Source: a virus. Taken from it: 64,000 nt of DNA. The notes under the pieces were generated by a model. The model was not told the origin of the DNA, did not search any database, and saw nothing but the letters and a program-made list of their open reading frames with translations. A program made the position numbers and the translations under genes. Positions 1 to 64,000 of the stretch are shown piece by piece (positions within the stretch are counted from its first letter, which is position 1; every line of letters starts with the position of its first letter). Location: UHGV virus genome UHGV-0211740, one strand, 5' to 3'.

Positions 1-63
1 TTGAGTGGGAGAACAGTAAAGATATCAACTTTATGTCCACAGATCTTTGGTAATTAAACTATG

Positions 64-90
64 TGGGGGGGCTCTGGCCCCCTTTATTTT
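64..90 (+). terminator. GC-rich hairpin followed by TTTATTTT; probable terminator of an upstream gene outside the window
   Basis: G-run / C-run inverted repeat then T-rich tract, read directly. Confidence 0.4.
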
Positions 91-97
91 ATCAGTG

Positions 98-126
98 TTG
101 TAAAAACGGCTATTTTATGATACAAT
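98..126 (+). promoter_or_regulatory. sigma70-like promoter TTGTAA-17-TACAAT
   Basis: Hexamers with 17-nt spacer about 35 nt upstream of the first ORF. Confidence 0.45.
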
Positions 127-159
127 ATCTAAATGGTATCGGAGTGTCCTGGAGAGGTT

Positions 160-1044
160 ATGCCAAGTAATATAGTTGATGAAAAAGACCTGTACAAGCC
201 TCAAGAGGTTAAATCTCCAAAGGCTGAAAAGGCAGAGCAGCAAACTGAAAGTGATGTAAAGTATACTATGTTTGTCAGCGGTCTTAACTACGGCGGTCGC
301 AATATAGAGATGAAGGGTAAAAACTTCACTAACGACCTTGCCATTATCTTCGATCAGGTTGAGAATTATTCTTTTAAACAAACGGTCGATAAGTCAGATT
401 TTGCAGTAGAAGATAAGTCTACCCTGTCAGATCATGCAGTGGTTAAGGATGGGGTATTTTCTTTCACTGGTCGGGTAAATACATCCCCTCATATAATTTA
501 TGAGCAAAACTACATTGATAGAAACACTGACTCCAAAAACCCTGCAGCGTCTATGCGACCTGGTGCGGCATTAGAAGCTTTGACAGAGATCATTAATAAG
601 CGACAGTTGGTTTCTTTAGTTACCGAGGAGAGACTCCTTGAAAACTACATTATAACCAGTCTTTCTGCCAACAAGTCTGTTGGTGAAGGTGCTGCAATGG
701 TGTTTGATGTGGAACTTACAGAATTCCGCACATTCTACTTGAACAAGGTTGTTAATGCAACTGTATACAGCAATCCTAAGAAGGTCGGCAAGACTCAGCA
801 AAAAGGTGCTGTCAACGATTGCAAGAATGGTAGTAACGTAGGTAACAAGAGAGACACAGGGGCATTTGCAGACACCGCGTCCACAAATGCTGCAGAAGAG
901 TGGCAGCCATACAAATCTATGATGTGGACAGATGAAAACGGTGTTACCCAATCGGCTGCAGATTGGTACTATCAGGAATATGGAAGACCTTCCACCATAG
1001 TCCCATCTGAGCAGGGAAACTACAACAAAGTTAACGGAAAATAA
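160..1044 (+). CDS. hypothetical virion-associated protein
   Basis: ORF track 133..1044; in-frame ATG at 160 preceded by GGAGAGG; first gene of a same-strand structural block. Confidence 0.55.
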   Translation: MPSNIVDEKDLYKPQEVKSPKAEKAEQQTESDVKYTMFVSGLNYGGRNIEMKGKNFTNDLAIIFDQVENYSFKQTVDKSDFAVEDKSTLSDHAVVKDGVFSFTGRVNTSPHIIYEQNYIDRNTDSKNPAASMRPGAALEALTEIINKRQLVSLVTEERLLENYIITSLSANKSVGEGAAMVFDVELTEFRTFYLNKVVNATVYSNPKKVGKTQQKGAVNDCKNGSNVGNKRDTGAFADTASTNAAEEWQPYKSMMWTDENGVTQSAADWYYQEYGRPSTIVPSEQGNYNKVNGK

Positions 1045-1056
1045 GGGGAGCGTGTA

Positions 1057-1437
1057 ATGGAGCTTAAAGATTGGTGCGTAATCACCTTTGTGTGGGACAT
1101 TGACGGCTTTCCTGATCAGACTATGCGTGTGGTTTTAGATAATGAAACCTATGAAATGCGTATGCAATGGAACGAGAGGGATGAGTCCTGGTGGTTATCT
1201 CTTGGTCCAGTAGGCGACAGTCCTTTAGTAACCAGAAAAGTAACAGCTTGTCAAGACATTTTAGACGGGCTGCATTACAGAGACGATTTACCGAAGGGTA
1301 GGCTAATGGCTCTGTCGTTTAAAGACGATCAATATTGGGGCAGGGTTGGAAGATACAACCTTGGGGCCAGATCTGAGCTACAACTTGTATACGGCACCCC
1401 GGTTGATCTTTACAAGGAACAGCAAGGGTTAGACTAA
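1057..1437 (+). CDS. hypothetical protein
   Basis: ORF track; AAGGGGAG RBS; tight packing. Confidence 0.55.
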   Translation: MELKDWCVITFVWDIDGFPDQTMRVVLDNETYEMRMQWNERDESWWLSLGPVGDSPLVTRKVTACQDILDGLHYRDDLPKGRLMALSFKDDQYWGRVGRYNLGARSELQLVYGTPVDLYKEQQGLD

Positions 1438-2441
1438 TGGCAGAGTATAGACGTAGAACATGGCGATTGTTGTTTGGTCGCCCTGTAGAACATGGCGGAA
1501 AATCAAAAACCAATATCCCAAAATCTGTTGAAAAGAAAGGAGAAAGTGATTCTGGAGTTTATGAGGTTAGCTCAGACACAGGTGCTGCCAATATAGAGTT
1601 CGACATACAAAAGGATAACACCAAAGAGCCAAACAAAGGCTATGTGATAGTTTACAACCTGTCTGACGATACGGTTAACTATCTGGACATGCACCAAGCT
1701 GATGCTCTTGCAGTGATGTTTGAGGCTGGCTATGATAATGAGAACCAGTTGATATTCTCAGGAACTGTAGAGTTTGTTGAAGATAGGTGGGAAGGCCCGA
1801 CTAGGAAAACTAAGTTCATCTTCGGAGACGGCACTGAGAATATCATTAAGTGCCAAAGCACCAGATCTTATCAGAAAGGCACACCTCTGGACTCTGTGCT
1901 TAATGACCTCCTGAAGGATATGAACTTACCAAAAGGTAGGGTTGTTGGTTTTGGAAACCAAACTTTGCAATACTCTATGGCTTTCTCTGGGAACACTGCA
2001 GAGAACCTCCGCAGATTTGCAAGACTGACCAACTCAACATTTAGCGTTCAGGATGGGGCTTTGTATTGGACCAAGGTTGGGAAAAGGTTCAAGGACTCTG
2101 TATTTGAAATCAGTGCAGAGTCTGGGATGCACGGATCGCCCACCCCTAAAAACCCAGAGCCTGCGAGAAAACGAAAAGCTAAAGCTGCTGCAAAAGGCGG
2201 TTCAACATCTAAAAAGAAAAAGAAAAACCCGAAAGAGGACGTTGGTCTTACCGTGACAACATGTCTTAACGGGGCTATCCTCCCAGAGTCAACCATCTAT
2301 CTTAAGAGCAGGCAATATACAGGCTTCTACAAGGTGATCACAGTGCACCACAAGGGCACCATCGAAGGAGGTGATTACATTACAGAGCTTGGACTTGGGG
2401 AAGCTGTTGGTGGGGTTGTTGACAAAACTGAGGAGGTATAA
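1437..2441 (+). CDS. hypothetical structural protein with lysine-rich segment
   Basis: ORF track; start overlaps upstream stop (TAATG); KRKAKAAAKGGSTSKKKKK tract. Confidence 0.55.
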   Translation: MAEYRRRTWRLLFGRPVEHGGKSKTNIPKSVEKKGESDSGVYEVSSDTGAANIEFDIQKDNTKEPNKGYVIVYNLSDDTVNYLDMHQADALAVMFEAGYDNENQLIFSGTVEFVEDRWEGPTRKTKFIFGDGTENIIKCQSTRSYQKGTPLDSVLNDLLKDMNLPKGRVVGFGNQTLQYSMAFSGNTAENLRRFARLTNSTFSVQDGALYWTKVGKRFKDSVFEISAESGMHGSPTPKNPEPARKRKAKAAAKGGSTSKKKKKNPKEDVGLTVTTCLNGAILPESTIYLKSRQYTGFYKVITVHHKGTIEGGDYITELGLGEAVGGVVDKTEEV

Positions 2442-3118
2442 TGGCAATAAACAGGAAAGATGCTGCTGTAAGATCCTTTATAGAAAAGATAATGAGGGAC
2501 TACCACACCAGTATTAGAGCCAGAGTTGTCAGTGTAGATTACAGTATCCCCTCTGCAGCCGTGCAGCCAATAGCCGAAACCATGTTTGACGATGGGGATG
2601 TAGAAAGGTACCCTCTTATCTATGATGTCCCAATTCAGGTGATGTCTGCAAATGGTGGTAAGGCAAGGTTAACACTTCCTATTAAAGCTGGTGATGTTGT
2701 AGGGCTGCAATTTTCAGAGAGAAATGAAAACAATAACGATGACCAGCAAACCCACGGCCTGTTTCCAGGATGGGCTATCACCTCTGTTCATTCTGACTCT
2801 AATGCCTTGCAGATCGACCCTGATAATGTAGAGTTATGGAACGACAGGGTTTATTTTAAACTAACACCTTCTGGTGATTTTGAGCTTCAAACACCGGGCG
2901 GAACATTACGGTGCGACAGTAGCGGGGAGTTTTCTTTTACTAACGGAGCTGCCAATTTACGCGCTGCCGTAGATGGGAATATTAGAATGAATGGTGCCAC
3001 AATAGATCCGTCAGGTAGAATCATAACGGCTGCTGGTGTGGATTTGGATTCATTCTATGCAGAATATAAAGGTCATACTCACTCTTGCCCTGATGGCGAG
3101 ACCAGTGGACCGCACTAA
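2441..3118 (+). CDS. putative baseplate or tail spike-like protein
   Basis: ORF track; GAGGAGG RBS; position ahead of baseplate-like gene; assignment tentative. Confidence 0.4.
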   Translation: MAINRKDAAVRSFIEKIMRDYHTSIRARVVSVDYSIPSAAVQPIAETMFDDGDVERYPLIYDVPIQVMSANGGKARLTLPIKAGDVVGLQFSERNENNNDDQQTHGLFPGWAITSVHSDSNALQIDPDNVELWNDRVYFKLTPSGDFELQTPGGTLRCDSSGEFSFTNGAANLRAAVDGNIRMNGATIDPSGRIITAAGVDLDSFYAEYKGHTHSCPDGETSGPH

Positions 3119-3130
3119 TAGAGGGCTTGC

Positions 3131-3847
3131 ATGGCTACGCTTTATAGTGATATATTGATGGACCCGCAGACAGGCGATTTGGCAATAGACAACGGTCTTG
3201 AGTTGATAGATTCAAACCAAATAAGTCTGCGCCAGCGCCTGTGGATGAGGTTTAACACATGGAAGGGGAGCTGGTACTTTGACGAGTTGTTTGGCTTCCC
3301 TTATATGGACTTTCTTAGTAAGAAGGTCATGAAGACTGTTCTTGATAACAAGATTATGGAGGTGGCAAGACAGGAGCCTGATGTGCTAAACATCATAAAC
3401 TTCCAGTCTACCATGGATCGAAGATCGAGAACATACCAGGCGTTCTTTGAGGTTGTTACCAAGGAGAACGAAATTGTAAGACTGGCCTTCGTAGGTCTTG
3501 ATCAGTTCACTTACCCACAACCTGATGATGGAGCAACTTCTCTTTGTGATGATGAAGGCTGGATTAAGTGGGCTAATAAGCTGTACTACCTAATCAACTT
3601 CAGACTACCGAGGACAGGTGATGCCACATGGTGGAACCAGTATGCTGGCCCTGAGATGGAAAACCCGATCCCTGTAGGCTCTTTGTTGACTCAGGATAAA
3701 GATCTGCTGATGACTGAGGCAGAACAAACCATTAACCGTAATACCTGGACGCTTGCTCCAGATGAGCGCGAATACTCTGGCGTTATTGCTACCTCTAATG
3801 ATGAGGCTATTGCCAACCAGTCTGGTCGTGCTATTGATGTTAACTAA
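3131..3847 (+). CDS. baseplate wedge-like protein (gp25/GPW-like N-terminal motif)
   Basis: N-terminal LYSDI...QRLWMRFNTWKGSWYFDELFGFPY resembles the gp25/GPW signature as recalled; no search run. Confidence 0.4.
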   Translation: MATLYSDILMDPQTGDLAIDNGLELIDSNQISLRQRLWMRFNTWKGSWYFDELFGFPYMDFLSKKVMKTVLDNKIMEVARQEPDVLNIINFQSTMDRRSRTYQAFFEVVTKENEIVRLAFVGLDQFTYPQPDDGATSLCDDEGWIKWANKLYYLINFRLPRTGDATWWNQYAGPEMENPIPVGSLLTQDKDLLMTEAEQTINRNTWTLAPDEREYSGVIATSNDEAIANQSGRAIDVN

Positions 3848-3856
3848 GGAGAAATC

Positions 3857-4525
3857 ATGGCTGTAGCTTATCCTACAATACCAATTCCAGATCTTGAAGA
3901 TGCAGAAACAGTCTTGAGCGATGACTTCTTGGTTGTCAACCAGACTGATGGGACAAGAAAGGCTAAGATTGATGATGTTGTCAATGATCTTAGTATTACT
4001 AAGATAGTTTATTTCACAGAGGGTGGTTATCTTAAAAGTAAGAAAGATTTTGCCTACGATCCTGAGACTAAGCGCTACTACACGTGGAACGGGGATTATC
4101 CTAAAATAATCCTTCCTGATTCCACTGTGGAGGGGGCAGGAGGGGTATCTGCAAAAGCCTGGTCTGTTTTTGGAGAGCTTGCTGCAACTTCTTCAGGCAG
4201 GATAGTTGACTACGGGTCTATCGGCGGTCAGTTGGACATGGATCTTAACGTTGCAGACACATTTAAAGTTAGGCTTACTTCGAATACCACAATCTCTTTT
4301 GAAAATCAAACAGAGGGGCTTAACGAGGTGGCAAGAACTGTGACTGTATGCATTACCCAGTCCTCTGGCGGCAACAAGGTTTATTGGCCTGACAATGTTA
4401 AATGGGCCTACGGAAGAGATCCTATCCTAACATTCACAGCTGGTGCAACAGACATTTTCAAGTTAGAAACCTACGATAATGGACTAACTTGGTACGGGGC
4501 ACTGATTATAGCAGGAGCTATCTAA
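3857..4525 (+). CDS. tail fibre/spike protein with shared N-terminal anchor domain
   Basis: AAGGAG RBS; N-terminal ~70 aa homologous to N-terminus of the 7160 gene (DDxLVVxQxDxTRxxKIxDVV ... FxEGG ... DFAY). Confidence 0.5.
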   Translation: MAVAYPTIPIPDLEDAETVLSDDFLVVNQTDGTRKAKIDDVVNDLSITKIVYFTEGGYLKSKKDFAYDPETKRYYTWNGDYPKIILPDSTVEGAGGVSAKAWSVFGELAATSSGRIVDYGSIGGQLDMDLNVADTFKVRLTSNTTISFENQTEGLNEVARTVTVCITQSSGGNKVYWPDNVKWAYGRDPILTFTAGATDIFKLETYDNGLTWYGALIIAGAI

Positions 4526-4526
4526 G

Positions 4527-7124
4527 ATGCGTATTCAACACAACATTGATAACGTATTTCAGATGATTGAGGGGCACAGGAAGTGCCTCGATAATAACAC
4601 AGGTATTACCAACACCACTACACAAAATAAGCTAGTAAACCCTGATGGTCTTATAGCTGCAGGGTGGGCAGGTAATAAGATAAACAATGATTGGGCAATG
4701 CATGAGGCCCAAGCTGTGTTGATTCTGGGGTACATTGAAGCATATAGGGCATCGAAAAGCGATTTCTATCTGGACAGGGCAAAAGAGGCTTGGGAAGCTT
4801 ACAATAGTCATCTCTTGGGAGTATACGCAGTAGAAAGTAAAATGCAAAGACTATCCCACTACCCGTTATCTACTGATGGGGTTCCATCCCATGGTGGGTT
4901 TAAAGATGTGGTGGTGTCTTTTAACAAAGGTAGAGGAAAAATTCCGGCGGGATCTCCGACATGGGGTGAATACCTGGATAAAGCATTCCAGGCGTATAAC
5001 GGTGTGTTGGGAAGAAACACAGTTGATGCGGATGTTTACGGCGGCACAGATGCTAACCCCAACTGGACAACATCCGGATTAAGTTGGTGGGTTGAATGGT
5101 ATATAGCGTGGGACGGTAACCGCTATTGGGCCAACGGCAGCATAGCTGACAGTGGGCACACATCTGCAGAGTTTGGCACAATACAGCTGCAAGATAAGGG
5201 CGTTACAGGTAGCCATAAGGTAACCTACTGTGTGAGATTGCCTCAAGAGCAAGGTGGATCTGTGATACCTTCAGGATCTCCAGTAGTTGTAAACCCTATA
5301 AACGTGGTTGCAGATAATCAGGCTCCGGAATTGGACGGAGAAGAGATGTGGTGTGACGCTTGTTATCAACTCTACTCTTTGACAGGCGAGGAGAAGTATT
5401 ACACTGCGTTTAAACAGTCTTACGACAAGCTGCTTAATTTCAGTGATATAAACGCCTACGACAAACTGTTTAGAAAGACCACGTTGATTAAGGCACCGTT
5501 TACAGATGGTACTTGTCTTGTTGCAGGAACAGTTCCTGCTATGAGCAGGGACAGTGACGGATATATCAACTTTAGAATGAACGCACGCCAGCCCTGCGAG
5601 ATAATTCAAAAAGGTACCACCTACAAAATAGGTAGAGATACTGAAATTGTTATGAATTTCGGGGGAGAAGGTGTTCTGTTCCAGCCTCATTTCATCATTA
5701 ACGATGGCAACAATAATAAAAAACAATACAGAATAGGGGTTCCTTTTGGTGCGGCAGATGTAACAGAGGTAGTTGCCAAAGTTACTGATTTCGTCGAGGT
5801 GGTGGGGAAGGATGGTAACCCGTACCTCCTGCCTGAGGAGGAGAACATTGTCGTAACTGGTGGCGCTAGTGTTAGTATGCAATACGCTACTGACATTTAC
5901 AACCACTCTGACAACTTCTCCCGTTGCAATATAGCAAAAGGTAAAGTAACTTTCAATTTCGGAAGAGAGATTTCTTTAAACTCAGTGACTTACCGATCAG
6001 ATGATGAAATGGTAAGAGTCAAATTCCTTGACAAAGATCGTTGGTTATGGTATGCTGATCTATATGCTACTAACGGACAATGGGTAACAGAAACTCTTAC
6101 TTTAGGGGATTTCAAACTAGACCCAACACAACCTCATCACACCGAGGAGGAGATTAAGCCTTTCTTTGCTAACACCAAAGGTATTACCTCTGTAGATTTC
6201 AGTCTGAGCGATAGACAGATAGGAAATGGCCTGTTTGATCTGTATTGCGTCAATACGCTGCCTCAATTCTATATTGCAGATATGGATGCTTACCTAATCT
6301 GGTTTAGTGTATGGATGGCAAGCAAGACAGAATCGGTTGCTAAAGTTGGCGATTGCTATGTCAGAAACTACAAGCAAGGGGCATACAGACACACTCCAGG
6401 TGTGTTCCCTGCAGGGAAGGTGATAGATAAGGAAAGTTATCTTCTGGAAGAAAAGCCAAATTGGCCCTACCCAGGCATGCAATACCCAGCGGTATATTGT
6501 ATGGGCGCGGAAAACATAGATCGCCTCAGGTTGTCAAATACAATTGGGTTTATGTACGACTCTCAAGTTTGGTATAATAACACATTTAAAACCGAAGGAC
6601 CAGTCGCATCCCGCTACGTGTGGCAGAGAGGTAATGAGGGATTGTCTGGTTGGTGGGAGATGGTAGATAACTCTAAACTCCAGTCAAGATCTTTTGTTGC
6701 TGCGTGCCGCACAATATATGAGCTCAAGAAACATAAAGAGCCTGTTGATGAAAAACTTTTCCTGTTCTGCCAGAGATGGGCATGGTTCCTCAACAGATTC
6801 CAATCATCTCATTCTGGAAATCTTCCCACAGACTTTAACACCTCTGGAGGATATTCTTATCAAGACAGAGGAGACAGGATGTGGGTGGTCGGTGAGTGGC
6901 TTGCAGGTTGCTGCTGGTTAGGCTTGTGTGGGTATTCAGAGACAATACCTCAAATAGATATTGTTGTAGAAGCTTGCATGAAGCTGCTGCAAAAGCACCA
7001 CTTCATTAATGGCGATAATGTTTTAAACGGCTGCTGGGCAGTTTCTGATCCGGTAGGCTATCACTCTGGCGAAATCCTTCGCGGTCTAGGCCTTTATGCT
7101 CAATACCGTGGATTGTACCTTTAA
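4527..7124 (+). CDS. large virion/tail protein, function unknown
   Basis: 865-aa ORF, Trp/Tyr/Gly-rich; GGAG RBS; sits between two anchor-domain proteins. Confidence 0.55.
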   Translation: MRIQHNIDNVFQMIEGHRKCLDNNTGITNTTTQNKLVNPDGLIAAGWAGNKINNDWAMHEAQAVLILGYIEAYRASKSDFYLDRAKEAWEAYNSHLLGVYAVESKMQRLSHYPLSTDGVPSHGGFKDVVVSFNKGRGKIPAGSPTWGEYLDKAFQAYNGVLGRNTVDADVYGGTDANPNWTTSGLSWWVEWYIAWDGNRYWANGSIADSGHTSAEFGTIQLQDKGVTGSHKVTYCVRLPQEQGGSVIPSGSPVVVNPINVVADNQAPELDGEEMWCDACYQLYSLTGEEKYYTAFKQSYDKLLNFSDINAYDKLFRKTTLIKAPFTDGTCLVAGTVPAMSRDSDGYINFRMNARQPCEIIQKGTTYKIGRDTEIVMNFGGEGVLFQPHFIINDGNNNKKQYRIGVPFGAADVTEVVAKVTDFVEVVGKDGNPYLLPEEENIVVTGGASVSMQYATDIYNHSDNFSRCNIAKGKVTFNFGREISLNSVTYRSDDEMVRVKFLDKDRWLWYADLYATNGQWVTETLTLGDFKLDPTQPHHTEEEIKPFFANTKGITSVDFSLSDRQIGNGLFDLYCVNTLPQFYIADMDAYLIWFSVWMASKTESVAKVGDCYVRNYKQGAYRHTPGVFPAGKVIDKESYLLEEKPNWPYPGMQYPAVYCMGAENIDRLRLSNTIGFMYDSQVWYNNTFKTEGPVASRYVWQRGNEGLSGWWEMVDNSKLQSRSFVAACRTIYELKKHKEPVDEKLFLFCQRWAWFLNRFQSSHSGNLPTDFNTSGGYSYQDRGDRMWVVGEWLAGCCWLGLCGYSETIPQIDIVVEACMKLLQKHHFINGDNVLNGCWAVSDPVGYHSGEILRGLGLYAQYRGLYL

Positions 7125-7127
7125 CAT

Positions 7128-7147
7128 AAGGGGGCTGTTTGCCCCCT
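7128..7147 (+). promoter_or_regulatory. intergenic GC hairpin (GGGGGC-loop-GCCCCC)
   Basis: Inverted repeat between stop of 4527 gene and RBS of 7160 gene; no T-tract. Confidence 0.35.
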
Positions 7148-7159
7148 TCAGGAGAAAGA

Positions 7160-9640
7160 ATGGCTGATATTAAAGTTGTCAGAATTGAATCTCTTCCTGC
7201 CACCACAGCAGTGGCAGAGGATGATTACCTGGTTGTTCAACAACCAGACCTGACCCGTCGTGTAAAAATTGGCGATGTTGTCCATGTGGATGGGACTGTT
7301 TCTCATGTGATCTCCTTTAAGGAAGGTGGTAAGTTAAATGGCCCAATGGATTTTGCCTACTTCGAAGAGGAAGACCTCTACCTGCGTTGGAAGGGCGAAT
7401 TCCCGCACACTGTTCCTGCACTGTCCTCACCATACTCTGATGGCGGTATTACTGATGCCACATGGATGGTATATACAGACCCTTCCTTAAGAGAGGAGCT
7501 GGAATCAACAATTGGCGCATCCATGATTATGACAGCCGAAGGGCAGTCTGTCCAGGATGTAATGGATGTTACAGTTAAGACAGCCAACGATGCTAAAGCG
7601 CTTGCACAGCGGGTGGATTTTGGCACTGTGCACACAGTGGGTGATGTTATTCACCTGGATAATTTTGTTGGCCCTGCAGTTATTGAAGAGGGAAGAACCA
7701 CCAACTATCCTTCTGAAGCCACTGGTGAAAAATTTCTGAACGGTGTGGTATCTCGTCGTGATACTACAACTGTTGATGGCATTTTCCGTGGCGCTACCTC
7801 TGGAGCTATGTACACCATTGCAGTAACCAACGGTGTCGCAACAACAAAAAGAATAGCCCTTCGTGATGAATTTAAACGCCTGGAGGCAAGCAACCCAACA
7901 AGAACAGTTATCCGTGCTGGAGATGATTTAAACACGGCAGGGTACTTGCAGCTTGATGCAACAGGCCGTTGGGGTATGTGGAACCAACAAACAGCTTCGT
8001 GGCAACCTCTTGCTATAGAGCAAGGCGGTACAGGGGCCAGAGATGCCGCAGGTGCACGTATTAACTTAGGGGCTTTCTATAAGCAACGTGCAGCCCTTGA
8101 GCCAAATTTCAATATCAATAACTTGACTGGTAATCAGGATGGTGTATACTACCAGCCGATGACTGCTTATGCAACCGAGGCAAATGGTTACCCTGCAGGT
8201 TCTGGTGCTGGTCACTTGATTGTTTGGCAGAACAATGCTAACGGCGGTACAGGTTGTCGTCAGGAATACTACCCGTTCTCTAACGTGGATGTTTGGTATC
8301 TGAGAACCTACCAAGCCAACACAAACCAGTGGACTGCATGGCAGCCGATGGTCAGACCTCGTAACGATGATACCTTTAGAGCGCACATCGGTCTTGGTTC
8401 CAGAAATTCCCCTACCTTCGGGCACCTTTACCTGTCTCAAAGCTCTGCGGATGTTAAGTCAGCATCAGGTATTGTTCACGGAGACAAATACAGTGCTGAC
8501 GGCGTTCTTGAGCATGGGTATAGAATTTACTCCGAGGTAAGAAACGACAATAAGGCTTGGTTGACAATCCACCTCCACAAAGGTGCAAAAGGGTCTGAAA
8601 CTCATAGATATTTAGGCTTCCGTGAAGACGGTGTGTTAGATTGTCCTAAATATATGCAGGTTGGTGATCTGAACGGTCAGCTGGCAAACTGGGGACTTGG
8701 AGAATGGATCCGCAGTTCAGGAGCAGAAAGAGGTTTCTGGGGATCCAAGAAAGCCGCCAAGATGGTCATCTGGGATGGCGGTATGGATGAGCAAGGTGAA
8801 GGCACTCTGGAATGGGGTGTTTATAACAACCGCAAGGCTAAATGGGAACCTTTGCCGATAGGTTGCGGTGGCACCAGTGCTAGGACTGTGGGAGATGCCC
8901 AGGCACAATTCAGAATCCCTCTTGCAGCAGGTGTCAGACCATATATAAACCTGCCTAGAACTGCAGCGATGCAGGATGGCAAGTATTATCCGATTATTGT
9001 CAGAACAGATCCTAACCATGCGCCAACAATCGGGACAGATTTAACCATCGTTACCAGATCTTCTTCTGGCAGCGATCCTATGAACTGTGCTACACTGCAG
9101 TGCCACTACAGAACTGGTGGCTGGACTGATCGTGGTGACTTCTTTACCGGGTCGATAAATTTCTACCAGAAGGAGAAGGCGATACTTGGGTGCGTTGCTC
9201 CAACAAGGGGTAAACAAGAGTATGTTGCGTTCTATGTAGAGGCACGTGCCTTCCCTGTAACAGTGTATGCCAGCGCTGACGTAATAGAGGTGTCAACAAG
9301 AGAGGCAGACTGGCAGGTTGGCAATGTAACAGACAACCAAGACGGTGTTAAATTCTGTGCACCTCTAGCATCTGCTGACTTGAATCTAGCAATCAAAGGT
9401 GACAATGTAACAAACACTCGACCTCTGGCTGAATTTAATGGTGTAACAGGTTTCTACACCAATCAGTGGATGTATCGTGGGTCTTCTGACAGATATTTCC
9501 TGTCCAATAAAACAGAGTTTGGCCTGACAGAGTTATGGTGCAACGGTCTTAACTACATCTGCCCAGGTAGTCAGACTACTCGAAAAGCACTGTTCTCTAA
9601 CGCAGGGTTCCAGGCTGATAGGAAAGAACAGAGGATCTGA
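7160..9640 (+). CDS. tail fibre/tailspike protein, N-terminal and central part
   Basis: ORF track 7139..9640; ATG at 7160 after AGGAGAAA; N-terminal anchor domain paralogous to 3857 gene; ends at TGA 9638-9640. Confidence 0.65.
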   Translation: MADIKVVRIESLPATTAVAEDDYLVVQQPDLTRRVKIGDVVHVDGTVSHVISFKEGGKLNGPMDFAYFEEEDLYLRWKGEFPHTVPALSSPYSDGGITDATWMVYTDPSLREELESTIGASMIMTAEGQSVQDVMDVTVKTANDAKALAQRVDFGTVHTVGDVIHLDNFVGPAVIEEGRTTNYPSEATGEKFLNGVVSRRDTTTVDGIFRGATSGAMYTIAVTNGVATTKRIALRDEFKRLEASNPTRTVIRAGDDLNTAGYLQLDATGRWGMWNQQTASWQPLAIEQGGTGARDAAGARINLGAFYKQRAALEPNFNINNLTGNQDGVYYQPMTAYATEANGYPAGSGAGHLIVWQNNANGGTGCRQEYYPFSNVDVWYLRTYQANTNQWTAWQPMVRPRNDDTFRAHIGLGSRNSPTFGHLYLSQSSADVKSASGIVHGDKYSADGVLEHGYRIYSEVRNDNKAWLTIHLHKGAKGSETHRYLGFREDGVLDCPKYMQVGDLNGQLANWGLGEWIRSSGAERGFWGSKKAAKMVIWDGGMDEQGEGTLEWGVYNNRKAKWEPLPIGCGGTSARTVGDAQAQFRIPLAAGVRPYINLPRTAAMQDGKYYPIIVRTDPNHAPTIGTDLTIVTRSSSGSDPMNCATLQCHYRTGGWTDRGDFFTGSINFYQKEKAILGCVAPTRGKQEYVAFYVEARAFPVTVYASADVIEVSTREADWQVGNVTDNQDGVKFCAPLASADLNLAIKGDNVTNTRPLAEFNGVTGFYTNQWMYRGSSDRYFLSNKTEFGLTELWCNGLNYICPGSQTTRKALFSNAGFQADRKEQRI

Positions 9641-10959
9641 TCAACAACACCTTTACCTCTAAATGTGGCAATGGTGCCGCGCTGAAAGGTCAGGCAGAGT
9701 TCAGATCTACTCCAGAGGCTGGTCAGGTTATTGTTCGTGATGTTGTAGGCACAGCCCATAGATTCTACAATTTCAACAAAGATGGCACTTTCTCAGCCCC
9801 TGGTGGTTTTGTATGCCACACGGGTGGTGACTGGAACAACCAGTTTGGGCCTAACAACCCGTCAAAAATAATGGCTGGTAATGTCAATGGGCCTGAGGGT
9901 TCGATGGTCGTTGGTGGATTGTCTGTGGCGTTTTCTGGAAACTATGCTTTCCAAATGGCTGGTCGCCTTGATCGATTATACACCAGGTCTATCGAGGGAG
10001 GTAACCATAGGGCGTGGAACAAAGTCATACAACACAGAGGCCAGGGTCTGGGGACAGACGATCTTAATAGCTATGATGGAACTCGTGACGGTATCTATCA
10101 TCAGGGTGCAAATTCTGACGCACTCACATCCCGTCATTATCCTGCTCCGTACGCTGGTACGCTGATTGTTTATCAGAACACTGCTAACCAGTTGACAGGG
10201 TGTGTGCAGGAGTATATAACCTATTTTGGTGACAGGTATACTCGTGCTGGCAACACGAATGGTGAAGATTTTGTTTGGGAAGAGTGGAGACACGATGCGG
10301 GTAAGGGAATCCAGTTAAGACCTAATTACACTTTTGGTGAAACCAGTAATCAACTGGAAATTCATGTCGGTGCTAATGGTCTTCCCTCCAACGCAGATGG
10401 CTTACCTAAGAATGATGCTGTACTCCATTATTGGGGTAACGGCAGCACAGGGGATCGTCCAAACGTGTTAGAGTTTAAGGTTCGTGACGAGTCTCAAGCA
10501 AATTGGGTATGGCATTGCGGTACCTTGCCAGATAACTCAAGATATCTTTCTGTAAATGGTGCTGTGAATTGCACATCTGTCAATCAGAGTTCTGACAGAG
10601 ACCTGAAAGATAACATATCTGTTATTCCTGATGCGTTAGAAGCTATCCGGAAGATGAAGGGTTATACTTACACTCTTAAAGAGAACGGTATGCCTTATGC
10701 AGGTGTTATAGCACAAGAGGTGCTTGAAGCGCTGCCGGAAGCAGTTAGCTCTTTCGTGCAAAGAAAGGAAATCCCAAACCCTGATCAAGATGGAACTCCT
10801 TTGATAACAGAGGAAAGATTCTACAGCGTGGATTACGCAGCCGTAACAGGCTTGCTTGTCCAGGTTTGCAGGGAACAGGATGATAAAATAACCGCCCTTG
10901 AGGAGCAGGTTAAAAAATTGACAGAGGTTGTTACTGGGTTGCAAGAGAAATTGAAGTAA
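9622..10959 (+). CDS. tail fibre C-terminal part with intramolecular chaperone (peptidase S74-like) domain; -1 frame relative to 7160..9640
   Basis: Frame open from 9622 with no start codon before ATG 9871 and no RBS there; C-terminus has SDRDLKDNI...GVIAQEV...coiled coil. Confidence 0.55.
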   Translation, partial: ERTEDLINNTFTSKCGNGAALKGQAEFRSTPEAGQVIVRDVVGTAHRFYNFNKDGTFSAPGGFVCHTGGDWNNQFGPNNPSKIMAGNVNGPEGSMVVGGLSVAFSGNYAFQMAGRLDRLYTRSIEGGNHRAWNKVIQHRGQGLGTDDLNSYDGTRDGIYHQGANSDALTSRHYPAPYAGTLIVYQNTANQLTGCVQEYITYFGDRYTRAGNTNGEDFVWEEWRHDAGKGIQLRPNYTFGETSNQLEIHVGANGLPSNADGLPKNDAVLHYWGNGSTGDRPNVLEFKVRDESQANWVWHCGTLPDNSRYLSVNGAVNCTSVNQSSDRDLKDNISVIPDALEAIRKMKGYTYTLKENGMPYAGVIAQEVLEALPEAVSSFVQRKEIPNPDQDGTPLITEERFYSVDYAAVTGLLVQVCREQDDKITALEEQVKKLTEVVTGLQEKLK

Positions 10960-10966
10960 CTGTTTT

Positions 10967-10996
10967 GCCCTCGCTTCGGCGGGGGCTTTTTGTTTG
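10967..10996 (+). terminator. rho-independent terminator
   Basis: 8-bp stem with TTCG loop followed by TTTTTGTTTG. Confidence 0.6.
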
Positions 10997-10998
10997 TA

Positions 10999-11027
10999 TT
11001 GCGTATTAACTTAAAATCTGGTAAAAT
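10999..11027 (+). promoter_or_regulatory. putative promoter with extended -10 (TGG TAAAAT)
   Basis: TAAAAT preceded by TG; weak -35 TTGCGT at 17-nt spacing. Confidence 0.35.
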
Positions 11028-11058
11028 AACTATCATACTTGTTTAACCTGGAGGCACA

Positions 11059-11649
11059 ATGTTTTTATGGGAAAGGCCTAGATACCTTCCAGATATTAGA
11101 TTAGAGTTGCTGGCAGATATTGTCACGTTTAAAAGCCCGTTTACAGGTAAAACGCAAAAAGTAACCTATGCCACACCTAACTGGAAAGGCACTTTGACGG
11201 TTTCCAATATTAGCGAATCGCAGTTGCTTGAGCTCAAGAGTTTTGTTGACCAAGTTTACAAAGATGGGAATATCTTTCTTATCAAAACTTATGGTCATTC
11301 GGTGACAGCCAATGAGCCAATCGCTCTCGGACCGACTGGTAACGACGATTTTTTGAAGACGGTTGGTTGGGAGCCGAACAGGGATATAGCCAGAGCTGGG
11401 GATAAGATATCTGTTAATGATGAGTTGAAAGTGGTAACAGCTCCAGTACGTAGTGATGGTGTTGGGGCCGCTGTTATAAACATATCTCCAAGACTTAGGA
11501 AACCTATTGCAGCAGGGGATACTATGAAGATAATAACTCAATCCCCGAAGGGTAGGTTTCATATCAGAGATATTTATAAAATTAAGCAAAAAGTTGATGC
11601 TATGCAAAAAGGCGATAATATAGTTATCAATTTCTTTGAGGATTTCTAA
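11059..11649 (+). CDS. tail tip module protein (distal tail/minor tail-like, tentative)
   Basis: GGAGG RBS; first of three small genes before the J-like gene. Confidence 0.5.
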   Translation: MFLWERPRYLPDIRLELLADIVTFKSPFTGKTQKVTYATPNWKGTLTVSNISESQLLELKSFVDQVYKDGNIFLIKTYGHSVTANEPIALGPTGNDDFLKTVGWEPNRDIARAGDKISVNDELKVVTAPVRSDGVGAAVINISPRLRKPIAAGDTMKIITQSPKGRFHIRDIYKIKQKVDAMQKGDNIVINFFEDF

Positions 11650-11650
11650 G

Positions 11651-12202
11651 ATGATCAGAGCTCCATTAGATAATTTATTTATTGAAAATATAGAGCTTGA
11701 TGGCGTTGAGATCTTAATTGCTGCAAAACTGGAGCTACCAACAGGAACTGTCAGGGTGTGCTCAGGCACTGGTGTTGTAGTAATTGAAGGGCAACATTTT
11801 ATAGGTATAGGTGGATCAGCTACATTAACTGCTGTGTCGGAGAAAGATGCCACCAACTTCGGATCTGTGGTAGCAACATTGAACGGGTTTGACCCTAAAT
11901 ATGTTGGTGATTTGTTGAAGACTGAGTATTCAGGTTGTCGTGCCACGTTATACATTACAGCCATGGAGAATGGTCTGCCAGTAACCACTAATGGCTTGTT
12001 TGACGGACTTATAACAGATATGGCTATTCAGACAGGAGAGAATAGTGCTCTATCTATATCCATATCTTCAATCTTCAACAGCTGGCTAAGAGGGTTCCCT
12101 TATCGCTACACAGAAGAAAGTCATAGCTCAAGAAACGACAACGATAGATTTTTTAAATATGTGGATCAGGTGGCTAGTCGCCCGATCATTTGGGAGGTTT
12201 AA
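11651..12202 (+). CDS. tail tip module protein
   Basis: ORF track 11636..12202; ATG 11651 right after upstream stop with GAGGA RBS. Confidence 0.5.
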   Translation: MIRAPLDNLFIENIELDGVEILIAAKLELPTGTVRVCSGTGVVVIEGQHFIGIGGSATLTAVSEKDATNFGSVVATLNGFDPKYVGDLLKTEYSGCRATLYITAMENGLPVTTNGLFDGLITDMAIQTGENSALSISISSIFNSWLRGFPYRYTEESHSSRNDNDRFFKYVDQVASRPIIWEV

Positions 12203-12630
12203 TGAGTATCATACATCCTCGTTTAGTAGACTGGCAAGAAAGATTGTTGAAGGTGTTTGACGAAGAGTCAGCCGTTCCGTTCGAGTGGGGATTTCACGAT
12301 TGTTGCACTTTTGCAGCCAAGTGTGTTGATGCTCAGTATGGAACAGATATTCTCTCTAACTTCGAAGGCACGTACAAAACAGAACTGGAAAGTAAGAGAT
12401 GGTGTATGTTACATTTCAAAACCACCAACTTGCCTACCATTTTTGATCTCTTTATGACCAGACTGGATACTCCTAAACAGGTTCAGCGTGGAGATATTGT
12501 TATTTTCAAAGGTCTGAACGGACTTACCGCTGGCGTGTTTTGGAACAATCAGATTTGGTCAAAAGGTGATAAAGGGGTCTTTATGTTTGACATGAAAGAT
12601 TCTATCGTTGTTGATGTCTGGAGGTATTAA
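12202..12630 (+). CDS. putative tail-associated cysteine peptidase (NlpC/P60-like, tentative)
   Basis: ORF track 12190..12630; ATG 12202 with GGGAGG RBS; FHDCCTF motif; position like lambda gpK. Confidence 0.35.
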   Translation: MSIIHPRLVDWQERLLKVFDEESAVPFEWGFHDCCTFAAKCVDAQYGTDILSNFEGTYKTELESKRWCMLHFKTTNLPTIFDLFMTRLDTPKQVQRGDIVIFKGLNGLTAGVFWNNQIWSKGDKGVFMFDMKDSIVVDVWRY

Positions 12631-15600
12631 TGCCAATTGCAATGATTGATAACATCGTTGCTTCTGCAAGATCTTCGAGCTATGACTGGAACGCATCCAA
12701 GGCGGCTCTGGCTGACAGTCTGAACACTGTTACCACCAGAACTCTGGATAAGATTTTTGAGGGCAACAAATCTTACAGAGGCCAGCAAGATAGACAAAAG
12801 CTTCTCAGATCTTCAGCTGCACCTTGTTCTGTAGTGTATGGGAAGACACGCACATCGGGATTGCTTGCGTTTTTGGAGCAGGACAGGGACAGAACCCTCC
12901 ATTGTGCCATTGTTCTTGCCAATCACCCTCTGGAAGGTGTAGAAGACATACTTATCGACGGTAATCCTATTTCTTCATATGGAGATTTGGTATCGTGGGA
13001 GCTGCATAACGACAGAAAAACATCTGATCCTTTCATGGGGACACACTGCCCTTCGTGGTCACCAGACATGATAGGTAGAGGGATCAGTTGGCTGCGTGCC
13101 AGCTTCAAATTTGACCCTAACAAGTTTCCTTTTGGGTTGCCAAACGTTACACTCGTCAAGGTTGGTAAAAAATGCTATGATCCTCGCATCAGCAAAGAGG
13201 TGTATACCAATAACGCGGCCTTGGTGATTCTGGACTATTTAAGAACATACCTTAAATGTCCTGACGAAACCATCAACTGGGAGTCCTTCAAGGAAGCTGC
13301 CAACATATGTGACGAGGCTGTAAGAAACGCTGACGGAACCAGTGAGCGTCGTTACACCATCAATGGTGAGTTCGACATGGATGAGGCTCCAGCAAGCATC
13401 ATGGCAGAAATGCTGAAAGCCTGTGGTGCAGATCTTAGCTATGTGGCTGGTAAGTATGGATTGCTGGTTGGGGCCTATTATGGACCAGCAACAATGACAC
13501 TGGGTGAGGATTGTGTTTGTGGTGAAGTCAAGATCTATCCAGAAGCTTCCTTTGACAAAAGATCCAACACAATAACTGGTAGATTCACCAGTCCTGCCAA
13601 AGGATACTCTGAAACAGATTTCCCATCAGTGTTTGTTCCAGAGTGGATAGAGAAGGATGGGGAAAGAAAGATAATCGATATAGATTATCGTTTTGTCACC
13701 AGTCCTTATCAGGCCCAGCGTGTTTCCGCGATATTCTTAAGACGTGCCAGAGCTGGTAGGATTATTGAAGTCACGTGCAATATGCGTGGTTTTAAATTTA
13801 AGCCTGGACGCTACGTCACAATGAACCTCCCAAGTATTGGCATAGTAGGCCAAGAGATGAGAGTTCTTGAGTGGGAGTTCACTAAAAAGGGCGGTGTTAA
13901 GGTAAAACTTCGTCAAGATGCGAAAGAGTGGAATGATGCCACAGGTCAACTTCCTGACTCTGGTGATGTAGATATTCCTGTGTCCCCATCTGGTGTGGCT
14001 CAACCGCAAAACTTCAGATTCTCTGTTCTTCAAGCTGGAGAAGTAACTCATGGTGTTTTAGCTTGGGACAACGTTGGGACTTACGCTCAAAACATTGTGC
14101 AGGTCAGGAAAAATGGAGAGATTGTCTGGACAGCACAGACAGTTGAGCAGTTTGTCCGTGTTGAAGGTCTGACTAAAGGGTCTTACACAGCCACTGTTGT
14201 TGCAACATCTTATAAAGGCGGTGTATCTCCAGAAGCGTACTGTGAGTTTAACATTCAGGCACCTGAGGCTCCGGTTTCTGTAGAAGTTAAGCAGGGATAT
14301 TTTGCTATCACCTTAATTCCGCACAGCAGGGATTTAGCAAGTGTCAGCACCCAGTATGACTTTTGGACATCCGGCATGACAAGGTTGCCTGACACTAGTG
14401 ATGCAACCGTCACTTCAAAAGCTACTCGCATGGGTGTTGGTTCAACTTGGACATCTGAAGGTCTGCAGAACGATAAGGTTTATTATTGGTATATTCGAAC
14501 CACAAACGCTTTTGGTAGTTCTCAGTTTGTAGAGTGTGCTGCACGCTGCTATACCTCTATTGAAGATTTGATGCCTCAGATAGATGCTGAATTTAAAAAG
14601 ACAGAGACTTATAAAGAGTTGATGAGCACTTTAGATTCTTCTATCGAAGAGGTTGAAAATCGGGTCACAGAACTTAACAAGTACATGGATGGTAGAGTTG
14701 ATGAAGCTTTTGATCACATGGAAAGTGAGTTCTCTAGAGTAGACAAGCTGTATGCTCAGCTGGGAGATAGGGTAGGGGTATTCATCCAAGAAACCAGTGA
14801 AAACTTCCAAGATGTTAATGGAACGCTTACCGCTCTCGACCAGAAACTGGTAGCCACTCAGAACAAGTTTACAGATGATCTCTCTAAAGAAAGTGGCAAG
14901 CTAACCTCTCTGATCCAGACCACTAACAAAGCTACAACTGATCTTCTTAATAAGAAAACAGAAGCTTTGGACGAGAAGATTGTTTCGACCAGGGGCGAGT
15001 TGGAAGATGCTTTAGCACAGGAAAGCGCTGAGCTGAACTCTCTGATTGTATCTACCAATAAAACGACTACAGATCTCCTTAATCAGAAAACCGAGGCACT
15101 GGACAATAAGCTGACGGCAACGAAAGGTGAGTTGACCAACAACTTGAATAATGAGAGTGCTAAACTGTCGTCGTTGATTGAGACAACCAACAAATCCACC
15201 ACTGATCTTCTTAACAAGAAAACAGATGCGTTGGATGAAAAACTGGTTGCTGCACAGGGTGAGCTAACTGAGCAGATTGGCGATGTTGAAAAAGGTTATC
15301 TGGCTGGAGATAAGAGCCTAGAAGGTAAGTTGAATACTCAGAGATCTGAGTTGGATGCAAGCATTCTGAGTACTAATCAGGCTACTGTGGATTTGCTGAA
15401 TAGAACTTCTCAGACTCTTGACCAGAAGATTAGCCAGACTAACGCCACGGTATCTAAAAACTACACCACTCTAGATGGCAAGATCAACACCACCAAATCT
15501 GATCTCAATACGTTGATCTCTACCACCAACAAGGCCACAACGGACCTGCTGAATCAGAAAACTGCAGCCTTATCTGAACAATTAACCTCTGCTAAAGGGC

Positions 15601-16775
15601 AGATTACAACCAACACCAATAATATTACGGGGTTGGATAATAAGCTTACCCAAGCTAAGAAAGATTTGTCTGCAAATATTTCTGAAACTAATCAGGCCAC
15701 TGTTGACCTGATTAACGGAACAGCGTCAGCTATTCGTCAAGAACTTGCTGTTGCTAAGCAGGAGATCATTGATGATGTTGGAGATGTGTCCGAGATCAGG
15801 GCTGCAGTAGCTACAACATCTAAGGCTGTAACCGACTTAGAGGGCAAAGTAAACGCTCAGTGGGGCACAAAAATACAGGTAGACTCCGCAGGGAATAAAT
15901 ATGTTGCAGGTATCCAGTTGGGGATGGAAGGGTCTGGGGGCCAAGTTCAATCCTACTTCATGGTTAGTGCAAACAATTTTGCGGTATATAACCCTGGGAA
16001 TGGAACAGCAACCCTTGCCTTTGCAATCAAGAACAACCAGGCGTTCTTGAAAGATGCCTTCATAGAGAATGGCACAATCTCTTCAGCCAAGATTGCACAA
16101 GAGATTTCGTCAAACAACTACGATGGCAACGGGTACCACAAATACGGCTGGTATATTAACAAGAATGGGCACGCCCAGTTTATGGATGTGTGGGTGAAAG
16201 GCAACATCAACGCTAGTGCAGGTAACTTCACAGGAGCAGTTAACGCCACCAGCGGTACCTTCCGTGGCGATGTTTATGCCAACAACGGTAGTTTTAGAGG
16301 TACCATAGACGCAACAGGTGGTACTTTCCGTGGGCGTGTAGAAGCTTCTGTTATCCGTGCCAACCAGTTTGAAGGTGCAATTGTTGCACACAGGACCTAT
16401 GGTGACTGTCCTCCGGTATATAACTCCCAGCAGAGGGTTTGCCGCTGGAAATGGAGATATGTGGATAACGTGCAAGGCCAAGGTAAGAACGTAACATTCT
16501 TCTTTAAACTGAACGGTACGCTCGCCAGCTCCCAGCTTAACGTTTGGATAGCCGGACATCAAATCCTTGCAGGTAAGAAGTACGGAAACGACAACAACGG
16601 CATGTGTGCGGTAGGGATAACGGGTCTAGGTGAACAGACCATAGACATTATCGTTGAAATTTACACACCATGGTCAACGTCAAGCGTGACAGGAGTTACA
16701 ATATCTTGTCCTACTGTTGTGGTGAGCCGATCCAACTCAAGTTTCCAAGGCCCTTGGAACGAGTCTCACGACTAA
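12630..16775 (+). CDS. host specificity / central tail fibre protein (lambda gpJ-like)
   Basis: 1381 aa; N-terminal region with gpJ-like motifs (VILDYLRTYL); six ~44-aa coiled-coil repeats; C-terminal GxFRG repeats. Confidence 0.6.
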   Translation: MPIAMIDNIVASARSSSYDWNASKAALADSLNTVTTRTLDKIFEGNKSYRGQQDRQKLLRSSAAPCSVVYGKTRTSGLLAFLEQDRDRTLHCAIVLANHPLEGVEDILIDGNPISSYGDLVSWELHNDRKTSDPFMGTHCPSWSPDMIGRGISWLRASFKFDPNKFPFGLPNVTLVKVGKKCYDPRISKEVYTNNAALVILDYLRTYLKCPDETINWESFKEAANICDEAVRNADGTSERRYTINGEFDMDEAPASIMAEMLKACGADLSYVAGKYGLLVGAYYGPATMTLGEDCVCGEVKIYPEASFDKRSNTITGRFTSPAKGYSETDFPSVFVPEWIEKDGERKIIDIDYRFVTSPYQAQRVSAIFLRRARAGRIIEVTCNMRGFKFKPGRYVTMNLPSIGIVGQEMRVLEWEFTKKGGVKVKLRQDAKEWNDATGQLPDSGDVDIPVSPSGVAQPQNFRFSVLQAGEVTHGVLAWDNVGTYAQNIVQVRKNGEIVWTAQTVEQFVRVEGLTKGSYTATVVATSYKGGVSPEAYCEFNIQAPEAPVSVEVKQGYFAITLIPHSRDLASVSTQYDFWTSGMTRLPDTSDATVTSKATRMGVGSTWTSEGLQNDKVYYWYIRTTNAFGSSQFVECAARCYTSIEDLMPQIDAEFKKTETYKELMSTLDSSIEEVENRVTELNKYMDGRVDEAFDHMESEFSRVDKLYAQLGDRVGVFIQETSENFQDVNGTLTALDQKLVATQNKFTDDLSKESGKLTSLIQTTNKATTDLLNKKTEALDEKIVSTRGELEDALAQESAELNSLIVSTNKTTTDLLNQKTEALDNKLTATKGELTNNLNNESAKLSSLIETTNKSTTDLLNKKTDALDEKLVAAQGELTEQIGDVEKGYLAGDKSLEGKLNTQRSELDASILSTNQATVDLLNRTSQTLDQKISQTNATVSKNYTTLDGKINTTKSDLNTLISTTNKATTDLLNQKTAALSEQLTSAKGQITTNTNNITGLDNKLTQAKKDLSANISETNQATVDLINGTASAIRQELAVAKQEIIDDVGDVSEIRAAVATTSKAVTDLEGKVNAQWGTKIQVDSAGNKYVAGIQLGMEGSGGQVQSYFMVSANNFAVYNPGNGTATLAFAIKNNQAFLKDAFIENGTISSAKIAQEISSNNYDGNGYHKYGWYINKNGHAQFMDVWVKGNINASAGNFTGAVNATSGTFRGDVYANNGSFRGTIDATGGTFRGRVEASVIRANQFEGAIVAHRTYGDCPPVYNSQQRVCRWKWRYVDNVQGQGKNVTFFFKLNGTLASSQLNVWIAGHQILAGKKYGNDNNGMCAVGITGLGEQTIDIIVEIYTPWSTSSVTGVTISCPTVVVSRSNSSFQGPWNESHD
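14900..15770 (+). repeat. in-frame tandem repeats (~132 bp units, degenerate later) encoding coiled-coil segment
   Basis: Repeated L(N/S)SLIxTTNKATTDLLNxKTxALDxKL units visible in DNA and protein. Confidence 0.7.
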
Positions 16776-16783
16776 CCTTTAAA

Positions 16784-16810
16784 GCCCCGCTTCGGCGGGG
16801 TTTATTTTTA
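16784..16810 (+). terminator. rho-independent terminator
   Basis: GCCCCGC-TTCG-GCGGGGT hairpin followed by TTTATTTTTA. Confidence 0.65.
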
Positions 16811-16818
16811 TGCTCAGA

Positions 16819-16847
16819 TTGACTATTGTTACAAAATTTGGTAAAAT
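16819..16847 (+). promoter_or_regulatory. sigma70-like promoter TTGACT-17-TAAAAT with TG extended -10
   Basis: Read directly upstream of GTG 16881. Confidence 0.5.
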
Positions 16848-16880
16848 ACCTTGTAGAGATTTTCATACCGGAGGAGTGAA

Positions 16881-18371
16881 GTGGCTAAGTATGGATTGAC
16901 AGAGGCTGGTTTCGTTATACCAACCCTAAATGACCTGATCGTTGAAACTAAGCAAAGCCTGATCCGTGCTTTTGGCGAAAACTTCAACGTACAGAGTAAC
17001 TCAGTTGCAGATAAGCTGACCACTATCTTCAACGAGCGAGAGTATCAACTTATTCTTATGGCAGCGTCTGTGTATGCATCGCAGACACTGTATGGGGCAG
17101 AGGGTATTTACCTTGATGAACTTCTTGGAAGACAAGGTATTTACCGAAGAGGTCGTTCTAAATCATCAGGTACCTGCCAGTTGACAATTAACACAACTGT
17201 GCCGTACAATATGATTTATGATTCCAAAACTTACACGCTGGACAGTGGCAACTTTGTCCTCAGTAATGACGTGCAGGTAGCTGGGAATCTGATTGCTCAC
17301 AGAATAAACGCTCCAGACCTAAGAATTGGGAAATACAATTTTCAAATTACCAACCAGACAGATGGAAGTATCAAAACAAAAAGTCTGGTTTTAACAGATA
17401 AGGCCCTGGACTCTTCTGATCTTCCCAGCTTTTACGGGGAGATTAAGCAATTTATTGTCGATAATACAACCCTGTTGAACGACGATTTGATCCAGATCGA
17501 TATGTTGACAGGTACGTTGTGGATAGGTTACAATTCTAACCTTGATCAAGTTGGGCTTAATAGTAGGGTGGATTTCAGAGTATCTCCGATTGTAGGGGAA
17601 AGAACTATCACCCTGGATGTTATCGCTAACGAGGCTGGTGAGCTGTCAAGAGAGGCAGAAACTGTAACAACAATGTCACCTACCCCTAGTGGGTTTATTA
17701 AACTCACCAACCGAGAAAGATTCAATGAGGGCAGGGATGTTGAGAAAGACTCTGAGTATCGCTTAAGAGCTACCAGCACTAAACAGCTGACATCTAAAGC
17801 TACTCGCCCTGCAATCCTTAGCGCCGTAAGCGAGGTGAAAGGTGTTGAGAAAGTGAGAGTGTTCTCTAACAACACCGATAAAACGGATGCGAAAGGTATA
17901 CCACCTTACAAATTTCAAGTGGTGGTGTTTGGTGGTACAACAGAGGATATCTGTCAAGCATTGTATCAAACCATAGCTTGCACAAACAGAACTTATGGTA
18001 ATATCTTCTACGATATTAATACATCAGACGGTCAAACTGAAAGGATTTATTATTCTAAGGCAAACACTTACCGTCTGGATATGAGGATTACCTACTCAGG
18101 TGCTGCGCTTTCCACGACTGAAAAAGATGCTATTACAGAGGCCCTTCTGCAGGTTGTTAATGGACTAGATGTTGCCGATACGTTGTATAATATCCAATTG
18201 GTTGGTGCTGCATCTGCGGCTGTTTCTATAGGCAGATTTAACAGACTGGTAATTCAAGTTAAACCTGTAGGGGCTTCTGATGAAGCTTACACCACAAACG
18301 ACATTGTTGCAAACATGACCGAGGTGTTTGACCTCGACGAAAGTAATATAACTTTCCAACAAACTATTTAA
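16881..18371 (+). CDS. structural protein (possibly baseplate-associated), function unknown
   Basis: GTG start with GGAGG RBS; 496 aa; no recognised motif. Confidence 0.5.
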   Translation: MAKYGLTEAGFVIPTLNDLIVETKQSLIRAFGENFNVQSNSVADKLTTIFNEREYQLILMAASVYASQTLYGAEGIYLDELLGRQGIYRRGRSKSSGTCQLTINTTVPYNMIYDSKTYTLDSGNFVLSNDVQVAGNLIAHRINAPDLRIGKYNFQITNQTDGSIKTKSLVLTDKALDSSDLPSFYGEIKQFIVDNTTLLNDDLIQIDMLTGTLWIGYNSNLDQVGLNSRVDFRVSPIVGERTITLDVIANEAGELSREAETVTTMSPTPSGFIKLTNRERFNEGRDVEKDSEYRLRATSTKQLTSKATRPAILSAVSEVKGVEKVRVFSNNTDKTDAKGIPPYKFQVVVFGGTTEDICQALYQTIACTNRTYGNIFYDINTSDGQTERIYYSKANTYRLDMRITYSGAALSTTEKDAITEALLQVVNGLDVADTLYNIQLVGAASAAVSIGRFNRLVIQVKPVGASDEAYTTNDIVANMTEVFDLDESNITFQQTI

Positions 18372-18382
18372 GGCGGCGAGAT

Positions 18383-19069
18383 ATGGCAGAGATTAAGTCG
18401 GATGTCAACCACATCCACACTCTGCCAGATTTTGTTCAGGGAGGTCTTGACTACCTGCCTGGAGATTTTCTGGCTGAGAAGGTTAATTTGGTCACATTCT
18501 TAACCGTGTACCTTAAAAGGTTGGAGGATGTTGATAAGATGCTGGTAGGTTTGGCTGAAGGAAGATTGCTTAACAATGCCAGCGGAAGATACCTTGACGA
18601 GGTAGGAAATCAGCTTGGCATTCTTAGGAACGGGCTTTCAGATGCCGATTTTCGTGCCACACTAATTATTCAGCAGGCAGCATCCTCAAGGGGTGGGACT
18701 AGAGAAGATGTCATCTCCACTTTGCGACAATTGTTCGGAAGAAATAATTTCGATACGTGGAAAGGTGACAACTTCAGGTTTGACATAAATATTAGAAAAA
18801 CTTGCTTTGATATACTGCAGTCTATCGATCAGATCTTAGATATGCTACCGCTGCCTTGCCATTTGCGGCTTACAGAGTCGCAGGGGCAAGCTTTTGGCTT
18901 TGAAGGGGACTCAACAGCTCTCGGTTTCGGATCAGTGTGGGAAGAAAACCAGTTCGGAGTTGGTGGATTGGCTACTTTATTGTACGTTCCTGACGTAAGA
19001 CCTGATTGGGACACCACAACCATTTATTGTGAAAGTATTACAGTGAACGCAACTAGACAGGAGGGTTAA
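18383..19069 (+). CDS. hypothetical structural protein
   Basis: ORF track; operon context. Confidence 0.5.
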   Translation: MAEIKSDVNHIHTLPDFVQGGLDYLPGDFLAEKVNLVTFLTVYLKRLEDVDKMLVGLAEGRLLNNASGRYLDEVGNQLGILRNGLSDADFRATLIIQQAASSRGGTREDVISTLRQLFGRNNFDTWKGDNFRFDINIRKTCFDILQSIDQILDMLPLPCHLRLTESQGQAFGFEGDSTALGFGSVWEENQFGVGGLATLLYVPDVRPDWDTTTIYCESITVNATRQEG

Positions 19070-21141
19070 TGGCAACAGCTATTTTTAAACCTTACCGTGA
19101 TTACTCTACAATGGCTGCACGGTTTCATTACCGCACAGTTCAGGATACTGCCGTTCCAGGTAGGGATTATGATCATGTTGAGGGAGATGTAACTATTCCG
19201 GTTGGAGCAACCAGCATTGAGATCCCAGTAGAAATTGTTGACAAATTGCCCAACAGGTTGCCAAGAAGCTTCTTCATGGAGTTTTCATCAGAGTCTCAAG
19301 GGGTGATGATCGGGACGCAAAAAGCAAAATGCACAATAGTCTCGGATGAGAATCTTGACAGATTATCCTGGGATACTGTTGAGGAGAGAATGTTCCACCC
19401 AAGGTATTGGGTTACAACCACTCAACAAACTGAAAGTACCTGTATTGTTGCAGATAACAACTGTTGTATTAACCGTTTGGTGTCAAGAACGTATGGGGGT
19501 ATGGCAGGTTGCATTTGGGAAACAGTTGACAAGTATGACCATTTCGGTATTGGATTTGATGATCATTATGAAATGAGAAACACCAAGCTTTGGTTCAGAA
19601 TGTCAATAAACAACGCCACCAACTTCTCCACCCCTGAAAAGATGATTATGACTGTGGACCTTGTTGATGGCACAATCATCTATGTTCCTTTAGCTCAATA
19701 TGCCGCCAGCATTTCAGAAGATAAAAATGTTGCAGAGATTCATATTGACTTTGAGGATTGCATTGGGATGGACCAGCACAACAACATGATGGGTGTTGAT
19801 CCTCGGCAGGTGAGAAGGATTCTAATTCCGCTTATGCCTAAAGATTGGGTAAGCAACAGCACAGACCCAAGGACGGAAAATGTAGAGTGCGAGTTGCGCC
19901 TAGACCTGCTTCAGCCAGACACAGGCTGGAAAATGATGCAACTTAACAATATTCAGGTGAAAGAGCACGACGTCGGGATCTGCACTGCATATGATGATAT
20001 GTGGAACGTATCACCTTTGAGAGTGTTGAACAATATTAAGCGTTTGGGCTACACGGGGATCATAAATCACTATGTTGGGATGAGTCATTACTATGACTAC
20101 ACGTGGACTGGTACTCAATGGTCTATAAACAAAACAGGGGCCTTGAACGCAGCAGCTTATAAATGGCATGATGACTTTATGTATAATGCCAAACAGCATG
20201 GCTTCGAGGTTATGCAATCTGTAAGTTTTGAGCTTTACAGTGATGCCTGCCCGTTAGAATGGACCCAAAGAGATTGGAATGATAACTATGCTAAAACAGG
20301 GTACACCCCTTGCAGCTACCTTCTATCTCCGACCATTGAAGAGGGTATGAATTTCCTTACGGCAGTGTTTAAGAATTTTGCATCGGCAGCTATGCGAAAC
20401 AATCTGCCAGTGATTATGCAGATCGGGGAGCCGTGGTGGTGGTTCAACACCGACACTCGTAAACCTTGTATTTATGATTATCCTACAAAACAAGCGTTTT
20501 ATGACGAGACTGGAGAATATGCGCTAGATATTGGAACTATTGACGATCCTAAAACTGGCGGGGTTTACGACAAGTATGTAGCATTTTGTCGTGGCAAGCT
20601 CGGAGCTCGTATTGCAGCCATTTCAAAAGCAATCAAGGCACACGCTGCATCGGCTCAGATGACAGCTTTGCTGTTTTTCCCAACCATTATGGAAACCGAG
20701 CTTACGCAGAAACTGAACCTTGCTGACCAATATAAAAAGGAAGCAGGAGCTCTTGATTTCTTCTGCACTGAGTGCTACGATTGGGTGATGCAGGGCGGTA
20801 TTGAAAAGGCAAAAGAGTCTGTAAACATACCTATCGTTAAGTTAGGTTGGCAACCGTCTGAAATACAATACCTTGCAGGGTTCGTTCCTAGTAAAGAGCT
20901 TGCTCCGGTATATGGCTACGACCCAACCAGGAATTACCAAGAATTTTTATGGAGATGTATTTGCGGAAACATGGCAACCATAGAGTATAGATACCCTGAG
21001 GTAAAACAGTATGTGTGGGCATACCCACAAGTGATGTCTGATAGTATTACTGTTACTGCCAGGGAGTCTACTGTGCTTCATATGGGGCAGGTTGCTCTGA
21101 AAGGGTATGTAGAAGATGTTGTTCCGCCAGACTTCTCATAA
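19069..21141 (+). CDS. hypothetical large structural protein
   Basis: ORF track; AGGAGGG RBS; start overlaps upstream stop. Confidence 0.5.
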   Translation: MATAIFKPYRDYSTMAARFHYRTVQDTAVPGRDYDHVEGDVTIPVGATSIEIPVEIVDKLPNRLPRSFFMEFSSESQGVMIGTQKAKCTIVSDENLDRLSWDTVEERMFHPRYWVTTTQQTESTCIVADNNCCINRLVSRTYGGMAGCIWETVDKYDHFGIGFDDHYEMRNTKLWFRMSINNATNFSTPEKMIMTVDLVDGTIIYVPLAQYAASISEDKNVAEIHIDFEDCIGMDQHNNMMGVDPRQVRRILIPLMPKDWVSNSTDPRTENVECELRLDLLQPDTGWKMMQLNNIQVKEHDVGICTAYDDMWNVSPLRVLNNIKRLGYTGIINHYVGMSHYYDYTWTGTQWSINKTGALNAAAYKWHDDFMYNAKQHGFEVMQSVSFELYSDACPLEWTQRDWNDNYAKTGYTPCSYLLSPTIEEGMNFLTAVFKNFASAAMRNNLPVIMQIGEPWWWFNTDTRKPCIYDYPTKQAFYDETGEYALDIGTIDDPKTGGVYDKYVAFCRGKLGARIAAISKAIKAHAASAQMTALLFFPTIMETELTQKLNLADQYKKEAGALDFFCTECYDWVMQGGIEKAKESVNIPIVKLGWQPSEIQYLAGFVPSKELAPVYGYDPTRNYQEFLWRCICGNMATIEYRYPEVKQYVWAYPQVMSDSITVTARESTVLHMGQVALKGYVEDVVPPDFS

Positions 21142-21153
21142 TCAGGAGATAAA

Positions 21154-22194
21154 ATGTCAAAACCTAGTTTTCCATTAGAGATTTGGGCAGAGGAGGATCA
21201 GGTTCTGCCTAACACCCACAGACAGAACAGGCTGCGCCCGATTGATGATTTGTGGAGAAAAGGTTGGGATCTTGGTCAAAAGCCCTCATGTGAAGAGCTT
21301 AACTATATTTTTAATATGCTTGGAACTTGGGCAAAATATATTGCTGACGAGCAGATCCCCGCTCAAGAAGGTCGCTATCTGGTACGGGATAATAACTTGA
21401 GCGATCTTTTGAACATCCCTGTTGCCCGTAAAAACCTTGGGATTATTACTAAGGAAGAGGCAGATGCCCGGTATGTAAAAGTTACAGGGGATACAATGAC
21501 AGGCCCTTTAGGTCTGCAACGTATCAACTTTAAAGCTGCCGAGACGGACAAGGCTTGGATAGAGACAACCATTGGTCCAGACAAGACAACTCTTGATTTT
21601 GGTTTGAGTGACAATACAGGGTCGTTCGATGATGGTGGAACATCTACAGTAGACGCATTCCGCTGGAGATTTCAACCAACTCAGCCGGACATTAACCCTG
21701 AGTTTACCTTGATGTACCTGAATGCCATCACAGCTAACCGTGCACTGCTGAAAGTGATAGGTAATGTTGAAATTGTAGACAACATGAGGTGCAATAACCT
21801 TACCATTACCAGCACAGCAACATTCACCAACTGCAATGTGGGAAGCCAGTTAACTACAGGGTCACTGTATGTCAATGGAGGCACCAGCTGCGATAGTTTG
21901 GTTGTGAGAAGTCAGCACTGTGTTGTTGGTAACCGAAATGTGGTCCGCTCTGTGAACGGTGTAACCGCCAACGGCAACGGCGATGTGACGATCACTATTC
22001 CGCAAACAGGTGTGCAAGACATCAGAATTGGTGCAAGACTTGTTGACGGTGTTTCTGAATCTCCAGTCCGCAATGGCTACGTTGTCACAGGATGGCATTT
22101 TGGTGATAAAAAAGAAATGCGTGGTTCAACTTACTGGGCAGGACCTTTACAAAAACTTGTAAACGGTCAATGGATCACTGTTAATTATGCGTAG
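21154..22194 (+). CDS. tail fibre / receptor-binding protein, paralog A
   Basis: AGGAGA RBS; N-terminus and C-terminal 14 aa (QKLVNGQWITVNYA) shared with 23209 gene; followed by Tfa-like chaperone. Confidence 0.6.
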   Translation: MSKPSFPLEIWAEEDQVLPNTHRQNRLRPIDDLWRKGWDLGQKPSCEELNYIFNMLGTWAKYIADEQIPAQEGRYLVRDNNLSDLLNIPVARKNLGIITKEEADARYVKVTGDTMTGPLGLQRINFKAAETDKAWIETTIGPDKTTLDFGLSDNTGSFDDGGTSTVDAFRWRFQPTQPDINPEFTLMYLNAITANRALLKVIGNVEIVDNMRCNNLTITSTATFTNCNVGSQLTTGSLYVNGGTSCDSLVVRSQHCVVGNRNVVRSVNGVTANGNGDVTITIPQTGVQDIRIGARLVDGVSESPVRNGYVVTGWHFGDKKEMRGSTYWAGPLQKLVNGQWITVNYA

Positions 22195-22208
22195 ATCGGA
22201 GGACTAGC

Positions 22209-22793
22209 ATGAAAATACTTCAAGAGTTTAAGCTTTACCAGCCAGGATCTGGCGAATACTCCGCCAATGAGGAAACCAAAGAGTTGACCCCTCAAGAGGT
22301 TGAGGATTACACTGCATACACAGGGTATTTTTTACGTAATGATGATGGAGATTGGTATGTGCAGTCCAGAACATTACGACAAGAAAACCCAGGGTGTATC
22401 TTCCTACTTGTTGACGAGAAGGGTATTCTTAAGACATCTACAGAAGAGCCTGATGCCTTATGGCCTGCTCCAGGTCTTCGTGTGGTTATCGCCAAAAAAG
22501 AAGAGGTACCAGAAAACATTATGCTCCACCACGACGCTTTGCGTTTAGTTGGTGATGAATTTGTCACAGATAATGAATTCTTTGTTCAACAGGCAGAGGG
22601 TGTCATAGAGACAGAACTTGCTTGGGCTACTGCTAGAATTGGTGCCTATCAAGACATGATTGACCTTGAATATGATCTTACTGATGACCAAAAACGCAAC
22701 ATCAGAGATTTGAAAATGTACAGGGTAAAACTTCTTGAAATAGATACATCTAAAGCCCCTGACATTTTCTTCCCGGAACGACCTACCCTCTAA
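22209..22793 (+). CDS. tail fibre assembly chaperone (Tfa/Caudo_TAP-like)
   Basis: C-terminal W..YR..LL..D...APDIFFPERP motif; immediately downstream of a fibre gene. Confidence 0.55.
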   Translation: MKILQEFKLYQPGSGEYSANEETKELTPQEVEDYTAYTGYFLRNDDGDWYVQSRTLRQENPGCIFLLVDEKGILKTSTEEPDALWPAPGLRVVIAKKEEVPENIMLHHDALRLVGDEFVTDNEFFVQQAEGVIETELAWATARIGAYQDMIDLEYDLTDDQKRNIRDLKMYRVKLLEIDTSKAPDIFFPERPTL

Positions 22794-22804
22794 GAGGAGG
22801 TGTT

Positions 22805-23119
22805 GTGGAGTTGGATTTGGCGGCGTTGTACGGTATCTGCATGGGTACCGTTGTCCCGATCTGTGTATGGGCTTTCAACCAGTGGCACACCAAATGGAAA
22901 GGTATTTCCAAGAGGTTGGATGAGCTGGAGAAAGACCTCATCCTAGTGAAAAATAGCATGGTTACAAAAGATAGACTTGATTCCATTATCGAGACCCGGT
23001 TAAGTAAGCTAGAGGCCGATATTAACGACCTTAAGCAAGATGTCAGAACAGATGTCTCCGGTATCCGAGCTGACGTGCAAAAGATTTTGCACATGCTTGT
23101 AGAGCATAGTAAAAGGTAA
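22805..23119 (+). CDS. membrane-anchored coiled-coil protein (possible i-spanin-like or assembly factor)
   Basis: GTG start after GAGGAGG; N-terminal hydrophobic helix then charged coiled coil. Confidence 0.4.
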   Translation: MELDLAALYGICMGTVVPICVWAFNQWHTKWKGISKRLDELEKDLILVKNSMVTKDRLDSIIETRLSKLEADINDLKQDVRTDVSGIRADVQKILHMLVEHSKR

Positions 23120-23129
23120 ACAAAGGTCA

Positions 23130-23160
23130 GGACGGAAAGGACTCCGTTCTTGCATTTTGT
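23130..23160 (+). terminator. hairpin plus T-rich tract, weak terminator
   Basis: GGACGG-loop-CCGTTC then TTGCATTTTGT. Confidence 0.35.
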
Positions 23161-23178
23161 TCTCTAAAGTGTTAAAAT
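23150..23178 (+). promoter_or_regulatory. sigma70-like promoter TTGCAT-17-TAAAAT
   Basis: Read directly upstream of the second fibre paralog. Confidence 0.45.
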
Positions 23179-23208
23179 AGTCCTAAGGAATTTTCTCAGG
23201 AGAACGTG

Positions 23209-24252
23209 ATGGCTAAACCAGTTATCCCTCTTGATATTTGGGCCAATCAGGATGTTGTGCTTGAAAATACAGGAGAGTTGAATAAGTCTCAACCAAAAAA
23301 AGAAGAGAGACTGAAAGGTTGGGATATGACACAAAGGGTGGCATGTGAAGTTGTTAACTTTGAACTTCACATGCTCTCTGCGTGGTTAAGACATTTAACA
23401 GAAGATGTTATTCCAGGGTGGGATAATAGATTTTTAAGGGTTACCAATAATCTAGCAGACGTTCCAGACAAAGCTGCTGCACGCCAAGTCCTCAATGTAT
23501 ACTCCCCTGAAGAAATGGACGACCTATATGTTGACAAATCTGGGGACACAATGACCCAAACTCAAACTTTAGGTCTTCAAAGAATACAGTTCGCATCTGC
23601 GTCCACAGATAGTGCGGCAATATATACCACTATAACTCCAGACAAGACGCTGATGGATTTCTGGATTATGGACAATATTGGTGGTGCAGACGGTGCAGAT
23701 CTTGATGATTCTTCTAATCAAATAGATGGGTTTCGTTGGAGATTCCAGCCTTCTGGTGGACAGCCTGTATTTTCTGCCATGAAGCTTAATGCTATAACTG
23801 CCAATCGTGCAAGACTGGCTATTCAGGGGAATCTTGAATGCAACGACGCAAAAAGTTCCTCTGCAAATGCTAATGCGGTCACGATACCAAGAGCTACCGT
23901 CAATGGACAACAATCTTGCGGTAATGCCCAAGTTGGTGGAAGATTGGATTGTAATGATGGAACTGTACGAGGTCAGTATTCGATAGTCGGCGGTAGAAAC
24001 GTGGTTCGTAGGGTGAACGGTAATAGTGCAGACAGCAGCGGTAACCTTACTATTCCTATGCCAAGTAGGGGAGTTGACGATGTAAGGATAGCAAACCGCT
24101 TCAGAACCACCTACAGAGAATCAAGAGTCTACGTAGGACATGTAATGTGTTCTGGTAATTACGCTTACAAACACCCATATCAAGGCGACTATTGGACAGG
24201 TGCTATCCAAAAACTTGTAAACGGTCAATGGATCACTATATCTTATGCTTAA
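23209..24252 (+). CDS. tail fibre / receptor-binding protein, paralog B
   Basis: ORF track 23206..24252; ATG 23209 after AGGAGA; shares conserved N-terminal motifs and C-terminus QKLVNGQWITISYA with paralog A. Confidence 0.6.
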   Translation: MAKPVIPLDIWANQDVVLENTGELNKSQPKKEERLKGWDMTQRVACEVVNFELHMLSAWLRHLTEDVIPGWDNRFLRVTNNLADVPDKAAARQVLNVYSPEEMDDLYVDKSGDTMTQTQTLGLQRIQFASASTDSAAIYTTITPDKTLMDFWIMDNIGGADGADLDDSSNQIDGFRWRFQPSGGQPVFSAMKLNAITANRARLAIQGNLECNDAKSSSANANAVTIPRATVNGQQSCGNAQVGGRLDCNDGTVRGQYSIVGGRNVVRRVNGNSADSSGNLTIPMPSRGVDDVRIANRFRTTYRESRVYVGHVMCSGNYAYKHPYQGDYWTGAIQKLVNGQWITISYA

Positions 24253-24263
24253 AAAGAGGGTAA

Positions 24264-24530
24264 ATGAAACTAACTCAGTTTTTATGGGGACTGGTTGCGG
24301 CATCTGATGACCCTACAAAAGTGTCCCAATCTAAGCTATGGTCGAACATCGGCATGGCAGTGATGACTGGGGTGTTTATTCACATGGGGTACAATGATAC
24401 ACTTCCTGAATGGTATGCGTGGATATACGCACCATCGGTAGCCTGTCCCCAGCTTATTAGCAAATTCATCTCGCTCCGGTGGGGTTGCCAGCACCCTGAC
24501 CACGTTAAAAGCGAAGAGCAAAAAGCTTAA
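24264..24530 (+). CDS. small protein with hydrophobic segments
   Basis: ORF track; AGAGGG RBS; function unknown. Confidence 0.4.
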   Translation: MKLTQFLWGLVAASDDPTKVSQSKLWSNIGMAVMTGVFIHMGYNDTLPEWYAWIYAPSVACPQLISKFISLRWGCQHPDHVKSEEQKA

Positions 24531-24539
24531 GGAGAAATC

Positions 24540-26285
24540 ATGGCGCAAGACATGACAAGCTTCGAGCAGGCGGTAGATCAAGTAATTGTGGATTCTGAAC
24601 GTCTGCACTTGGTTGTCAACGGTAACGCTGTGGATGAAGTTGTCGTAGAGGATGGTACCACCATCCCTACGGTACGGAAAGCCATGCTTGACAACCTTTA
24701 TTTTAAAACGCCACCGATTCCTTGGGCGTACGGGGCATCCACAACAGTTTTTAACCAACTTTATGAGTTTAAAGGTGACACAGGTCCTCAGTGGTGGTAC
24801 GCGCCTGCGGCATCAAAAGCTAATCCGGTTAGAATGCCAGCAGACCCTTCACAATCTGCAAACTGGAGATTGTATACCGACTCTGCAGTAATGGCAAAGT
24901 ACTATGCAAAACTTAACAGCCCGAGGTTTGAAGGTGACCCGCGAGTACCTACACCTCCAATGGATGATAAGTCAGAGTCTATAGCAAACACGGAGTTTGT
25001 TGTTGACTACGTGGATAGTATATTTGAAGCTATGGAGGGGATGAAAGTTACCGTAGGTTCTTTGGTGGTAAAAGGTCTTTCAGAGCTTGCCAATACCATA
25101 GTTGGAGGGACTCTTACCTTACAAGGGCCTGTCAACGGAGCAGACTCTACGGCACGCTTCAGAAACCTAATCCTCACGGCAAATACTTCTACACTTACCT
25201 TCGCTTGGAGCGATCCTAAGCATACGGACTGGAAAAGCACAGAACTGCAGCCTCACGAGGTGTCAACGCACAGGGTTATAGCTGACACTATAACATCTGG
25301 AAAACCTGTGGCAAACAACAATGATGTGCATTTTAATGGTCTTGGAAACAACTTCTTTGACTATGTGTATATCCGTGGTAATGCCATGAAGGCGGCGACC
25401 GAACCAACACTGCAGGTTGATGGTATCACCAGGGTTAAAAACCTGGAAGTGACAGGCACTGTTACAGGGATAACCTACTCTGTTGATGGCACCATGATTT
25501 ACCCTAGCTACATCGAAAGCACAGGGGATGCACTGATCAATGGAGATTTAGAGGTTGGCGGGGCAATAGTTATTCGTGGTACAGCCTCTGTGCAGAACTT
25601 GTCCTTAAACACTCTGAGTGTGAACGAGCGTGCCACTTTTGAAGGAGAAGGAATTACAGCCAATAAGGGTGCAATTACCTCCCTGACTGCCACCACTTTA
25701 ACGGCAACAACTGCAAACGCTGAAAACTGCAACGTTAGCAGAAACTTGCAAGTTAATGGGGATGTGAGTTTGAACGCAGCAGGGACTGGAACTACCTACC
25801 TCCACAACCTTGAAATATCAGGTGCCGTCACCGGGTGGTTGCCAGACTTCTCTAATGTTAACTTTGTCTGTAATGGTATCAACTCTAGTGGTAAGATAAC
25901 CACCTCTCAAGGAATTGAGGCTGGTAAAACTATCACTGCCCCTGCTTTCCACGCAGGAAAAGTAGACTTTGACTTAGAAGAGGTTGATGCATCCAGTGGG
26001 ACATGGACACCTAACGGGCAGGCCAATATGTATGTTGTCCACGCAAAAGGTGACTTTACAATAGGTCAGTGGCCTGGAACATCGGCTGAAGATAAACCTT
26101 ACCCGTTCACTGCAATCATCTATGTCATTCAGGATGCTGTAGGTCACAACGTGACTTTACACGATAAGTATGCCATCTTGTCGGCAACGCCTGTTATTAA
26201 CAACAAGGCCAACAGCGTCACCTTACTACAATTGACATATTGTGGTGTTGGTGATATTGTGGATGTGGTTATTGCACAACGTTAA
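24540..26285 (+). CDS. tail fibre protein
   Basis: AAGGAG RBS; N-terminal region ending SIANTEFV as in long tail fibre proximal domains; Gly/Thr-rich body. Confidence 0.6.
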   Translation: MAQDMTSFEQAVDQVIVDSERLHLVVNGNAVDEVVVEDGTTIPTVRKAMLDNLYFKTPPIPWAYGASTTVFNQLYEFKGDTGPQWWYAPAASKANPVRMPADPSQSANWRLYTDSAVMAKYYAKLNSPRFEGDPRVPTPPMDDKSESIANTEFVVDYVDSIFEAMEGMKVTVGSLVVKGLSELANTIVGGTLTLQGPVNGADSTARFRNLILTANTSTLTFAWSDPKHTDWKSTELQPHEVSTHRVIADTITSGKPVANNNDVHFNGLGNNFFDYVYIRGNAMKAATEPTLQVDGITRVKNLEVTGTVTGITYSVDGTMIYPSYIESTGDALINGDLEVGGAIVIRGTASVQNLSLNTLSVNERATFEGEGITANKGAITSLTATTLTATTANAENCNVSRNLQVNGDVSLNAAGTGTTYLHNLEISGAVTGWLPDFSNVNFVCNGINSSGKITTSQGIEAGKTITAPAFHAGKVDFDLEEVDASSGTWTPNGQANMYVVHAKGDFTIGQWPGTSAEDKPYPFTAIIYVIQDAVGHNVTLHDKYAILSATPVINNKANSVTLLQLTYCGVGDIVDVVIAQR

Positions 26286-26293
26286 TATATCTG

Positions 26294-26320
26294 ACCGCTC
26301 CTGACGGGGCGGTTTTCTTA
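26294..26320 (+). terminator. rho-independent terminator
   Basis: 8-bp stem with TGAC loop then TTTTCTT. Confidence 0.55.
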
Positions 26321-26333
26321 TCTGGAGAACACA

Positions 26334-29300
26334 ATGCTTCCAATCCCTTTGCTAAAACTTGGTCGTCATTTCCTCGATAAGAGGGGTGGAGTTAAGGAAC
26401 TTGCTGTTCTGTCATACCCAATAGACAACAGTGACGGTACAAGCACTACAGTAGCCTATGTAAATAGCTTAGCTATACTTTTTGATAACGGTCAACTCAA
26501 TATTACAGGTTACAACAGGTTCGGGGAGTGCAGGACTGGAGATCTTGACACGATAAACTACCCAAATGAGGCTGCCTGGAACGTTGACCATGTGTGGAGA
26601 GCAGACCGTGCGTTTGTGATCCGAACTTTTGATAATCAGTTTTTCTACATCGGCTGCACTGCAGGGCTTATTGGGTCTGATGCTGCAGGTGGTAATGATG
26701 TTTGTGTAAGGGAGTGGACACCTCTTCCTGAACAGATTGTTAAAGGATTGCACCTTGACACCCACCCAGAGCGCCTTGTTGAGGTGATGGGCGGTATTAA
26801 CAACACCGTCTGGGTTATGGCAGAGGCAGAAGGCACTGGCATTTTACACCTGTACGGATCTGGTAACAACACCTACGGATCTTTGCATGTGGATAAAAAC
26901 CAGCATGCAACCCCTGTAAAGATTGGTGAAACATCGGAAAATCCTGAAACAGGTCCTTGGAAAAACCCAAGCATCAACTGTGAGGTGCATGATAACTCTG
27001 TTATTTTCGGCGGTCCTAGAGGTTTCTGGATTGCGGGATACGACTTTCTGAGAAACAACAGCAGAAACGACCTTGTTTGGCCTCCTGCTCAGATTACCCG
27101 TGACGATTTGAGAGGTATTCCTGCAGATGAGGAGTGGAAAGGGTTCATGTGCGGTCCGAACGGGGCAGTGGTTGTAACACAAAGAATGCACAGACCTGAT
27201 GACCAGCAACTTGTTAACGTATTCTACGGGCAAAACATCTGGGGAGATGATACATGGCGTTCCTTAAATCTTACCTACACCCATGAAGTAATAATGGCGC
27301 GTGGGTACGGAACAAGCGGCATTTTCTTCAATAATGGCACTAAGCAGTATCGTGGATTCTCTCGCAACTTATGTAATGATATTGGTGCACAGTCTGCAAA
27401 CAATAGCCCTAGGGATAATTTTATCCACTATCAAGCCCTTGCCACAGCTAAATATGTTGAGCAAAGACTGCCAGTCAGCTGGACAGAGAGTGTTTATTTC
27501 CAGGGCATTCACAGAGAGGGTTTTTTAGGGACCTTTACTGTTGTTAATGGTAAACTTTGGTGGTCAGGTATCCCAAGGGGAAGTTTTGCAGGCTCTAATA
27601 ACTTGTTTGGGGGTAGACTTAATAGTCAAGGGTTCACAGAGGTTCCTGAGAATTGGTATAAAAATGTTCCAGTAGACAGTTGGGATATTGAGGATATTTT
27701 TGACGTTAACGGTGTTAGCAGCGTTAGCAATATTTACATTGGTGACACGGTCAAGATGAAATTGAAGCCTCAGCCAGAGGGTGCTACGTTCATTATTGAC
27801 AAGATTGAACTGGTAAATGCTGCAGGCACGGTTGTTACAGATGCAAATTATCAATTCTCCACCAACTGGAACCACGGTGGTGCCAACGAAGTTATTGTTA
27901 CCCAGTATAACAGGAATGTTAACAGACGTGGCCTGTACTCTGTAAAAATAACCTATCATGACAAGCATGGCACAGGTAGAACTCACACGACAAGGACTTT
28001 GAACTGGAACACCATAGTTCCTGCGTATCCGTCTAACGGTAAGTGGCATACTGTCGGTAGAAACAAGCAGTTCCATGTTAACGATACTGTGTACTTTGGG
28101 CTGAATGGTACTCAGCCTGCAGTAGAAGGGGATACATCGTATATGGTCAGACTCCATAGAATGGATGCTGGATCAGTAACTTATGATGTTACCCAAGAGA
28201 TTTATGATCAGCGACGAAATACCTACAATAACTTGGTGCAGACACAGGCCTTATGGGAGTTCAACCCCAACGGCAGAGGTGGTAAAATGTTGCAGGTCAA
28301 CGAACAAAACGGGACATCGTTGACTGTACACGAACATTCAGATCCTTGGCCTGATCCTGGAAAACCTCACCCAGGCGCTCGTACACTAAAAATTGTCAGC
28401 CATGACGTAGGATATTTCGGAATACGCTGGGAAGCTACGGTAAGATATGCCGACGGGACGACAAACAATATTGGGATTACTCTTGGCGGCACCAGTGAGG
28501 ATAACTCGCTGAAAATTGCCTACACACCCAGAGGCATCTCTATTGACAATATGGATGTTGTTCGCAATGGTTACGGAGATGTAAACATCAAAGTTACTCT
28601 TGGTGAGCATCTCGGCGGAGAGAGGATCATTATGTATGCCTTTGATCATGACCCGCGAACCAACGGAACTTATGCGAATCAGGCCTGGAGTTACCTGATA
28701 AGTGCGCCTGAGCCAAATACTAAAGAATTCTACTACGGTATGAAGCGAGATGTGTGCAAGAAAACAGGAACACATGACTGGATTGCTATCTGCGTTAAAG
28801 ATGAGAGAACAGCTTGGGATGAGCCTGTTAACAGATGGTTCATAGGTATTCCCACTCGAAGTGATAAATACGTTGAAGAATATATTGTGTGCATGGGTGG
28901 CACCAACCTCAATATGTGTTGGAACGAGGATGCAAACAAATACTCTGATTATGACTATATGAGGGACTACTCTTGCAATCAATGGTTTAACCAAACCGGG
29001 TATGCTAATCGGCAGTCAAGAGTAAACCCTGCAATCTTTACAGATACGCAGGTTTTCTTGACAAAACAGGCAAACGAGGTTCAGACCTTCAAGAACAACT
29101 ATGACCCTAACAAGTGGTTCTATAACTGCTATGGGGCATTTTTCTGGGGACCCGGGGAATTACCTGGTGGTGGCTCTTGTTTTGAGGCTGCAACTTACGC
29201 CAGTGACAGATTTATGGGCCAGGTCAAGAAATACAAGATAATTCCAGGGCCTGAAACTTTAGGTAACGCTGTCGACCCCTATATCATCATGAGTGATCTA

Positions 29301-31967
29301 AGATCGAACATGGATGGAACATCCATATCTATGCAAGTTCCGGTAACAAACGGATACAAGCGTGTTGTGATGATCATTAAGTGCGATCTGATAGGTAAGC
29401 AAGTTCTTGCAGAGAACGGAACTTCCACCCACCTATTTGAGACTGCTCTGCACTATCAGTTTGCTGATTCCCCTTTTGCAGGGGATAAGAGAATATCTGA
29501 CACAGACGCTGTGCGATGCAAGAAATTTATGCTAGGTGGTGGGTGGTGGTGGTATGAATTTGACTTAACAGACAAATTCACCGACACGTCTAAAGTAGTG
29601 ACGGGGCTTCGTCTAGACCTTGGCGAAAACATGCACAAAAGTGTTTGTGATGGCACCTACGGTGACCCAACAATCTACTTAAAGTATGTCTCTTTTGAGC
29701 ACCCAGAGGATGTTGTTTATGGTCCAAAACTGAGACTGTTTGGCAATTGGATTGCTAAAGACAGGGTAGGTATGGGCAAGAAGGTAAGAGGTTTCTTAAT
29801 GGATGCCGGTACAGAGGACATGCTAGTTAATGCAGTGTGGCCTGAATTACCCGGAACTCAGTGGAACAACTCCGCTAAATCTATAAACTGGTTCAATATC
29901 CACAGGGCTATGTGGACAACCAACTGTTATCTGTGGAAAGAGCTGAATGACGGCGCTTTCGGGTTCACAGGTGGCAGAAGAATGGCAATCATTTGCTGGA
30001 CAACGTTGCAAAGATGTTATGAACATGACTACGAGATTGGAGGTAGGGCATGGAAAAATATTAGGGATAGAATCATAACCAACTTTGCAGATCCTAACGG
30101 TGGTGGAGCGTATGGCTTTGACTGCAGCAGGCTCATCCATTTGAACGGATCCTCTGCCTACAAGAAAGAAGGTTACTCTGGGTCTATGATAGAATGGGGC
30201 CTGGTGAAAGATGCTCGCGTGCTGATGGGTCAACAACTTGCTGCTGCAATAGGTCCTAATGCAGTGCAATCTGTTAAACCTGCGTGGTTTGATATCCCAT
30301 TGTGGTCATCCGGTACACCAGGGACCGCTGCAATCAACCCGACCACGGGGGATCTGGAAATATCTTGGGAGGACTTGAAGCAGGTTGGAGGCTGGGATAA
30401 AACAGGGTATCAGGTTCAGTGGTGGAGGGCTGACGGATCTTTAGCTGCTGATGAGTTTGTTAAGGACAACTTCTACACCATGTCCTCTGCAAAAGCACAG
30501 CAACTGTTTGGTCAGGCTACTCCGTCAACGATTACCATGTCCATGTGCTGTAAAGACAACAGGACTGGAGCTTTGGGGCCAAGGGTTGCTAAAGTTTTCT
30601 CAGGTATTAAATGGAATCTCCCTGTTCAAAGTGTTTCATGGAAGCAAATAGGTGATAACAAGCTACTAGTTACTCCTGCCTGCCAGTTCAACGCAACCCT
30701 CAACGTTGATCCGGCTGTTGCAGCAAACTCAGCTAAAGCTTCTGACTTCTCTGTGTCTAACACTGCCATGGCAGATGTGAGAAAGATTGATACACTGAAT
30801 GCCAGAATTACCTGTAAAAACACTTACGGCACATTCCAGATCATCAACAACTTCACAGATACTGATTCTAAGGTAGTGAGGACAGCAAGCCAGACTATGC
30901 AGTTGGGAACTCTGGCATACTCTGCCCTGATCACTGAACAATCTCCTACCCTTCAGGGTGGAGGTGTTGGTAAGTTGATCACAACACCTGTGTGGAAGCC
31001 AAATGAGTGGGTTGTGTTTGATTTGACTGTAGACTTCTCCAGTGACAATAACTGGACATGGGTAAGGAATTGCTTGTCACAGTTGATGGGTGGTCCAAGC
31101 TCTGTTAGTGATAGCCACGACTCTACGGACCCGAGCGTGTTCCAGGTGGGTAAAACTCATCCAGAAACTGGGGCACAGTTGCCTGACAGGAAGTATGCTT
31201 TGGTTTGCATCTCCAACGGCAAGGCAGATGTAACCTTCTCAGGGACACACGCATATAACGGCACTTACAACTTCTCTAAAAAGTACAGCCTCAAGGCAGG
31301 TAACATTGTAGATGAAGTTGGTGCGTTGTATAATCCAGGTAACGGCATAGGGATTGTGGGTGGTAAACTGCAGATGCAGGAACCTTCTATTACCCCTTCC
31401 AATGTGCCAGGGATTAGAAAGACTTGGGAAAGTAGTAATACTAACATTGCAACAGTGGATGCTACCACAGGATTGGTAACATTTAAAGCCCCTGGTAATG
31501 TCACTATAAAGTTTGTAGTTACGGATGATGCAGGCCGCAAAACGTCTTCAACATCTTTCACTGTAAGACAGATGGCACCTCAGTGGAGAATGTGGATAGG
31601 CACAGCAACAAACGGGGCATACCCTAATCCGGCAGGGACTTCTGGTATGAAGACTTTCTCTACAAGCAAGCCGATGGAGTACGGCAGCGGTCCTAAGGTA
31701 GGGCAGATGGTGTACTTTGGTGCATATATTCCTGAAATTATAGGGCTTCCGAGAAGTCAGCTTCAGTTGCTGTTTGGGGCTGGTGTTGACGATCTTGCCA
31801 CTTTCGGGTATAGCGACAACATCGAGGCTGCAAGAAGTTCAGGATGGGTAGGGTTCAGAATGGAGTCTGGAAAGGAAGGCAGGATTCTAGGGACAGCCTC
31901 TATAGGTGTTATGTTCCCTGGTGACCAGCAGTATCGTCTGGGAGCCTACGCAACTTTCTCTCTTTAG
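26334..31967 (+). CDS. giant virion protein (1877 aa) with C-terminal Big_2-like Ig domain
   Basis: Single uninterrupted ORF; segment IRKTWESSNTNIATVDATTGLVTFKAPGNVTIKFVVTDDAGRKTSSTSFTV matches Big_2 pattern. Confidence 0.6.
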   Translation: MLPIPLLKLGRHFLDKRGGVKELAVLSYPIDNSDGTSTTVAYVNSLAILFDNGQLNITGYNRFGECRTGDLDTINYPNEAAWNVDHVWRADRAFVIRTFDNQFFYIGCTAGLIGSDAAGGNDVCVREWTPLPEQIVKGLHLDTHPERLVEVMGGINNTVWVMAEAEGTGILHLYGSGNNTYGSLHVDKNQHATPVKIGETSENPETGPWKNPSINCEVHDNSVIFGGPRGFWIAGYDFLRNNSRNDLVWPPAQITRDDLRGIPADEEWKGFMCGPNGAVVVTQRMHRPDDQQLVNVFYGQNIWGDDTWRSLNLTYTHEVIMARGYGTSGIFFNNGTKQYRGFSRNLCNDIGAQSANNSPRDNFIHYQALATAKYVEQRLPVSWTESVYFQGIHREGFLGTFTVVNGKLWWSGIPRGSFAGSNNLFGGRLNSQGFTEVPENWYKNVPVDSWDIEDIFDVNGVSSVSNIYIGDTVKMKLKPQPEGATFIIDKIELVNAAGTVVTDANYQFSTNWNHGGANEVIVTQYNRNVNRRGLYSVKITYHDKHGTGRTHTTRTLNWNTIVPAYPSNGKWHTVGRNKQFHVNDTVYFGLNGTQPAVEGDTSYMVRLHRMDAGSVTYDVTQEIYDQRRNTYNNLVQTQALWEFNPNGRGGKMLQVNEQNGTSLTVHEHSDPWPDPGKPHPGARTLKIVSHDVGYFGIRWEATVRYADGTTNNIGITLGGTSEDNSLKIAYTPRGISIDNMDVVRNGYGDVNIKVTLGEHLGGERIIMYAFDHDPRTNGTYANQAWSYLISAPEPNTKEFYYGMKRDVCKKTGTHDWIAICVKDERTAWDEPVNRWFIGIPTRSDKYVEEYIVCMGGTNLNMCWNEDANKYSDYDYMRDYSCNQWFNQTGYANRQSRVNPAIFTDTQVFLTKQANEVQTFKNNYDPNKWFYNCYGAFFWGPGELPGGGSCFEAATYASDRFMGQVKKYKIIPGPETLGNAVDPYIIMSDLRSNMDGTSISMQVPVTNGYKRVVMIIKCDLIGKQVLAENGTSTHLFETALHYQFADSPFAGDKRISDTDAVRCKKFMLGGGWWWYEFDLTDKFTDTSKVVTGLRLDLGENMHKSVCDGTYGDPTIYLKYVSFEHPEDVVYGPKLRLFGNWIAKDRVGMGKKVRGFLMDAGTEDMLVNAVWPELPGTQWNNSAKSINWFNIHRAMWTTNCYLWKELNDGAFGFTGGRRMAIICWTTLQRCYEHDYEIGGRAWKNIRDRIITNFADPNGGGAYGFDCSRLIHLNGSSAYKKEGYSGSMIEWGLVKDARVLMGQQLAAAIGPNAVQSVKPAWFDIPLWSSGTPGTAAINPTTGDLEISWEDLKQVGGWDKTGYQVQWWRADGSLAADEFVKDNFYTMSSAKAQQLFGQATPSTITMSMCCKDNRTGALGPRVAKVFSGIKWNLPVQSVSWKQIGDNKLLVTPACQFNATLNVDPAVAANSAKASDFSVSNTAMADVRKIDTLNARITCKNTYGTFQIINNFTDTDSKVVRTASQTMQLGTLAYSALITEQSPTLQGGGVGKLITTPVWKPNEWVVFDLTVDFSSDNNWTWVRNCLSQLMGGPSSVSDSHDSTDPSVFQVGKTHPETGAQLPDRKYALVCISNGKADVTFSGTHAYNGTYNFSKKYSLKAGNIVDEVGALYNPGNGIGIVGGKLQMQEPSITPSNVPGIRKTWESSNTNIATVDATTGLVTFKAPGNVTIKFVVTDDAGRKTSSTSFTVRQMAPQWRMWIGTATNGAYPNPAGTSGMKTFSTSKPMEYGSGPKVGQMVYFGAYIPEIIGLPRSQLQLLFGAGVDDLATFGYSDNIEAARSSGWVGFRMESGKEGRILGTASIGVMFPGDQQYRLGAYATFSL

Positions 31968-31980
31968 CAAGCAGTAAATA

Positions 31981-32010
31981 AAAAAGGGGCCGTTTGGCCC
32001 CTTTCTTTTT
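31981..32010. terminator. bidirectional terminator between convergent gene blocks
   Basis: AAAAA-GGGGCC-GTTT-GGCCCC-TTTCTTTTT between + gene ending 31967 and - gene ending 32015. Confidence 0.65.
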
Positions 32011-32014
32011 ATAG

Positions 32015-32215
32015 TTAGTAATACTCCCAACATGCCCCATCTTCAGACGGCTTGACTCGCTTACCCTTGTGGTCCACATAGGTGTAACCGCAACCTTCAC
32101 AAATAACAGGTGCTGCATAACCTTCTTTCCACTGATCCTCAGTGATCAGACCTTCCAAATCTTTGCAGTCAAAGCCAAACAACTCTTCAGAACAATTTTT
32201 GCAAAAATCAGCCAT
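32015..32215 (-). CDS. small zinc-ribbon protein (CxxC...CxxC)
   Basis: ORF track; GAGGA RBS; four-cysteine pattern. Confidence 0.5.
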   Translation of the reverse strand: MADFCKNCSEELFGFDCKDLEGLITEDQWKEGYAAPVICEGCGYTYVDHKGKRVKPSEDGACWEYY

Positions 32216-32218
32216 TTC

Positions 32219-32626
32219 TCAGTCCTCGCATTTAACAAATTTTTCTACAGATCCACCAAGCACAGCTTGTTGTTTGATGGCACTTTCTTCATCATAGTGG
32301 ATAGACTTATGTTCCGTACCTCCGAACTTACCTGTGTGGAAGGTGTGCACCCAAATCTCTTTGGGAAGGGATTTATTCTCTTCTTCCACCAATTCCCACA
32401 TACCCCACAAGTGATCTGTGATATCTTTGATGAAATATCCCTCGCCGAGGTTTGTATTCACACTATAGGCCGATTCGTGATCTCCGTGAATATAACGGAA
32501 GGCAGTATACTCTTTCCCTGGCGTGAAGTGGGTATCCATCAGTATGGCTGTTAAAGAATTAGGGTCTCGAAATCCCAAGAACTTTAGTTTAACAATTTCG
32601 ACGTTTACACTTGCAAGATTCTCCAT
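32219..32626 (-). CDS. hypothetical protein with metallophosphoesterase-like motifs (MDTH, GDHE)
   Basis: ORF track; GAGGAG RBS; motif assignment weak. Confidence 0.4.
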   Translation of the reverse strand: MENLASVNVEIVKLKFLGFRDPNSLTAILMDTHFTPGKEYTAFRYIHGDHESAYSVNTNLGEGYFIKDITDHLWGMWELVEEENKSLPKEIWVHTFHTGKFGGTEHKSIHYDEESAIKQQAVLGGSVEKFVKCED

Positions 32627-32656
32627 GACAGTCTCCTCTGTTTGGTAGGTGAGAGA

Positions 32657-32685
32657 ATCATATACAAACCCGGTGTCGGTGTCAA
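32657..32685 (-). promoter_or_regulatory. sigma70-like promoter on minus strand, TTGACA-17-TATGAT
   Basis: Reverse complement read directly upstream of the 32219..32626 gene. Confidence 0.5.
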
Positions 32686-32762
32686 GCTTAATTTTAAGGG
32701 ATCTGAGAGGGTATTTTATTCAGGAAGGTAATCACACAGGGTGGGGCAATTTATGAAGGCAC

Positions 32763-32780
32763 AGGCCTCGTTTGAGGCCT
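32763..32780. promoter_or_regulatory. intergenic hairpin AGGCCTC-GTTT-GAGGCCT
   Basis: 7-bp stem just downstream of the 32790..33170 stop; T-rich on the plus-strand side only. Confidence 0.3.
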
Positions 32781-32789
32781 TAAATTTTA

Positions 32790-33170
32790 TTATGGCACCT
32801 TGACATAGCGCTCTGACAAAGCTGGGAAGCCAAAAGTGGTGCCTATACTGCCGTACGCTATCCACCATTGAAGTTCATCGTGACACCATTTTCCGATCAG
32901 AAAGGTGCTGGGGTATCGGGTCAGTATTTTGGCATAATCTTTAGGATCTGCACCTTCTGGGATAATGATGCTTGGAACATCTTTGTTATGACCGCAGCAG
33001 CAGTTTAGCGTTTTCAAACCTGCTGCCCACAAGCTCATGATAGGCTTAGCCATACACTTATCAAGGCACACACGTTTTTTGCCGTCACGAAGATTTTTAG
33101 GCACATCAACGATAACATTTGGGCGCTTGGCACCTTTCACTTTCCAATTGTAGGATTTACACTTACACAT
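32790..33170 (-). CDS. cysteine-rich hypothetical protein
   Basis: ORF track; GGAG RBS. Confidence 0.5.
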   Translation of the reverse strand: MCKCKSYNWKVKGAKRPNVIVDVPKNLRDGKKRVCLDKCMAKPIMSLWAAGLKTLNCCCGHNKDVPSIIIPEGADPKDYAKILTRYPSTFLIGKWCHDELQWWIAYGSIGTTFGFPALSERYVKVP

Positions 33171-33220
33171 TTCATTAGTCTCCGTCTAGAAAGCCGCACT
33201 ATATGTTTTTGAGGTATATT

Positions 33221-33391
33221 TTACTTAAAGTCTTTATCACCTGCCACGATTGCATGAATCCACTCGTTGTGATGCTTAATGGCGGTGAGGTGTAGCATAA
33301 TGTAGTGATTGTCATTACCAAGCATGGTGAGATAAGCTTTAGCAGCACCATGATATAACTTCCACATTAAGTAATGATACCTTCGTTTCAT
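33221..33391 (-). CDS. small ORF (56 aa), hypothetical
   Basis: Not in ORF track (below 60 aa); ATG overlaps stop of upstream HAD gene (ATGA); fills an otherwise empty 217-nt gap. Confidence 0.3.
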   Translation of the reverse strand: MKRRYHYLMWKLYHGAAKAYLTMLGNDNHYIMLHLTAIKHHNEWIHAIVAGDKDFK

Positions 33392-33867
33392 GGCTCTTTC
33401 TCCGGTTCAGGATCTGGGTAATCTTCAATAATAAAAGGCCATCCATTACGCTTTGCGTCAGACTTATACTTAATCTCCTTCATTGCGAACTCTAACTGAT
33501 TTTTAGCAGGAATGCAAGCCGGAGAATCATCCACCCAGATGTCAGGGTAGATATCGAACTGTGCCAAGTAGGCTGCCTTTTGTACACCGCCTGTGTAGAA
33601 CACACCTACATCCAACTCCTTGCGCCAATACTCAATGTCCACGTTGTCTTGAGTGATGAACCGAGAAGTCACAAGGTATACTGTCCACCCTTCCTTTTTC
33701 AAGTCCTTAATCAGGCGGGAGAAGATGAAAGGACTCGCATTAAACGTTCCATCAAAGTCAATGGCAATGATGTGTGTGCCGTGGCGAGTCTCATATGGAT
33801 TGCTCGTGGTGAGATTGCTGTAGTTAAAAGGGACCTCTTCCCCGCAGTAGCTGTAGTCCATATTCAC
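33388..33867 (-). CDS. HAD-superfamily phosphatase / nucleotidase-like
   Basis: Motif I IAIDFDGTF and motif IV WVDDSP. Confidence 0.6.
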   Translation of the reverse strand: MNMDYSYCGEEVPFNYSNLTTSNPYETRHGTHIIAIDFDGTFNASPFIFSRLIKDLKKEGWTVYLVTSRFITQDNVDIEYWRKELDVGVFYTGGVQKAAYLAQFDIYPDIWVDDSPACIPAKNQLEFAMKEIKYKSDAKRNGWPFIIEDYPDPEPEKEP

Positions 33868-34193
33868 ACCTTCTCGTTGATAAATTTACGGGCGGTTTGG
33901 TGAGTTGTTTCTGCTGTCTTCAGGATGATATTAATTTTATCGTCAAGATCATTCATCTCAGCAGTTAATTCAGGAATCTCTCCGGCATGCATGGTGAAAT
34001 CATACATAGACATACCCAGGATCTCGTTGATTCGGCGGTTGCATTCTGCAGCACGCTGGTTCATTTTCCAGGCTAACACTAAAGCCTCTTGTGTAGCCTC
34101 CAGTGCAAAGTCTAATACGTCAGCTTCTTCTTTCGTCATCTCAGTCTCTCTTGTTGTATTTGTTGGTAGGTGCATGAACACCTTATATCTCAC
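33864..34193 (-). CDS. hypothetical protein
   Basis: ORF track; true start may be the internal ATG at 34139. Confidence 0.4.
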   Translation of the reverse strand: MRYKVFMHLPTNTTRETEMTKEEADVLDFALEATQEALVLAWKMNQRAAECNRRINEILGMSMYDFTMHAGEIPELTAEMNDLDDKINIILKTAETTHQTARKFINEKV

Positions 34194-34195
34194 TT

Positions 34196-34768
34196 TTATT
34201 CAAACTGCAATAGCAAGTCCACCACCGCACTAGGCCTGTCAACAAATTCCCCAGGTCCACATGCCCATAGAGGGTATCCGTCAACATACCTCCATATCCA
34301 ACCTGCAGTGTGGAGCTCAAGCAGGGCAGTGCCGTCCTTACTGTCAACCACTCTTTCCCACAGTGTTGGGCAGCGAAGCTTGAGAATCGGGTCCCCGCCC
34401 TTATACCCGTCCATGTAGATACCCATTGCAAAGTTCAGCATCATCTTTTTGTGCATAGATCTTTTACTGAGGGTGCTCATCACTTCCTCTTTGTGAATGC
34501 TTGTAAGCTTCTCCTTAGCTATCCGTAGATCGTTGCAACCATTGTTCAGCAGATCTTCCAGGCACTTGATCCGAAGGTCGTGAATGTCTTTGTCGTGTAC
34601 CGTTGGCACAGGGTCGTAGCGATATAGCACTGTTGATACAAGGTTGCTAGGGTGTGGGTCTGATAGCAACCCATACCCCCAGTACTCTTCTGTATCTGAA
34701 AGGACAAGACACCCAATGTCTCTGTCAAGCTTTCCTGTGTTGTAAGCCACATTGACCGCCATGATCAT
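34196..34768 (-). CDS. hypothetical protein
   Basis: ORF track; overlaps neighbours by 4 nt. Confidence 0.5.
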   Translation of the reverse strand: MIMAVNVAYNTGKLDRDIGCLVLSDTEEYWGYGLLSDPHPSNLVSTVLYRYDPVPTVHDKDIHDLRIKCLEDLLNNGCNDLRIAKEKLTSIHKEEVMSTLSKRSMHKKMMLNFAMGIYMDGYKGGDPILKLRCPTLWERVVDSKDGTALLELHTAGWIWRYVDGYPLWACGPGEFVDRPSAVVDLLLQFE

Positions 34769-35010
34769 AACTCCACTAGCAAAGTACTTTCAAAATGCCT
34801 CTCATGTAGACCATTATAAGGAACCACTTCCACAACACCATCACGGATATATGGAGTCATCATAGTGATATAATCCCCGAACGGGTTGGTATTATCACTA
34901 ACCACAACAACATGCTGCCCTTCCTTGGCAGAGTGCCAGATAGATCTGCACTTCATCATGTGCTCTAGGGCACCTGGTAAAATTTTGTTACGTTCTTTAC
35001 GAGTTTTCAT
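34765..35010 (-). CDS. hypothetical protein
   Basis: ORF track; operon context. Confidence 0.45.
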   Translation of the reverse strand: MKTRKERNKILPGALEHMMKCRSIWHSAKEGQHVVVVSDNTNPFGDYITMMTPYIRDGVVEVVPYNGLHERHFESTLLVEL

Positions 35011-35453
35011 AATAGAAATAGCTCCTTATGAAAATGGGCTTTCAATTTCTCACCAAGAAACTTCTTAATGCCTTCTTCAAGGGTGTTCTCGATGTAGTCC
35101 AACTTAACCGCTTCGATGGACATATCATAGATCGCCAGCTCTAAGCTGTCAAGCCCCATCATAGCATGAACCATAAGATTTTCATCTTCAGATACGTTCA
35201 GTGGGCTACCTATAACATCTGTAGGTAGAATAGTCTCCCAGTTATTCTGGGAGGTTCTATCACCATCCACTTTACGGCGGAGCTCGAAGGTATTCTTAGT
35301 GTAAAACACTTCATAAGAAACGATACGGCTGTCGCTCTCGTAATAAACGAAGTTCAGGTAGGAGCCGAGCCGCAGACGGCAAACTTCTACCCCAAACCAT
35401 TGTTTCTTATAGGAATTCAGGCTAATGCTGTCGCATTCACGTTTGCTCAACAC
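35007..35453 (-). CDS. hypothetical protein
   Basis: ORF track; operon context. Confidence 0.5.
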   Translation of the reverse strand: MLSKRECDSISLNSYKKQWFGVEVCRLRLGSYLNFVYYESDSRIVSYEVFYTKNTFELRRKVDGDRTSQNNWETILPTDVIGSPLNVSEDENLMVHAMMGLDSLELAIYDMSIEAVKLDYIENTLEEGIKKFLGEKLKAHFHKELFLL

Positions 35454-35469
35454 GGCTCTCTCCTTTTTG

Positions 35470-35703
35470 TTAATCTTCGTAAATAAGGATTTCTGCTTTA
35501 GGTTTTCGTGCTTTCAGGTCCAGCTCTATCCAGTGTACCATAGCTGTTTCAAGAAAAACAGCCTGGATACATCCGTCCTCAGCGTGACCAACCAGCATAA
35601 CAAGATCTTCAACTTCATCATCTGCATCACGAACATACAGAATCTCTCCAGATTCAAAGTCTTTCACAACCTGATTGTTGGATAATTTACGAATTTTTGC
35701 CAT
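35470..35703 (-). CDS. hypothetical small protein
   Basis: ORF track 35470..35754; internal ATG at 35703 has GGAGGG RBS and avoids overlap with next gene. Confidence 0.45.
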   Translation of the reverse strand: MAKIRKLSNNQVVKDFESGEILYVRDADDEVEDLVMLVGHAEDGCIQAVFLETAMVHWIELDLKARKPKAEILIYED

Positions 35704-35704
35704 A

Positions 35705-35968
35705 TTAGAAGCCCTCCAGGAAGCTTTTATAGAGGATGATTTCAGTGTCAACACCTGTTACAATCTTATCGTTGCGGATCTCGTCGGTAAGATAGGTGTC
35801 GAAACGCAGCACCTGTGTGGTATTGTCACACATCCACTCTGAGGTAACCATAGCGAAGATTTTGGTGTCTTCGTTGTCTGGTGTGAATGTTACAACTTCA
35901 CCACCCTTAAATTTTTCAATAGGTTGTGTGTTGGCTTTCGGTTCTGCTACAGTGATTTTCGTGGTCAT
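35705..35968 (-). CDS. hypothetical small protein
   Basis: ORF track; operon context. Confidence 0.45.
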   Translation of the reverse strand: MTTKITVAEPKANTQPIEKFKGGEVVTFTPDNEDTKIFAMVTSEWMCDNTTQVLRFDTYLTDEIRNDKIVTGVDTEIILYKSFLEGF

Positions 35969-36225
35969 TACTCTTCCTCCGTAGTTTCACCAAATACCTC
36001 GATACGAGCATCAAGCTCAGTTACTTTCAGCTCTCCAACAAAATCTTTCAGTTCTTTCTCGTCCAGATCGTAAGCCCATACACAAGAAGAGCATGCAGAT
36101 TTCACAATCAGTAGAGTAGATACACGGCCTGACTCTGTAATCATGCTCACAATGGTTCCAACAGGGAACGTGTTGATGGCCTTTTTAACTGGACGTTCAG
36201 TTTTAATTACTACCTCTGTTGCCAT
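35968..36225 (-). CDS. hypothetical small protein
   Basis: ORF track; operon context. Confidence 0.45.
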   Translation of the reverse strand: MATEVVIKTERPVKKAINTFPVGTIVSMITESGRVSTLLIVKSACSSCVWAYDLDEKELKDFVGELKVTELDARIEVFGETTEEE

Positions 36226-36236
36226 AAAATCCTCTC

Positions 36237-37697
36237 TTACTTAGCATACTCGATTAACTCTACAGTTTTCCCAAAGCTTGGGATATAATTTTTATTATAC
36301 CCCTCTGTGAGAACCCACAAAGTATCGTACTTTTTCCACTTGTTGTCAACAGCCTTTTGTTCAAAGTTATGCTCAAAGTATAGGTCGGTCAGGACGATGA
36401 CATCTTTTGCATTTGGTATGTTGGCATCCAGATACTCGAACACGCAAGCGGCTGTTGTGCCCCATGTTGAGTGGACCCCATAATTAATCATCTCGTCGAT
36501 GTTGCCACGAGTGTATACTTTGACCTCTCCAACCTCAGTTGACCAACAGAACATCGTAACCTTAAACTCTTTATACAGATTGCACAATCCAGTGATCTCA
36601 TTGAACATTTTCTTTAAAGTTCTTTGAGAGATCGAGCCAGAAACGTCTAAAGCCACCACAATATCTATCGTGTTTTCCGGATTACGCCCAGGAACAATAA
36701 CGTGCTGATTCTTGTTTATAGCTCCAACTTTCCGCATTGTGCTGGTCAAAGATCCGGATCGGCGACCAGGCTTTCTGTAGGTCAGTTCAGCCTTTCGTTT
36801 AGACAACATACGTTGCTTAATGATGTCTATATAGTTGATTACAGGCTTACCTCTATTCTTGACAAACTCTCGCACAGCCTCAGGGCAACGACCTCCGGAA
36901 GCTTGCATTGCTGCCTCCAGCATGTCACCAGAGTCCTGCATGGCCTGATCTTTATCAGATTGGCTAATTACAGGTTGTGGCTGATCATACCCCATAGCCT
37001 TTCCGAGATCATCACTGGCCCCACCGTTTCCACTCATGTGATCATCGGTTTGTCGCTTATCTCCTTGAGGGTTCTCACCTTTGCCATTCTTACTTTTACT
37101 GTTATTCTGGTCTCTTTGCTTGTCAAGAACTGCATAGACGTTCTCAGCAATCCATCCATGAAACCTCATATCACAGTAGCAACTGGCTAAGAAGCCAAAA
37201 GGCTTACCTTTTACGAAGGTAGTGCTTTTCCCCTTCGGGAAGAAAACACAAGGTGGCTTGCTAAAGTCAACCACAAGACCTGTATTGATAACGTGATCAC
37301 AAGCAATATTGAACAGTTCCGGTTCAAAGCTTTTACCACGGACCAGATGATCACAGATAATATGTCCAACCTCATGCGACAGAAGAAAGGCCACCTCTTT
37401 CACAGATTTTGGGGAATAGAAAACCTCAGCCATCTCAAACTGCTCGTCAGTAAGAGAGGCTTTAAGAATAGCCCTGCGCTCATCAGCCAACCCCATAATG
37501 AACTCAGGGCTGTAATAGATGCGTTTATGGTCGGTTGCCATGGTGGAGCACCATGTGTGGTTTTCTACGAACTGCAACCCTGACAACAGTGTGCCATAAA
37601 ACGGCAGCTTTTCAAGGAGATACATACGTGCAGCCTGCAACATTCTCAGGGCATCATCTTTTTGCGAGGCAATGATTTCTGAACTTCTGCTATCCAT
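36237..37697 (-). CDS. putative metallopeptidase (HExxH) fused to von Willebrand factor A domain
   Basis: N-terminal LSHEVGHIICDH; C-terminal DIVVALDVSGSIS (MIDAS DxSxS); GGAG RBS. Confidence 0.6.
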   Translation of the reverse strand: MDSRSSEIIASQKDDALRMLQAARMYLLEKLPFYGTLLSGLQFVENHTWCSTMATDHKRIYYSPEFIMGLADERRAILKASLTDEQFEMAEVFYSPKSVKEVAFLLSHEVGHIICDHLVRGKSFEPELFNIACDHVINTGLVVDFSKPPCVFFPKGKSTTFVKGKPFGFLASCYCDMRFHGWIAENVYAVLDKQRDQNNSKSKNGKGENPQGDKRQTDDHMSGNGGASDDLGKAMGYDQPQPVISQSDKDQAMQDSGDMLEAAMQASGGRCPEAVREFVKNRGKPVINYIDIIKQRMLSKRKAELTYRKPGRRSGSLTSTMRKVGAINKNQHVIVPGRNPENTIDIVVALDVSGSISQRTLKKMFNEITGLCNLYKEFKVTMFCWSTEVGEVKVYTRGNIDEMINYGVHSTWGTTAACVFEYLDANIPNAKDVIVLTDLYFEHNFEQKAVDNKWKKYDTLWVLTEGYNKNYIPSFGKTVELIEYAK

Positions 37698-37710
37698 TAA
37701 AACTCCAGAA

Positions 37711-37725
37711 GGGGCCGTTGGCCCC
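37711..37725 (-). promoter_or_regulatory. intergenic hairpin GGGGCC-GTT-GGCCCC
   Basis: Between the stop of 37731..38717 and the start of 36237..37697; same motif family as the 31986 and 7130 hairpins. Confidence 0.35.
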
Positions 37726-37730
37726 TGTCA

Positions 37731-38717
37731 TTATTTAACGTGTTTGAAAATACTCGCCAACTCGGTCATCGTCATGCGGGTAGTCTTCATAAGGTCTGTC
37801 ATAGCTTTTTCCATAATCGGTGATACTACCATGAAGTTGCCTTTAGCGAAACCTTTGTTCCAGTCGGTCACCAACAGAGGTTTGATCCCAGCCCCAAGAC
37901 GCTCACCAGTTAAAGCACAGTATTTGCGAATATACGAACTCTTGAATTGGCTAAAGGATAGATCAACTTTCATACCTGCATCGTAGAATGTTTGGCAATA
38001 GAAAGTGTAAGCCTTGGCAATCTCAACATCATCAGGCAGTGCAGGAACCTCTTCTGCAACCTCCTCTTCGACCTCCTGAGGCTCTTTTTCCTCTTCAGAG
38101 GTCTGTTGCACCATTTCTTCAATTTCTTCTGCCACAGGCTCGTTTACGATGTCTGAAATGTGTTTGTTGGCTGCACGCTCTGCCATAAAATTCTTAAAGT
38201 CCTGCATTGGTGACATATCTTCCTCCTCTTCGTCAAATAGTGCTAGTTTATCTTCTTCTGTCCCATATTGCAAGATGAAATCTTCAAAAGTATATTCATC
38301 TTTTAATTCCTCCATCCTCTCTTCGCTCAGGTGGAGCATCATTTGTTGGACAATTTTTCGATCAGTTTTGTCCTTAATCAAGATTGCGGTCGTTTTATCT
38401 ACCAGACAATCCTTAAGGGAGTTGCACCGAAGTCCAACCACACAACAGTTATCGATTGCATAAGGACCTTCATCGTTTATCCGCTCCAAAGATGGGTAGA
38501 ACGGATTCCCCAGTCCGTTTTCATCTGTGTGCATGTCAAAAGGAATAAGGGTGTAGTCGCACACCCCCTCTCCTAAAAGTTTTTTACCAAATAGGAGGTA
38601 TTCTTCCCATGACAGGTTGAACTCTATATCTCGTTTCCGTGCATTATTCTGTTTACGTCTATATTTTTTGAGCAGGCGCTCTAACTCTTCTGGTGTATAA
38701 TATTTTTCAAGATTCAT
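37731..38717 (-). CDS. hypothetical protein with acidic glutamate-rich central region
   Basis: ORF track 37731..38912; start placed at ATG 38717 so the gene does not run through the divergent promoters. Confidence 0.45.
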   Translation of the reverse strand: MNLEKYYTPEELERLLKKYRRKQNNARKRDIEFNLSWEEYLLFGKKLLGEGVCDYTLIPFDMHTDENGLGNPFYPSLERINDEGPYAIDNCCVVGLRCNSLKDCLVDKTTAILIKDKTDRKIVQQMMLHLSEERMEELKDEYTFEDFILQYGTEEDKLALFDEEEEDMSPMQDFKNFMAERAANKHISDIVNEPVAEEIEEMVQQTSEEEKEPQEVEEEVAEEVPALPDDVEIAKAYTFYCQTFYDAGMKVDLSFSQFKSSYIRKYCALTGERLGAGIKPLLVTDWNKGFAKGNFMVVSPIMEKAMTDLMKTTRMTMTELASIFKHVK

Positions 38718-38748
38718 GAGTTGTCTCTTGTGCTCTGTAGGTGAAGAA

Positions 38749-38777
38749 ATCTTATCAAGTGCCTCGACAGATGTCAA
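38749..38777 (-). promoter_or_regulatory. sigma70-like promoter on minus strand, TTGACA-17-TAAGAT
   Basis: Reverse complement read directly; drives the leftward block. Confidence 0.5.
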
Positions 38778-38790
38778 CCTCAAAAACGTA

Positions 38791-38819
38791 TTGACTTTAC
38801 TATAAATCCACGATATAGT
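38791..38819 (+). promoter_or_regulatory. sigma70-like promoter TTGACT-17-TATAGT
   Basis: Back-to-back with the minus-strand promoter; drives the rightward block. Confidence 0.5.
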
Positions 38820-38859
38820 GCACCCATTCGAAAGAAAACGAACACAGGAGCACTTAATC

Positions 38860-39759
38860 ATGGCAAATCTTAACAGCTTTAGCACTCGGTGGAAACAAGA
38901 TATCACAACCAATCTCTCAGCAGGTGATATCCTTTCTGCAATTTACGAGGCTTTGGATGATAAAGCTACTTCAAAATCGGTTTGTACCAACCCGCTAATT
39001 CCTATAGTAATGAAGGTTATTGAGCGTAGACTGGTATCCGGATCTGATAAGTGGACATATCTGGATAATGGAGGCCACACTTACTCCAACGGCTATGTCG
39101 ATATAAAAGTAGAATATGCGGTATCATATCGCCGGAGCGGCTCTGTAACTTTCAACTTCTCTGGTGGTTTCCGATCTCTGGCAACTTCACCTTTTGTTTC
39201 CTCAGAGGAGAAGTTTGAACTTCCGTTCCTTTGGATGATGGCTAACGCGACAGGCAAAACCCCCGTAAGCATTCGCGTAAAATACAACTACAACGGATCT
39301 AGTAAGATCTATGCCGAGAGTGTCTCAGCAAGTTTTTATTTTGTGATGGGGGATGGAATCCTCAAACATATAAAGATGTGCGATATGCATGATGTTATAA
39401 ATGAAGTGACTGATAAGAATGTTCTGGTGAAGGATCTCAACAATTTTTATACACCTGGGGACTATTACGTCAACCGTCCACTGTGCATCTTTAATGCCGC
39501 ACACCCTTTAGGTGAGTATTTGATCGCCAATAGCGATATTGCCAATAACCGCTTCGAGGTAGCAAGAGTACAGAATGAGGTGTTGACATCTTGCAAGAGC
39601 GGTGATAAGTTTACCGAAGAGGAGATGGGTGTTTTAGAAATGATGGGATATAAGTGTAGCCTTTGGGTAGATGAGGTGTTTAATGACGGCATCTATGGAC
39701 AGGATATTTACCCGTTAAAGAAGTATACTGATTCCAGTTTAATTTACGCGGAGATTTGA
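38860..39759 (+). CDS. hypothetical protein
   Basis: ORF track 38818..39759; ATG 38860 with AGGAG RBS downstream of promoter. Confidence 0.55.
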   Translation: MANLNSFSTRWKQDITTNLSAGDILSAIYEALDDKATSKSVCTNPLIPIVMKVIERRLVSGSDKWTYLDNGGHTYSNGYVDIKVEYAVSYRRSGSVTFNFSGGFRSLATSPFVSSEEKFELPFLWMMANATGKTPVSIRVKYNYNGSSKIYAESVSASFYFVMGDGILKHIKMCDMHDVINEVTDKNVLVKDLNNFYTPGDYYVNRPLCIFNAAHPLGEYLIANSDIANNRFEVARVQNEVLTSCKSGDKFTEEEMGVLEMMGYKCSLWVDEVFNDGIYGQDIYPLKKYTDSSLIYAEI

Positions 39760-40034
39760 CTATGATGAAGGCATGTGGTAGTGTATATTACGTCGGTGAA
39801 CATGTTCAGGCAGACAGTGTGTGGAAATCTATTAAGTCTACCACTGATGATGCCTTTCTGAGTAGCCTATGTTTCCCCAACCCTGGGGACATCCTTCCCC
39901 ACCAGGGGGATTTCGTTGTTAACAAAGCGGATGGCTATACTGTGTGCCTGATGGTTGAAAAAATCTTTTTAGACCCTCGACACAATCACCGTCTTGTGTT
40001 AAAATTCCAAGAATGTAAAATGACAGTCGCCTAA
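39756..40034 (+). CDS. hypothetical small protein
   Basis: ORF track; 4-nt overlap with upstream gene. Confidence 0.45.
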   Translation: MTMMKACGSVYYVGEHVQADSVWKSIKSTTDDAFLSSLCFPNPGDILPHQGDFVVNKADGYTVCLMVEKIFLDPRHNHRLVLKFQECKMTVA

Positions 40035-40046
40035 GGAGGCCTATCA

Positions 40047-40385
40047 ATGTCAAAAGTTACTTACCGTGCAGCTATTTACTGTAACGAACACCGTGTGAAG
40101 GACGGCGAAGTATGCCTGTTTGAGGAAGGTCAATTGGGGTGTGTCGCCTTGCCGGAGGAAGGAGAGGGCTACCTGATAGCCTTAACAGGTTTTGATGCAG
40201 ATGCCTTAGAGGATAACTTAGATTACCTCGTAGAGAAAGGGGCTGCAGATATCATTGCCAATGGATGCTCACGCAGTCTAGATGAAATTGTTAATTTCAT
40301 GGGCGACTATAAGGTTGTACGTGAATTTACCGTAGAGGTGGAAACCTCAGAGTGGGGTAGTGCAGAAGAAGAGGAGGCAGAATAA
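40047..40385 (+). CDS. small acidic protein (C-terminal EEEEAE)
   Basis: AAGGAGG RBS; strongly acidic composition. Confidence 0.5.
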   Translation: MSKVTYRAAIYCNEHRVKDGEVCLFEEGQLGCVALPEEGEGYLIALTGFDADALEDNLDYLVEKGAADIIANGCSRSLDEIVNFMGDYKVVREFTVEVETSEWGSAEEEEAE

Positions 40386-40642
40386 TGAAAGTACAGATCT
40401 TGACTAATGCCGAGAAGATGTTTATTGAAGATACACCTTTCGAGGCTGGTGAGCTGCAGTTTGTATATTTTGTTGAGGCAGATAAGGTTTTCCCTGCACT
40501 GAATCTGGGACTGGATGAAGTCCCTTATAAAGTTCTACGCCAAGTTGTCCGTGCCCTGGCGGCAGACGGGGAGTTCCACACCCTTGAAGATGTCCAGGCT
40601 TATGGGTATCTTGAGCTGCAGCGAGAAGAAGAGGTGGACTAA
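40385..40642 (+). CDS. small acidic protein
   Basis: ORF track; start overlaps upstream stop. Confidence 0.45.
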   Translation: MKVQILTNAEKMFIEDTPFEAGELQFVYFVEADKVFPALNLGLDEVPYKVLRQVVRALAADGEFHTLEDVQAYGYLELQREEEVD

Positions 40643-40644
40643 TA

Positions 40645-41025
40645 ATGGCACAGTGGAAGACGACAGTCGATCTCCATGAGCAGTGGTTAGGACGCATCGC
40701 CGAAGACGGGAAACTGGTGGATTGGGATAATAAGCATGTTAGTGAGCTGGCAAGTATCGTGGCTGAAAAGTTACGTGCCAAGTTTCCTGAGCAGCTGGAT
40801 CCTGATAATTCAAAGTTTGATCCTGAATTGGAAGATGTTGTATATTACTTCGACACTGTAGATGATTATGATTCGTGGTTTGCAGCAATGAATCATTTTC
40901 CTCAGGGTTCTGCCATGCGCCGGATGGAGGAGGACTATCCACCGTCCGAGCAATTCAATAGTGCAATGACTTGCCTTTATGATTGGGCAGATAAAAACCT
41001 TGTTTGGATTAGAACTGCATTCTAG
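40645..41025 (+). CDS. hypothetical protein
   Basis: ORF track. Confidence 0.45.
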   Translation: MAQWKTTVDLHEQWLGRIAEDGKLVDWDNKHVSELASIVAEKLRAKFPEQLDPDNSKFDPELEDVVYYFDTVDDYDSWFAAMNHFPQGSAMRRMEEDYPPSEQFNSAMTCLYDWADKNLVWIRTAF

Positions 41026-41043
41026 CAGGTGGTGGTGGCAAGG

Positions 41044-41334
41044 ATGCCGCTTAAAAGAGTAATAAATATGTTATATCAGAAACACGTAACGCGTGCAGAA
41101 AAAGAGTTAAATTTTGACAAAGTTATCCACAGATGTTGTTATGGAAAAATCGGAAGACAGTTAAGAGGGTGCCCCACATTCTTTCACTCCAGTAGACGGC
41201 TAAGTCCTGAAGAGGCAACAGCAGAAATGGTTGCATATAACTGGGAAGTTGTGTACGATATTGACAGATCCGATGTGACATCTGTTTTGGAAAACTTTGA
41301 AAACACTTACACACAAGTAGAGGACTTTTACTAA
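41044..41334 (+). CDS. hypothetical small protein
   Basis: ORF track 41029..41334 (GTG); ATG 41044 chosen. Confidence 0.4.
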   Translation: MPLKRVINMLYQKHVTRAEKELNFDKVIHRCCYGKIGRQLRGCPTFFHSSRRLSPEEATAEMVAYNWEVVYDIDRSDVTSVLENFENTYTQVEDFY

Positions 41335-42518
41335 TGTCAAGAAACGTATTTGAAAGTGGTCAAATTACTGTCCGCGAGTTGCCAGCTATTATTAAGTTTG
41401 CCCAACGGCATAATCGATCTGTTCTGATTTTAGGACCGATGGGTGTTGGGAAGAGCCAAGTGATGAAGCAGATCGCTGACAGCATGTTCGGTGAGCGAGA
41501 TGACAACCTGGTTGATGTTCGGCTGTCAGATAAAGACCCTGCTGACTTGTCTGGGTTACCTATCCCTGTAGAGTCGGATGGGACTACACGCACAGTGTTT
41601 GCAATTCCAGAATTTTGGCCTGCAGATCCGGACTGGAGCGGAATTATCTTCCTAGATGAGCTTACTCATGCAGATAACTACCTGCAGAAGGTTGCAATGC
41701 AAATTATGCTCGACCACAAGTGTGGCACCTATGCATTCCCTAAGAGTTCTGTTTTTGTAGCTGCAGGAAACCGTGCTACAGACGGTGCTGTTCTTTCGGC
41801 GCTAGAAGCTCCTCTAGCTAACCGCTTTATCATTGTAGAAGTTACAAGCAATGCAGAGGTGTTTATTGAGGACTATGCATTCCTTAATGGGGTGCACTCC
41901 TCGGTAATTGGATATCTGAAAAGAGTCCCATCAGCCATCGATAATTATGAGGCCATGGCTGAGATTAATTGTCCAGCTTTTGCTACACCGCGATCTTGGG
42001 TTGCTGCATCTGACATCCTGCACGATTTTGACAGCGGTATTATTTCTGACGCTATGGCTCGTGTTCTTCTGCAAGGTGCTATCGGTCACACTGCAGCGGT
42101 AGAAATCTGGACCTACCACACCAAGAAACGAAACTTGCCAGAAATCGGTCGGATTATGGCAGGGGGTTGCAAAGAGTATGTAGGTCCTAAGCAGCCAGAT
42201 ATTTTGTGGATTCTGGGGTCTGAAGGGTGTATCGCTATTCGTAACATGATGGAAAATGCAAGTATCTCCGACGAAGATCTTGTCAGCTGTGTGGCAAACT
42301 TCCTTGATTTCCTTTGGGAAAATTTCAAGGATGAGAACCGAGACTTTGTATTCTCAGTCTTTATGGCGATGATGAAACCCAACGCCCTAGGAAATGCCTT
42401 ACTTATTGGTAAAGGCCGGGACAAGATCGTTGCTCAGCTGATCAAAGCATACCCGAACCTGATGAAGATTGTAAAAGAGTTTGGTGAAGAGTTTAGCGCC
42501 ATTTTAGCTAAAGCTTGA
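41334..42518 (+). CDS. AAA+ ATPase, MoxR/AAA_5-like
   Basis: Walker A GPMGVGKSQ; Walker B IIFLDELTHA. Confidence 0.6.
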   Translation: MSRNVFESGQITVRELPAIIKFAQRHNRSVLILGPMGVGKSQVMKQIADSMFGERDDNLVDVRLSDKDPADLSGLPIPVESDGTTRTVFAIPEFWPADPDWSGIIFLDELTHADNYLQKVAMQIMLDHKCGTYAFPKSSVFVAAGNRATDGAVLSALEAPLANRFIIVEVTSNAEVFIEDYAFLNGVHSSVIGYLKRVPSAIDNYEAMAEINCPAFATPRSWVAASDILHDFDSGIISDAMARVLLQGAIGHTAAVEIWTYHTKKRNLPEIGRIMAGGCKEYVGPKQPDILWILGSEGCIAIRNMMENASISDEDLVSCVANFLDFLWENFKDENRDFVFSVFMAMMKPNALGNALLIGKGRDKIVAQLIKAYPNLMKIVKEFGEEFSAILAKA

Positions 42519-42527
42519 GGAGGTTGT

Positions 42528-42908
42528 ATGGCTAAAGTAGGTAAGCGGGGAAACTACTTGGTGGTATTGACCGAGGAGCCGGAGAAGGAGTACGAATGCA
42601 GCTCCACTTGCGTGATCGATATCCGAGAAAAAGATGTAGATGAAATCTGGTTTAAAATATTGGACGCTTGCGACAGCAGTGACTATTTCTTCATCTATGT
42701 CAACGATAAAGCGGGGTTCTTCCATGACGATGGAGAGTTACCGTATGAAATCTATGAACTTGTAGAGGCTTGCCATCGTGGAGATGCGGAGTTGTTTGGT
42801 CTACGGCTGAAAAGCGGTAAGTTCTTCTACCAAGACGAATGCATGAATCTTCACAACTTCGTAGAGGGAACTTGCAACGATGGAGAGATTCTGGCACACT
42901 ACGACTAA
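42528..42908 (+). CDS. hypothetical protein
   Basis: ORF track; GAGGAGG RBS. Confidence 0.5.
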   Translation: MAKVGKRGNYLVVLTEEPEKEYECSSTCVIDIREKDVDEIWFKILDACDSSDYFFIYVNDKAGFFHDDGELPYEIYELVEACHRGDAELFGLRLKSGKFFYQDECMNLHNFVEGTCNDGEILAHYD

Positions 42909-42922
42909 TTTCTAAGACCACC

Positions 42923-42950
42923 CCCCGCTTCGGCGGGGATTTTCTATTTG
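42923..42950 (+). terminator. rho-independent terminator
   Basis: CCCCGC-TTCG-GCGGGG then ATTTTCTATTT. Confidence 0.55.
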
Positions 42951-42958
42951 GAGTTATT

Positions 42959-43459
42959 GTGAAAATTAAAATCTTTGCTATTATTTTGAGCGCATTTTTA
43001 TCGCTGCCTGTTGTTGCAGCACCAAAACAAAAAGTATATCACACCTGCAAGCCATCGGATACTAAGGAAAACATTCTAGCATGCAATATCTACAGGGAGG
43101 CTAGAGGGGATGGCACGATGGGTATGCTGGCATCAGGGTTTGCCACACTAAACAGGAAATCTCACCCCAAATACCCGGACACCATAAGAAAGATTGTCTA
43201 CCAACCTAACCAGTTTTCGTGGACAAACCACGGCAAAACTTTTAAGGTGATAGAAAAAGATTCATGGGATCACGCTAAAAGTCTTGCAAAGATGCTTCTA
43301 AAGGTCTATAATAACAACCATGTTGCATACATGGCTATGGATATAACAGGTGGAGCAACACACTATCATACAACAAAAGTACGACCGAAATGGGCAAAAA
43401 AGATGCAGAGGACAGCCCAATTCGGGAGTCATATCTACTACAAGGAGCGCAATAAATGA
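42959..43459 (+). CDS. SleB/CwlJ-type cell wall hydrolase with N-terminal signal peptide
   Basis: ORF track 42839..43459; GTG 42959 after GGAG; signal-like KIKIFAIILSAFLSLPVVAAP; motifs NIYREARGDG...LNR...QFSW. Confidence 0.65.
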   Translation: MKIKIFAIILSAFLSLPVVAAPKQKVYHTCKPSDTKENILACNIYREARGDGTMGMLASGFATLNRKSHPKYPDTIRKIVYQPNQFSWTNHGKTFKVIEKDSWDHAKSLAKMLLKVYNNNHVAYMAMDITGGATHYHTTKVRPKWAKKMQRTAQFGSHIYYKERNK

Positions 43460-45438
43460 TTGTAAACAGTAATGAAACTAAAGCAGTGCTAACTGGGAAT
43501 TTGGAGGTCACAAGGGGATCAATTTCTCTGAACAAAGAGACTTTTGGGTTAATCATTAAAGGGATTTATGAAGATAAGGTGCTGGCAAGCTGCCGTGAAC
43601 CAATCTTCAATGCTGTGGACTCCCATGTTGAGTCTGGACGTGGTGATGTTCCGATCATCATTCACTCCCCTACAGATCTTGAACCATACTTCTTTGTGCA
43701 GGACGTTGGCCTCGGTATGTCAGAAGAGATGGTCCGCAACACTTTCATGAACCTCGGTGAGTCAACCAAGCGCAACAGCAACGCTCTGGTAGGCAATAAA
43801 GGTGTTGGTTCAAAGGCCCCGTTCAGCATGGTAGACACTTTCGATGTAATCAGTGTGCACAATGGTGTGGAAAGCACATACCTATTGTTCTTGGATCAGG
43901 GCATCCCAAATGTCACCAAGATCCGTGAGCGGAAGACTGAAGAGCACAACGGGGTAAAAGTTCAGTTTCATGTTAAGAAAGAGCATGTTCTGAAATATCG
44001 CACTGCTATTGCATCATGTCTGCGCTATGCAAAATTCCCGTTCACCGTCACCGATCCAATGACGAGCAAAATGCTGGAGGGGGATAAGGTAGAGGCGCAG
44101 TATTATTATGAAAAAGATGGTTGGAAGATGACCATCCTGAAGGGCTATACCAGCTCTGACGAGAGTCGTGTGGTAATGGGTCACCAACCTTACCGTTCTA
44201 AGTTCCTGGAAACACTAACAGATTATCCTGCAATTTGTGTAGAGATCCCTATCGGAGACTGCAATATTAACCCAGGGCGTGAATGGACCATAGAAGGTCA
44301 CGATGATGGTGGATTCCAAGAGCGTTTGGAAGCTTTTGTCAAAGAAGGTATTCGCCTTCGTGGAGCAGAAGTTGTTGCAGAACTGGAGACAGCAAAAACA
44401 TCCTCAGAAGCACGCGAGATGATGAAGAACAGTGGAGTGTTCGGGCACATTTTCGGTAAGAATTTTATGTATAACCGTTGGGAAGAAACAGGGTTAGGTA
44501 GTTTGGGGGACTGCGAGATCTTCGCGGGTGGCTTAAATAAAGGCCGCATAGGCTACGCTTGTTACGGAAAGGTAGAATTCTTACGAGGAGTCTATTTAGT
44601 ATTTAACGACGGAGACGGTAAATATAACCGAAATAAGTGTAACTACTTAAGCGAGATCACCGGACGCAACGTTTTCTATTGCCGGAACACGGATCTGGTA
44701 AAAGAGTTTAAAGAGGCGGCACACCATCCGTTCTTTGCAGATACGGTCAAATTGTTATCAGAGCTCCCTCGCCGACCTGTGAAGAAAGGTGAAACAAAAA
44801 CTCGTTATGAGCCCGGTTATTGGGTTAAAAAACTTGAGAAGGATGGTTACTTCCGTCGTGAGCGTATTACCAAGGCAGAGTTCAGGAAGATTAAGCACTG
44901 CATACCGTATGAGGGGGATATCCAACGTGGAAGTTGTTGGCTAGGTCAGATGAGCAACATCTACCAGCAAGATTATGACCGTGTGCGTGCAGCACTTCAG
45001 ATCCCTGAAGGGGAAGATCTGTACCTGGTATCGGAATCTCGTCTGCTTTGGACTGATCCTAATTGCCAATATGTTACAGAGAAGAATGTGGAACATTTGT
45101 TGAAAGAGGATGCTTGGAAATTCTTACTGACTCGCGCAGCAAATGAAACTTCATACGACAGCCTGTACAGACAGTTAGGTAAAATTATACCCATGCAGGA
45201 TTTTGGAAATTATCGGCCACATTTCCACAAGTGGGAAGGTAGCACCACGTGGAAGTACGGTGAGCTGAATCATCGTGCCAAAGTCTTAATCGCCAACCGA
45301 GTTAAGTGCGGGAAGGCCTATATTGCAAGATTGGAAAAGAAATATCCACTTTTAAAGCATGTGGGCTTGAAATATTGGGACACTCCTGCTATGATTGAAT
45401 ACCGTGAACTGATTGATACAAAGAATAACATCAAATAA
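43456..45438 (+). CDS. GHKL-family ATPase domain protein (Hsp90/MORC/histidine-kinase-like fold)
   Basis: Bergerat-fold motifs in order: EPIFNAVDS, DVGLGMS, GNKGVGSKAPFS. Confidence 0.5.
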   Translation: MIVNSNETKAVLTGNLEVTRGSISLNKETFGLIIKGIYEDKVLASCREPIFNAVDSHVESGRGDVPIIIHSPTDLEPYFFVQDVGLGMSEEMVRNTFMNLGESTKRNSNALVGNKGVGSKAPFSMVDTFDVISVHNGVESTYLLFLDQGIPNVTKIRERKTEEHNGVKVQFHVKKEHVLKYRTAIASCLRYAKFPFTVTDPMTSKMLEGDKVEAQYYYEKDGWKMTILKGYTSSDESRVVMGHQPYRSKFLETLTDYPAICVEIPIGDCNINPGREWTIEGHDDGGFQERLEAFVKEGIRLRGAEVVAELETAKTSSEAREMMKNSGVFGHIFGKNFMYNRWEETGLGSLGDCEIFAGGLNKGRIGYACYGKVEFLRGVYLVFNDGDGKYNRNKCNYLSEITGRNVFYCRNTDLVKEFKEAAHHPFFADTVKLLSELPRRPVKKGETKTRYEPGYWVKKLEKDGYFRRERITKAEFRKIKHCIPYEGDIQRGSCWLGQMSNIYQQDYDRVRAALQIPEGEDLYLVSESRLLWTDPNCQYVTEKNVEHLLKEDAWKFLLTRAANETSYDSLYRQLGKIIPMQDFGNYRPHFHKWEGSTTWKYGELNHRAKVLIANRVKCGKAYIARLEKKYPLLKHVGLKYWDTPAMIEYRELIDTKNNIK

Positions 45439-45448
45439 GGAGACCAAG

Positions 45449-46654
45449 ATGATTTTCATCTACGAACATTTCAAAACCCGTAAAGAAGCACGAGACCGCC
45501 GTGCAGAACTTGAGAAGAAGGGTTTCACATGTGCCATTGAGAAAGGAGACACAACCTGGACACTGGCAGTGGGTGCCCCAGAGTTGTTCGATCCTGACCG
45601 TGACAGCGTCTGCTACACCCGTGAGGATTTTGAAACCCGTGAAGAGGCCCGTTTATTTCGATATGGACTGGAAGATAACGGTAAGTACGCCATGATCTTA
45701 GACTTAGGCGAAGGTTCCGTTAAACGTTGGGGCGTGGTATACCCACTGTGTGTTGTTCACGGTGTGGGGTTCACTGGGGTAGCAGTTAAGTCAGAAGAAC
45801 CTTCGGTAGAAGTCAAAGACCCGGTGCTGGAGGTGGTGAGCAGTGTGTCTCAGCAACAGACTCGAAGCATCGAGCCTTTGGTAGTTATTTGTGGAGAACT
45901 CCTCCAGATCACCTGCAACGAAGGTATTTTTGAAATTCGCCGTAGCGAAAGTGAGGAAGTTTACCAGAAAGTCTTCGACCATATCTCTGTTCAGGAATAT
46001 GACGAGGCAATTGGTGAAATCCTTATCTGGCTGGAACGCAAGAATGAGTTCACTACACTGGCAGACAACCTGATCATGAAAGATGGTAAGCTCTACTACT
46101 ACGGTGTAGAGATGCGATCTACCATTGCAAAGAAAATTGAGAAAGATTATGCAGATGGAACACTGGATGACCGCTATGTGAAATTCCTAGTTCGCCTGTT
46201 ACGCAATCCGTCTGCAAAATCTGTAAACATGCTCTACGATTTTATGCAGGCAAACGACATTCAGATTGCAGAAGATGGTCGAATCATTTGCTACAAAGGG
46301 GTTCAGTTTAACGGCGACAAGTGGGTGGATTGGCACAGTGGTAAAGTCCCACAATACCAGGGAGCTTTTGTATCCATGCCTCGTAACTTTGTAGAGGATG
46401 ATCCGGAAGCTGCATGCTCTTATGGTCTGCACTGTGCCAGCAAAGAGTATGCAAAGAGCTACGGCACTGTGATGACGGTTATGGTTGACCCTGCCGATGT
46501 AGTCAGTGTACCTTACCAACACAACAGCGCTAAGTGCCGTGCATGCCGCTACGAAATCGTAGTAGCTCCAGAATCGCGCAAAGATGGAGACCCAATCGAG
46601 TACGTGGTTGACCGCGACGGTAACACTATCGACATTATCTACGAGGAGGCGTAA
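45449..46654 (+). CDS. hypothetical protein with two N-terminal ~45-aa repeats
   Basis: ORF track 45413..46654; ATG 45449 after AAGGAG; repeated FKTRKEARDRRAELEKKGF / FETREEARLFRYGLEDNGKY modules. Confidence 0.5.
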   Translation: MIFIYEHFKTRKEARDRRAELEKKGFTCAIEKGDTTWTLAVGAPELFDPDRDSVCYTREDFETREEARLFRYGLEDNGKYAMILDLGEGSVKRWGVVYPLCVVHGVGFTGVAVKSEEPSVEVKDPVLEVVSSVSQQQTRSIEPLVVICGELLQITCNEGIFEIRRSESEEVYQKVFDHISVQEYDEAIGEILIWLERKNEFTTLADNLIMKDGKLYYYGVEMRSTIAKKIEKDYADGTLDDRYVKFLVRLLRNPSAKSVNMLYDFMQANDIQIAEDGRIICYKGVQFNGDKWVDWHSGKVPQYQGAFVSMPRNFVEDDPEAACSYGLHCASKEYAKSYGTVMTVMVDPADVVSVPYQHNSAKCRACRYEIVVAPESRKDGDPIEYVVDRDGNTIDIIYEEA

Positions 46655-48024
46655 TGGAAAAAGGGCAGTACGATGTAGGCACAGATGCTGCCCTTGTTGC
46701 AATCATGAGTGGTGAGAATGTCTTCGTAAGTGGACCTGGTGGAACCGGGAAGACATATCTTATCAACATGATCCAGTCCATGTATGGAGACTCTTGCATA
46801 ACGGTTGCCCCGACAGGGGTAGCCGCTTTAAACGTTAATGGAGCAACAGCGCACCGAACTTTCGATCTTGCCGCAGGTGTGAGCATGGAGTCAGACTGGA
46901 CAGCAATAAGGGCAAAAACAGCAAAGCCTCTGAAAAGCAAGGCATTTACCATCCTAATTATCGATGAAATCTCTATGATCCGTGCTGACAAGTTCATAGA
47001 GATGGATAGAAAACTCCGCTTTCTTCGGAAAAATGACAAACCTTTCGGAGGCATTCAGGTGTTATTGTTTGGAGATTTCTACCAAGCTCCTCCAGTTGTC
47101 TCTTCTATGGAGAAAGAAGCCTACTTCAACTTCTACCACACAGATCTGTGTTGCTATACAGAGTCTTGGGAGGATCTTAATCTTCACAATATAGCTTTAG
47201 TAGACCAGTTCCGTCAGGAATCTGTTCGCTTCGCCACAATGTTGAACTGTGTTCGTGAAGGTCGTCGCATAAAAGAGGTTGTAGCAGAGCTTAACACTCG
47301 TTGCTATCATGGTGGTGTCCCAACAGATGCCTTGACCATCTGTGCCACCAATAAGCAAGCAGAGGAGGTGAACAGACGTTTCTATGATGCCATCAAGGCT
47401 CCAGAGAAGACCTACATTGGTAAAATGAAAGGTAAGTTCCCCTCCACACTGCCTGTGGAGCAGGAAATGAGGCTGAAGATAGGGATGAAGGTTATGATAA
47501 CCTCAAACGATGTTGACCCGACACACAAAGTTCCGTACTATGTCAACGGGACACGCGCCACAGTGGTAAAATTCAAGACCAAGTCTGTGGTGGTTGAGCT
47601 GGAAGACGGGACACAGGTTGAAATTGAGCCGAGATTGTGGGAGAATAACGAGTACAAACCTTCCCAGAGGTACAATATTGCCGAAAGGAAGATGGAGAAG
47701 TTCATAGAGAGGGTTGTGATCGGGTCTTATGAGCAACTTCCTTTGAAATCTGGGTACGCAGTAACATCGCATAAAAGTCAAGGACTTACGTTAGATTGTT
47801 ACAACCTAGACCTCGGAAAGAACGGAGCTTTCTCTCCCGGAATGACGTATGTTGCCTTGAGTCGGGTTAAGACGATACAAGGAATAAACTTGTTGCGTCC
47901 ATTAAGAGAGGTGGATATTATTGTTGACCCGAGAGTCGTAGAGTTTTATAATACAACTTTCCCTGGCTTAGACGAGAAAGTCAGGAAAGATTTTGAAACT
48001 AGAGCAGAAAAGGGGGACGTATGA
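46654..48024 (+). CDS. SF1B helicase, Dda/RecD/Pif1-like
   Basis: Walker A GPGGTGKT; Walker B ILIIDEISM; GDFYQAPPV; VTSHKSQGLT. Confidence 0.75.
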   Translation: MEKGQYDVGTDAALVAIMSGENVFVSGPGGTGKTYLINMIQSMYGDSCITVAPTGVAALNVNGATAHRTFDLAAGVSMESDWTAIRAKTAKPLKSKAFTILIIDEISMIRADKFIEMDRKLRFLRKNDKPFGGIQVLLFGDFYQAPPVVSSMEKEAYFNFYHTDLCCYTESWEDLNLHNIALVDQFRQESVRFATMLNCVREGRRIKEVVAELNTRCYHGGVPTDALTICATNKQAEEVNRRFYDAIKAPEKTYIGKMKGKFPSTLPVEQEMRLKIGMKVMITSNDVDPTHKVPYYVNGTRATVVKFKTKSVVVELEDGTQVEIEPRLWENNEYKPSQRYNIAERKMEKFIERVVIGSYEQLPLKSGYAVTSHKSQGLTLDCYNLDLGKNGAFSPGMTYVALSRVKTIQGINLLRPLREVDIIVDPRVVEFYNTTFPGLDEKVRKDFETRAEKGDV

Positions 48025-48362
48025 GTTTGTGGAGAAATATAGTTAACTACGTGTGCGGTAATCCAAATCCTGAAGAGAAGGATGTTGTGATTCACGATTT
48101 TACTAAAAGATCTCGTGAAAAAGACCTACTGCTAATGAGAGTTGTTGATAAAGATCCTGCAGTAGGGGACTGGGCAGGTTTTGCGTTCACATCGGACAAA
48201 TATACCTTTAACAAAGGTGACTATCTTGTTGTGGATTTTAACGAAGACATCGAGGGTGCTGAACCTTACTACCAAACCCTTATTGTTGCAGAGTGTATCG
48301 AGCTCTCTGCAACCGCGCACAGTTTAATTCTTTTTGAGCTTGACTCTGAAGATCTTCAGTAG
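48021..48362 (+). CDS. hypothetical protein
   Basis: ORF track; 4-nt overlap with helicase. Confidence 0.45.
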   Translation: MSLWRNIVNYVCGNPNPEEKDVVIHDFTKRSREKDLLLMRVVDKDPAVGDWAGFAFTSDKYTFNKGDYLVVDFNEDIEGAEPYYQTLIVAECIELSATAHSLILFELDSEDLQ

Positions 48363-48379
48363 TAAGATGTGAGTATAAA

Positions 48380-48397
48380 GGGGAGGAACTCCTCCCC
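48380..48397. promoter_or_regulatory. intergenic hairpin GGGGAGG-AACT-CCTCCCC
   Basis: 7-bp perfect stem; no T-tract; same GGGAGG...CCTCCC family as the hairpin before the polymerase gene. Confidence 0.35.
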
Positions 48398-48422
48398 ACA
48401 AAACTAAGGAGAGCACCAAACG

Positions 48423-48725
48423 ATGAAGCGTTATAAACCCTATACTTTTGAAATCGATTTCGAACTGGATGATATGTTTACTGTGGAGGCTCAGGCGGTT
48501 GTCCAGTTGCCAGACCCTGAGTGTCATGATTCCGATGTTGATTATTATGGATTTAGACAGATCACGGATGTGCATGTTTACCACAACGGTGAAGAGATTG
48601 ACTTTCACCAACTACCAAACGATCTGCGCCACTCGATTTACAAACGTGCAGCCCGTGAACTGGAGTCTTATCTAGATGCAGCGACAACAGCGGCTGCATT
48701 TGCTGAAGAGGTAGGAGGTTTCTGA
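48423..48725 (+). CDS. hypothetical small protein
   Basis: ORF track; AAGGAGAG RBS. Confidence 0.5.
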   Translation: MKRYKPYTFEIDFELDDMFTVEAQAVVQLPDPECHDSDVDYYGFRQITDVHVYHNGEEIDFHQLPNDLRHSIYKRAARELESYLDAATTAAAFAEEVGGF

Positions 48726-49120
48726 TGATTACTGATGTGAAGATTCTCCAATACTCCTTAACCAAGCTAGAAGATGCTGAAAAAGAGCTTGCAGAAGTCC
48801 TTAACAACGGATACACTATGCTGACCTGCTCCTGCTCAGACTCCTACGCCGTGTGGACACTTATTAAGAAGGAAGAGCCTGCAGGGATCTTGGTGTCTAA
48901 CCCCAAGATTATTAGCGAGATGGATGAATACTCTCAGGACGGGCTGCCAGAAGGCTGGGAAGTGTGGGAAGGTGGTGAAAACCCTGCGCCAGGTAAGTGG
49001 GTAAAATACAAGCTACGGAGTGGTGCACAGTACGCTGACTTCTCCGATGATTTGGACTGGAGTCATTCCTCACCTGGATCATCTGCAAGTTTGTACGATA
49101 TCGTAGCTTTTCAAGAATGA
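48725..49120 (+). CDS. hypothetical protein
   Basis: ORF track; start overlaps upstream stop. Confidence 0.45.
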   Translation: MITDVKILQYSLTKLEDAEKELAEVLNNGYTMLTCSCSDSYAVWTLIKKEEPAGILVSNPKIISEMDEYSQDGLPEGWEVWEGGENPAPGKWVKYKLRSGAQYADFSDDLDWSHSSPGSSASLYDIVAFQE

Positions 49121-49132
49121 GGAGAAGGAGTT

Positions 49133-49615
49133 ATGTCGGATTTTATGTGGAAAGTAGGTTACGCTTCTCCGGAAATGTGTGAGGCCTGTTTTGTAAAAAT
49201 AGGACGAGAAGATATTGACAAAGTGATCCTTAAGTTTCGTGATGTAGCTGTGATCGGCAACCGAGTGCTTAAGCACTTAAAGAATCTGAAGCTCACCAAA
49301 AAGAAGTTCTTTGGGCTTTTCGAAGAAAAAGTCGATGCTTGGACCCATTGCATCCAGGAAGCTAAATCTCACTACAGTGCTATCGTTACTCCAGAACGGG
49401 TAGCCAAGATGGAAGGATTTATCAACAGCACAGAGTTTGAGTGCCTAAAGGCTGCCCTTAATAGTTATCCAAAATGCCTCAAACACCTTGACAAATATGT
49501 AGAAAAGGATGGGGAAATGTATCTCACCCTTGACGCATACTATGAGATGCAAGAAATTTTAAATTTAGATTTGACATTGGTATCCACCGAGTATACAATA
49601 GGTATCCGGGTTTAA
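49133..49615 (+). CDS. hypothetical protein
   Basis: ORF track; GAGGAGAAGGAG RBS. Confidence 0.5.
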   Translation: MSDFMWKVGYASPEMCEACFVKIGREDIDKVILKFRDVAVIGNRVLKHLKNLKLTKKKFFGLFEEKVDAWTHCIQEAKSHYSAIVTPERVAKMEGFINSTEFECLKAALNSYPKCLKHLDKYVEKDGEMYLTLDAYYEMQEILNLDLTLVSTEYTIGIRV

Positions 49616-49620
49616 CACTA

Positions 49621-49648
49621 GGCCCTGCCCGAAAGGGTGGGGCTTTTT
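49621..49648 (+). terminator. rho-independent terminator (GGCCCTGCC-GAAA-GGGTGGGGC-TTTTT)
   Basis: GNRA-loop hairpin then T5; near-identical copy at 60037. Confidence 0.6.
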
Positions 49649-49666
49649 GCATTAGGAGACAGCAAA

Positions 49667-50431
49667 TTGAAATTTATCTATAAAGAACACTACCACAAAG
49701 GTGTTGTGTGGAGTCTATTTGACGGGTCTGGCGGTGCAGTCATTGACTGGGCAAAAGCTGGGTATCTGTGCCTGTGCTTTAACGCAGAAGGTGCTGACCA
49801 CGGCAGTTATGCAGAGGTGATAACCGATCATCCAAATATTCACTATGTAGATTATTGGATTGATCCATGGTTTCCTCAGGAAACTTTCTGCATGTACCCA
49901 GCTCCGGACTTTGTTCTTGCATTTCCTCCGTGCACTCACTTAGCGGTGTCCGGTGCTGCACACTTTAAGAAGAAACTGGCTAAGGATCCGCTGATCCAAA
50001 TTAATGCTGTAAAGGATGCTCGGGTTGCGGAAGAGTTGGGAGAGATTTACGATTGCCCGTGGCATGTAGAGAATCCTGTTGGAGTTATGTCCACATTGTG
50101 GCGCAAACCTGACTACCGTTTTCACCCTTCTGATTATGGCGGGTATTTACCGGAAGATGATGTAAACCCATGGTTTCCTGAATTTATAGCTCCACGTGAT
50201 GCCTATCCAAAAATAACTTGCGGATGGATAGGTAATGGATTTATAATCCCAGCCACAAAACCTGTCCCGCAAATAGTTGATGTGGTTAGCGGTTATTCCA
50301 TGCAACACGCTAAGCTAGGTGGAAAAAGTGCAAGGACGAAGATGATTCGAAGCCTTACACCACGTGGCTGGGCAAAAGCAGTATTCTTAGCAAACGAGCC
50401 TGCAGTAAGGAGCAGAATTAATGGGAAGTAA
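49667..50431 (+). CDS. DNA cytosine-5 methyltransferase-like protein (short, atypical)
   Basis: ORF track 49637..50431; TTG 49667 after AGGAG; motif I LFDGSGG, motif IV-like FPPCTHLAVSG, motif VI-like VENPVG; start uncertain. Confidence 0.4.
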   Translation: MKFIYKEHYHKGVVWSLFDGSGGAVIDWAKAGYLCLCFNAEGADHGSYAEVITDHPNIHYVDYWIDPWFPQETFCMYPAPDFVLAFPPCTHLAVSGAAHFKKKLAKDPLIQINAVKDARVAEELGEIYDCPWHVENPVGVMSTLWRKPDYRFHPSDYGGYLPEDDVNPWFPEFIAPRDAYPKITCGWIGNGFIIPATKPVPQIVDVVSGYSMQHAKLGGKSARTKMIRSLTPRGWAKAVFLANEPAVRSRINGK

Positions 50432-52499
50432 ATTCATGGCATCTGCATATAACCGTTTCGGTGAGCCAAACCCGAAAGCAACTAAGTATAAAAGTGGGGG
50501 AAGTGTGAAACGAGACTATCGTGATGAAAAAGAAGTTGAAACTGTAGAGACTGTTTTAGAAAATACTAAAATTGTTCCTGTTCCACAACAAAATATCGGA
50601 CTGATGGCTGCACAGTATTTCGGTGTACGATCATCCCTATCCCAAGAGGATGGTGTAACTGTTACTGCCACCTACTTCCCGTATTATGACCGCTACGGGA
50701 ATCTATCTGGCTTTAAAAAGCGCGACTGGACAATCCCTAAAGAGCAAAGGGGCCATTTCTCAGTTGTTGGCATAGTAAAAGCCAACTCCCAGATGTTTGG
50801 TCAAAAGCTGTGTGCATCCTCCAACAACCGTAAGCAGATTAACGTTTGTGAGGGGGAAGGTGATGTTATTGCAGCGTGGCAGGCTGCATATCAGATACAA
50901 GTAAAAGGAATTCTCACCAATGCCAAGGCCCCAGCAAAGGTTAAGCAGTGGGCTAAAGAGGTCCAGGACGGGATCGATGCAGTTATCAACGGGGGTGATC
51001 TGGCAGGAAAACCATGTCTACCTTTTGTTGGAATTAACTGTGGGTGTGCAAACGCAGTAGATACTTTTGCAAACAATGAGAAATTTATCCGTAGCTACGG
51101 AACAGTGGTCCTTGCAATGGACAACGATGCAGCTAACGAGGTAGAGAAGCAAAAACACGTTATCAAAGGTGTTGAAGCCACACATAATATTGCAGCATTT
51201 TTGATGGCTGATAATGTTTACCATGTGGAATACCCTGGTGAGGTGAACGACCCTGACGGTGTAAAAGATATCCGTGACATGCTGAAGGCTAAAAAGCTGG
51301 AAGATATTGTCAACATGTTCCGTCACCCAGTTAAATATGTGCCTGATGCTGTATCTGATTTAGAAGACTTTTCCATTGAATCTCTTCGTAAGAAGACTTC
51401 CAATGGCGTGGATATCAGTGCAGAGTTCCCTAAACTACAGAAGATGCTGAAAGGACTCCACAAAGGCACCTTGATGATGCTGACAGGCCCATCTGGTGGT
51501 GGTAAAACAACTGTAGCCAAGAAACTGGAACACTGCATTGCAAGATATTTGATGGATCCGACATGCCCTAAAGCCGATGATTATGAAGAGGATGATCGCC
51601 TGTGTATGATCCACCTTGAAGAGGATCCTGAGGAAGCAATAAACTCTCTATACGCTAACCAGTTGGGGTTTGATGTTAAAGAGTTTGTTGAAGACCCTAG
51701 TCAGTTCCTGACCGATCAGGAGCATGCTGAGATTCACCAATCTTGGGCCAAAGCTGGAAAAATCAAAGTGTTCAAGCATTTTGGTTCTATCCCTGTAGAT
51801 GAGCTGATCACTAAGCTTAAACAAATGGTGTGTCTGTATCACTGCCGTTACATTGTGCTGGATCACCTGTCCATGGTAATTTCAGGGCTTAATGTTAAGG
51901 ATGAGCGAAAAGAACTTGACATGGCTATGACTCAACTAGCCGCGTTCTGTAAGCAGTTTAATGTATTTATCTTGGTGATCGCTCACCTGAAACGCACAGA
52001 GATTGTGCCTCCAAAGGACAAGGATGGGAATCCGTTACCTTTCTGGTATCCTGTACGAAAAGAGAACCTTCGAGGTAGTGCTGGATTGGAACAACTTAGC
52101 TGGGTAGTTGTTGGGGTAGAGGCAGAAGAGATGGTGGATCGTTCCCGTGGACGTGTCCGGCTGGTAGGTCTTAAAAACCGCCCAGCAAAAACGTTAGGCA
52201 TTGCGGACACCTTAGTTATGGATCCTCACACAGGTAAGTTCCATGATGCCAGCAATTGGTACTGGGACAAAGAAATGCAGATGTTCACAGACGGCGAAGG
52301 TGGGGAGGTTGTTTGGAGACCTCAAGCTATGTTTGAGGATCAAGAGCACGCAGTTGTAGAAACACCTGTAGGCAGGGTTGTGGCTGATAAGGTTGTAACT
52401 CCTACTGTTAACCCTGTTGACACACAAGAAGACCTTCCGTATGATGATCCGTCCTCTGACCCTGTTCCCGGTTTTGAAGACGATGAAACACCTTTTTAA
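50421..52499 (+). CDS. primase-helicase (TOPRIM plus DnaB-family SF4 helicase)
   Basis: TOPRIM CEGEGD and MDNDAANE; helicase Walker A GPSGGGKTT, Walker B IVLDHLS. Confidence 0.7.
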   Translation: MGSKFMASAYNRFGEPNPKATKYKSGGSVKRDYRDEKEVETVETVLENTKIVPVPQQNIGLMAAQYFGVRSSLSQEDGVTVTATYFPYYDRYGNLSGFKKRDWTIPKEQRGHFSVVGIVKANSQMFGQKLCASSNNRKQINVCEGEGDVIAAWQAAYQIQVKGILTNAKAPAKVKQWAKEVQDGIDAVINGGDLAGKPCLPFVGINCGCANAVDTFANNEKFIRSYGTVVLAMDNDAANEVEKQKHVIKGVEATHNIAAFLMADNVYHVEYPGEVNDPDGVKDIRDMLKAKKLEDIVNMFRHPVKYVPDAVSDLEDFSIESLRKKTSNGVDISAEFPKLQKMLKGLHKGTLMMLTGPSGGGKTTVAKKLEHCIARYLMDPTCPKADDYEEDDRLCMIHLEEDPEEAINSLYANQLGFDVKEFVEDPSQFLTDQEHAEIHQSWAKAGKIKVFKHFGSIPVDELITKLKQMVCLYHCRYIVLDHLSMVISGLNVKDERKELDMAMTQLAAFCKQFNVFILVIAHLKRTEIVPPKDKDGNPLPFWYPVRKENLRGSAGLEQLSWVVVGVEAEEMVDRSRGRVRLVGLKNRPAKTLGIADTLVMDPHTGKFHDASNWYWDKEMQMFTDGEGGEVVWRPQAMFEDQEHAVVETPVGRVVADKVVTPTVNPVDTQEDLPYDDPSSDPVPGFEDDETPF

Positions 52500-52514
52500 T
52501 GTTTAACCAAGAGT

Positions 52515-52540
52515 GGGAGGGGTAGTACAACCGCCTCCCC
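52515..52540. promoter_or_regulatory. intergenic hairpin GGGAGG(GG)-loop-(CC)CCTCCC
   Basis: Between primase-helicase stop and polymerase RBS. Confidence 0.3.
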
Positions 52541-52557
52541 TTTAAGGAGAACTGTAT

Positions 52558-54981
52558 ATGAGTATGTGGTCTTTCGACCTGGAGGCCTCTGGTTTACTAG
52601 AAGACCTAGATCTTTATTATCACTGCGGCTTGTTTAAAGAGTTGAATAAGAACCGTTTTATGCTGTTCCTTCCTCTAAATGACCGCACACACTACTCTGA
52701 AGAGGATATAGAGAAGGCTAAGAACTTTATTCTGGCAAAGAAAACTCTTTATAAAGATTTTGAAGTTCGCATAGCAGATTTTTCAGAGTTGGAAGGTTGG
52801 CTTACAGGCAATTCTGACTGGTCACCCACAGCTTTGAACTGCCACAACTGCTACAGCTACGACTTTATGCTGATGGAGAGATTGTCCGGTATTCATTTTG
52901 ATATGTTCCGTGATCCTAAGTGTATGGGAACTATCAACGACCACCAGGTTAATCTGTTTGATACATTGGCTATGAGCCGAATCTTGTGGCCTGACCGACC
53001 TTTGCCAAAAGGTTGTCCAGACTCAGTATTCAACCCAGTTACTAAGAAAATGCAACCTGTTGGACCTCACGGTCTTATGGCATGGGGCTATGCTCTTGGT
53101 AACCAAAAAGTTCAAATTGATGACTGGCGCGAGCTTCCGTTGTGGAAGTATGTGGATCGTGTGTTCGAGGACGTTATCATCCAAGAGCTACTCTGGAAAG
53201 AGTTGGTAGCGGAATCAAAAGGTGTATTCTACGGCAAATCTGACATGCAGAACTTTATGTACGATCCTGCCAAAGAGAAGCCGAAAGGGTTCAAAAAGAT
53301 CACCTGGAAGAATGCATTGCGTCGAGGCATGCTGCAGCACTTCCTGATGGAGCTGCAGGCCCGTCAGGGTGTGTATTTTGACATAGACGGGGCTATTGCT
53401 TTACGTGACCGCTGTGATGCGTGGATGAAGGAGATCGCTGATCGTGTTGAACCTCAACTCCCTTTAAAAGAGTTATCAATATCTCAGCGGCCTAAATTCC
53501 CTGAAAAGCCGTTTAACCAAGATGGGACAATTTCCAATAACGGCTGGAAATGGTTAAAAGATAAACTTGGCTATCCTGTGGACATGAGCGCTTTAGAGTT
53601 CAAAGCCCCGCCTAAGCGAGCATTTACCTCCACAGGAGATGTCAGTAAAATGGGGATAAAATGGTGTGAAGAGATGGGCTGCAAAGACCCAGACAAGATG
53701 GCTGATTTCTTGAGGGGGTATATTAAAGGCACCTCCACACCACACCCTTTACCTAAAGAGCTGATGGATCAGGCAATAAGTGATCTGCAGCAGAAGCGAA
53801 TGCCGGAATGCAAGATACCTATGAAAATCAGCAATCAGGACGATATTAAGCGATACCTGATCAGTGCTGGTTGGCTTCCAACAATGTGGAGAACTAAAGA
53901 TGTAACTAAAGACAGTAAGAAGAAAGCTTTACCTGATGCAGATGTTGATGCACGAGTATATGCATATATGGACGAGCTTTTAGAGTCAGAGTATTGTGAC
54001 CTGATTATCAACTTCTGGAACAAAACTGATGCTAAGTTCCAGACAACTGTGCACAAGTTCCGAAGCTTCCCTAACTCCGAAAGGATTAAAAAAGAAGTAT
54101 TCGGGAAAATACGTAGAAAAGCCAGGGCACTTATCACTTCTCCACAACTGAAAGATACGTTTGGGCACCTGTGCCCGAATCTTGAAAAATTGAACGGAGA
54201 AATGGCTAAGGACATCGTCTTGTGGTTATCCTTGCGAAACCGCAGGTCGGTCCTTGATCCAATCAAGGAGGATAAGGTTGATACTGGTCTTCTTAATCAT
54301 CCACGTTTGAAGATTGACCATAAGCTTCCTGCTAAAAGCTCTGGATTAACAAACACTTCCAGACAGAAACACAGTATTTGTGCAAACATGCCTAAACCAT
54401 CTCCGAAAGTGGTTATGGGTAAAGAGATGCGTAGTCTGTGGGGTGTTCCTCCTGGATACTTTGAGATCGGTATTGACGGGTCCAACTTAGAGCAGCTTAT
54501 CGGGGCTTGGGGTGCCTTTGAGTTCGACAACGGCCTGTATTATGATGTTGTAAGTAACGGGGACGCGCACCAAAACAATGCTGAGGCGTATACAAAAGTA
54601 GCAGGAAGAGAGGTATCTCGTAATGACGGTAAACCTATCACGTATGGGGTTATGTACGGGGCACAAAAAGATAAAGTTGCAGACATGCTGGATATCTCTC
54701 CAGAATTGGGACAAAAGGTAATCGATGCTCTCTGGGATGCTAACCCCGGCCTTAAGGGGCGTAAAGAGGACTTGGAGAAATTCTGGGAAGCAACAGGTAA
54801 GAAATTTATCTACTCTTTTGATGGTCATGCCATCTGGACCCGCTCTAAACACTCTTTGCTTAATGCATACCAACAAAATGGCGGTGCATCGTTGTGTGAC
54901 TTGGTTGGGATACTCATGCACCACCAGATGGTGAAGCGTGGGTGGTATGATGAAGGTGTTCGTCGTATTATTTATTACCAT
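52558..54981 (+). CDS. DNA polymerase, family A, exon 1 (3'-5' exo domain to first half of motif C)
   Basis: Exo I SFDLEASG; motif B RNDGKPITYGVMYGAQ; ends ...RRIIYYH then an in-frame stop. Confidence 0.75.
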
Positions 54982-55257
54982 AAATAACATTGTGGCTTCA
55001 TAGAGCAATCTATGTCGAATAACCTCTTTAACTGCGGGAAGCCTAAACCTTATGGCAAGGTAATCCGCAACGAAGCGCTCAAAAGAGCGAACGCTCAGAG
55101 GCCATTCCGAAAGGAAGTAGACCAGCAAGTGCGGTCGAAATGGGAGGGTTCCTATGGTTGTTTACCCTAGGAATGTGAGATGGTCCGATCCTACGTGAAA
55201 ACGTATGGCTATGCACGTAATGGTGCGGGGTAGCTTAACGACCTACCTGAACTATTG
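54982..55257 (+). other. putative group I self-splicing intron (276 nt, no ORF) in the DNA polymerase gene
   Basis: Exons in the same frame; joining gives RRIIYYH-DEYQLQV (motif C); 5' exon ends in U, intron ends in G; IGS GUGG; P-like ACUGCGGGAA and Q-like AAUCCGCAAC. Confidence 0.6.
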
Positions 55258-55611
55258 GATGAGTACCAACTTCAAGTACCTGATACACCTAAATATAAAA
55301 CTGTGTACACCTTCGACACAATTGAAGAGTTGGAGGAGTTCAAAGCCAAGCAGGAAGCCAAACTTCATGTGTTCGACGGTCATAAGTACAAAAAGGCACG
55401 CAAGGATGAGGATGGAAACGAAGTAGTTGACAGTAATGGGAATACGGTATACGATCCTATCCTGAACGATGACGGAAAGCTTGAACTTATCTGGAGCCCT
55501 GTGGGTGAAATGGTGGTACATTGCTTCTGGCAAGCGTCTAAAATGATGGGAGTCCCATTCCAGATCACAGGTGAGTACTTGTGTGGTCGTAACTGGGGTG
55601 ATTGTCACTAA
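55258..55611 (+). CDS. DNA polymerase, family A, exon 2 (second half of motif C to C-terminus)
   Basis: In frame with exon 1; begins DEYQLQV; ends GRNWGDCH, like the Pol I terminus. Confidence 0.65.
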   Translation, partial: DEYQLQVPDTPKYKTVYTFDTIEELEEFKAKQEAKLHVFDGHKYKKARKDEDGNEVVDSNGNTVYDPILNDDGKLELIWSPVGEMVVHCFWQASKMMGVPFQITGEYLCGRNWGDCH

Positions 55612-55660
55612 TGTAAACTATCAGCACAGGGAGGTGCTGTTGAGCAGAGAGGAGACTTTT

Positions 55661-55945
55661 ATGGTAGTAGAACCAACAAAAACATTTACATCCATGACTA
55701 TTCCTGTTATTATGCAGGTGAAATGCGTTCAGGTGTCCCAAGTATGGCCAGGTACTAAAATACCAACAGGGCCAGATTTCTTTCAAGTTGACAAAGTGTA
55801 CAATGTCTGGAAGGCACCAGACTGCTACCCTTTCATTAAAGATGACCGTGGAATGCTGTGGTATCTGGGAAATGATTTGACACTACATCTCGGAAATGCT
55901 ATTATTGCAGTGTTCCAGCTTAATAAGAAGGAGACAGATCAATGA
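55661..55945 (+). CDS. hypothetical small protein
   Basis: ORF track 55571..55945; ATG 55661 after GAGAGGAG. Confidence 0.45.
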   Translation: MVVEPTKTFTSMTIPVIMQVKCVQVSQVWPGTKIPTGPDFFQVDKVYNVWKAPDCYPFIKDDRGMLWYLGNDLTLHLGNAIIAVFQLNKKETDQ

Positions 55946-56169
55946 TAACTTTTGTTAAAGCTACGTTTGTAGAAGAAAAGATGACAGACCTATCGTTCTT
56001 TAAAGAAGGTAAGGTCTACAAGGTTTATTACGACAAGGATCGCAGAAACAATATGATCGAAGACGAGGAAGGTATCGCCTGGTTTATCTCCCATCTGGCA
56101 AACGGTGAGTATCATATCTATGGGACCACCCTGCTTGCCAAGTTTGTAGCTGTGGAAGAGAGCCTATGA
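55942..56169 (+). CDS. hypothetical small protein
   Basis: ORF track; AAGGAGA RBS. Confidence 0.45.
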   Translation: MITFVKATFVEEKMTDLSFFKEGKVYKVYYDKDRRNNMIEDEEGIAWFISHLANGEYHIYGTTLLAKFVAVEESL

Positions 56170-56360
56170 AAGTAAAGTATCTGGCTGAGGGCATGAGTAG
56201 GTATTTTACCCTTGGAGAGGAATATTGGCCCTTTACAAGTAACGGCGATGTCTACGTGAAAGATAATTTCGGCACGCCGTGGTTTCTGCACTCTAATGGG
56301 CTGGGATACTCCATTTACTGCGGTGCAGTGAACAACACAACTCTTGCAGAGTTTGTATAG
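56166..56360 (+). CDS. hypothetical small protein
   Basis: ORF track; 4-nt overlap. Confidence 0.4.
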   Translation: MKVKYLAEGMSRYFTLGEEYWPFTSNGDVYVKDNFGTPWFLHSNGLGYSIYCGAVNNTTLAEFV

Positions 56361-56370
56361 AGGAGGTAGA

Positions 56371-56742
56371 ATGTTAGTAAAAGGTACCCACACAGTCAAA
56401 CAACGTATCGAAGTTGAGATCGATGACTGCGAGCTGAAGCATATTTTACGGTCATGCTCCAACGTTTTGCTCCTTAGTATTCTCCAGGAGCGAGCGGAGA
56501 ACGAGTTCTTAAATGCACTGGCAGGCCGCCCTGGTGACTTCTGTGTGCGTAAGCGTGGTGACAACAAGTCATGGTTGTGGGAAATCGATGCCGACTGGGA
56601 TTACCACAAAAATGAGGGTATAGATGAGCCTATTCGTGAATTGACAGACAAAGAGGTGCAGATGTACAATGAAGTTTGTCATTGGGCAACACGCCAACAA
56701 ATTTACCTCGACCCTGTGTGGCTGATTGAAAATAGCCATTGA
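56371..56742 (+). CDS. hypothetical protein
   Basis: ORF track 56344..56742; ATG 56371 after AGGAGG. Confidence 0.5.
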   Translation: MLVKGTHTVKQRIEVEIDDCELKHILRSCSNVLLLSILQERAENEFLNALAGRPGDFCVRKRGDNKSWLWEIDADWDYHKNEGIDEPIRELTDKEVQMYNEVCHWATRQQIYLDPVWLIENSH

Positions 56743-56767
56743 CAAGAAGTAAGATTAGATATAAGAT
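56739..56767 (+). promoter_or_regulatory. sigma70-like promoter TTGACA-17-TAAGAT
   Basis: Read directly; -35 overlaps upstream stop. Confidence 0.5.
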
Positions 56768-56818
56768 GCTTCACACAAACAGAGCGTTGATTTTTAAATA
56801 ACCAAGGAGACTGCCAAG

Positions 56819-57001
56819 ATGAAAATTACTTTGAAGCCAGAATGCGTTGCAAATGACCGAGCTTTTAAAGATTGCACAGTCGGTGCAATTTATGAAGCAG
56901 AGTTTTGTGAGAACCCTCTGGTAAAAGCCCTTCTGGAAGAAGGGGCCCCTTTATCACAAGAAGAGATTGATGGAAAACTCAGCACAGTGCCTTACCTTTA
57001 A
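56819..57001 (+). CDS. hypothetical small protein
   Basis: AAGGAGA RBS; downstream of promoter. Confidence 0.45.
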   Translation: MKITLKPECVANDRAFKDCTVGAIYEAEFCENPLVKALLEEGAPLSQEEIDGKLSTVPYL

Positions 57002-57071
57002 AGATGATGAAGGAGACTCTGTCTGGTGCACTGTTAATGAAGTAGTTTTTGTAAAACCTGAACATTAATAC

Positions 57072-57100
57072 TTGACAACAGTGATGGGGCCTAATATAAT
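57072..57100 (+). promoter_or_regulatory. consensus sigma70 promoter TTGACA-17-TATAAT
   Basis: Perfect hexamers with 17-nt spacer. Confidence 0.6.
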
Positions 57101-57131
57101 GGCCCTATCAAAACGAAAGGGGACCACAGCA

Positions 57132-57392
57132 ATGACCAAACAATATCAACGAATTAAAGCCAAGGTTAAGCCAGACTATCTGGAGAAGGACTCTGCTTTT
57201 CGGGACTGCACAGCTGACAAAGTTTACACAGGGGCCGTCCTGTTGAACGATGAACTTGAAGTAGGTGTGCTTGGCAAAGAGGCCGTCATCGAGGATGACA
57301 AAGGGGACTGTGTTTTCTGCACCACACGTGAGCTAGAAGTCTTAGAATACTTCGGTGAAATCTTCAACTCCTTAGATGACGAGGCAGAGTGA
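57132..57392 (+). CDS. hypothetical small protein
   Basis: ORF track 57072..57392 begins inside the promoter; ATG 57132 with AAAGGGGA RBS. Confidence 0.5.
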   Translation: MTKQYQRIKAKVKPDYLEKDSAFRDCTADKVYTGAVLLNDELEVGVLGKEAVIEDDKGDCVFCTTRELEVLEYFGEIFNSLDDEAE

Positions 57393-57793
57393 TGAAAAAC
57401 ATTTGGGATATTAATATCTTTGAAGCCTCTGAGCTTGACGGTGCTGATGGGGTTATTATGGTTTCTGATGGAAAGGCCACGCTGACCTCTGGACTGACCT
57501 ATAATGACACTACCTACGTACTGGGAGATCTTGCCTTGTTGAAATCGACAGGTGACTCTCTGGAAGAACGTCTGCAAGGATTTGCCTTTAAAGAAGGCAC
57601 AAACACCACGCTAATGTGCACCACACGCACTGTTCAGTTGGGCAACGGGGTATATATGGTCATTGCAGTGTGTCCTAAATTCAGCAACGTCAACAAAGAT
57701 GATGCTGACGCTGTCAACGATGTGGTTGTTCTCTTCGTGGGTGACGCTATGGCAGATTTGATGAATGCAGGAGAAGCAGCAAATGAAGACTGA
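57389..57793 (+). CDS. hypothetical protein
   Basis: ORF track; 4-nt overlap. Confidence 0.45.
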   Translation: MMKNIWDINIFEASELDGADGVIMVSDGKATLTSGLTYNDTTYVLGDLALLKSTGDSLEERLQGFAFKEGTNTTLMCTTRTVQLGNGVYMVIAVCPKFSNVNKDDADAVNDVVVLFVGDAMADLMNAGEAANED

Positions 57794-58085
57794 AAACATC
57801 ACCCCCGCAGGGTTCTTAAAAGTATACCGTGAACTGCTATATACTACAGAGGACAGTGTTCTAGAGTATCCAGAATATCTTTTGCTGTATAAGTATCTGC
57901 AGGAGGCGGGTGAAAATTTGCCAGTTAGTGCAGAAGGTGGTCCGAACTGGGTATACAGCGCATGGAGAAAGGTTGACATTCTCCCAGACCCAGGTAAAGA
58001 TATGGTAGTTTGGCAGCTAATTAATAACATCGGGGTTCCAATCTTCGATGAGGCTGTTAAGATTTATTTTGAACTTGACGATTGA
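57783..58085 (+). CDS. hypothetical small protein
   Basis: ORF track 57765..58085; ATG 57783 after AGGAG. Confidence 0.45.
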   Translation: MKTENITPAGFLKVYRELLYTTEDSVLEYPEYLLLYKYLQEAGENLPVSAEGGPNWVYSAWRKVDILPDPGKDMVVWQLINNIGVPIFDEAVKIYFELDD

Positions 58086-58102
58086 TATCAGGAGACCTTA
58101 AG

Positions 58103-58348
58103 ATGGCTGAAGTAGTTGCTCGCGCAGGACAGAAAGTACGTTGTGTTGAAGTAGGTTTCGGCGGTAAAGGTTGCCAGAACCTGACACAAGATAAGGAATA
58201 TACTGTTATTGCTGGAGGTGGTGACGAAAGCATTGTGTTTGATGACCACATTCTTGATGCTGAAAACTTTGAAATACTTGACGACGATGGTGATCCAATC
58301 ACCTGCCTGTTGGATGGCTCTTGGGGCACTTTTGAAGTAGTCGGTTAA
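58103..58348 (+). CDS. hypothetical small protein
   Basis: ORF track 58082..58348; ATG 58103 after AGGAGA. Confidence 0.5.
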   Translation: MAEVVARAGQKVRCVEVGFGGKGCQNLTQDKEYTVIAGGGDESIVFDDHILDAENFEILDDDGDPITCLLDGSWGTFEVVG

Positions 58349-58357
58349 TAATAAATG

Positions 58358-58386
58358 TTGTAATTTACAGAAGGGGATGCTAAAAT
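58358..58386 (+). promoter_or_regulatory. sigma70-like promoter TTGTAA-17-TAAAAT
   Basis: Read directly; -10 overlaps the first ATG of ORF 58385. Confidence 0.45.
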
Positions 58387-58429
58387 GGTATCTCCTTTAT
58401 GTTGTTCAAATAAAATCGGAGATTCCACA

Positions 58430-58795
58430 ATGGAACAAATGAACGATCAAGCGTCGGTTGCGATGAACGAGCAAGAACAACCTCAAGAATTTTTCTTAGG
58501 GTTAAGCAAAGATCAAGTGTCTCTTCTGCTGGTGCTTTCCTCTTTCATGGGAAGACTACAGGAGCTCACACAACAACCAGAGGCTGAACAATTATTTCAG
58601 GCTCTGCGTGAAGAAGAAAAATATCGTCGTTTGGACTATGCCTTGGGTTGGGTAGCTCAACAACGGGATATGCTAATGGCCCTCTCTGGGACCACAAGTT
58701 TTGCAATGGGCCTGTTGGCTCAAGTCCAGGACAAATTGATTCAAGCAGGGTTTGCACACACGGCAAACACCAATGAAGAACAAGGAGACAAATAA
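58430..58795 (+). CDS. hypothetical protein
   Basis: ORF track 58385..58795; ATG 58430 with GGAGA RBS lies downstream of the promoter. Confidence 0.45.
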   Translation: MEQMNDQASVAMNEQEQPQEFFLGLSKDQVSLLLVLSSFMGRLQELTQQPEAEQLFQALREEEKYRRLDYALGWVAQQRDMLMALSGTTSFAMGLLAQVQDKLIQAGFAHTANTNEEQGDK

Positions 58796-60021
58796 TGAGC
58801 GTTATTCAGCAATTTGCTAACCCGATGAATCCACGTGAGACTGTTTTACTGGCTCACGGTATGATTAAACGTGTCAGCATCAAGCCTATCAAAGGTGCTG
58901 ATCCCACAACAGGTATTAAAACCACTGTGTGGCAAGGTAAGAAAATTGAATCCAGCCACACCGTCTCTTTACTTATTTCTGAACTGGACTCCTCCGATAA
59001 CCCGCTCCAGGGTGGTGAAGAAATCTGGATCAGCATGGGAGATAAACTGCTTAAACCAGGTCATCAAGACTCTGTTTCTGTCAAAATTGATGATAAGTGG
59101 GAAACCGTAACGCCGGGATGGATCGTAAATATCCCTTTGAAGGCAAACGAGCATAATGGTAAGACCTACTACAAAGGCTCGCTGGCTAAGATGGTTAAAC
59201 TGGGGGCAGGAGAGGCTCCAGCAGCTACTCAGCAGCAAAAACAGCAACAAGGTGCACAATCACAAGGCCAGAAGCAGAAACCTCAGCAGAATGCCAATCA
59301 GGACGTTTTACGCATCTATGGTGATGTAACTCAGATTGTTGGCAACGTGGTTACTGTTAACGACCACAAGATTGGCGAAGGTGCTATGGTTGTCTCTGAT
59401 GAGCAGCTTAAAGACCTGGTGGTGGGTGGTCGTGTTGCAGCTATTGTTGACAAAGACACTGGTAACATTATTAGTGGTTTTAAAGCCTACCCACCTAAAG
59501 CAGAGAGCGGCACCCAAGGCTCTGGTGGCAAGCGTAAATCCTCTTACGATCCTATTGGTGTAGAAACAGGGCATAGTATCAATGCGTTGCAAATCATCTT
59601 GGATCGCGGGTTTAAGGTAGATAGTCCTTTGGATGTGGCTAAAACACTGCACGTGGTCACTATTGAGCTTAAGAAAGAGTATGCTCAAGCCACCAACCGA
59701 ACTGAGGATGAAGTAGGTGCCAGTGTCGGTAATGCTGTGTTGAACGCTTGTCGCCGTATTGACAAGAAAACGAAAGTTGATGATTTTGCAGTGGCAATTA
59801 CTGCAGAAGCAAAAGATGTCTTGACTAATCTGGCTGAGCCGTTGTACGATTGGATCAAGAACGGTGCTGGGTCAACTAGCTATCAAGAACCTCAAGCTAC
59901 CAAACAGGAAGCCGCTCCACAGCAAAACACTGTAGACGCTCCCCCTGTAAGTGATGGGGAAGATGACCCGATGGATCAGAATCCGGCGCAATATGCCTTT
60001 GATGATGACATACCTTTTTAA
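58795..60021 (+). CDS. putative single-stranded DNA-binding protein with SSB-type C-terminal tip (FDDDIPF)
   Basis: C-terminal ...AFDDDIPF; Gln-rich linker; body not recognisable by eye as canonical OB fold. Confidence 0.45.
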   Translation: MSVIQQFANPMNPRETVLLAHGMIKRVSIKPIKGADPTTGIKTTVWQGKKIESSHTVSLLISELDSSDNPLQGGEEIWISMGDKLLKPGHQDSVSVKIDDKWETVTPGWIVNIPLKANEHNGKTYYKGSLAKMVKLGAGEAPAATQQQKQQQGAQSQGQKQKPQQNANQDVLRIYGDVTQIVGNVVTVNDHKIGEGAMVVSDEQLKDLVVGGRVAAIVDKDTGNIISGFKAYPPKAESGTQGSGGKRKSSYDPIGVETGHSINALQIILDRGFKVDSPLDVAKTLHVVTIELKKEYAQATNRTEDEVGASVGNAVLNACRRIDKKTKVDDFAVAITAEAKDVLTNLAEPLYDWIKNGAGSTSYQEPQATKQEAAPQQNTVDAPPVSDGEDDPMDQNPAQYAFDDDIPF

Positions 60022-60036
60022 CATTTAGTTAACATG

Positions 60037-60066
60037 GCCCTGCCTGAAAGGGTGGGGCATTTTTGT
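60037..60066 (+). terminator. rho-independent terminator (GGCCCTGCC-TGAAA-GGGTGGGGC-ATTTTTG)
   Basis: Near-identical to the terminator at 49621. Confidence 0.6.
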
Positions 60067-60083
60067 ATAAGAGGATCTGAAAA

Positions 60084-60500
60084 ATGACATTAGAAGATAT
60101 TATTGTTAAACCTGAGAACTATGACCAATACAACCTATCAACTCAATCTGTAGACCTAGGATGCGCCACAGTCAGTGCATGGCTGGTTAACGGAAAAGAG
60201 CTTGACGCGTGCCTGGAAGCACACATGTCGGTGAATAAATTTCTCGATGAAAATACCCACTGGCTAGAGGGTGCAGGTGTGTACGCTTCGTGGCTGGAGA
60301 GCATGGGATTTGACTACCAATCTGAAGAGGGATGGTGGAGCTATTTAGCTGTCTGTCCAGAGACGCTGCAATGCTTCATGAAATATTCTGAAGATTTGGA
60401 GTATCGCGAGGTGGTTGACGGAGCTATCGCTCGTTATAGTCGTAAACCTTTTTCCCACGACATCAAAACTGTGGAAGAATTTATTGAAGTTTTCTGTTGA
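60084..60500 (+). CDS. hypothetical protein
   Basis: ORF track; AAGAGGA RBS. Confidence 0.5.
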   Translation: MTLEDIIVKPENYDQYNLSTQSVDLGCATVSAWLVNGKELDACLEAHMSVNKFLDENTHWLEGAGVYASWLESMGFDYQSEEGWWSYLAVCPETLQCFMKYSEDLEYREVVDGAIARYSRKPFSHDIKTVEEFIEVFC

Positions 60501-60525
60501 CACAGGCTGAAAGGTGTGCCATTAT
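60497..60525 (+). promoter_or_regulatory. possible promoter TTGACA-17-CATTAT
   Basis: Good -35, weak -10. Confidence 0.3.
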
Positions 60526-60596
60526 GGCTTAATAAAACGGGAGGATGTGATGAACGAAGAAAACTGGGATGTATAACTGACAGGAGACCGCTGCCC

Positions 60597-60794
60597 ATGA
60601 TTTATCGAATCCGTGTAAGAGAAGATGCACCAGGTTGTTACTTTGACTGGCGTGGGTGGTGGTTTCTCCACCCAATGGATGGACTCACAGATAGAATGCT
60701 GGATGCCGCCATTTATACAGATACCGACATAGAGTATAATCTCTATCTGAAGGACGGTATAGATAACGGTCTGTTTGAAGCAATTCCTGTGTAA
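60597..60794 (+). CDS. hypothetical small protein
   Basis: ORF track 60516..60794; ATG 60597 after CAGGAGA. Confidence 0.4.
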   Translation: MIYRIRVREDAPGCYFDWRGWWFLHPMDGLTDRMLDAAIYTDTDIEYNLYLKDGIDNGLFEAIPV

Positions 60795-60861
60795 GAGACT
60801 GTATAACTATGTTTTATGATCTTCCTGTAGCACCACCACCTGTTGAACCCGGAGAACTAAG

Positions 60862-61287
60862 ATGATCTATGAAATGCCAAAACTGATTCGTGACGATGCC
60901 CAAAACGCTCACACCATTATTATGGGCAAACGCATGGATATTATTTGTCATAAAGATTTCTGGGAAGGAAGTTACTTCACAGAGTATTTTGGTAAACTGG
61001 ACAATGGTCTGCTGATCCAGTTCTACACCGATGCGGAAAACAACATTCACTGGGAGTTCGAAACTGAAGATATCCATAAACTTTTCACCTTCCTCGGTAT
61101 TAAGGTTGAGGCCAAGTTTGAAGAAGGTGAGTGCGACGATTGTGGATTCTACGAGGTAACAGATTTCTATCTTCCAAGTGGTAAAAATCTCTACTACGAA
61201 AGCCACTTCGGTAACTCCAATATGCCACAGTGCTGGACTGAGTTTTTGGAAATTGCAGAAGAGGAGTTGTCATACCATGATTATTGA
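60862..61287 (+). CDS. hypothetical protein
   Basis: ORF track; GGAGAA RBS. Confidence 0.5.
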   Translation: MIYEMPKLIRDDAQNAHTIIMGKRMDIICHKDFWEGSYFTEYFGKLDNGLLIQFYTDAENNIHWEFETEDIHKLFTFLGIKVEAKFEEGECDDCGFYEVTDFYLPSGKNLYYESHFGNSNMPQCWTEFLEIAEEELSYHDY

Positions 61288-61735
61288 TACTGTAGAGGGA
61301 GATCTAATCTCCCTTTTCAAGAAAGGGGCAGGACACATGATCCACGGTTGTAACTGCTTTCACACAATGGGGGCAGGTATAGCGAAAGATATTGCCCGTG
61401 AGTTCCCTCAAGCATTGGCAGCCGACAAAGAGACTGCTTATGGCAATCTGGACAAGCTGGGCATGTTTTCTTGTTGGGAGCATTTTGCCAAGAACAGGGT
61501 TGTATATGGAATCAACCTGTATACTCAGTTCTACCCTGGGCCCAATGCTGAATACTTCTCAATCATGAAAGGTTTTGAGCGAGTCAACGAGGTATTCAAA
61601 GGTGTGTCATTGCCGTTCTACATTCCTAAAATCGGATGCGGTATTGGTGGTCTAAAGTGGGAACACGTAGAAGATGTCATTAATCTTGCAACCACGGATA
61701 TTGATGTGGTTGTAGTAGAGTACAAAAAGTGTTGA
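61277..61735 (+). CDS. macrodomain protein, TARG1/DarG-like (putative ADP-ribose glycohydrolase)
   Basis: ORF track 61178..61735; ATG 61277 after GAGGAG; GDLISLF...MIHGCNCFHTMGAGIAKDIAREFP resembles the TARG1/DarG macrodomain signature as recalled. Confidence 0.5.
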   Translation: MIIDTVEGDLISLFKKGAGHMIHGCNCFHTMGAGIAKDIAREFPQALAADKETAYGNLDKLGMFSCWEHFAKNRVVYGINLYTQFYPGPNAEYFSIMKGFERVNEVFKGVSLPFYIPKIGCGIGGLKWEHVEDVINLATTDIDVVVVEYKKC

Positions 61736-61760
61736 CGACCATCTTCTGAGGTGATATAGT
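61732..61760 (+). promoter_or_regulatory. sigma70-like promoter TTGACG-17-TATAGT
   Basis: Read directly; -35 overlaps upstream stop. Confidence 0.5.
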
Positions 61761-61799
61761 CTCCACAACAACTAAGAGAGGAGAGCACTGTGGAGACTA
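61757..61799. promoter_or_regulatory. 11-bp perfect inverted repeat (TAGTCTCCACA ... TGTGGAGACTA, 21-nt spacer), operator-like
   Basis: Left arm overlaps the -10; right arm overlaps the GTG of a small ORF. Confidence 0.45.
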
Positions 61800-61960
61800 A
61801 AATCTTAATTCTTGCTGTGGTAGATACAACCGAAGGAGCTATATTCGAATCTGCAGGAGGGTATTTCTACCTACCATACGGAAAAAGAACTTCCGAGCCA
61901 AGTAAAGATTCAATCCTTGAAGTGTTCCCGTGCGCTTTCTGGCTGGAGATTTTGGTATAA
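61790..61960 (+). CDS. small ORF (56 aa), hypothetical
   Basis: Not in ORF track (below 60 aa); GTG start after AGAGAGGAGAG. Confidence 0.3.
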   Translation: METKILILAVVDTTEGAIFESAGGYFYLPYGKRTSEPSKDSILEVFPCAFWLEILV

Positions 61961-61986
61961 GATTACAGAGGATTTTGGAGAGAATT

Positions 61987-62181
61987 ATGAGAAACAAGAG
62001 AGAGCTTTACTCTGGCGAGTGGATAAACGATCAACAGGTTGGAGAGGTAACCTGCTTCCGGTGTTTTACTCGGTACAATCTTAAAACTGCACCAAAAAGT
62101 GTTCCAAAGACTGACGGTTATTACATAAAAGAACCTCATTGCCCAAAATGTAAATGCCGATTATACTGGAGTAACCTGTAA
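61987..62181 (+). CDS. small zinc-ribbon protein
   Basis: ORF track 61930..62181; ATG 61987 after GGAGAG; CFRCF...CPKCKC. Confidence 0.45.
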   Translation: MRNKRELYSGEWINDQQVGEVTCFRCFTRYNLKTAPKSVPKTDGYYIKEPHCPKCKCRLYWSNL

Positions 62182-62185
62182 AAGA

Positions 62186-62213
62186 TTGACATCTGAAAAC
62201 TGCGGTGTATAAT
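62186..62213 (+). promoter_or_regulatory. consensus sigma70 promoter TTGACA-16-TATAAT
   Basis: Perfect hexamers with 16-nt spacer. Confidence 0.55.
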
Positions 62214-62244
62214 ACAAGCATAGACTGGCAGAGAGGGATATATT

Positions 62245-62436
62245 ATGGTAATTTTTAATCGAGACGGTATCATAGTTAGACAGCACCCATTCCTTGAATA
62301 CTACCAAATTGAGCAATGGTGCTACGGAGATTGCAGTCACTCCTATGGGCAAAGTTGGGGATATCGCACAGTTTTTGAATCAACAGATCTTGATAAAGTA
62401 AGACAGAAAGTTTTAGAACTTCTTAACAACAAGTGA
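62245..62436 (+). CDS. hypothetical small protein
   Basis: AGAGGGA RBS; downstream of promoter. Confidence 0.45.
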   Translation: MVIFNRDGIIVRQHPFLEYYQIEQWCYGDCSHSYGQSWGYRTVFESTDLDKVRQKVLELLNNK

Positions 62437-62446
62437 GTATCGTGCC

Positions 62447-62779
62447 ATGGTAACATTAGAAAGACGTAAAGCTAACGCCGCTACACTGGCAGACATCTTT
62501 TGGGATTGCAATTTAAAAGATACCCGAAATTGTGGCGCATCTGTAGATGTATTATTTCCACGACCTACCATTGTTGCGATGGGTAACCTGCTGGATACAG
62601 TTACAGGTGCATGGGATAAGGAGGGCGGTTTCTATATCTGGCAACCTGTCTACGGAGCCTGGAAAGAGGTAAGGGGTGCTGACGACTTTGGGCCTACAGC
62701 TGCTAAGATGGATGGCTGGAAAATTTATGTTGGAAACGATATGAAGCTGAAAGGCGAGATTGTTTATTGGTTACCTTAA
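62447..62779 (+). CDS. hypothetical protein
   Basis: ORF track; weak RBS. Confidence 0.4.
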   Translation: MVTLERRKANAATLADIFWDCNLKDTRNCGASVDVLFPRPTIVAMGNLLDTVTGAWDKEGGFYIWQPVYGAWKEVRGADDFGPTAAKMDGWKIYVGNDMKLKGEIVYWLP

Positions 62780-62799
62780 TAAAACGCAGGAGATAAAGT

Positions 62800-63045
62800 A
62801 TGAACAAAGAATGGACATTAGTAGACGGCGTTAAAAACATGCCTCTTGGAAAGTATATCGTAGCCATGGCTGATGAAGATGGTGATATCGATTTCGGAGC
62901 TTGTGAAGTTGTTCTTGCAGGTTCAGGTGATCATATGTGTAAAACTGGGATAATTAACGGTCAGTTCTACTTTGATCACAACCCTGTTGTAGCGTATATG
63001 GCTATGCCAGAGTTCAAGCTCCCAAAGGAGTGCGCCAATGTTTAA
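62800..63045 (+). CDS. hypothetical small protein
   Basis: CAGGAGA RBS. Confidence 0.45.
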   Translation: MNKEWTLVDGVKNMPLGKYIVAMADEDGDIDFGACEVVLAGSGDHMCKTGIINGQFYFDHNPVVAYMAMPEFKLPKECANV

Positions 63046-63232
63046 GCTAAAATCCGCATGGAACATTGCTGTAGGAGATGAGATCCGCATCCCAGGCGGG
63101 AAGACCATTATGAAGATATCTCGTATTGAGTACGAAGGTGACCGTGTATTCCACATCTTTGCAGAAGATGGTCGAGAAATTTATATACAGGCAGGATCAC
63201 ACATCTATATTCGTAAAGGGGATGACAAATGA
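63038..63232 (+). CDS. hypothetical small protein
   Basis: GGAG RBS; overlaps upstream gene. Confidence 0.4.
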   Translation: MFKLKSAWNIAVGDEIRIPGGKTIMKISRIEYEGDRVFHIFAEDGREIYIQAGSHIYIRKGDDK

Positions 63233-63558
63233 CAGAGATCATCATTTCAACTGCAGGGTATGTATTCCTGACAATCATTGCGCTGATCATCTTGGTGGTG
63301 GTGTATGGATTTGTTATCCTGCCTATTCTTGAGACATTTAGTTTGTGTCGGTGTTGGAGAAAGGCTTACGGTCCACAGCCGTGGAAAGACTGGCCCCATC
63401 TGTTACGCATAGCGTTCTCTTATGCCTATGATCACTCCAGCAGTGCATGCATAACCGGATACCACGCCCACAATTGGAGCTGGGAAGGGTTGAGGAAGTG
63501 GAATGTTACAAAGACTATACCTCTCCGCATGTATAAACCTAAAAACAAAGATAGCTGA
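63229..63558 (+). CDS. small membrane protein (N-terminal transmembrane helix)
   Basis: AGGGGA RBS; hydrophobic stretch YVFLTIIALIILVVVYGFVILPIL. Confidence 0.45.
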   Translation: MTEIIISTAGYVFLTIIALIILVVVYGFVILPILETFSLCRCWRKAYGPQPWKDWPHLLRIAFSYAYDHSSSACITGYHAHNWSWEGLRKWNVTKTIPLRMYKPKNKDS

Positions 63559-63561
63559 TAC

Positions 63562-63590
63562 TTGAAAATTTCTGACATATCAAGTATAAG
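63562..63590 (+). promoter_or_regulatory. possible promoter TTGAAA-17-TATAAG
   Basis: Read directly at the start of the terminal non-coding region. Confidence 0.3.
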
Positions 63591-63869
63591 GGGGATTTCT
63601 AAAATGGATTTCCCCCTTTTTGATATTTTACCCAGCCAGATATTTTAAAATTCTTAGAAAATCAGAAAATGGATCGAAAACTAAAATGGATTTTTTCAGG
63701 ACGGGCGTGGCAAATTGTGCCAATCTCTCCAGCCATTTGCACCATATCCGAGATCACCATTTCAGATTTCCCACACATACACACCTCTCCCCACTACCTT
63801 TCTCTACCTGCTCTTGGTGCTTTATGACGGAAAGCTCATCACTGTTAGTGAGCTGCGGTACAATCTTTC

Positions 63870-63981
63870 CAGTACTCGATCTACTTTTCATTTCAGGGCT
63901 TGGATTTTCTGAAAATTTTTCTCGATAGATTTCTCAGTACTCGATCTGTTTTTCGTTTTCTGAATTGGATTTTCTGGAAAT
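63870..63981. repeat. two imperfect ~47-bp direct repeats in non-coding DNA
   Basis: CAGTACTCGATCT...GGATTTTCTG(A/G)AAAT at 63870-63916 and 63935-63981. Confidence 0.55.
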
Positions 63982-64000
63982 CCAAGCCCCCCAAACACAC

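What the first reader, a model, noticed from the sequence alone, without database searches (positions are those of the whole stretch)
49667..50431. Short cytosine-5 methyltransferase-like enzyme with a PCT instead of PCQ catalytic motif
Motif I (LFDGSGG), a motif IV-like FPPCTHLAVSG and a motif VI-like VENPVG occur in canonical order, but the protein is only ~255 aa and the usual Gln after Pro-Cys is Thr. It could be an orphan methylase for anti-restriction or an enzyme with altered chemistry. The start codon is uncertain (TTG after a terminator).
Basis: partly seen in the sequence, partly recalled or inferred. Interest (0 to 1): 0.6.

Follow-up and report, generated by a model that had tools for sequence, protein, structure and literature searches.

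The report
Compact orphan phage cytosine-5 DNA methyltransferase
This is a real, conserved gene of an rV5-like E. coli phage that encodes an unusually small cytosine-5 DNA methyltransferase-type enzyme, already labelled as such in public phage genomes but, as far as I could find, never tested biochemically.

Summary
A 254-aa ORF (TTG 49667 to TAA 50431) carries LFDGSGG, FPPCT and VENPVG in canonical order. It is preceded by an AGGAGA ribosome-binding site and a terminator hairpin. The window is a Vequintavirus (rV5-like) genome.

PCT is a family hallmark (118/120 close relatives, 97/114 distant ones), not an oddity of this gene. The residue after Pro-Cys also varies elsewhere: DNMT3A has PCN, SpCmoX PCS and Bacillus phage JBP901 PCT. 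It therefore says nothing about altered chemistry.

The short length is real and family-wide (median 233 aa). The target-recognition region is minimal, motif VIII is non-canonical, and the protein ends soon after a motif IX-like RSLTPRG with no recognisable motif X.

The most likely function is an orphan, replication-module, SAM-dependent DNA C5-cytosine methyltransferase of unknown specificity. It is ordinary in kind and already annotated. The subfamily is uncharacterised, and I found no experimental data.

The parts
49571..49599 (+). Promoter-like site TTGACA-17-TACAAT (11 of 12), inside the end of the upstream ORF. Function not shown.
   Evidence: Such matches are as frequent in shuffled sequence (8 found versus 7.2 expected), so this is only a lead.
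49620..49645 (+). Terminator-like hairpin with T-run, between the upstream ORF (stop at 49615) and the methyltransferase gene.
   Evidence: 11 pairs, 7 G-C, loop of 4.
49654..49659 (+). Ribosome-binding site AGGAGA, 7 nt before the TTG start.
   Evidence: Read from the sequence.
49667..50431 (+). CDS of 254 aa with a TTG start: a compact C5-cytosine DNA methyltransferase-like protein (PHROG 757).
49715..49735 (+). Motif I, LFDGSGG (residues 17-23), the AdoMet-binding loop after strand beta1.
   Evidence: hhalign pairs it with motif I of M.HhaI, DNMT3A and SpCmoX. Strand 13-17 and helix 23-30 in the model.
49922..49936 (+). Motif IV, FPPCT (residues 86-90), with Cys89 as the presumed catalytic nucleophile.
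   Evidence: Aligned to GFPCQ of M.HhaI. Cys is present in 106/114 representatives and Thr90 in 97/114. PPCT occurs in 118/120 close relatives.
50066..50083 (+). Motif VI-like VENPVG (residues 134-139), at the end of strand 132-137. Glu135 is the presumed equivalent of the ENV glutamate.
   Evidence: E135 in 111/114, N136 in 106/114 and P137 in 113/114 representatives. Position and strand from the model. Not aligned by hhalign; equivalence is inferred from order and secondary structure.
50195..50239 (+). Family-specific conserved block RDAYPKITCGWIGNG (residues 177-191) at strand 184-189. This is where canonical enzymes have motif VIII (QxRxR).
   Evidence: D178, Y180, K182, T184 and W187 are nearly invariant. 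The resemblance to DNMT3A RARYFWGN is by eye only.
50348..50368 (+). Motif IX-like RSLTPRG (residues 228-234). In most relatives only 9-11 residues follow it.
   Evidence: Best local hhalign match of the C-terminal part is to RKLTPRECAR of canonical enzymes (E 0.0037). R228 in 110/114, P232 in 108/114 and G234 in 110/114. Tail length.
50421..52499 (+). Downstream replicative primase/helicase gene. Its ATG overlaps the methyltransferase stop by 11 nt (same transcription unit, likely translational coupling).
   Evidence: Annotation of the FV3 orthologue.

Best explanation
The gene encodes an orphan, phage-encoded DNA cytosine-5 methyltransferase of a compact subfamily (PHROG 757).

**Inferred mechanism, by analogy with M.HhaI and DNMT3.**
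- The enzyme binds S-adenosylmethionine through the motif I loop.
- It flips a target cytosine out of the helix.
- Cys89 of FPPCT attacks C6, and Glu135 of ENP contacts N3/N4.
- The methyl group is transferred to C5, and Cys89 is then eliminated.

**Inferred biology.**
- The gene is expressed with the replication genes. It overlaps the primase/helicase gene and lies in the helicase/polymerase module.
- It would therefore mark newly replicated phage DNA at a still unknown, probably short, sequence.
- It has no cognate endonuclease.

**Shown here:** the gene, its conservation, the fold, motifs I and IV, and the genomic context.

**Inferred only:** cofactor, DNA as substrate, catalysis, and biological role.
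For: **Family and conservation**
- PHROG 757 "DNA methyltransferase", E 1.7e-86.
- Orthologues in 118 Vequintavirus-type records carry the names DNA methyltransferase or DNA cytosine methyltransferase.
- 1,502 phage records hold a homologue.
- 2,057 clusters at 50% identity have E <= 1e-3, 940 at <= 1e-10 and 210 at <= 1e-30. Some of the weak matches may be canonical enzymes.

**Fold**
- AlphaFold model: pLDDT 91.5, pTM 0.90.
- Foldseek against PDB: the listed top matches are DNMT3A/B/C chains plus the prophage enzyme 3g7u, best E 1.5e-6.

**Sequence**
- PF00145 matches below threshold in 20 of 37 relatives, best E 1.3e-6.
- hhalign of the family profile against nine canonical enzymes: probability 88%, E 2.9e-6 over motifs I-IV.
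- Global mode: 96.6%, E 6e-10.
- Cys89 and Glu135 are conserved in 106 and 111 of 114 diverse representatives.

**Context and fusions**
- One relative (P0268) is fused to a complete D12 N6-adenine DNA methyltransferase (PF02086, E 2.5e-48).
- Other relatives sit inside large helicase-type phage proteins.
- The gene lies next to or near helicase genes in Vequintavirus, Dhillonvirus and two Drexlerviridae genera.
Against: - The query itself has no Pfam or NCBIfam hit at any useful threshold.
- No canonical motif X (GN[AS]V) or motif VIII (QxRxR) is recognisable. hhalign does not align anything after motif IV with confidence.
- In this clade the acidic residue at the end of beta2 (Asp in 103/114 representatives) is Asn39.
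- Vequintavirinae are very sensitive to the restriction-modification systems tested in the BASEL study. If the enzyme methylates, it gives no broad protection.
- No experimental report of 5mC in these phages, or of activity of any family member, turned up in eight literature searches.
Confidence: 0.7

Rival explanations
1. It has the same fold and covalent Cys chemistry but transfers a group other than methyl. The obvious candidate is carboxymethyl from carboxy-SAM made by the host CmoA, as in the phage enzyme CmoX.
For: - CmoX and engineered M.MpeI N374K or M.CviPI Y205K/R use carboxy-SAM because of a cationic residue at the motif X Asn position.
- This clade has (near-)invariant cationic residues in the C-terminal region: GG[K/R] in 117/117 scorable close relatives and R233.
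- E. coli makes carboxy-SAM, so no phage cmoA would be needed.
- PPC followed by a small hydroxyl residue occurs in both (PPCS versus PPCT).
Against: - Which residue, if any, occupies the Asn304 position could not be determined. The only alignments of that region are insignificant (E 0.47).
- K220 and R233 are not conserved across the wider family (44 K + 6 R, and 82 R, of 114).
- DNMT3A, an ordinary SAM methyltransferase, also has Arg in that alignment column. A cationic residue there is therefore not diagnostic.
- The CmoX signature SPPC is FPPC here.
- No CmoA or CmoY homologue is in the window.
- SAM is about 400-fold more abundant than carboxy-SAM in E. coli.
Confidence: 0.07
2. It is a catalytically weak or inactive methyltransferase-fold protein kept for another role, such as DNA binding or an accessory function at the replication fork together with the neighbouring helicase.
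For: - No canonical motif X or VIII.
- Asn replaces the usual acidic ribose-binding residue in this clade.
- Recurrent linkage and fusion to helicases.
- Some distant relatives have lost Cys and Glu altogether.
- Vequintavirinae get no visible protection from restriction.
Against: - Cys89, Glu135 and the motif I loop are under strong conservation in this clade and in about 93-97% of diverse representatives. That is hard to explain without catalysis.
- One relative is fused to an adenine DNA methyltransferase.
Confidence: 0.13
3. It methylates RNA (for example tRNA cytosine, like DNMT2) rather than DNA.
Against: - DNA enzymes score higher than DNMT2.
- The family is common in small siphoviruses of 43-52 kb, in replication modules.
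- It is fused to a DNA adenine methyltransferase in one relative.
Confidence: 0.04

Closest known systems
Bacterial and phage C5-cytosine DNA methyltransferases (Pfam PF00145; M.HhaI, M.HaeIII, E. coli Dcm)
   Same: - Motif I loop, Pro-Cys motif IV and an acidic ENx motif after beta5.
- A motif IX-like R-x-L-T-P-R.
   Different: - About 70-100 residues shorter (254 aa here, family median 233, against 327 for M.HhaI).
- PCT and ENP in place of PCQ and ENV.
- No QxRxR and no GN[AS]V motif X.
- Only about 40 residues between strand beta7 and motif IX, where canonical enzymes have the target-recognition domain.
- The query does not reach any Pfam threshold.
DNMT3A/DNMT3B catalytic domains
   Same: - Compact enzymes with a very short target-recognition region.
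- Similar local wording by eye: SLFDG(IATG), PC[NT]DLS, and F/LW-GN after motif VIII.
   Different: - 13-17% identity.
- DNMT3 keeps motifs IX and X, with GRSW aligning to GNSV.
- DNMT3 works as an oligomer with regulatory domains. Nothing indicates that here.
SpCmoX, DNA cytosine C5-carboxymethyltransferase of Synechococcus phage S-B43 (PDB 8YF3; PMC12783734)
   Same: - PPC followed by a hydroxyl residue.
   Different: - CmoX is a full-length (372 aa) canonical enzyme that aligns end to end with M.HhaI (E 3.8e-42).
- It has the SPPC signature and Arg350 in motif X, and cmoA and cmoY genes next to it.
- None of these could be shown here.
Putative prophage cytosine methyltransferases 3G7U (CP-933R, E. 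coli O157) and 3LX6 (Shigella flexneri)
   Different: Longer proteins (deposited chains 376 and 410 aa) that match M.HhaI by sequence (E 1.5e-18 and 1.5e-44). The query does not: tblastn with M.HhaI finds nothing in the window.

Membership tests
C5-cytosine DNA methyltransferases (PF00145 superfamily) | Class I methyltransferase fold with the C5-methyltransferase arrangement | tested here: met
   [not shown]
C5-cytosine DNA methyltransferases (PF00145 superfamily) | Motif I F-x-G-x-G AdoMet loop | tested here: met
   LFDGSGG at residues 17-23, aligned to motif I of canonical enzymes. In distant relatives the first Gly is often replaced (F-D-x-[TS]-G).
C5-cytosine DNA methyltransferases (PF00145 superfamily) | Motif IV Pro-Cys with catalytic cysteine | tested here: met
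   FPPCT aligned to GFPCQ. Cys is conserved in 106/114 representatives. The Gln after Cys is not a defining residue: N in DNMT3A, S in SpCmoX, T or E in phage enzymes.
C5-cytosine DNA methyltransferases (PF00145 superfamily) | Motif VI E-N-V glutamate | tested here: inconclusive
   ENP lies at the end of the fifth strand, with Glu in 111/114 representatives. The position fits, but no significant alignment to ENV was obtained.
C5-cytosine DNA methyltransferases (PF00145 superfamily) | Motif VIII Q-x-R-x-R | tested here: not met
   No such motif is present. The corresponding strand carries the conserved R-D-x-Y-x-K-x-T-C-x-W.
C5-cytosine DNA methyltransferases (PF00145 superfamily) | Motif IX R-x-L-T-P-R-E | tested here: inconclusive
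   RSLTPRG is the best local match to motif IX, but over only 11 columns (E 0.0037, probability 9%). The canonical Glu is Gly here.
C5-cytosine DNA methyltransferases (PF00145 superfamily) | Motif X G-N-[AS]-V after motif IX | tested here: not met
   Relatives end a median of 11 residues after SLTPRG. The only motif X-like string (KLGGKS, before motif IX) aligns insignificantly (E 0.47) and is not conserved family-wide. Model coordinates could not be inspected, so which helix fills the motif X place is unknown.
C5-cytosine DNA methyltransferases (PF00145 superfamily) | Score above Pfam/NCBIfam curated cut-off | tested here: not met
   No PF00145 or TIGR00675 hit for the query. There are sub-threshold hits in 20/37 relatives.
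C5-cytosine DNA methyltransferases (PF00145 superfamily) | AdoMet-dependent formation of 5-methylcytosine in DNA | not testable with these tools
   No experimental report was found in eight searches of the paper library.
CmoX DNA C5-carboxymethyltransferases | SPPC motif plus Arg at the M.HhaI Asn304 position (PMC12783734) | tested here: inconclusive
   FPPC rather than SPPC. The Asn304-equivalent could not be located. Cationic K220 and R233 are clade-specific.
CmoX DNA C5-carboxymethyltransferases | Phage cmoA (and often cmoY ligase) in the neighbourhood | tested here: not met
   tblastn with SpCmoA and SpCmoY finds nothing better than E 0.26 in the 64-kb window. The rest of the genome was not examined, and the host has its own CmoA.
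Restriction-modification system methyltransferase | Adjacent cognate restriction endonuclease | tested here: not met
   Neighbours here are small hypothetical genes and the primase/helicase. The contexts in Dhillonvirus and Drexlerviridae also show no restriction endonuclease; the Dhillonvirus locus has only a small putative homing endonuclease next to the gene.

The most novel reading that the evidence does not exclude
PHROG 757 could be a distinct minimal class of cytosine-C5-modifying enzymes (about 225 aa). Such a class would work without a canonical motif X or target-recognition domain. It might differ from classical enzymes in cofactor use, for example host carboxy-SAM through the clade-specific Lys220 or Arg233. 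It might instead differ in how it finds its targets, for example by coupling to the adjacent or fused helicase at the replication fork rather than by reading a long recognition sequence.
Probability: 0.1. Interest if true: 0.7.

Novelty: already known. Interest (0 to 1): 0.27.

Why it matters
As an annotation it adds nothing. Orthologues that are 98-99.6% identical are already deposited and named DNA (cytosine) methyltransferase.

What remains open is biochemical. This compact family sits in about 1,500 sequenced phage genomes of Escherichia, Klebsiella, Salmonella, Vibrio and others. It lacks two of the classical conserved motifs, and I found no reported specificity or activity.

If it is active, it would be among the smallest cytosine-5 methyltransferases. 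That could make it a useful tool enzyme. It would also be a factor to consider when phage DNA is judged for restriction sensitivity, or is sequenced with methylation-aware methods.

Tried and rejected
**1. CpG depletion as a clue to specificity.** The window has CpG at 0.63 and TpG/CpA at 1.20 of expectation, which looks like a methylation-deamination footprint. I rejected the link for two reasons.
- A Felix O1 stretch (0.42) and a T5 stretch (0.73) are also depleted.
- Stretches of 6-9 kb from three other phages that carry a homologue (Dhillonvirus, Webervirus, Hanrivervirus) are not depleted (1.12-1.34).

**2. Locating the motif X / Asn304 equivalent to test the carboxy-SAM idea.** hhalign in local and global modes was run against canonical enzymes, DNMT3A and SpCmoX. 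It gave only insignificant and mutually inconsistent placements: KLGGKS versus PRG[FW].

**3. Direct sequence searches.**
- phmmer and a family profile against PDB gave only M.HaeIII at E about 1.
- Pfam and NCBIfam gave no usable hit for the query.
- tblastn with M.HhaI finds nothing in the window.

**4. Literature.** Eight searches looked for rV5/Vequintavirus methylation, orphan phage cytosine methyltransferases, nanopore 5mC in coliphages and restriction-digest resistance. Targeted reading followed. None gave experimental data on this family. One review (PMC3837797) is not held.

**5. GTG 49637 as the start codon.** Rejected. It lies within the terminator stem, has no ribosome-binding site, and relatives start at the TTG position.

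Full report
**What is in the sequence.**
The region holds one ORF on the + strand, 49637..50431 in its longest form. The TTG at 49667 is the credible start.
- AGGAGA lies 7 nt upstream (49654-49659).
- The alternative GTG at 49637 sits inside a terminator-like hairpin (49620-49645, 11 pairs followed by a T-run) that closes the upstream gene.
- The TTG start gives 254 aa. This matches the annotated orthologue in phage FV3 (765 bp) and the cluster representative P0001 (254 aa, 98% identity).
- An 80%-identical relative starts at the same residue.

The stop codon overlaps by 11 nt the ATG of the next gene (50421-52499), the replicative primase/helicase.

**Where the window comes from.**
A 2.5-kb stretch around the gene matches 118 phage records, nearly all rV5-like Vequintavirus genomes. 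Identity is 93-97%, best with OX460980 at 97.4%. In those records the orthologue is named hypothetical protein, DNA methyltransferase or DNA cytosine methyltransferase. The protein is 98-99.6% identical to its orthologues over this gene. Nucleotide identity over the surrounding 2.5-kb region is 93-94%. The gene is therefore under purifying selection.

**Family.**
- The protein is a full-length member of PHROG 757, "DNA methyltransferase" (E 1.7e-86).
- tblastn finds a homologue in 1,502 phage records of Escherichia, Klebsiella, Salmonella, Shigella, Vibrio, Cronobacter, Arthrobacter and others.
- The large protein collection gives 3,539 hits.
- A profile search of 1.84 billion cluster representatives gives 2,057 clusters at E <= 1e-3, 940 at <= 1e-10 and 210 at <= 1e-30. 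Some of the weak matches may be canonical enzymes.
- The best 150 representatives are almost all 200-260 aa, and the profile match typically reaches their C-terminal end. The small size is thus a property of the family and not a truncation in this phage.

**Is it a cytosine-5 methyltransferase?**
By direct sequence search the answer is barely visible.
- The query has no Pfam or NCBIfam hit.
- Against PDB sequences only M.HaeIII appears, at E about 1.

Three further lines of evidence settle the superfamily.

First, the fold.
- An AlphaFold model built on 37 family sequences is confident (pLDDT 91.5, pTM 0.90).
- The listed top Foldseek matches are DNMT3A/B/C chains plus the prophage enzyme 3G7U, best E 1.5e-6.

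Second, the profile comparison.
- I built a canonical alignment from M.HhaI and eight phage C5 methyltransferases. My recalled M.HhaI sequence was checked as identical to PDB 10MH.
- hhalign of the family profile against it gives probability 88% and E 2.9e-6 over motifs I to IV. LFDGSGG pairs with motif I and FPPCT with GFPCQ.
- The global mode gives 96.6% and E 6e-10.

Third, sub-threshold Pfam hits. PF00145 matches 20 of 37 relatives below its threshold, best E 1.3e-6.

Supporting a DNA-modification role, one relative (P0268) is a natural fusion to a complete D12-class N6-adenine DNA methyltransferase (PF02086, E 2.5e-48). Viral structure matches also include large helicase-type proteins that contain this domain.

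**The PCT question.**
Thr after Pro-Cys is the family norm: PPCT in 118 of 120 close relatives and Thr in 97 of 114 diverse representatives.

The position after Pro-Cys also varies in other C5-fold enzymes.
- DNMT3A has PCN (sequence checked against PDB).
- SpCmoX has PCS.
- Among the canonical-length phage genes I collected, Bacillus phage JBP901 has FPCT and Haloarcula virus HCTV-16 has PPCE. These two are untested.

In the one documented case of changed chemistry, SpCmoX, the determinant is an Arg replacing the motif X Asn that contacts the transferred group. It is not the residue after Cys (PMC12783734). Engineered enzymes behave the same way (PMC13288465). PCT is therefore no argument for altered chemistry.

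**What really is unusual.**
Comparison across 114 representatives at 29-54% identity shows a conserved core:
- [SF]-L-[FY]-D-x-[TS]-G;
- an Asp at the end of beta2 (Asn39 in the clade of this phage);
- F-P-P-C-T-D-L;
- E-N-P (Glu in 111/114, Pro in 113/114);
- W-R-x-P;
- an invariant Pro154;
- R-D-x-Y-x-K-x-T-C-x-W on the strand where canonical enzymes have Q-x-R-x-R;
- an invariant Pro195;
- R-S-x-T-P-x-G-F-A-x-A-V at the end.

The last block is the best local match to motif IX (RKLTPRECAR), with weak support (E 0.0037 over 11 columns). After it, relatives have a median of only 11 residues. Canonical enzymes still have about 45 residues there, including motif X.

A motif X-like string, KLGGKS followed by a helix, lies before this block. 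It aligns with DNMT3A's LLGRSWSV only at E 0.47 and is not conserved in the wider family.

So the family has no canonical motif VIII or X. Only about 40 residues lie where the target-recognition domain normally sits. This explains both the size and the preference of the fold searches for the compact DNMT3 enzymes. Which helix fills the motif X position, and which residue sits near the transferred group, therefore remain unknown.

**Context and likely role.**
- In the window the gene follows three small hypothetical genes downstream of a helicase gene. It is overlapped by the primase/helicase gene, which is followed by the DNA polymerase gene.
- In Dhillonvirus the homologue overlaps the end of a DNA helicase gene.
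- In Webervirus and Hanrivervirus it lies two to four genes upstream of a helicase gene.
- No cognate restriction endonuclease accompanies it anywhere I looked, so it is an orphan enzyme of the replication module.

[quoted passage not shown] It also found no simple link between methyltransferase genes and restriction resistance in Drexlerviridae (PMC8594841). Any protection must therefore be narrow, limited to particular cytosine-containing sites not covered by that panel, or the modification serves another purpose.

**Carboxy-SAM rival.**
SpCmoX is a close structural neighbour, and E. coli itself produces carboxy-SAM.
- For it: Lys/Arg at the GG[K/R] position in 117/117 scorable close relatives, and Arg233.
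- Against it: neither residue is conserved family-wide. Their equivalence to Asn304/Arg350 is unproven.
- Against it: DNMT3A, a plain SAM enzyme, has Arg in that same alignment column.
- Against it: the SPPC signature is FPPC here, and no CmoA or CmoY homologue is in the window.
- Against it: SAM outnumbers carboxy-SAM about 400-fold in E. coli.

I give this rival about 7%.

**A lead that failed.**
The window is depleted in CpG (0.63) with an excess of TpG/CpA (1.20), uniformly along its length. This resembles a methylation-deamination footprint. However, a Felix O1 stretch (0.42) and a T5 stretch (0.73) show it too. Stretches of 6-9 kb from three other phages that carry a homologue do not (1.12-1.34). 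It cannot be used to infer the specificity of this enzyme.

**Verdict.**
- The gene is a conserved, already annotated component of rV5-like phages.
- The residual interest is that the whole compact family lacks two of the classical motifs and appears uncharacterised: I found no experimental data on activity, cofactor or target sequence in the held library.
- Confidence that it is a SAM-dependent DNA cytosine-5 methyltransferase is about 0.7.

Noticed in passing
window 48362-48426 (compare L001 2990-4343): Phage FV3 carries a 447-aa putative adenine methyltransferase gene (FV3ORF215) between the orthologues of the window ORFs 48021-48362 and 48423-48725. The window lacks it. The two flanking blastn matches overlap by 49 bp in the window, and tblastn with FV3ORF215 finds nothing in the window.
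   Followed up: partly
window 49571-49645: A near-consensus sigma-70-like promoter (TTGACA-17-TACAAT, 11/12) lies immediately upstream of the terminator-like hairpin that precedes the methyltransferase gene. A transcript from it would begin with that hairpin. One related record (ECML-10) has a promoter annotated somewhere in the matching 2.5-kb stretch.
   Followed up: no
whole window 1-64000: CpG is strongly under-represented (0.63) with TpG/CpA in excess (1.20), evenly along the window. CCGG (0.59) and ACGT (0.71) fall further below a Markov expectation. Stretches of Felix O1 and T5 show similar CpG depletion, so it is not specific to this phage group.
   Followed up: partly
proteins P0230, P0235, P0242 (distant family representatives): Some relatives with long N-terminal extensions have lost both the motif IV Cys (PPSR or PPGR instead of PPCT) and the Glu of ENP (ANP, SNP, LNP). 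This suggests inactive or repurposed descendants of the family.
   Followed up: no
protein P0268; BFVD entries A0A6J5SE15 and A0A6J5NPY6: The compact domain occurs fused to a D12 N6-adenine DNA methyltransferase (P0268, 563 aa). It also occurs inside 1,100-1,400-aa phage proteins, one named Helicase/UvrB. This parallels its genomic linkage to helicase genes.
   Followed up: partly
L010-L012 (Synechococcus phage S-B43, 1-150000): The CmoX-encoding cyanophage, whose enzyme modifies a GC motif according to PMC12783734, is depleted in both GpC (0.58-0.68) and CpG (0.47-0.59).
   Followed up: no

What the first reader, a model, noticed from the sequence alone, without database searches (positions are those of the whole stretch)
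54982..55257. DNA polymerase gene split inside motif C by a compact group I-like intron
The family A polymerase ORF stops right after ...RRIIYYH; 276 nt later an ORF in the same frame begins DEYQLQV and ends GRNWGDCH. Joining them gives RRIIYYH-DEYQLQV, which parallels the Pol I motif C (RMIMQVHDELVFEV), and the end resembles the Pol I C-terminus. The insert is a multiple of 3, follows an exon U, ends in G, has a GUGG guide-like sequence that can pair with the exon end, and has P-like (ACUGCGGGAA) and Q-like (AAUCCGCAAC) elements. It carries no homing endonuclease ORF.
Basis: partly seen in the sequence, partly recalled or inferred. Interest (0 to 1): 0.75.

Follow-up and report, generated by a model that had tools for sequence, protein, structure and literature searches.

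The report
Group I intron in phage polymerase
The DNA polymerase gene of this rV5-like coliphage is interrupted, right before a catalytic aspartate, by a 276-base self-splicing (group I) intron with no endonuclease gene; this is real but ordinary, since the same intron is already annotated in closely related phages.

Summary
The observation and the interpretation both hold. Window 54982..55257 (276 nt, + strand) is a group I intron in the family A DNA polymerase gene of a Vequintavirus (rV5-like) coliphage.

- **RNA model:** Rfam RF00028 hits it above the gathering score (60.8 vs 50 bits, E 6e-13).
- **Boundaries:** intronless sister phages read ...TACCAT|GATGAG... with exactly these 276 nt missing.
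- **Protein:** the joined 925-aa product is colinear with, and 98.7% identical to, an uninterrupted polymerase. It aligns to T7 DNA polymerase across the junction at H653|D654, which is motif C.
- **Structure:** a hand model has P1-P10 plus P7.1/P7.2 (subgroup IA) and P9.1/P9.2. Across 12 homologues, 96.6% of cells are paired and 44 of 73 pairs show compensatory changes.
- **Endonuclease:** there is no homing-endonuclease ORF in the intron and no related HNH gene anywhere in the window.

The same intron (97-100% identical) occurs in 24 GenBank phage records. LL12 annotates it as "intron-interrupted", and MaxTheCat joins the CDS across it. Relatives carry an HNH-bearing intron at the same site, and the homologue in phage CB7 was shown to splice by RT-PCR. 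The T7-like phages PhiI and W31 have an intron at site 881, the motif C His (H881) in E. coli Pol I numbering.

Verdict: supported, already known, low interest. Splicing of this exact copy remains untested.

The parts
52558..54981 (+). Exon 1 of the family A DNA polymerase gene (808 codons, ends ...RRIIYYH)
   Evidence: ORF list. Pfam DNA_pol_A and T7 polymerase alignment. Identical exon end in intronless alleles.
54982..55257 (+). Group I intron, 276 nt, without an ORF, subgroup IA architecture
   Evidence: RF00028 at 60.8 bits, E 5.8e-13. Exact absence in Murica and rV5_ev156. Covariation over 12 homologues.
55258..55611 (+). Exon 2 of the polymerase gene (DEYQLQV...GRNWGDCH plus stop codon); its first codon is the motif C catalytic Asp
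54985..54987 (+). In-frame UAA stop at intron positions 4-6; unspliced mRNA gives a polymerase truncated before the catalytic Asp
   Evidence: Read from the sequence. AAAUAA or AAGUAA is kept in most homologues.
54978..54995 (+). P1: exon CCAU (54978-81) plus intron AA (54982-83) paired with UUGUGG (54990-95). U54981.G54992 is the splice-site wobble. The internal guide sequence is 54988-54995.
   Evidence: cmscan alignment. Also in the MFE fold. Invariant in 12 homologues.
54999..55014 (+). P2 hairpin, 6 bp, GCAA (GNRA) tetraloop
   Evidence: 5 of 6 pairs show compensatory changes and 100% of cells are paired.
55023..55028 (+). P3 5' strand (CCUCUU); pairs with 55142-55147
   Evidence: 4 of 6 pairs compensatory, 100% paired. 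Found in the MFE fold.
55033..55069 (+).
   Evidence: P4 is 100% paired. P5 is the weakest helix (72%).
55071..55093 (+). P6 (55071-72 with 55092-93) and P6a (55076-80 with 55085-89, AAAA loop). In relatives the HNH ORF sits in this loop.
   Evidence: All 7 pairs compensatory. ORF position in FFH2, SSE121 and L024.
55098..55104 (+). P7 5' strand (G55098, bulged A55099, GGCCA). It pairs with 55181-55186 (UGGUCC). G55100-C55185 is the inferred guanosine-binding pair.
   Evidence: 100% paired, 2 pairs compensatory. The assignment of the G-binding pair is an inference by analogy with Tetrahymena G264-C311.
55105..55136 (+). P7.1 (55105-08 with 55113-16, GAAA loop) and P7.2 (55120-23 with 55133-36): the peripheral pair typical of subgroup IA
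   Evidence: 34-nt insertion relative to the Rfam model. Covariation. Both are in the MFE fold.
55142..55147 (+). P3 3' strand (GGGAGG)
55149..55173 (+). P8 hairpin (9 positions, one U x C mismatch)
   Evidence: 7 of 9 pairs compensatory..
55181..55186 (+). P7 3' strand (UGGUCC, part of the S element)
55190..55208 (+). P9 hairpin with GAAA tetraloop. The Rfam match ends inside it at G55207.
55213..55247 (+). P9.1 (55213-16 with 55223-26) and P9.2 (55229-33 with 55243-47, loop CUUAACGAC), lying beyond the Rfam model
   Evidence: Compensatory changes in both. P9.2 is in the MFE fold.
55257..55257 (+). Terminal guanosine (omega G), the 3' splice site
   Evidence: Intronless alleles fix the boundary. 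The G is invariant in all 22 family members extracted.
55258..55261 (+). P10 partner: exon 2 GAUG can pair with CAUU at 54988-54991
   Evidence: Read from the sequence. Inference only, not tested by covariation because exon 2 GAUGA is invariant.

Best explanation
Window 54982..55257 is a functional group I intron without an ORF, with subgroup IA architecture most like the phage IA2 type. It sits in the family A DNA polymerase gene of a Vequintavirus (rV5-like) phage, between the His and the catalytic Asp codons of motif C.

Inferred mechanism, from the standard group I pathway:
1. The pre-mRNA folds into the P3-P9 core.
2. The guide sequence GUGG pairs with exon CCAU to form P1, with a U.G wobble at the splice site.
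3. A free guanosine bound in P7 attacks after U54981.
4. Exon 2 (GAUG) docks on the guide sequence as P10.
5. The exon 1 3'-OH attacks after the terminal G55257 and joins ...YYH to DEYQ...

This yields a 925-aa polymerase. Unspliced RNA is translated only to ...YYHK*, which lacks the catalytic Asp, so splicing should be required for phage replication. The intron has no homing endonuclease. It is either a copy that lost the HNH gene or one that never gained it. The HNH gene sits in the P6 loop of the intron found at the same site in sister phages.

Shown here: identity as a group I intron, exact boundaries, conserved and covarying structure, restoration of the reading frame. Inferred: catalytic activity and the order of steps.
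For: - RF00028 scores 60.8 bits against a gathering score of 50, E 5.8e-13, full-length model match, and is the only Rfam hit in the window. ORF-less homologues score 70-91 bits and an intronless allele gives no hit.
- Intronless Murica and rV5_ev156 read TATTACCAT|GATGAGTACC, so the insert is exactly 54982-55257 with no ambiguity.
- The joined CDS is 2778 nt, the same length as Murica's uninterrupted gene (record 124152-126929), and 98.7% identical over 612 aa.
- phmmer aligns rriiyyhdeyql with T7 polymerase ymawvHDEiqv ending at residue 658, which places the junction at H653|D654.
- The hand structure on a 12-sequence MAFFT alignment has 96.6% of cells paired against 36-41% for slid controls. 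44 of 73 pairs change on both sides, and 0 of 500 shuffles reach the observed values for four of the five measures (1 of 500 for further pair types).
- An unconstrained MFE fold recovers P1, P2, P3, P4, P6a, P7.1, P7.2, P8, P9 and P9.2, with z = -2.33.
- 24 phage records carry the intron at 97-100% identity. LL12 annotates 'intron-interrupted gene' and MaxTheCat joins the CDS.
- The homologous intron at the same YH|DE site in phage CB7 (the one carrying CB7_50) is reported to splice by RT-PCR and Sanger sequencing (PMC7344957).
Against: No RNA-level evidence exists for this copy or for any 276-nt copy; splicing is inferred. P1 and the splice-site nucleotides are invariant, so covariation says nothing about them. 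P5 is poorly supported (72% paired) and is drawn differently by the MFE fold. P8 has a U x C mismatch and P9 a bulged U in this copy. The structure was derived from the window sequence itself, which favours it in the slid-column control. An in-frame TTG (55255-55257) immediately precedes exon 2, so independent translation of exon 2 cannot be excluded from sequence alone.
Confidence: 0.93

Rival explanations
1. Split gene without splicing. The insert is a dead or non-splicing remnant, and the polymerase is made as two polypeptides (808 aa + K, and 118 aa starting at TTG 55255) that assemble after translation. A precedent is the Aeh1 NrdA gene split by mobE.
For: An in-frame TTG lies directly before exon 2. 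Several GenBank records annotate two separate polymerase CDSs. Precedents for genes in pieces, and for a CB7 HNH insertion that did not splice, are cited in PMC7344957.
Against: No Shine-Dalgarno-like sequence precedes 55255. The break would fall between the adjacent His and catalytic Asp of motif C. A dead insert would not keep 96.6% base pairing with 44 compensatory pairs, nor score 60.8 bits on RF00028. The CB7 homologue at the same site does splice.
Confidence: 0.03
2. The intron splices in vivo but is not autonomously self-splicing. This compact copy would need a protein cofactor or co-transcriptional help. It has a short P5, a P8 mismatch and a bulge in P9.
For: P5 is the least supported helix. 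This copy lacks the long P5 and P7.1 extensions present in the 328-nt and 843-nt relatives. Its Rfam score (60.8) is the lowest among the ORF-less family members scored (70-91 bits).
Against: All core helices and the P7 pocket are intact. From my own recollection, unverified because the paper could not be retrieved, the PhiI and W31 introns self-splice under mild conditions in vitro.
Confidence: 0.1
3. It is an intein, a translational bypass element or an assembly artefact rather than an RNA intron.
For: The length is a multiple of three, so the insert does not shift the reading frame.
Against: There is an in-frame UAA at intron positions 4-6 and there are further stops, so it cannot be an intein. 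The same 276 nt occur in 24 independent phage records, so it is not an artefact. The group I covariance-model hit explains it fully.
Confidence: 0.005

Closest known systems
The polymerase intron of Escherichia phage V5/rV5, LL12, MaxTheCat, RudolfGeigy, PDX and others (Vequintavirus)
   Same: Same gene and same site, 276 nt, 97.1-100% identical. LL12 annotates 'intron-interrupted gene; intron splice site predicted based on homology to AKU44295', and MaxTheCat has a joined CDS.
   Different: Nothing of substance; there are 7 or fewer substitutions. The rV5 reference record and the rV5 paper missed it: they give two CDSs plus ORFs inside the intron, and a '775-aa polymerase'.
HNH-containing polymerase intron of FFH2, FV3, isim, WalterGehring (843 nt) and its ORF-less derivatives in HMD-6 and JLBYU08 (328/329 nt)
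   Same: Same insertion site and same helices. The first 50 nt are 84-96% identical and the last 68 nt 90-96% identical.
   Different: The core P4-P8 is only ~66% identical and has longer P5 and P7.1 arms. The 843-nt form carries a 168-aa HNH ORF in the P6 loop. The window copy has a 5-bp P6a with an AAAA loop and no ORF remnant.
Pectobacterium phage CB7 polymerase intron carrying HNH gene CB7_50 (Certrevirus)
   Same: Homologous intron (about 75% identity over the matched parts) at the same ...YYH|DEYQ site. Splicing was shown by RT-PCR and sequencing (PMC7344957).
   Different: 687 nt with an HNH ORF. CB7's polymerase has a second intron upstream; the window gene has only one.
[quoted passage not shown]
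   Same: Family A polymerase gene. Insertion at 'site 881' in E. coli Pol I numbering (PMC3428280). From established knowledge of Pol I, residue 881 is the motif C His and D882 the catalytic Asp. This corresponds to T7 H653|D654, the position found here. From my recollection of the 2004 abstract, they are subgroup IA2 with an HNH ORF in P6a, the same loop used in the FFH2-type relatives.
   Different: They carry the endonuclease I-TslI; this one carries none. Sequence homology to PhiI/W31 could not be tested because the sequences and the paper were not retrievable.
Group I introns of SPO1, SP82, Bastille and Pf-WMP3 (site 674) and phiL7 (site 676) polymerase genes
   Same: [quoted passage not shown] Pf-WMP3's intron also begins with a stop codon (PMC3428280).
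   Different: They use a different insertion site in the finger subdomain, about 200 residues upstream, and all encode HNH nicking endonucleases.

Membership tests
Group I catalytic intron (Rfam RF00028) | Covariance-model score at or above the curated gathering threshold | tested here: met
   60.8 bits against 50, E 5.8e-13, model positions 1-253 of 253.
Group I catalytic intron (Rfam RF00028) | P1 formed by an internal guide sequence and the exon 1 end, with a U.G wobble at the 5' splice site | tested here: met
   CCAU (54978-81) pairs with GUGG (54992-95), with U54981.G54992, in the cmscan alignment and the MFE fold. It is invariant in homologues, so there is no covariation evidence.
Group I catalytic intron (Rfam RF00028) | Conserved core P3-P4-P6 and P7-P8-P9 with the P3/P7 pseudoknot (P, Q, R, S elements) | tested here: met
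   All helices can be drawn. P3, P4, P6, P7 and P9 are 100% paired, P6a 95% and P8 94%, with compensatory changes in every one.
Group I catalytic intron (Rfam RF00028) | Terminal guanosine at the 3' splice site and precise excision that restores the host reading frame | tested here: met
   G55257 is the last intron base. Intronless alleles lack exactly 54982-55257. The joined protein is colinear with uninterrupted orthologues and with T7 polymerase.
Group I catalytic intron (Rfam RF00028) | Guanosine-dependent self-splicing of the RNA | not testable with these tools
   This needs in vitro transcription with GTP, or RT-PCR. Only a homologue (the CB7 intron carrying CB7_50) has RT-PCR evidence.
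Subgroup IA (IA2-type phage introns) | Extra helices P7.1 and P7.2 between the P7 5' strand and the P3 3' strand | tested here: met
   A 34-nt insertion at that point relative to the Rfam model folds into two hairpins, and both covary.
Subgroup IA (IA2-type phage introns) | Formal assignment to IA2 rather than IA1 or IA3 (Michel-Westhof criteria, or similarity to the T4 td, nrdB and sunY introns) | tested here: inconclusive
   No subgroup-specific model was available. A family member (L024) shares 77-80% identical core segments with T4-like nrdB introns that carry I-TevIII. The window intron itself gave no such hit.
Mobile (homing) group I intron | Intron-encoded homing endonuclease gene | tested here: not met
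   The internal ORFs of 52 and 73 aa have no Pfam match. tblastn of seven related HNH proteins against the whole window gave nothing better than E 0.018.
Mobile (homing) group I intron | Patchy presence or absence at one site among close relatives | tested here: met
   Intronless, 276-nt, 328/329-nt and 843-nt states all occur among Vequintavirus genomes that are 92-94% identical in the flanks. The intron (97.5%) is more conserved than the flanking exons (91-94%).
Collaborative homing (ORF-less intron plus neighbouring free-standing endonuclease gene) | A free-standing endonuclease gene adjacent to the intron-bearing gene | tested here: not met
   Only 58 nt separate the primase/helicase gene from the polymerase gene. 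The downstream ORFs have no Pfam match. No HNH homologue is found in the window. FFH2 does have a free-standing HNH gene upstream of its polymerase gene.
Intein | Insert translated in frame with the host protein, with no stop codons | tested here: not met
   UAA at 54985-54987, the second in-frame codon of the insert.

The most novel reading that the evidence does not exclude
The 276-nt intron may be more than a passive remnant. It could be a distinct mosaic lineage: its ends are shared with the FFH2-type HNH intron, while its 3' half is closest to the Seunavirus type. It could persist in about a fifth of sequenced Vequintavirus genomes because occupying the site protects the polymerase gene from the HNH endonuclease of co-infecting relatives, or because that endonuclease mobilises it in trans. 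On this reading an endonuclease-free intron acts as an immunity allele in phage-phage competition.
Probability: 0.2. Interest if true: 0.4.

Novelty: already known. Interest (0 to 1): 0.13.

Why it matters
The main value is for annotation. The polymerase of this phage is one 925-aa protein encoded by join(52558..54981, 55258..55611). It is not a truncated polymerase followed by several small 'hypothetical proteins', which is how the rV5 reference record and many other records still show it. The locus also illustrates a well-known theme. Group I introns and their HNH endonucleases repeatedly target the codons of the catalytic core of phage family A polymerases, here the His|Asp of motif C. All stages of the cycle coexist in one phage genus: empty site, intron without ORF, and intron with ORF. 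No new biology is implied.

Tried and rejected
- **PhiI/W31 comparison.** I tried to get the PhiI/W31 intron sequences and the 2004 and 2009 Bonocora and Shub papers, to test direct homology with the T7-like introns. The accession and the papers are not held.
- **T7-like phages.** I looked for an intron-bearing T7-like phage by searching with the T3 polymerase 3' end. T3 and KP32 are uninterrupted and none of the listed hits showed an insertion of intron size.
- **IMG/VR members.** I asked whether the IMG/VR members with an AFLVWYH exon context are T7-like. Their polymerase is under 60% identical to any named phage, and the closest are ~47-kb Vibrio phages, so this was not informative. Their intron core instead matched T4-type nrdB and rV5-type terminase introns.
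- **Homing endonuclease gene.** I searched for one in or near the polymerase gene and across the window. None was found.
- **Other explanations.** Intein, translational bypass and assembly artefact were rejected.
- **3' boundary.** The Rfam 3' end at 55207 was rejected as the splice site. It would give the frame AMHVMVRG..., which has no motif C, and it contradicts the intronless alleles.
- **Literature.** Searches found no paper describing this ORF-less Vequintavirus intron.

Full report
**What is there.** The window is from a Vequintavirus (rV5-like) coliphage. Window 54000-56000 is 98.6% identical to Vequintavirinae sp. EcoIv14a_Aya and about 94% identical to phage V5/rV5 and many relatives. 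A primase/helicase gene (50421-52499) is followed by an 809-aa ORF (52558-54987) that ends ...RRIIYYHK*. A 118-aa ORF in the same frame reads (M)DEYQLQV...GRNWGDCH* and ends at 55611.

**Is it a group I intron?** A scan of the whole window against Rfam 15 gave one hit at gathering level. It was RF00028 (Intron_gpI) at 54972-55207 on the + strand, 60.8 bits against a threshold of 50, E 5.8e-13, covering the full model (repeated locally).

- It pairs exon CCAU with GUGG (54992-95), putting U54981.G54992 at the 5' splice site.
- It assigns UGCGGG and UCCGCA as the two strands of P4.
- It shows a 34-nt insertion between the 5' strand of P7 and the 3' strand of P3. That is the position of P7.1/P7.2 in subgroup IA introns.

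The model match stops at G55207 because RF00028 has no P9.1/P9.2. Splicing there would give a frame with no motif C.

**Boundaries.** Intronless Vequintavirus alleles exist. In many records the 2001-nt query matches a stretch of exactly 1725 nt, which is 2001 minus 276. Murica and rV5_ev156 read ...TATTACCAT|GATGAGTACCAA.... Shifting the boundary by one base in either direction does not reproduce that junction, so the insert is exactly 54982-55257.

The joined CDS is 2778 nt, the same length as Murica's uninterrupted gene. Its product is 98.7% identical to Murica's over 612 aa and colinear through the junction.

**Motif C.** phmmer of the joined protein against PDB sequences finds T7 DNA polymerase (E 1.7e-16). 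The alignment runs through the junction: rriiyyhdeyql against ymawvhdeiqv, ending at T7 residue 658. This places the intron between H653 and D654. By established knowledge of family A polymerases, D654 is one of the two catalytic carboxylates (T7 D475/D654, E. coli Pol I D705/D882). Pfam DNA_pol_A also covers residues 620-823 across the junction. Unspliced RNA is translated only to ...YYHK*, because the intron begins AAA UAA.

**Structure.** I drew a model by hand. Intron position i corresponds to window coordinate 54981 + i.

| Helix | Intron positions | Note |
|---|---|---|
| P1 | exon -4..-1 and i1-2 with i9-14 | U.G wobble at the splice site |
| P2 | 18-23 / 28-33 | GCAA loop |
| P3 | 42-47 / 161-166 | |
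| P4 | 52-57 / 83-88 | |
| P5 | 61-63 / 77-79 | weakest helix |
| P6 | 90-91 / 111-112 | |
| P6a | 95-99 / 104-108 | AAAA loop |
| P7 | 117, 119-123 / 200-205 | A118 bulged |
| P7.1 | 124-127 / 132-135 | GAAA loop |
| P7.2 | 139-142 / 152-155 | |
| P8 | 168-176 / 184-192 | one U x C mismatch |
| P9 | 209-215 / 220-227 | GAAA loop |
| P9.1 | 232-235 / 242-245 | |
| P9.2 | 248-252 / 262-266 | |
| omega G | 276 | 3' splice site |
| P10 (possible) | exon 2 GAUG with i7-10 | 4 bp |

An unconstrained MFE fold recovers most of these helices (-89.1 kcal/mol, z = -2.33).

For comparative support I collected homologues at the same YH|DE site:
- From GenBank phages: rV5, HMD-6, JLBYU08, TH18, Vibrio phages K412 and qdvp001, SSE121, CB7 and FFH2.
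- From IMG/VR, with the pattern TACCATAANNAAN{0,3}TTGTGGCTT: 24 true loci and 1 false positive.

On a plain MAFFT alignment of 12 of them, the hand structure gave these results:
- 96.6% of cells are paired, against 36-41% when the 3' partners are slid by 1-3 columns.
- 44 of 73 pairs change on both sides.
- 0 of 500 shuffles reach the observed value for four of the five measures, and 1 of 500 for further pair types.
- Every helix except the invariant P1 has compensatory pairs.
- P5 is the weakest helix (72% paired).

RF00028 also hits the ORF-less homologues at 70-91 bits and gives no hit in the intronless Murica locus.

**No endonuclease.** The two ORFs inside the insert have no Pfam match, and neither do the four ORFs downstream. 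The larger ORFs between 41 and 62 kb are replication and other proteins, with no HNH domain. tblastn of seven related HNH proteins against the whole window gave nothing better than E 0.018. These proteins were the FFH2 intronic and free-standing ones, CB7_48, CB7_50 and CB7_52, SSE121 gp070 and T3 gp5.3.

**Context in relatives.** Four states occur at this site within the genus:
- empty site;
- the 276-nt intron, in 24 records at 97-100% identity;
- a 328/329-nt intron without an ORF (HMD-6, JLBYU08, JEP1, SYGMH1);
- an 843-nt intron whose P6 loop holds a 168-aa HNH gene (FFH2 and others).

The 276-nt type and the FFH2 type share near-identical ends: 84-96% over the first 50 nt and 90-96% over the last 68 nt. 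Their cores are only 66% identical, with many indels. The 3' half of the window intron is closest to the Seunavirus (SSE121) intron (75.6%). Between the window and rV5 the intron is 97.5% identical while the flanking 300 nt of exon are 91-94% identical. That pattern fits recent lateral spread, or stronger constraint on the RNA than on the exons.

**What is known.**
- GenBank LL12 annotates this gene as 'intron-interrupted gene; intron splice site predicted based on homology to AKU44295'. The BASEL phage MaxTheCat carries a joined CDS.
- The rV5 reference record still shows two polymerase CDSs with 'hypothetical proteins' inside the intron. The rV5 paper describes a 775-aa polymerase and mentions introns only in the terminase gene (PMC3606486).
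- In the related phage CB7, the homologous intron at the same site (the one carrying CB7_50) was shown to splice by RT-PCR and Sanger sequencing (PMC7344957; homology and site).
- PMC3428280 states that the PhiI and W31 (T7-like) polymerase introns are at site 881 in E. coli numbering, the motif C His. The SPO1, SP82, Bastille and Pf-WMP3 introns are at 674 and the phiL7 intron at 676.
- Four literature searches found no paper devoted to the ORF-less Vequintavirus intron.

**Verdict.** The element is a typical phage group I intron with subgroup IA architecture. It has no endonuclease gene, sits at a known intron site in motif C of a family A polymerase, and is already annotated in close relatives. 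Splicing of this particular copy is inferred, with high confidence, from:
- the covariance-model hit;
- the exact boundaries;
- the covariation;
- its persistence in many viable isolates, whose polymerase would otherwise lack a catalytic Asp;
- the RT-PCR evidence for a homologue.

Novelty: already known. Interest: low. The practical outcome is the correct gene model, join(52558..54981, 55258..55611).

Noticed in passing
window 54982-55257 compared with L002, L007, L009: Mosaic intron. The first 50 nt (84-96%) and last 68 nt (90-96%) are close to identical to the FFH2/JLBYU08/HMD-6-type intron, but the core (i51-208) is only 66% identical with 70 gap columns. This suggests recombination between two intron lineages that occupy the same site.
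   Followed up: partly
window 54682-55557 compared with L001 (rV5): The intron is more conserved (97.5%) than the 300 nt of polymerase exon on either side (93.7% and 91.3%). This fits recent lateral transfer of the intron among Vequintavirus genomes.
   Followed up: partly
L001 (NC_011041, rV5) 3489-3966: The rV5 RefSeq record annotates the intron region as two 'hypothetical proteins' (gp222, gp221) and the polymerase as two separate CDSs. The rV5 paper calls the polymerase 775 aa. Many other records do the same. This is a recurring annotation error.
   Followed up: yes
loci L016-L040 (IMG/VR): The same intron 5' end (AAAUAA..UUGUGGCUU) follows a Tyr-His codon pair in very different family A polymerases. 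Exon contexts include RRIIYYH, TQMMHYH, QQMIAYH, AFLVWYH, VSMIEYH and FLMIVYH. Introns occur both with and without HNH ORFs. One intron family therefore targets the YH|DE site across distant phage groups.
   Followed up: partly
L017 (IMG/VR copy of Salmonella phage PVP-SE1), 919-nt intron: In this family member the Q and R elements are only 38 nt apart. The ORF must therefore lie outside P6, further 3', unlike the FFH2, SSE121 and L024 types.
   Followed up: no
L010 (CB7) intron positions 153-536: The CB7_50 HNH ORF starts upstream of the P4 3' strand (Q element) and runs through the 5' strand of P6. The coding sequence therefore overlaps ribozyme core elements.
   Followed up: no
window 55124-55132 and 55234-55242 (loops of P7.2 and P9.2): The loop sequences CAAGUG (L7.2) and UAACGA (L9.2) are nearly invariant across the family while their stems covary. 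They are candidate tertiary-contact motifs.
   Followed up: no
GenBank MG0656xx records: 16 records named 'Campylobacter phage' with host C. jejuni are about 94% identical to rV5-like coliphages over the polymerase region. This suggests mislabelled or contaminant assemblies.
   Followed up: no
H179, KM190144 Escherichia phage Av-05, terminase large subunit: Intron positions 8-148 match (72.5%) an element in the terminase gene of an rV5-like phage. The terminase intron of this group is therefore related to the polymerase intron. The terminase gene is not in this window, where RF00028 hits only once.
   Followed up: no
L002 (FFH2) 328-1062: FFH2 has an additional free-standing HNH endonuclease gene between the primase/helicase and polymerase genes. 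The window has only a 58-nt spacer there.
   Followed up: partly

Follow-up and report, generated by a model that had tools for sequence, protein, structure and literature searches.

Organization of the locus

The window analysed here is a 64,000-nucleotide stretch of the virus genome UHGV-0211740. On the + strand, an open reading frame (ORF) running from an ATG at 61277 to a TGA ending at 61735 encodes a protein of 152 aa. This is a real and well-conserved gene for a stand-alone macrodomain (61277–61735, stop codon counted). It is orthologous to bas52_0091 of phage RudolfGeigy and homologous to T4 Tk.4/AdfM, and its carrier is an rV5-like E. coli phage. The genome closest to that of the window phage is RudolfGeigy (Bas52). 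The original prediction described a product of ~150 aa with the sequence GDLISLF and a motif following it; these were located at residues 8–14 and 21–44 (MIHGCNCFHTMGAGIAKDIAREFP), respectively. The ribosome-binding site that it proposed is also present, as the purine-rich AGAAGAGGAG (61257–61266, + strand, read directly from the sequence). GGAG is followed by the ATG after 10 nt, a rather long but acceptable spacing.

The start codon sits 11 nt within an upstream ORF (60862–61287, + strand, from the ORF list), which encodes a 141-aa protein of uncharacterised function with no Pfam match. This overlap suggests translational coupling, and the two genes are probably both co-transcribed and translationally coupled. 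Their order is kept in the phages PMBT16, slur16, S127 and RudolfGeigy. Longer versions of the macrodomain gene, starting from a GTG at 61178 in the ORF listing or following the 165-aa annotation of PMBT16, were dropped. They are unsupported because the homologues, including T4 Tk.4, begin at the equivalent of the Met at 61277, and three Vequintavirus relatives have a GTG exactly at this position.

The dN/dS of the macrodomain gene is 0.08–0.19, indicating purifying selection. Members of the family are found in 2742 of 50,697 phage records (about 5%). Existing database labels for the gene are ‘macro domain protein’, ‘phosphatase’ or ‘Poa1p-like’.

A candidate sigma-70-like promoter, TTGACA-17-CATTAT with a TG, lies at 60497–60525 on the + strand (10/12 in a consensus scan, plus the TG). 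Its position coincides with a gene boundary in the ORF map, and it could drive the block of genes at 60516–61735 that includes the macrodomain gene. A second sigma-70-like site, a putative promoter, was found by consensus scan at 61732–61760 (+ strand), overlapping the macrodomain stop codon; it reads TTGACG-17-TATAGT and has an extended -10 TG. In four Vequintavirus sequences (the window, PMBT16, S127 and C12) its hexamers and TG are conserved and the spacer is variable.

This second site is overlapped by an inverted repeat at 61757–61799. The 11-nt arms, TAGTCTCCACA (61757–61767) and TGTGGAGACTA (61789–61799), are 100% complementary and separated by a 21-nt spacer; a repeat search reported no other perfect inverted repeat within 55000–64000. 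Composition-preserving shuffles of 61736–61835 gave even a single 7-nt inverted repeat in just 10% of cases. Its left arm shares bases with the -10 element, and its right arm spans the GTG start of the following ORF (61790–61960, + strand, 56 aa, in the ORF list and annotated in relatives, no Pfam match), whose Shine-Dalgarno sequence falls in the spacer. As RNA, the palindrome folds at -15.9 kcal/mol. It is only partly conserved: two relatives have changes compatible with G.U pairing, and a third has two mismatches. The repeat is a candidate operator or RNA hairpin. Both the promoter-like site and the palindrome noticed in the original prediction exist, the latter perhaps stronger than was recognised, but lying downstream of the macrodomain gene they would act on the 61790–61960 ORF and say nothing about regulation of the macrodomain gene itself. 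For the same reason of location, the palindrome was rejected as a regulator of the macrodomain gene.

A Pfam scan of ten flanking and ten mid-window ORFs matched only an endolysin-type Hydrolase_2 and a DUF2201 metallopeptidase/VWA protein. No ADP-ribosyltransferase (ART), NADAR or NAD-salvage gene was found among these 20 ORFs. Neither darT nor an ART gene adjoins the macrodomain gene, and the flanking ORFs are without Pfam match.

Macrodomain fold and class

The identity of the product as a macrodomain is far above chance. In the profile search called for by the original prediction, the 152-aa product matched Pfam PF01661 (E 1e-5), its 25.9 bits exceeding the gathering cutoff of 22, and PHROG 335 with an E of 4.7e-60. 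Precomputed PF01661 matches are present on most of the homologues. The DarG models of NCBIfam and PADLOC also match, at an E of about 1e-12, across the macro part of the models. These are the sole PADLOC match and the sole significant NCBIfam match (E 3.7e-13 and 1.9e-12), the remaining NCBIfam match having an E of 0.11. A profile of the family searched against the PDB retrieved BT1257, DarG of M. tuberculosis (Mtb), SCO6735, TARG1, Poa1p and DarG of T. aquaticus (Taq) with E values of 4e-15 to 6e-12.

The AF2 model of the protein has a pLDDT of 96.8 and is a macrodomain, with an ADP-ribose cleft lined by two Gly-rich loops. The closest solved structures are BT1257, Mtb DarG, Poa1p, TARG1 and Thermosipho DarTG. 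The nearest neighbours in both structure and sequence thus belong to the ALC1-like/TARG1-like class of macrodomains, as opposed to the MacroD, viral, PARG and macroH2A classes. TARG1, DarG, Poa1p and SCO6735 are members of this class.

The product had been described as a TARG1/DarG-like macrodomain. The class holds, on the evidence of the profiles and nearest structures; the Lys-type active site does not. By its alignments, the protein is of TARG1/DarG class and not of TARG1/DarG type because an invariant Gln, as in SCO6735, stands where DarG and TARG1 have their catalytic Lys. Mapping of catalytic residues, also proposed with the original prediction, placed a Gln where the catalytic Lys was expected.

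Residues of the ADP-ribose pocket

Across 112 homologues, 13 active-site residues are invariant. The first loop of the pocket (residues 23–36, HGCNCFHTMGAGIA; 61343–61384, + strand) was defined from alignments to Mtb DarG, SCO6735 and Poa1p, and carries H23, N26 and the phosphate-binding turn G32-A33-G34. Five of its residues do not vary (G24, N26, C27, G34 and A36), and conservation of H23 is at least 90%. N26 aligns with N22 of DarG and N27 of SCO6735, and H23 aligns with H24 of SCO6735 and H23 of Poa1p. The roles of these loop-1 residues are known from SCO6735 (PMC9411070) and, for N22, from DarG (PMC13309987).

The motif NLYTQ (residues 80–84; 61514–61528, + strand), identified by conservation and profile alignments, contains the position of the catalytic Lys. 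Its form in the family is N-x-Y-T-Q, with N80, Y82, T83 and Q84 all invariant. Q84 aligns with the catalytic Lys of DarG (K80, Taq numbering) and TARG1 (K84), and with the essential Gln85 of SCO6735. In the profile alignment, ‘NlYTQf’ is set against NFPTKKHW of DarG, LITKKRA of TARG1 and NMIGQHG of SCO6735/BT1257. The equivalence of Q84 and Lys is drawn from sequence and profile alignments together with the published structural alignment of SCO6735. The HMMER profile alignment was used here, as a six-sequence MAFFT alignment misplaces SCO6735 around the Gln. Both the Q85A and the Q85E substitution abolish the activity of SCO6735 (PMC9411070), where the suggested role of Gln85 is to place substrate and an activated water molecule.

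The second Gly-rich loop, PKIGCGIGG (residues 117–125; 61625–61651, + strand), binds diphosphate and was located by alignment to PRIGCGLDRLQW of TARG1 and PPLGVGNGGLDW of DarG. Three residues here, P117, G120 and G122, show no variation, and conservation of G125 reaches at least 90%. Where GIGGLKW of the macrodomain protein aligns with GLDRLQW of TARG1, a Gly takes the place of Asp125. The Lys84/Asp125 dyad of TARG1 is thus absent from the alignment, with Q84 and Gly in its stead.

Comparison with cellular macrodomains

The pocket architecture is that of DarG (T. aquaticus and M. tuberculosis; PDB 5M31, 5M3I) and human TARG1 (4J5R). DarG resembles the window protein further in its loop-1 Asn, N22, kept as N26, and in having a Gly where TARG1 has Asp125; it differs in the catalytic Lys, and Mtb DarG is 25% identical overall. 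The DarT-binding C-terminal domain of DarG is absent, as the 152 aa span only positions 3–144 of the 338-position NCBIfam DarG model; the score on this model is 47 bits, the cutoff being 250. Filing the protein as a DarG or TARG1 was rejected, given the invariant Gln in place of Lys and the lack of the Asp, the DarT-binding domain and an adjoining darT.

SCO6735 of Streptomyces coelicolor and BT1257 of Bacteroides (PDB 5E3B, 2FG1), which are Gln-type macrodomains of the ALC1-like class, share the Gln in the place of the Lys, and the HGCN of loop 1 aligns with their HVCN/HICN. Identity to the window protein is about 23%. They are cellular, DNA-damage-induced genes, whereas the gene described here belongs to a phage. 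In the profile alignment SCO6735 and BT1257 need an insertion of 5–6 residues after the Gln, against the short QFYPGPNAEY of the window protein. The ‘mobile loop’ of SCO6735, five residues longer than that of DarG and TARG1, and its K34 and K89 contacts to DNA are absent from the phage family.

Relationship to T4 Tk.4 and other phage macrodomains

T4 Tk.4 (query 100% identical to the T4 records) aligns with the window protein over 150 of 152 residues (1–150) with 39% identity, 67% positives and an E of 8e-44. The motifs HGCNCFHTMG, NLYTQF, PGPN.EY and P-x-IG-x-GIG are common to both. Both proteins are stand-alone macrodomains of ~150 aa from lytic E. coli myoviruses, each encoded by the single such gene in the sequence examined, with a short loop after the Gln; 61% of residues differ. 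Bit scores against the window protein are 129 for Tk.4, 63.5 for Adpp, the Gln-type macrodomain of Vibrio phage Gary, and 26 for the PhiKZ-type protein.

The closest version among the Straboviridae is not that of T4 but that of Krischvirus. The window protein has 67.5% identity to the protein that Krischvirus MIZ4 encodes at its syntenic vs-tk.4-tk locus. In a neighbour-joining tree with 200 bootstraps, the window and Krischvirus proteins group with 100% support; the addition of T4 Tk.4 has 66% and the ‘YTQ’ clade 77%. With moderate confidence, the tree places the window protein with Tk.4 rather than with the other phage macrodomain lineages. The vs-tk.4-tk order of T4, present in T2/T4, ECCR664 and Krischvirus MIZ4, was not seen around the window gene, which instead lies amid uncharacterised small ORFs after the DNA polymerase gene.

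Tk.4 has been named AdfM (anti-DarT factor Macrodomain), as its deletion makes T4 sensitive to DarTG2. A transposon screen performed on DarTG2 yielded one significant gene, tk.4, and T4 carrying its clean deletion became sensitive. The evidence is genetic, and the DNA de-ADP-ribosylation step is inferred by its authors (bioRxiv 10.1101/2025.11.20.689424). A stand-alone phage macrodomain of the same name is gp104 of PhiKZ, the chimallivirus AdfM, for which removal of DarT2-derived ADP-ribose from DNA has been proposed or shown and which is imported into the phage nucleus (Cell Rep 2026, PMC13309987). This protein is of another lineage and of the Lys type, with TVNVVGVMG and FPTKDNW motifs (N23/K78). 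A PhiKZ-like protein is 37% identical to Mtb DarG and 22% identical, at 26 bits, to the window protein. A gene of the AdfM kind has therefore already been described in T4 and PhiKZ, and the idea of counter-defence is no longer new.

Proposed function

For this gene, with its purifying selection, fold class, residue pattern, Tk.4 homology and clade membership established here, the favoured reading is an ‘orphan antitoxin’, a stand-alone ADP-ribosyl glycohydrolase macrodomain like Tk.4/AdfM of T4, at a probability of about 0.62. The original prediction had proposed a counter-defence against ADP-ribosylation by DarT-like toxins, and the full-length Tk.4 homologue lends this computational support.

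Expression would probably be early, along with that of the other small genes that follow the DNA polymerase gene as a block. On infection of a host with a DarTG2-type system, freed DarT2 would ADP-ribosylate thymidines in single-stranded phage DNA and so block replication. The macrodomain would then hold the ADP-ribose in its cleft by the two Gly-rich loops and cut its N-glycosidic bond with thymine by hydrolysis, making the DNA replicable again. Catalysis would proceed without the Lys of DarG and TARG1, the invariant Q84 taking its place as does the essential Gln of SCO6735. Such chemistry has a precedent, as SCO6735, itself of the Gln type, outpaces DarG and TARG1 in cleaving thymidine-ADP-ribose on DNA and rescues DarT toxicity (PMC9411070). 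By analogy, the Vequintavirus protein may share the substrate and role of T4 Tk.4 and SCO6735.

Points against the AdfM reading are the 39% identity to Tk.4, the sub-clade bootstrap of 66%, the absence of the mobile loop and of K34/K89 of SCO6735, and an uninformative genomic context. A NADAR partner (AdfN) has been reported for the ‘Vequintavirinae’ Bas60–62. None was found among the window ORFs scanned, and the closest relative is Bas52 rather than Bas60–62.

Substrate specificity is not readable from motifs alone because Adpp lies within the wider Gln-type family and the YTQ clade includes one NARP1-adjacent protein, from Acinetobacter phage phiAbaA1. The counterparts of H23 and T30 in Poa1p are H23 and S30, residues that are mutated in its solved structures; being common to the whole Gln-type group, these positions do not discriminate.

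Alternative functions

A rather unlikely alternative is that the protein removes ADP-ribose from a target that is not DarT2-modified DNA. This could be RNA carrying uracil-ADP-ribose, RNA or DNA modified at phosphate ends, or protein modified at Asp/Glu, the modifier being another host toxin or defence ART, or a phage ART in need of tuning. The TARG1 class is promiscuous: uracil-ADP-ribose on RNA is a further substrate of SCO6735, DarG and TARG1, and SCO6735 strips Glu-linked ADP-ribose from PARP1 (PMC9411070). In the paper on RNA, the discussion has SCO6735 active on RNA phosphate ends, but the enzyme was inactive on 2′-OH RNA ADP-ribosylation and, according to the results section, on 5′-phosphate ADP-ribosylation. 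About 40% of medium-sized phages and 41% of myoviruses have a macrodomain, a far wider spread than that of any single defence system. Against this, there is no ART gene among the Pfam-scanned neighbours, and the sole known phenotype of a close homologue is specific to DarTG2.

The main rival to the AdfM reading is an ADP-ribose-1''-phosphate phosphatase of the Adpp type, similar to Poa1p. The RES-domain defence aRES splits NAD+ into nicotinamide and ADPR-1''-P; the macrodomain would dephosphorylate the latter to ADPR, and NAD+ would be rebuilt or a toxic product removed. Adpp of Vibrio phage Gary (gp137) carries out this conversion and is needed against aRES (bioRxiv 10.64898/2026.01.28.702374). 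Adpp and the window protein are alike in length and 33% identical (E 7e-17), and they have in common the Gln position, the His/Asn loop H-x-[CA]-N-C-F..MG.G and the GxGxxGG loop. Yeast Poa1p is an equally close structural neighbour of the window protein, ‘phosphatase’ or ‘Poa1p-like’ is the label of PHROG 335 and of many records, and the NARP1-adjacent macrodomain of phiAbaA1 shares the YTQ motif as well as the clade.

This phosphatase reading is nevertheless improbable. The Adpp match is weaker than that of Tk.4 (63.5 against 129 bits), and the Adpp proteins of Gary, Thalassa and phi3 form their own clade with 100% support, with YGQ and a loop 3–6 residues longer. The signature of that clade (HQ[CA]NCF, N-x-YGQ and the longer post-Gln loop) is absent from the window protein, which has HGCNCF, NLYTQ and a short loop. 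Adpp acts by feeding the NARP1 pathway and always adjoins Adps and Namat, neither of which was found in the lineage sequence searched, covering the window, RudolfGeigy at 1–45 kb and 80–130 kb and slur16 at 1–50 kb. There, tblastn with Adps and Namat of phage C11 gave no match for Namat and a best E of 0.12 for Adps, and the annotations of the RudolfGeigy and slur16 sequence searched list neither gene. The table of NARP1-associated macrodomains is without an Escherichia, Salmonella or Klebsiella phage (bioRxiv 10.64898/2026.01.28.702374). T4 is likewise without NARP1 context, yet Tk.4 has its DarTG2 phenotype.

That the protein is degenerate or binds only, as a sponge for ADP-ribose or a signal or as a reader, would accord with the loss of both Lys and Asp125 and with the existence of non-catalytic macrodomain readers, but is highly improbable given that the invariant Gln is catalytically essential in the active SCO6735, that the likewise Gln-type Gary Adpp is an active enzyme and that all pocket residues are under strong purifying selection.

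Significance for rV5-like phages and the AdfM family

The Gln-type AdfM proteins adjoin the Adpp phosphatases in sequence space. There is an outside chance either that the Gln-type phage macrodomains are one broad-spectrum, bifunctional family, or alternatively that the Vequintavirus/Krischvirus sub-clade acts on an undescribed substrate. Identity is 67% within this sub-clade and 39% to T4. As a bifunctional family, the Tk.4/AdfM and Adpp lineages may both strip thymidine- or uracil-ADP-ribose from nucleic acids and dephosphorylate ADPR-1''-P. If so, one protein of 150 residues would weaken both DarTG2 and RES/aRES, NAD+-based defences that are unrelated to each other, by a Lys-independent, water-activating mechanism.

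The name AdfM now covers two unrelated lineages, the Gln type of T4, Krischvirus and Vequintavirus and the Lys type of PhiKZ. The blanket annotation as ‘phosphatase’ or ‘Poa1p-like’ hides a functional split that calls for biochemical mapping.

If the AdfM function proposed for the window gene is true, rV5-like phages carry a ready answer to DarTG2. These phages are candidates for phage therapy with a broad E. coli host range, and the clinical strains that they can infect would then become more predictable.

The macrodomain gene and its product

The macro gene occupies positions 61277-61735 of the + strand and runs from an ATG start to a stop codon. Its 152-aa product agrees with the original prediction of an ORF encoding about 150 aa, and the motifs quoted there are exactly present. 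A Shine-Dalgarno sequence, AGAAGAGGAG, can be read 10 nt 5′ of the ATG, which lies within the 3′ end of the preceding 141-aa ORF with an overlap of 11 nt. The start residue is common to the window protein and its homologues, although the codon at 61277 is ATG in the window and GTG in three other Vequintaviruses (L001, L004 and L005). The dN/dS ratio of the window gene is 0.08-0.12 against three Vequintavirus orthologues and 0.19 between two relatives (Nei-Gojobori). Purifying selection acts on the macro gene, and it is a real gene. An imperfect 13-nt inverted repeat within codons 5-15 (61291-61319; 85% complementary, 3-nt loop) is probably incidental.

The predicted TARG1/DarG-like class was checked by macrodomain HMM search and structure prediction and is correct, as shown by the following matches. 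The protein matches Pfam Macro above the gathering cutoff and PHROG 335 at 4.7e-60. DarG models are its sole PADLOC match and its sole significant NCBIfam match, covering only the N-terminal macro part of the models with a score far under the full-length cutoff. Searching 5.8 billion proteins yielded 304 homologues, the majority being stand-alone proteins about 150 aa long, and they come from large phages as well as some bacteria. The macrodomain family occurs in 2742 of 50,697 phage records. An alignment of 112 homologues contains 13 invariant residues (G24, N26, C27, G34, A36, D50, N80, Y82, T83, Q84, P117, G120 and G122), and an AlphaFold2 run on this alignment gave a pLDDT of 96.8. A macrodomain with 40% identity to the window protein (TM 0.93) is part of a BFVD match, the Marseillevirus protein A0A481YV05, whose annotation is SNF2-subfamily; its pairing of macro and SNF2 domains is reminiscent of human ALC1/CHD1L architecture.

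The resemblance to TARG1 and DarG does not extend to the catalytic site, which is Gln-type as in SCO6735 of Streptomyces and T4 AdfM, and not Lys-type. In pairwise and profile alignments the invariant N-x-Y-T-Q84 aligns with N-F-P-T-K of DarG and L-I-T-K of TARG1, placing Gln at the position of the catalytic Lys; the position of TARG1 Asp125 is Gly. In the same profile the partner of Q84 is the Gln of the N-M-I-G-Q-H motif, both in SCO6735 and in BT1257 of Bacteroides. SCO6735 has a longer ‘mobile loop’, which the phage family lacks. Gln85 of SCO6735 is structurally equivalent to Lys80/Lys84 and activity is abolished in Q85A and Q85E; the enzyme is faster than DarG or TARG1 at taking thymidine-linked ADP-ribose off DNA, and it also rescues E. 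coli from DarT (PMC9411070). On this analogy, a Gln site is compatible with DNA de-ADP-ribosylation through chemistry different from that of the Lys-type enzymes.

Relationship to AdfM

In the HIDEN-SEQ study (2025 preprint, bioRxiv 10.1101/2025.11.20.689424), tk.4 was the only gene of T4 with a conditional requirement on DarTG2, a DNA-ADP-ribosylating defence. A clean deletion sensitised T4, and the product was named AdfM, for which the authors inferred removal of ADP-ribose from DNA. The window protein is 39% identical to Tk.4 over its whole length (E 8e-44; query from a T2-type record, identical in sequence to that of T4), and the two share the motifs HGCNCFHTMG, NLYTQF and P-x-IG-x-GIG. 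At its syntenic vs-tk.4-tk locus, Krischvirus MIZ4 encodes a protein (L006 2501-2956) 67.5% identical to the window protein, which links the Vequintavirus gene with the Tk.4 orthologous group. This homology supports the counter-defence role originally proposed, and a probability of about 0.6 is given to action by anti-DarT2 DNA de-ADP-ribosylation. In the laboratory mutant record of T4 clone T4_7t1 (OL964745), tk.4/adfM is disrupted, being split into two short ORFs (L002 1531-1906), which is consistent with the gene being dispensable on standard hosts.

A second ‘AdfM’, PhiKZ gp104, counters DarTG2 on biochemical and genetic evidence (PMC13309987). It belongs to a different lineage, as it is Lys-type (FPTKDNW) and 37% identical to M. 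tuberculosis (Mtb) DarG, with only 22% identity (26 bits) to the window protein. A Lys-type macrodomain (FPTKKHW) also occurs in 77-kb E. coli phages, including Escherichia phage ev_rybdy3 (L013 217-714). It is 42% identical to Mtb DarG, much nearer to it than the window protein is, and such proteins appear to be candidate PhiKZ-type AdfM of coliphages.

Alternative substrates

The window protein could instead be a phosphatase of the Adpp type. Adpp is the NARP1-operon macrodomain that dephosphorylates ADPR-1″-P, the product of RES-domain NADases, and so lets NARP1 rebuild NAD+ (2026 preprint, bioRxiv 10.64898/2026.01.28.702374, whose supplementary table supplied the Adpp sequences). These proteins are likewise Gln-type, so the Gln cannot discriminate AdfM from Adpp. 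Their signature is nevertheless distinct (HQ[CA]NCF, N-x-YGQ and a longer loop past the Gln), and they score 63.5 bits against the window protein, half the 129 of Tk.4. They form their own clade with 100% bootstrap, whereas the window protein pairs first with the Krischvirus one (100%) and next with T4 Tk.4 (66%), within a ‘YTQ’ clade (77%). The AdfM/Adpp boundary is not clean, since one NARP1-adjacent Acinetobacter phage protein sits within the YTQ clade. The logic of Adpp requires NARP1, yet neither the window nor about 95% of the closest complete genome gave a homologue of its Adps or Namat, and no Escherichia phage is in the preprint's list. Given the signature, bit score, separate clade and lack of Adps and Namat matches, the Adpp role is possible but less likely than the AdfM role; a bifunctional protein is possible. 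Together with ADPR-1″-P phosphatase activity, other ADP-ribosylated substrates hold the main share of the remaining probability.

Genomic setting

Around the macro gene, the DNA shares 95-96.5% identity with many E. coli myoviruses of the rV5-like group (Vequintavirus), among which BASEL phage Bas52 RudolfGeigy matches best. Tail and baseplate genes are followed in the window by replication genes and, past the DNA polymerase gene, by many small + strand ORFs. The macro gene is inside this run and is the one Tk.4-type macrodomain gene in the whole window. A 579-nt ‘endonuclease VII’ gene lies between the 408-aa and 138-aa ORFs in PMBT16 and slur16 (L001 4644-5222) and is absent from the window (60021-60084) and RudolfGeigy, a pattern that would fit a mobile endonuclease gene. 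Sixteen records (MG0656xx) titled ‘Campylobacter phage’, with C. jejuni as host, are 135-140 kb Vequintaviruses almost identical to E. coli phages; their host labels look doubtful, and at least C12 bears an UNVERIFIED flag.

Elsewhere in the window, a 486-aa protein (36240-37697, - strand) has a DUF2201_N domain (putative metallopeptidase) together with a VWA-like DUF2201 domain. MoxR ATPases usually work in a pair with a VWA protein. A MoxR ATPase of Vequintavirus Bas54 is reported to be an anti-defence gene against DS-28 (bioRxiv 10.1101/2025.11.20.689424).

The promoter and operator-like palindrome said to follow the gene are both present, 3′ of it, and are irrelevant to its function. The predicted sigma-70-like promoter, TTGACG-17-TATAGT with an extended -10 TG, overlaps the macro stop codon and is kept in four Vequintaviruses, even with varying spacer. 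Similar sites occur at other gene boundaries, with a perfect consensus (TTGACA-16-TATAAT, 62186-62213) and a good match with TG (60497-60525) each exactly at a boundary. This arrangement suggests a multi-promoter early region, with many host-type early promoters in the small-gene block. The palindrome is a perfect inverted repeat, TAGTCTCCACA/TGTGGAGACTA (61757-61767 and 61789-61799; 11-nt arms, 21-nt spacer), overlapping the -10 element. Its spacer holds the Shine-Dalgarno of ORF 61790-61960 and its right arm the GTG start. The folding energy of its RNA form is -15.9 kcal/mol. Arm changes in two relatives (C-to-T, A-to-G) keep G.U pairing, and a third carries two mismatches. The palindrome may be a protein-binding site, or it may form a hairpin on read-through mRNA that acts in translation or processing.

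Genes of this kind are already known, being annotated in records as ‘macro domain’, ‘phosphatase’ or ‘Poa1p-like’, with AdfM described recently. The macro gene is a predicted orthologue of that anti-DarTG2 factor. The Krischvirus (Straboviridae) protein is far nearer to it than T4 Tk.4 is, and the sequences suggest that the gene has been exchanged horizontally between these unrelated myovirus families, Vequintavirus and Krischvirus.
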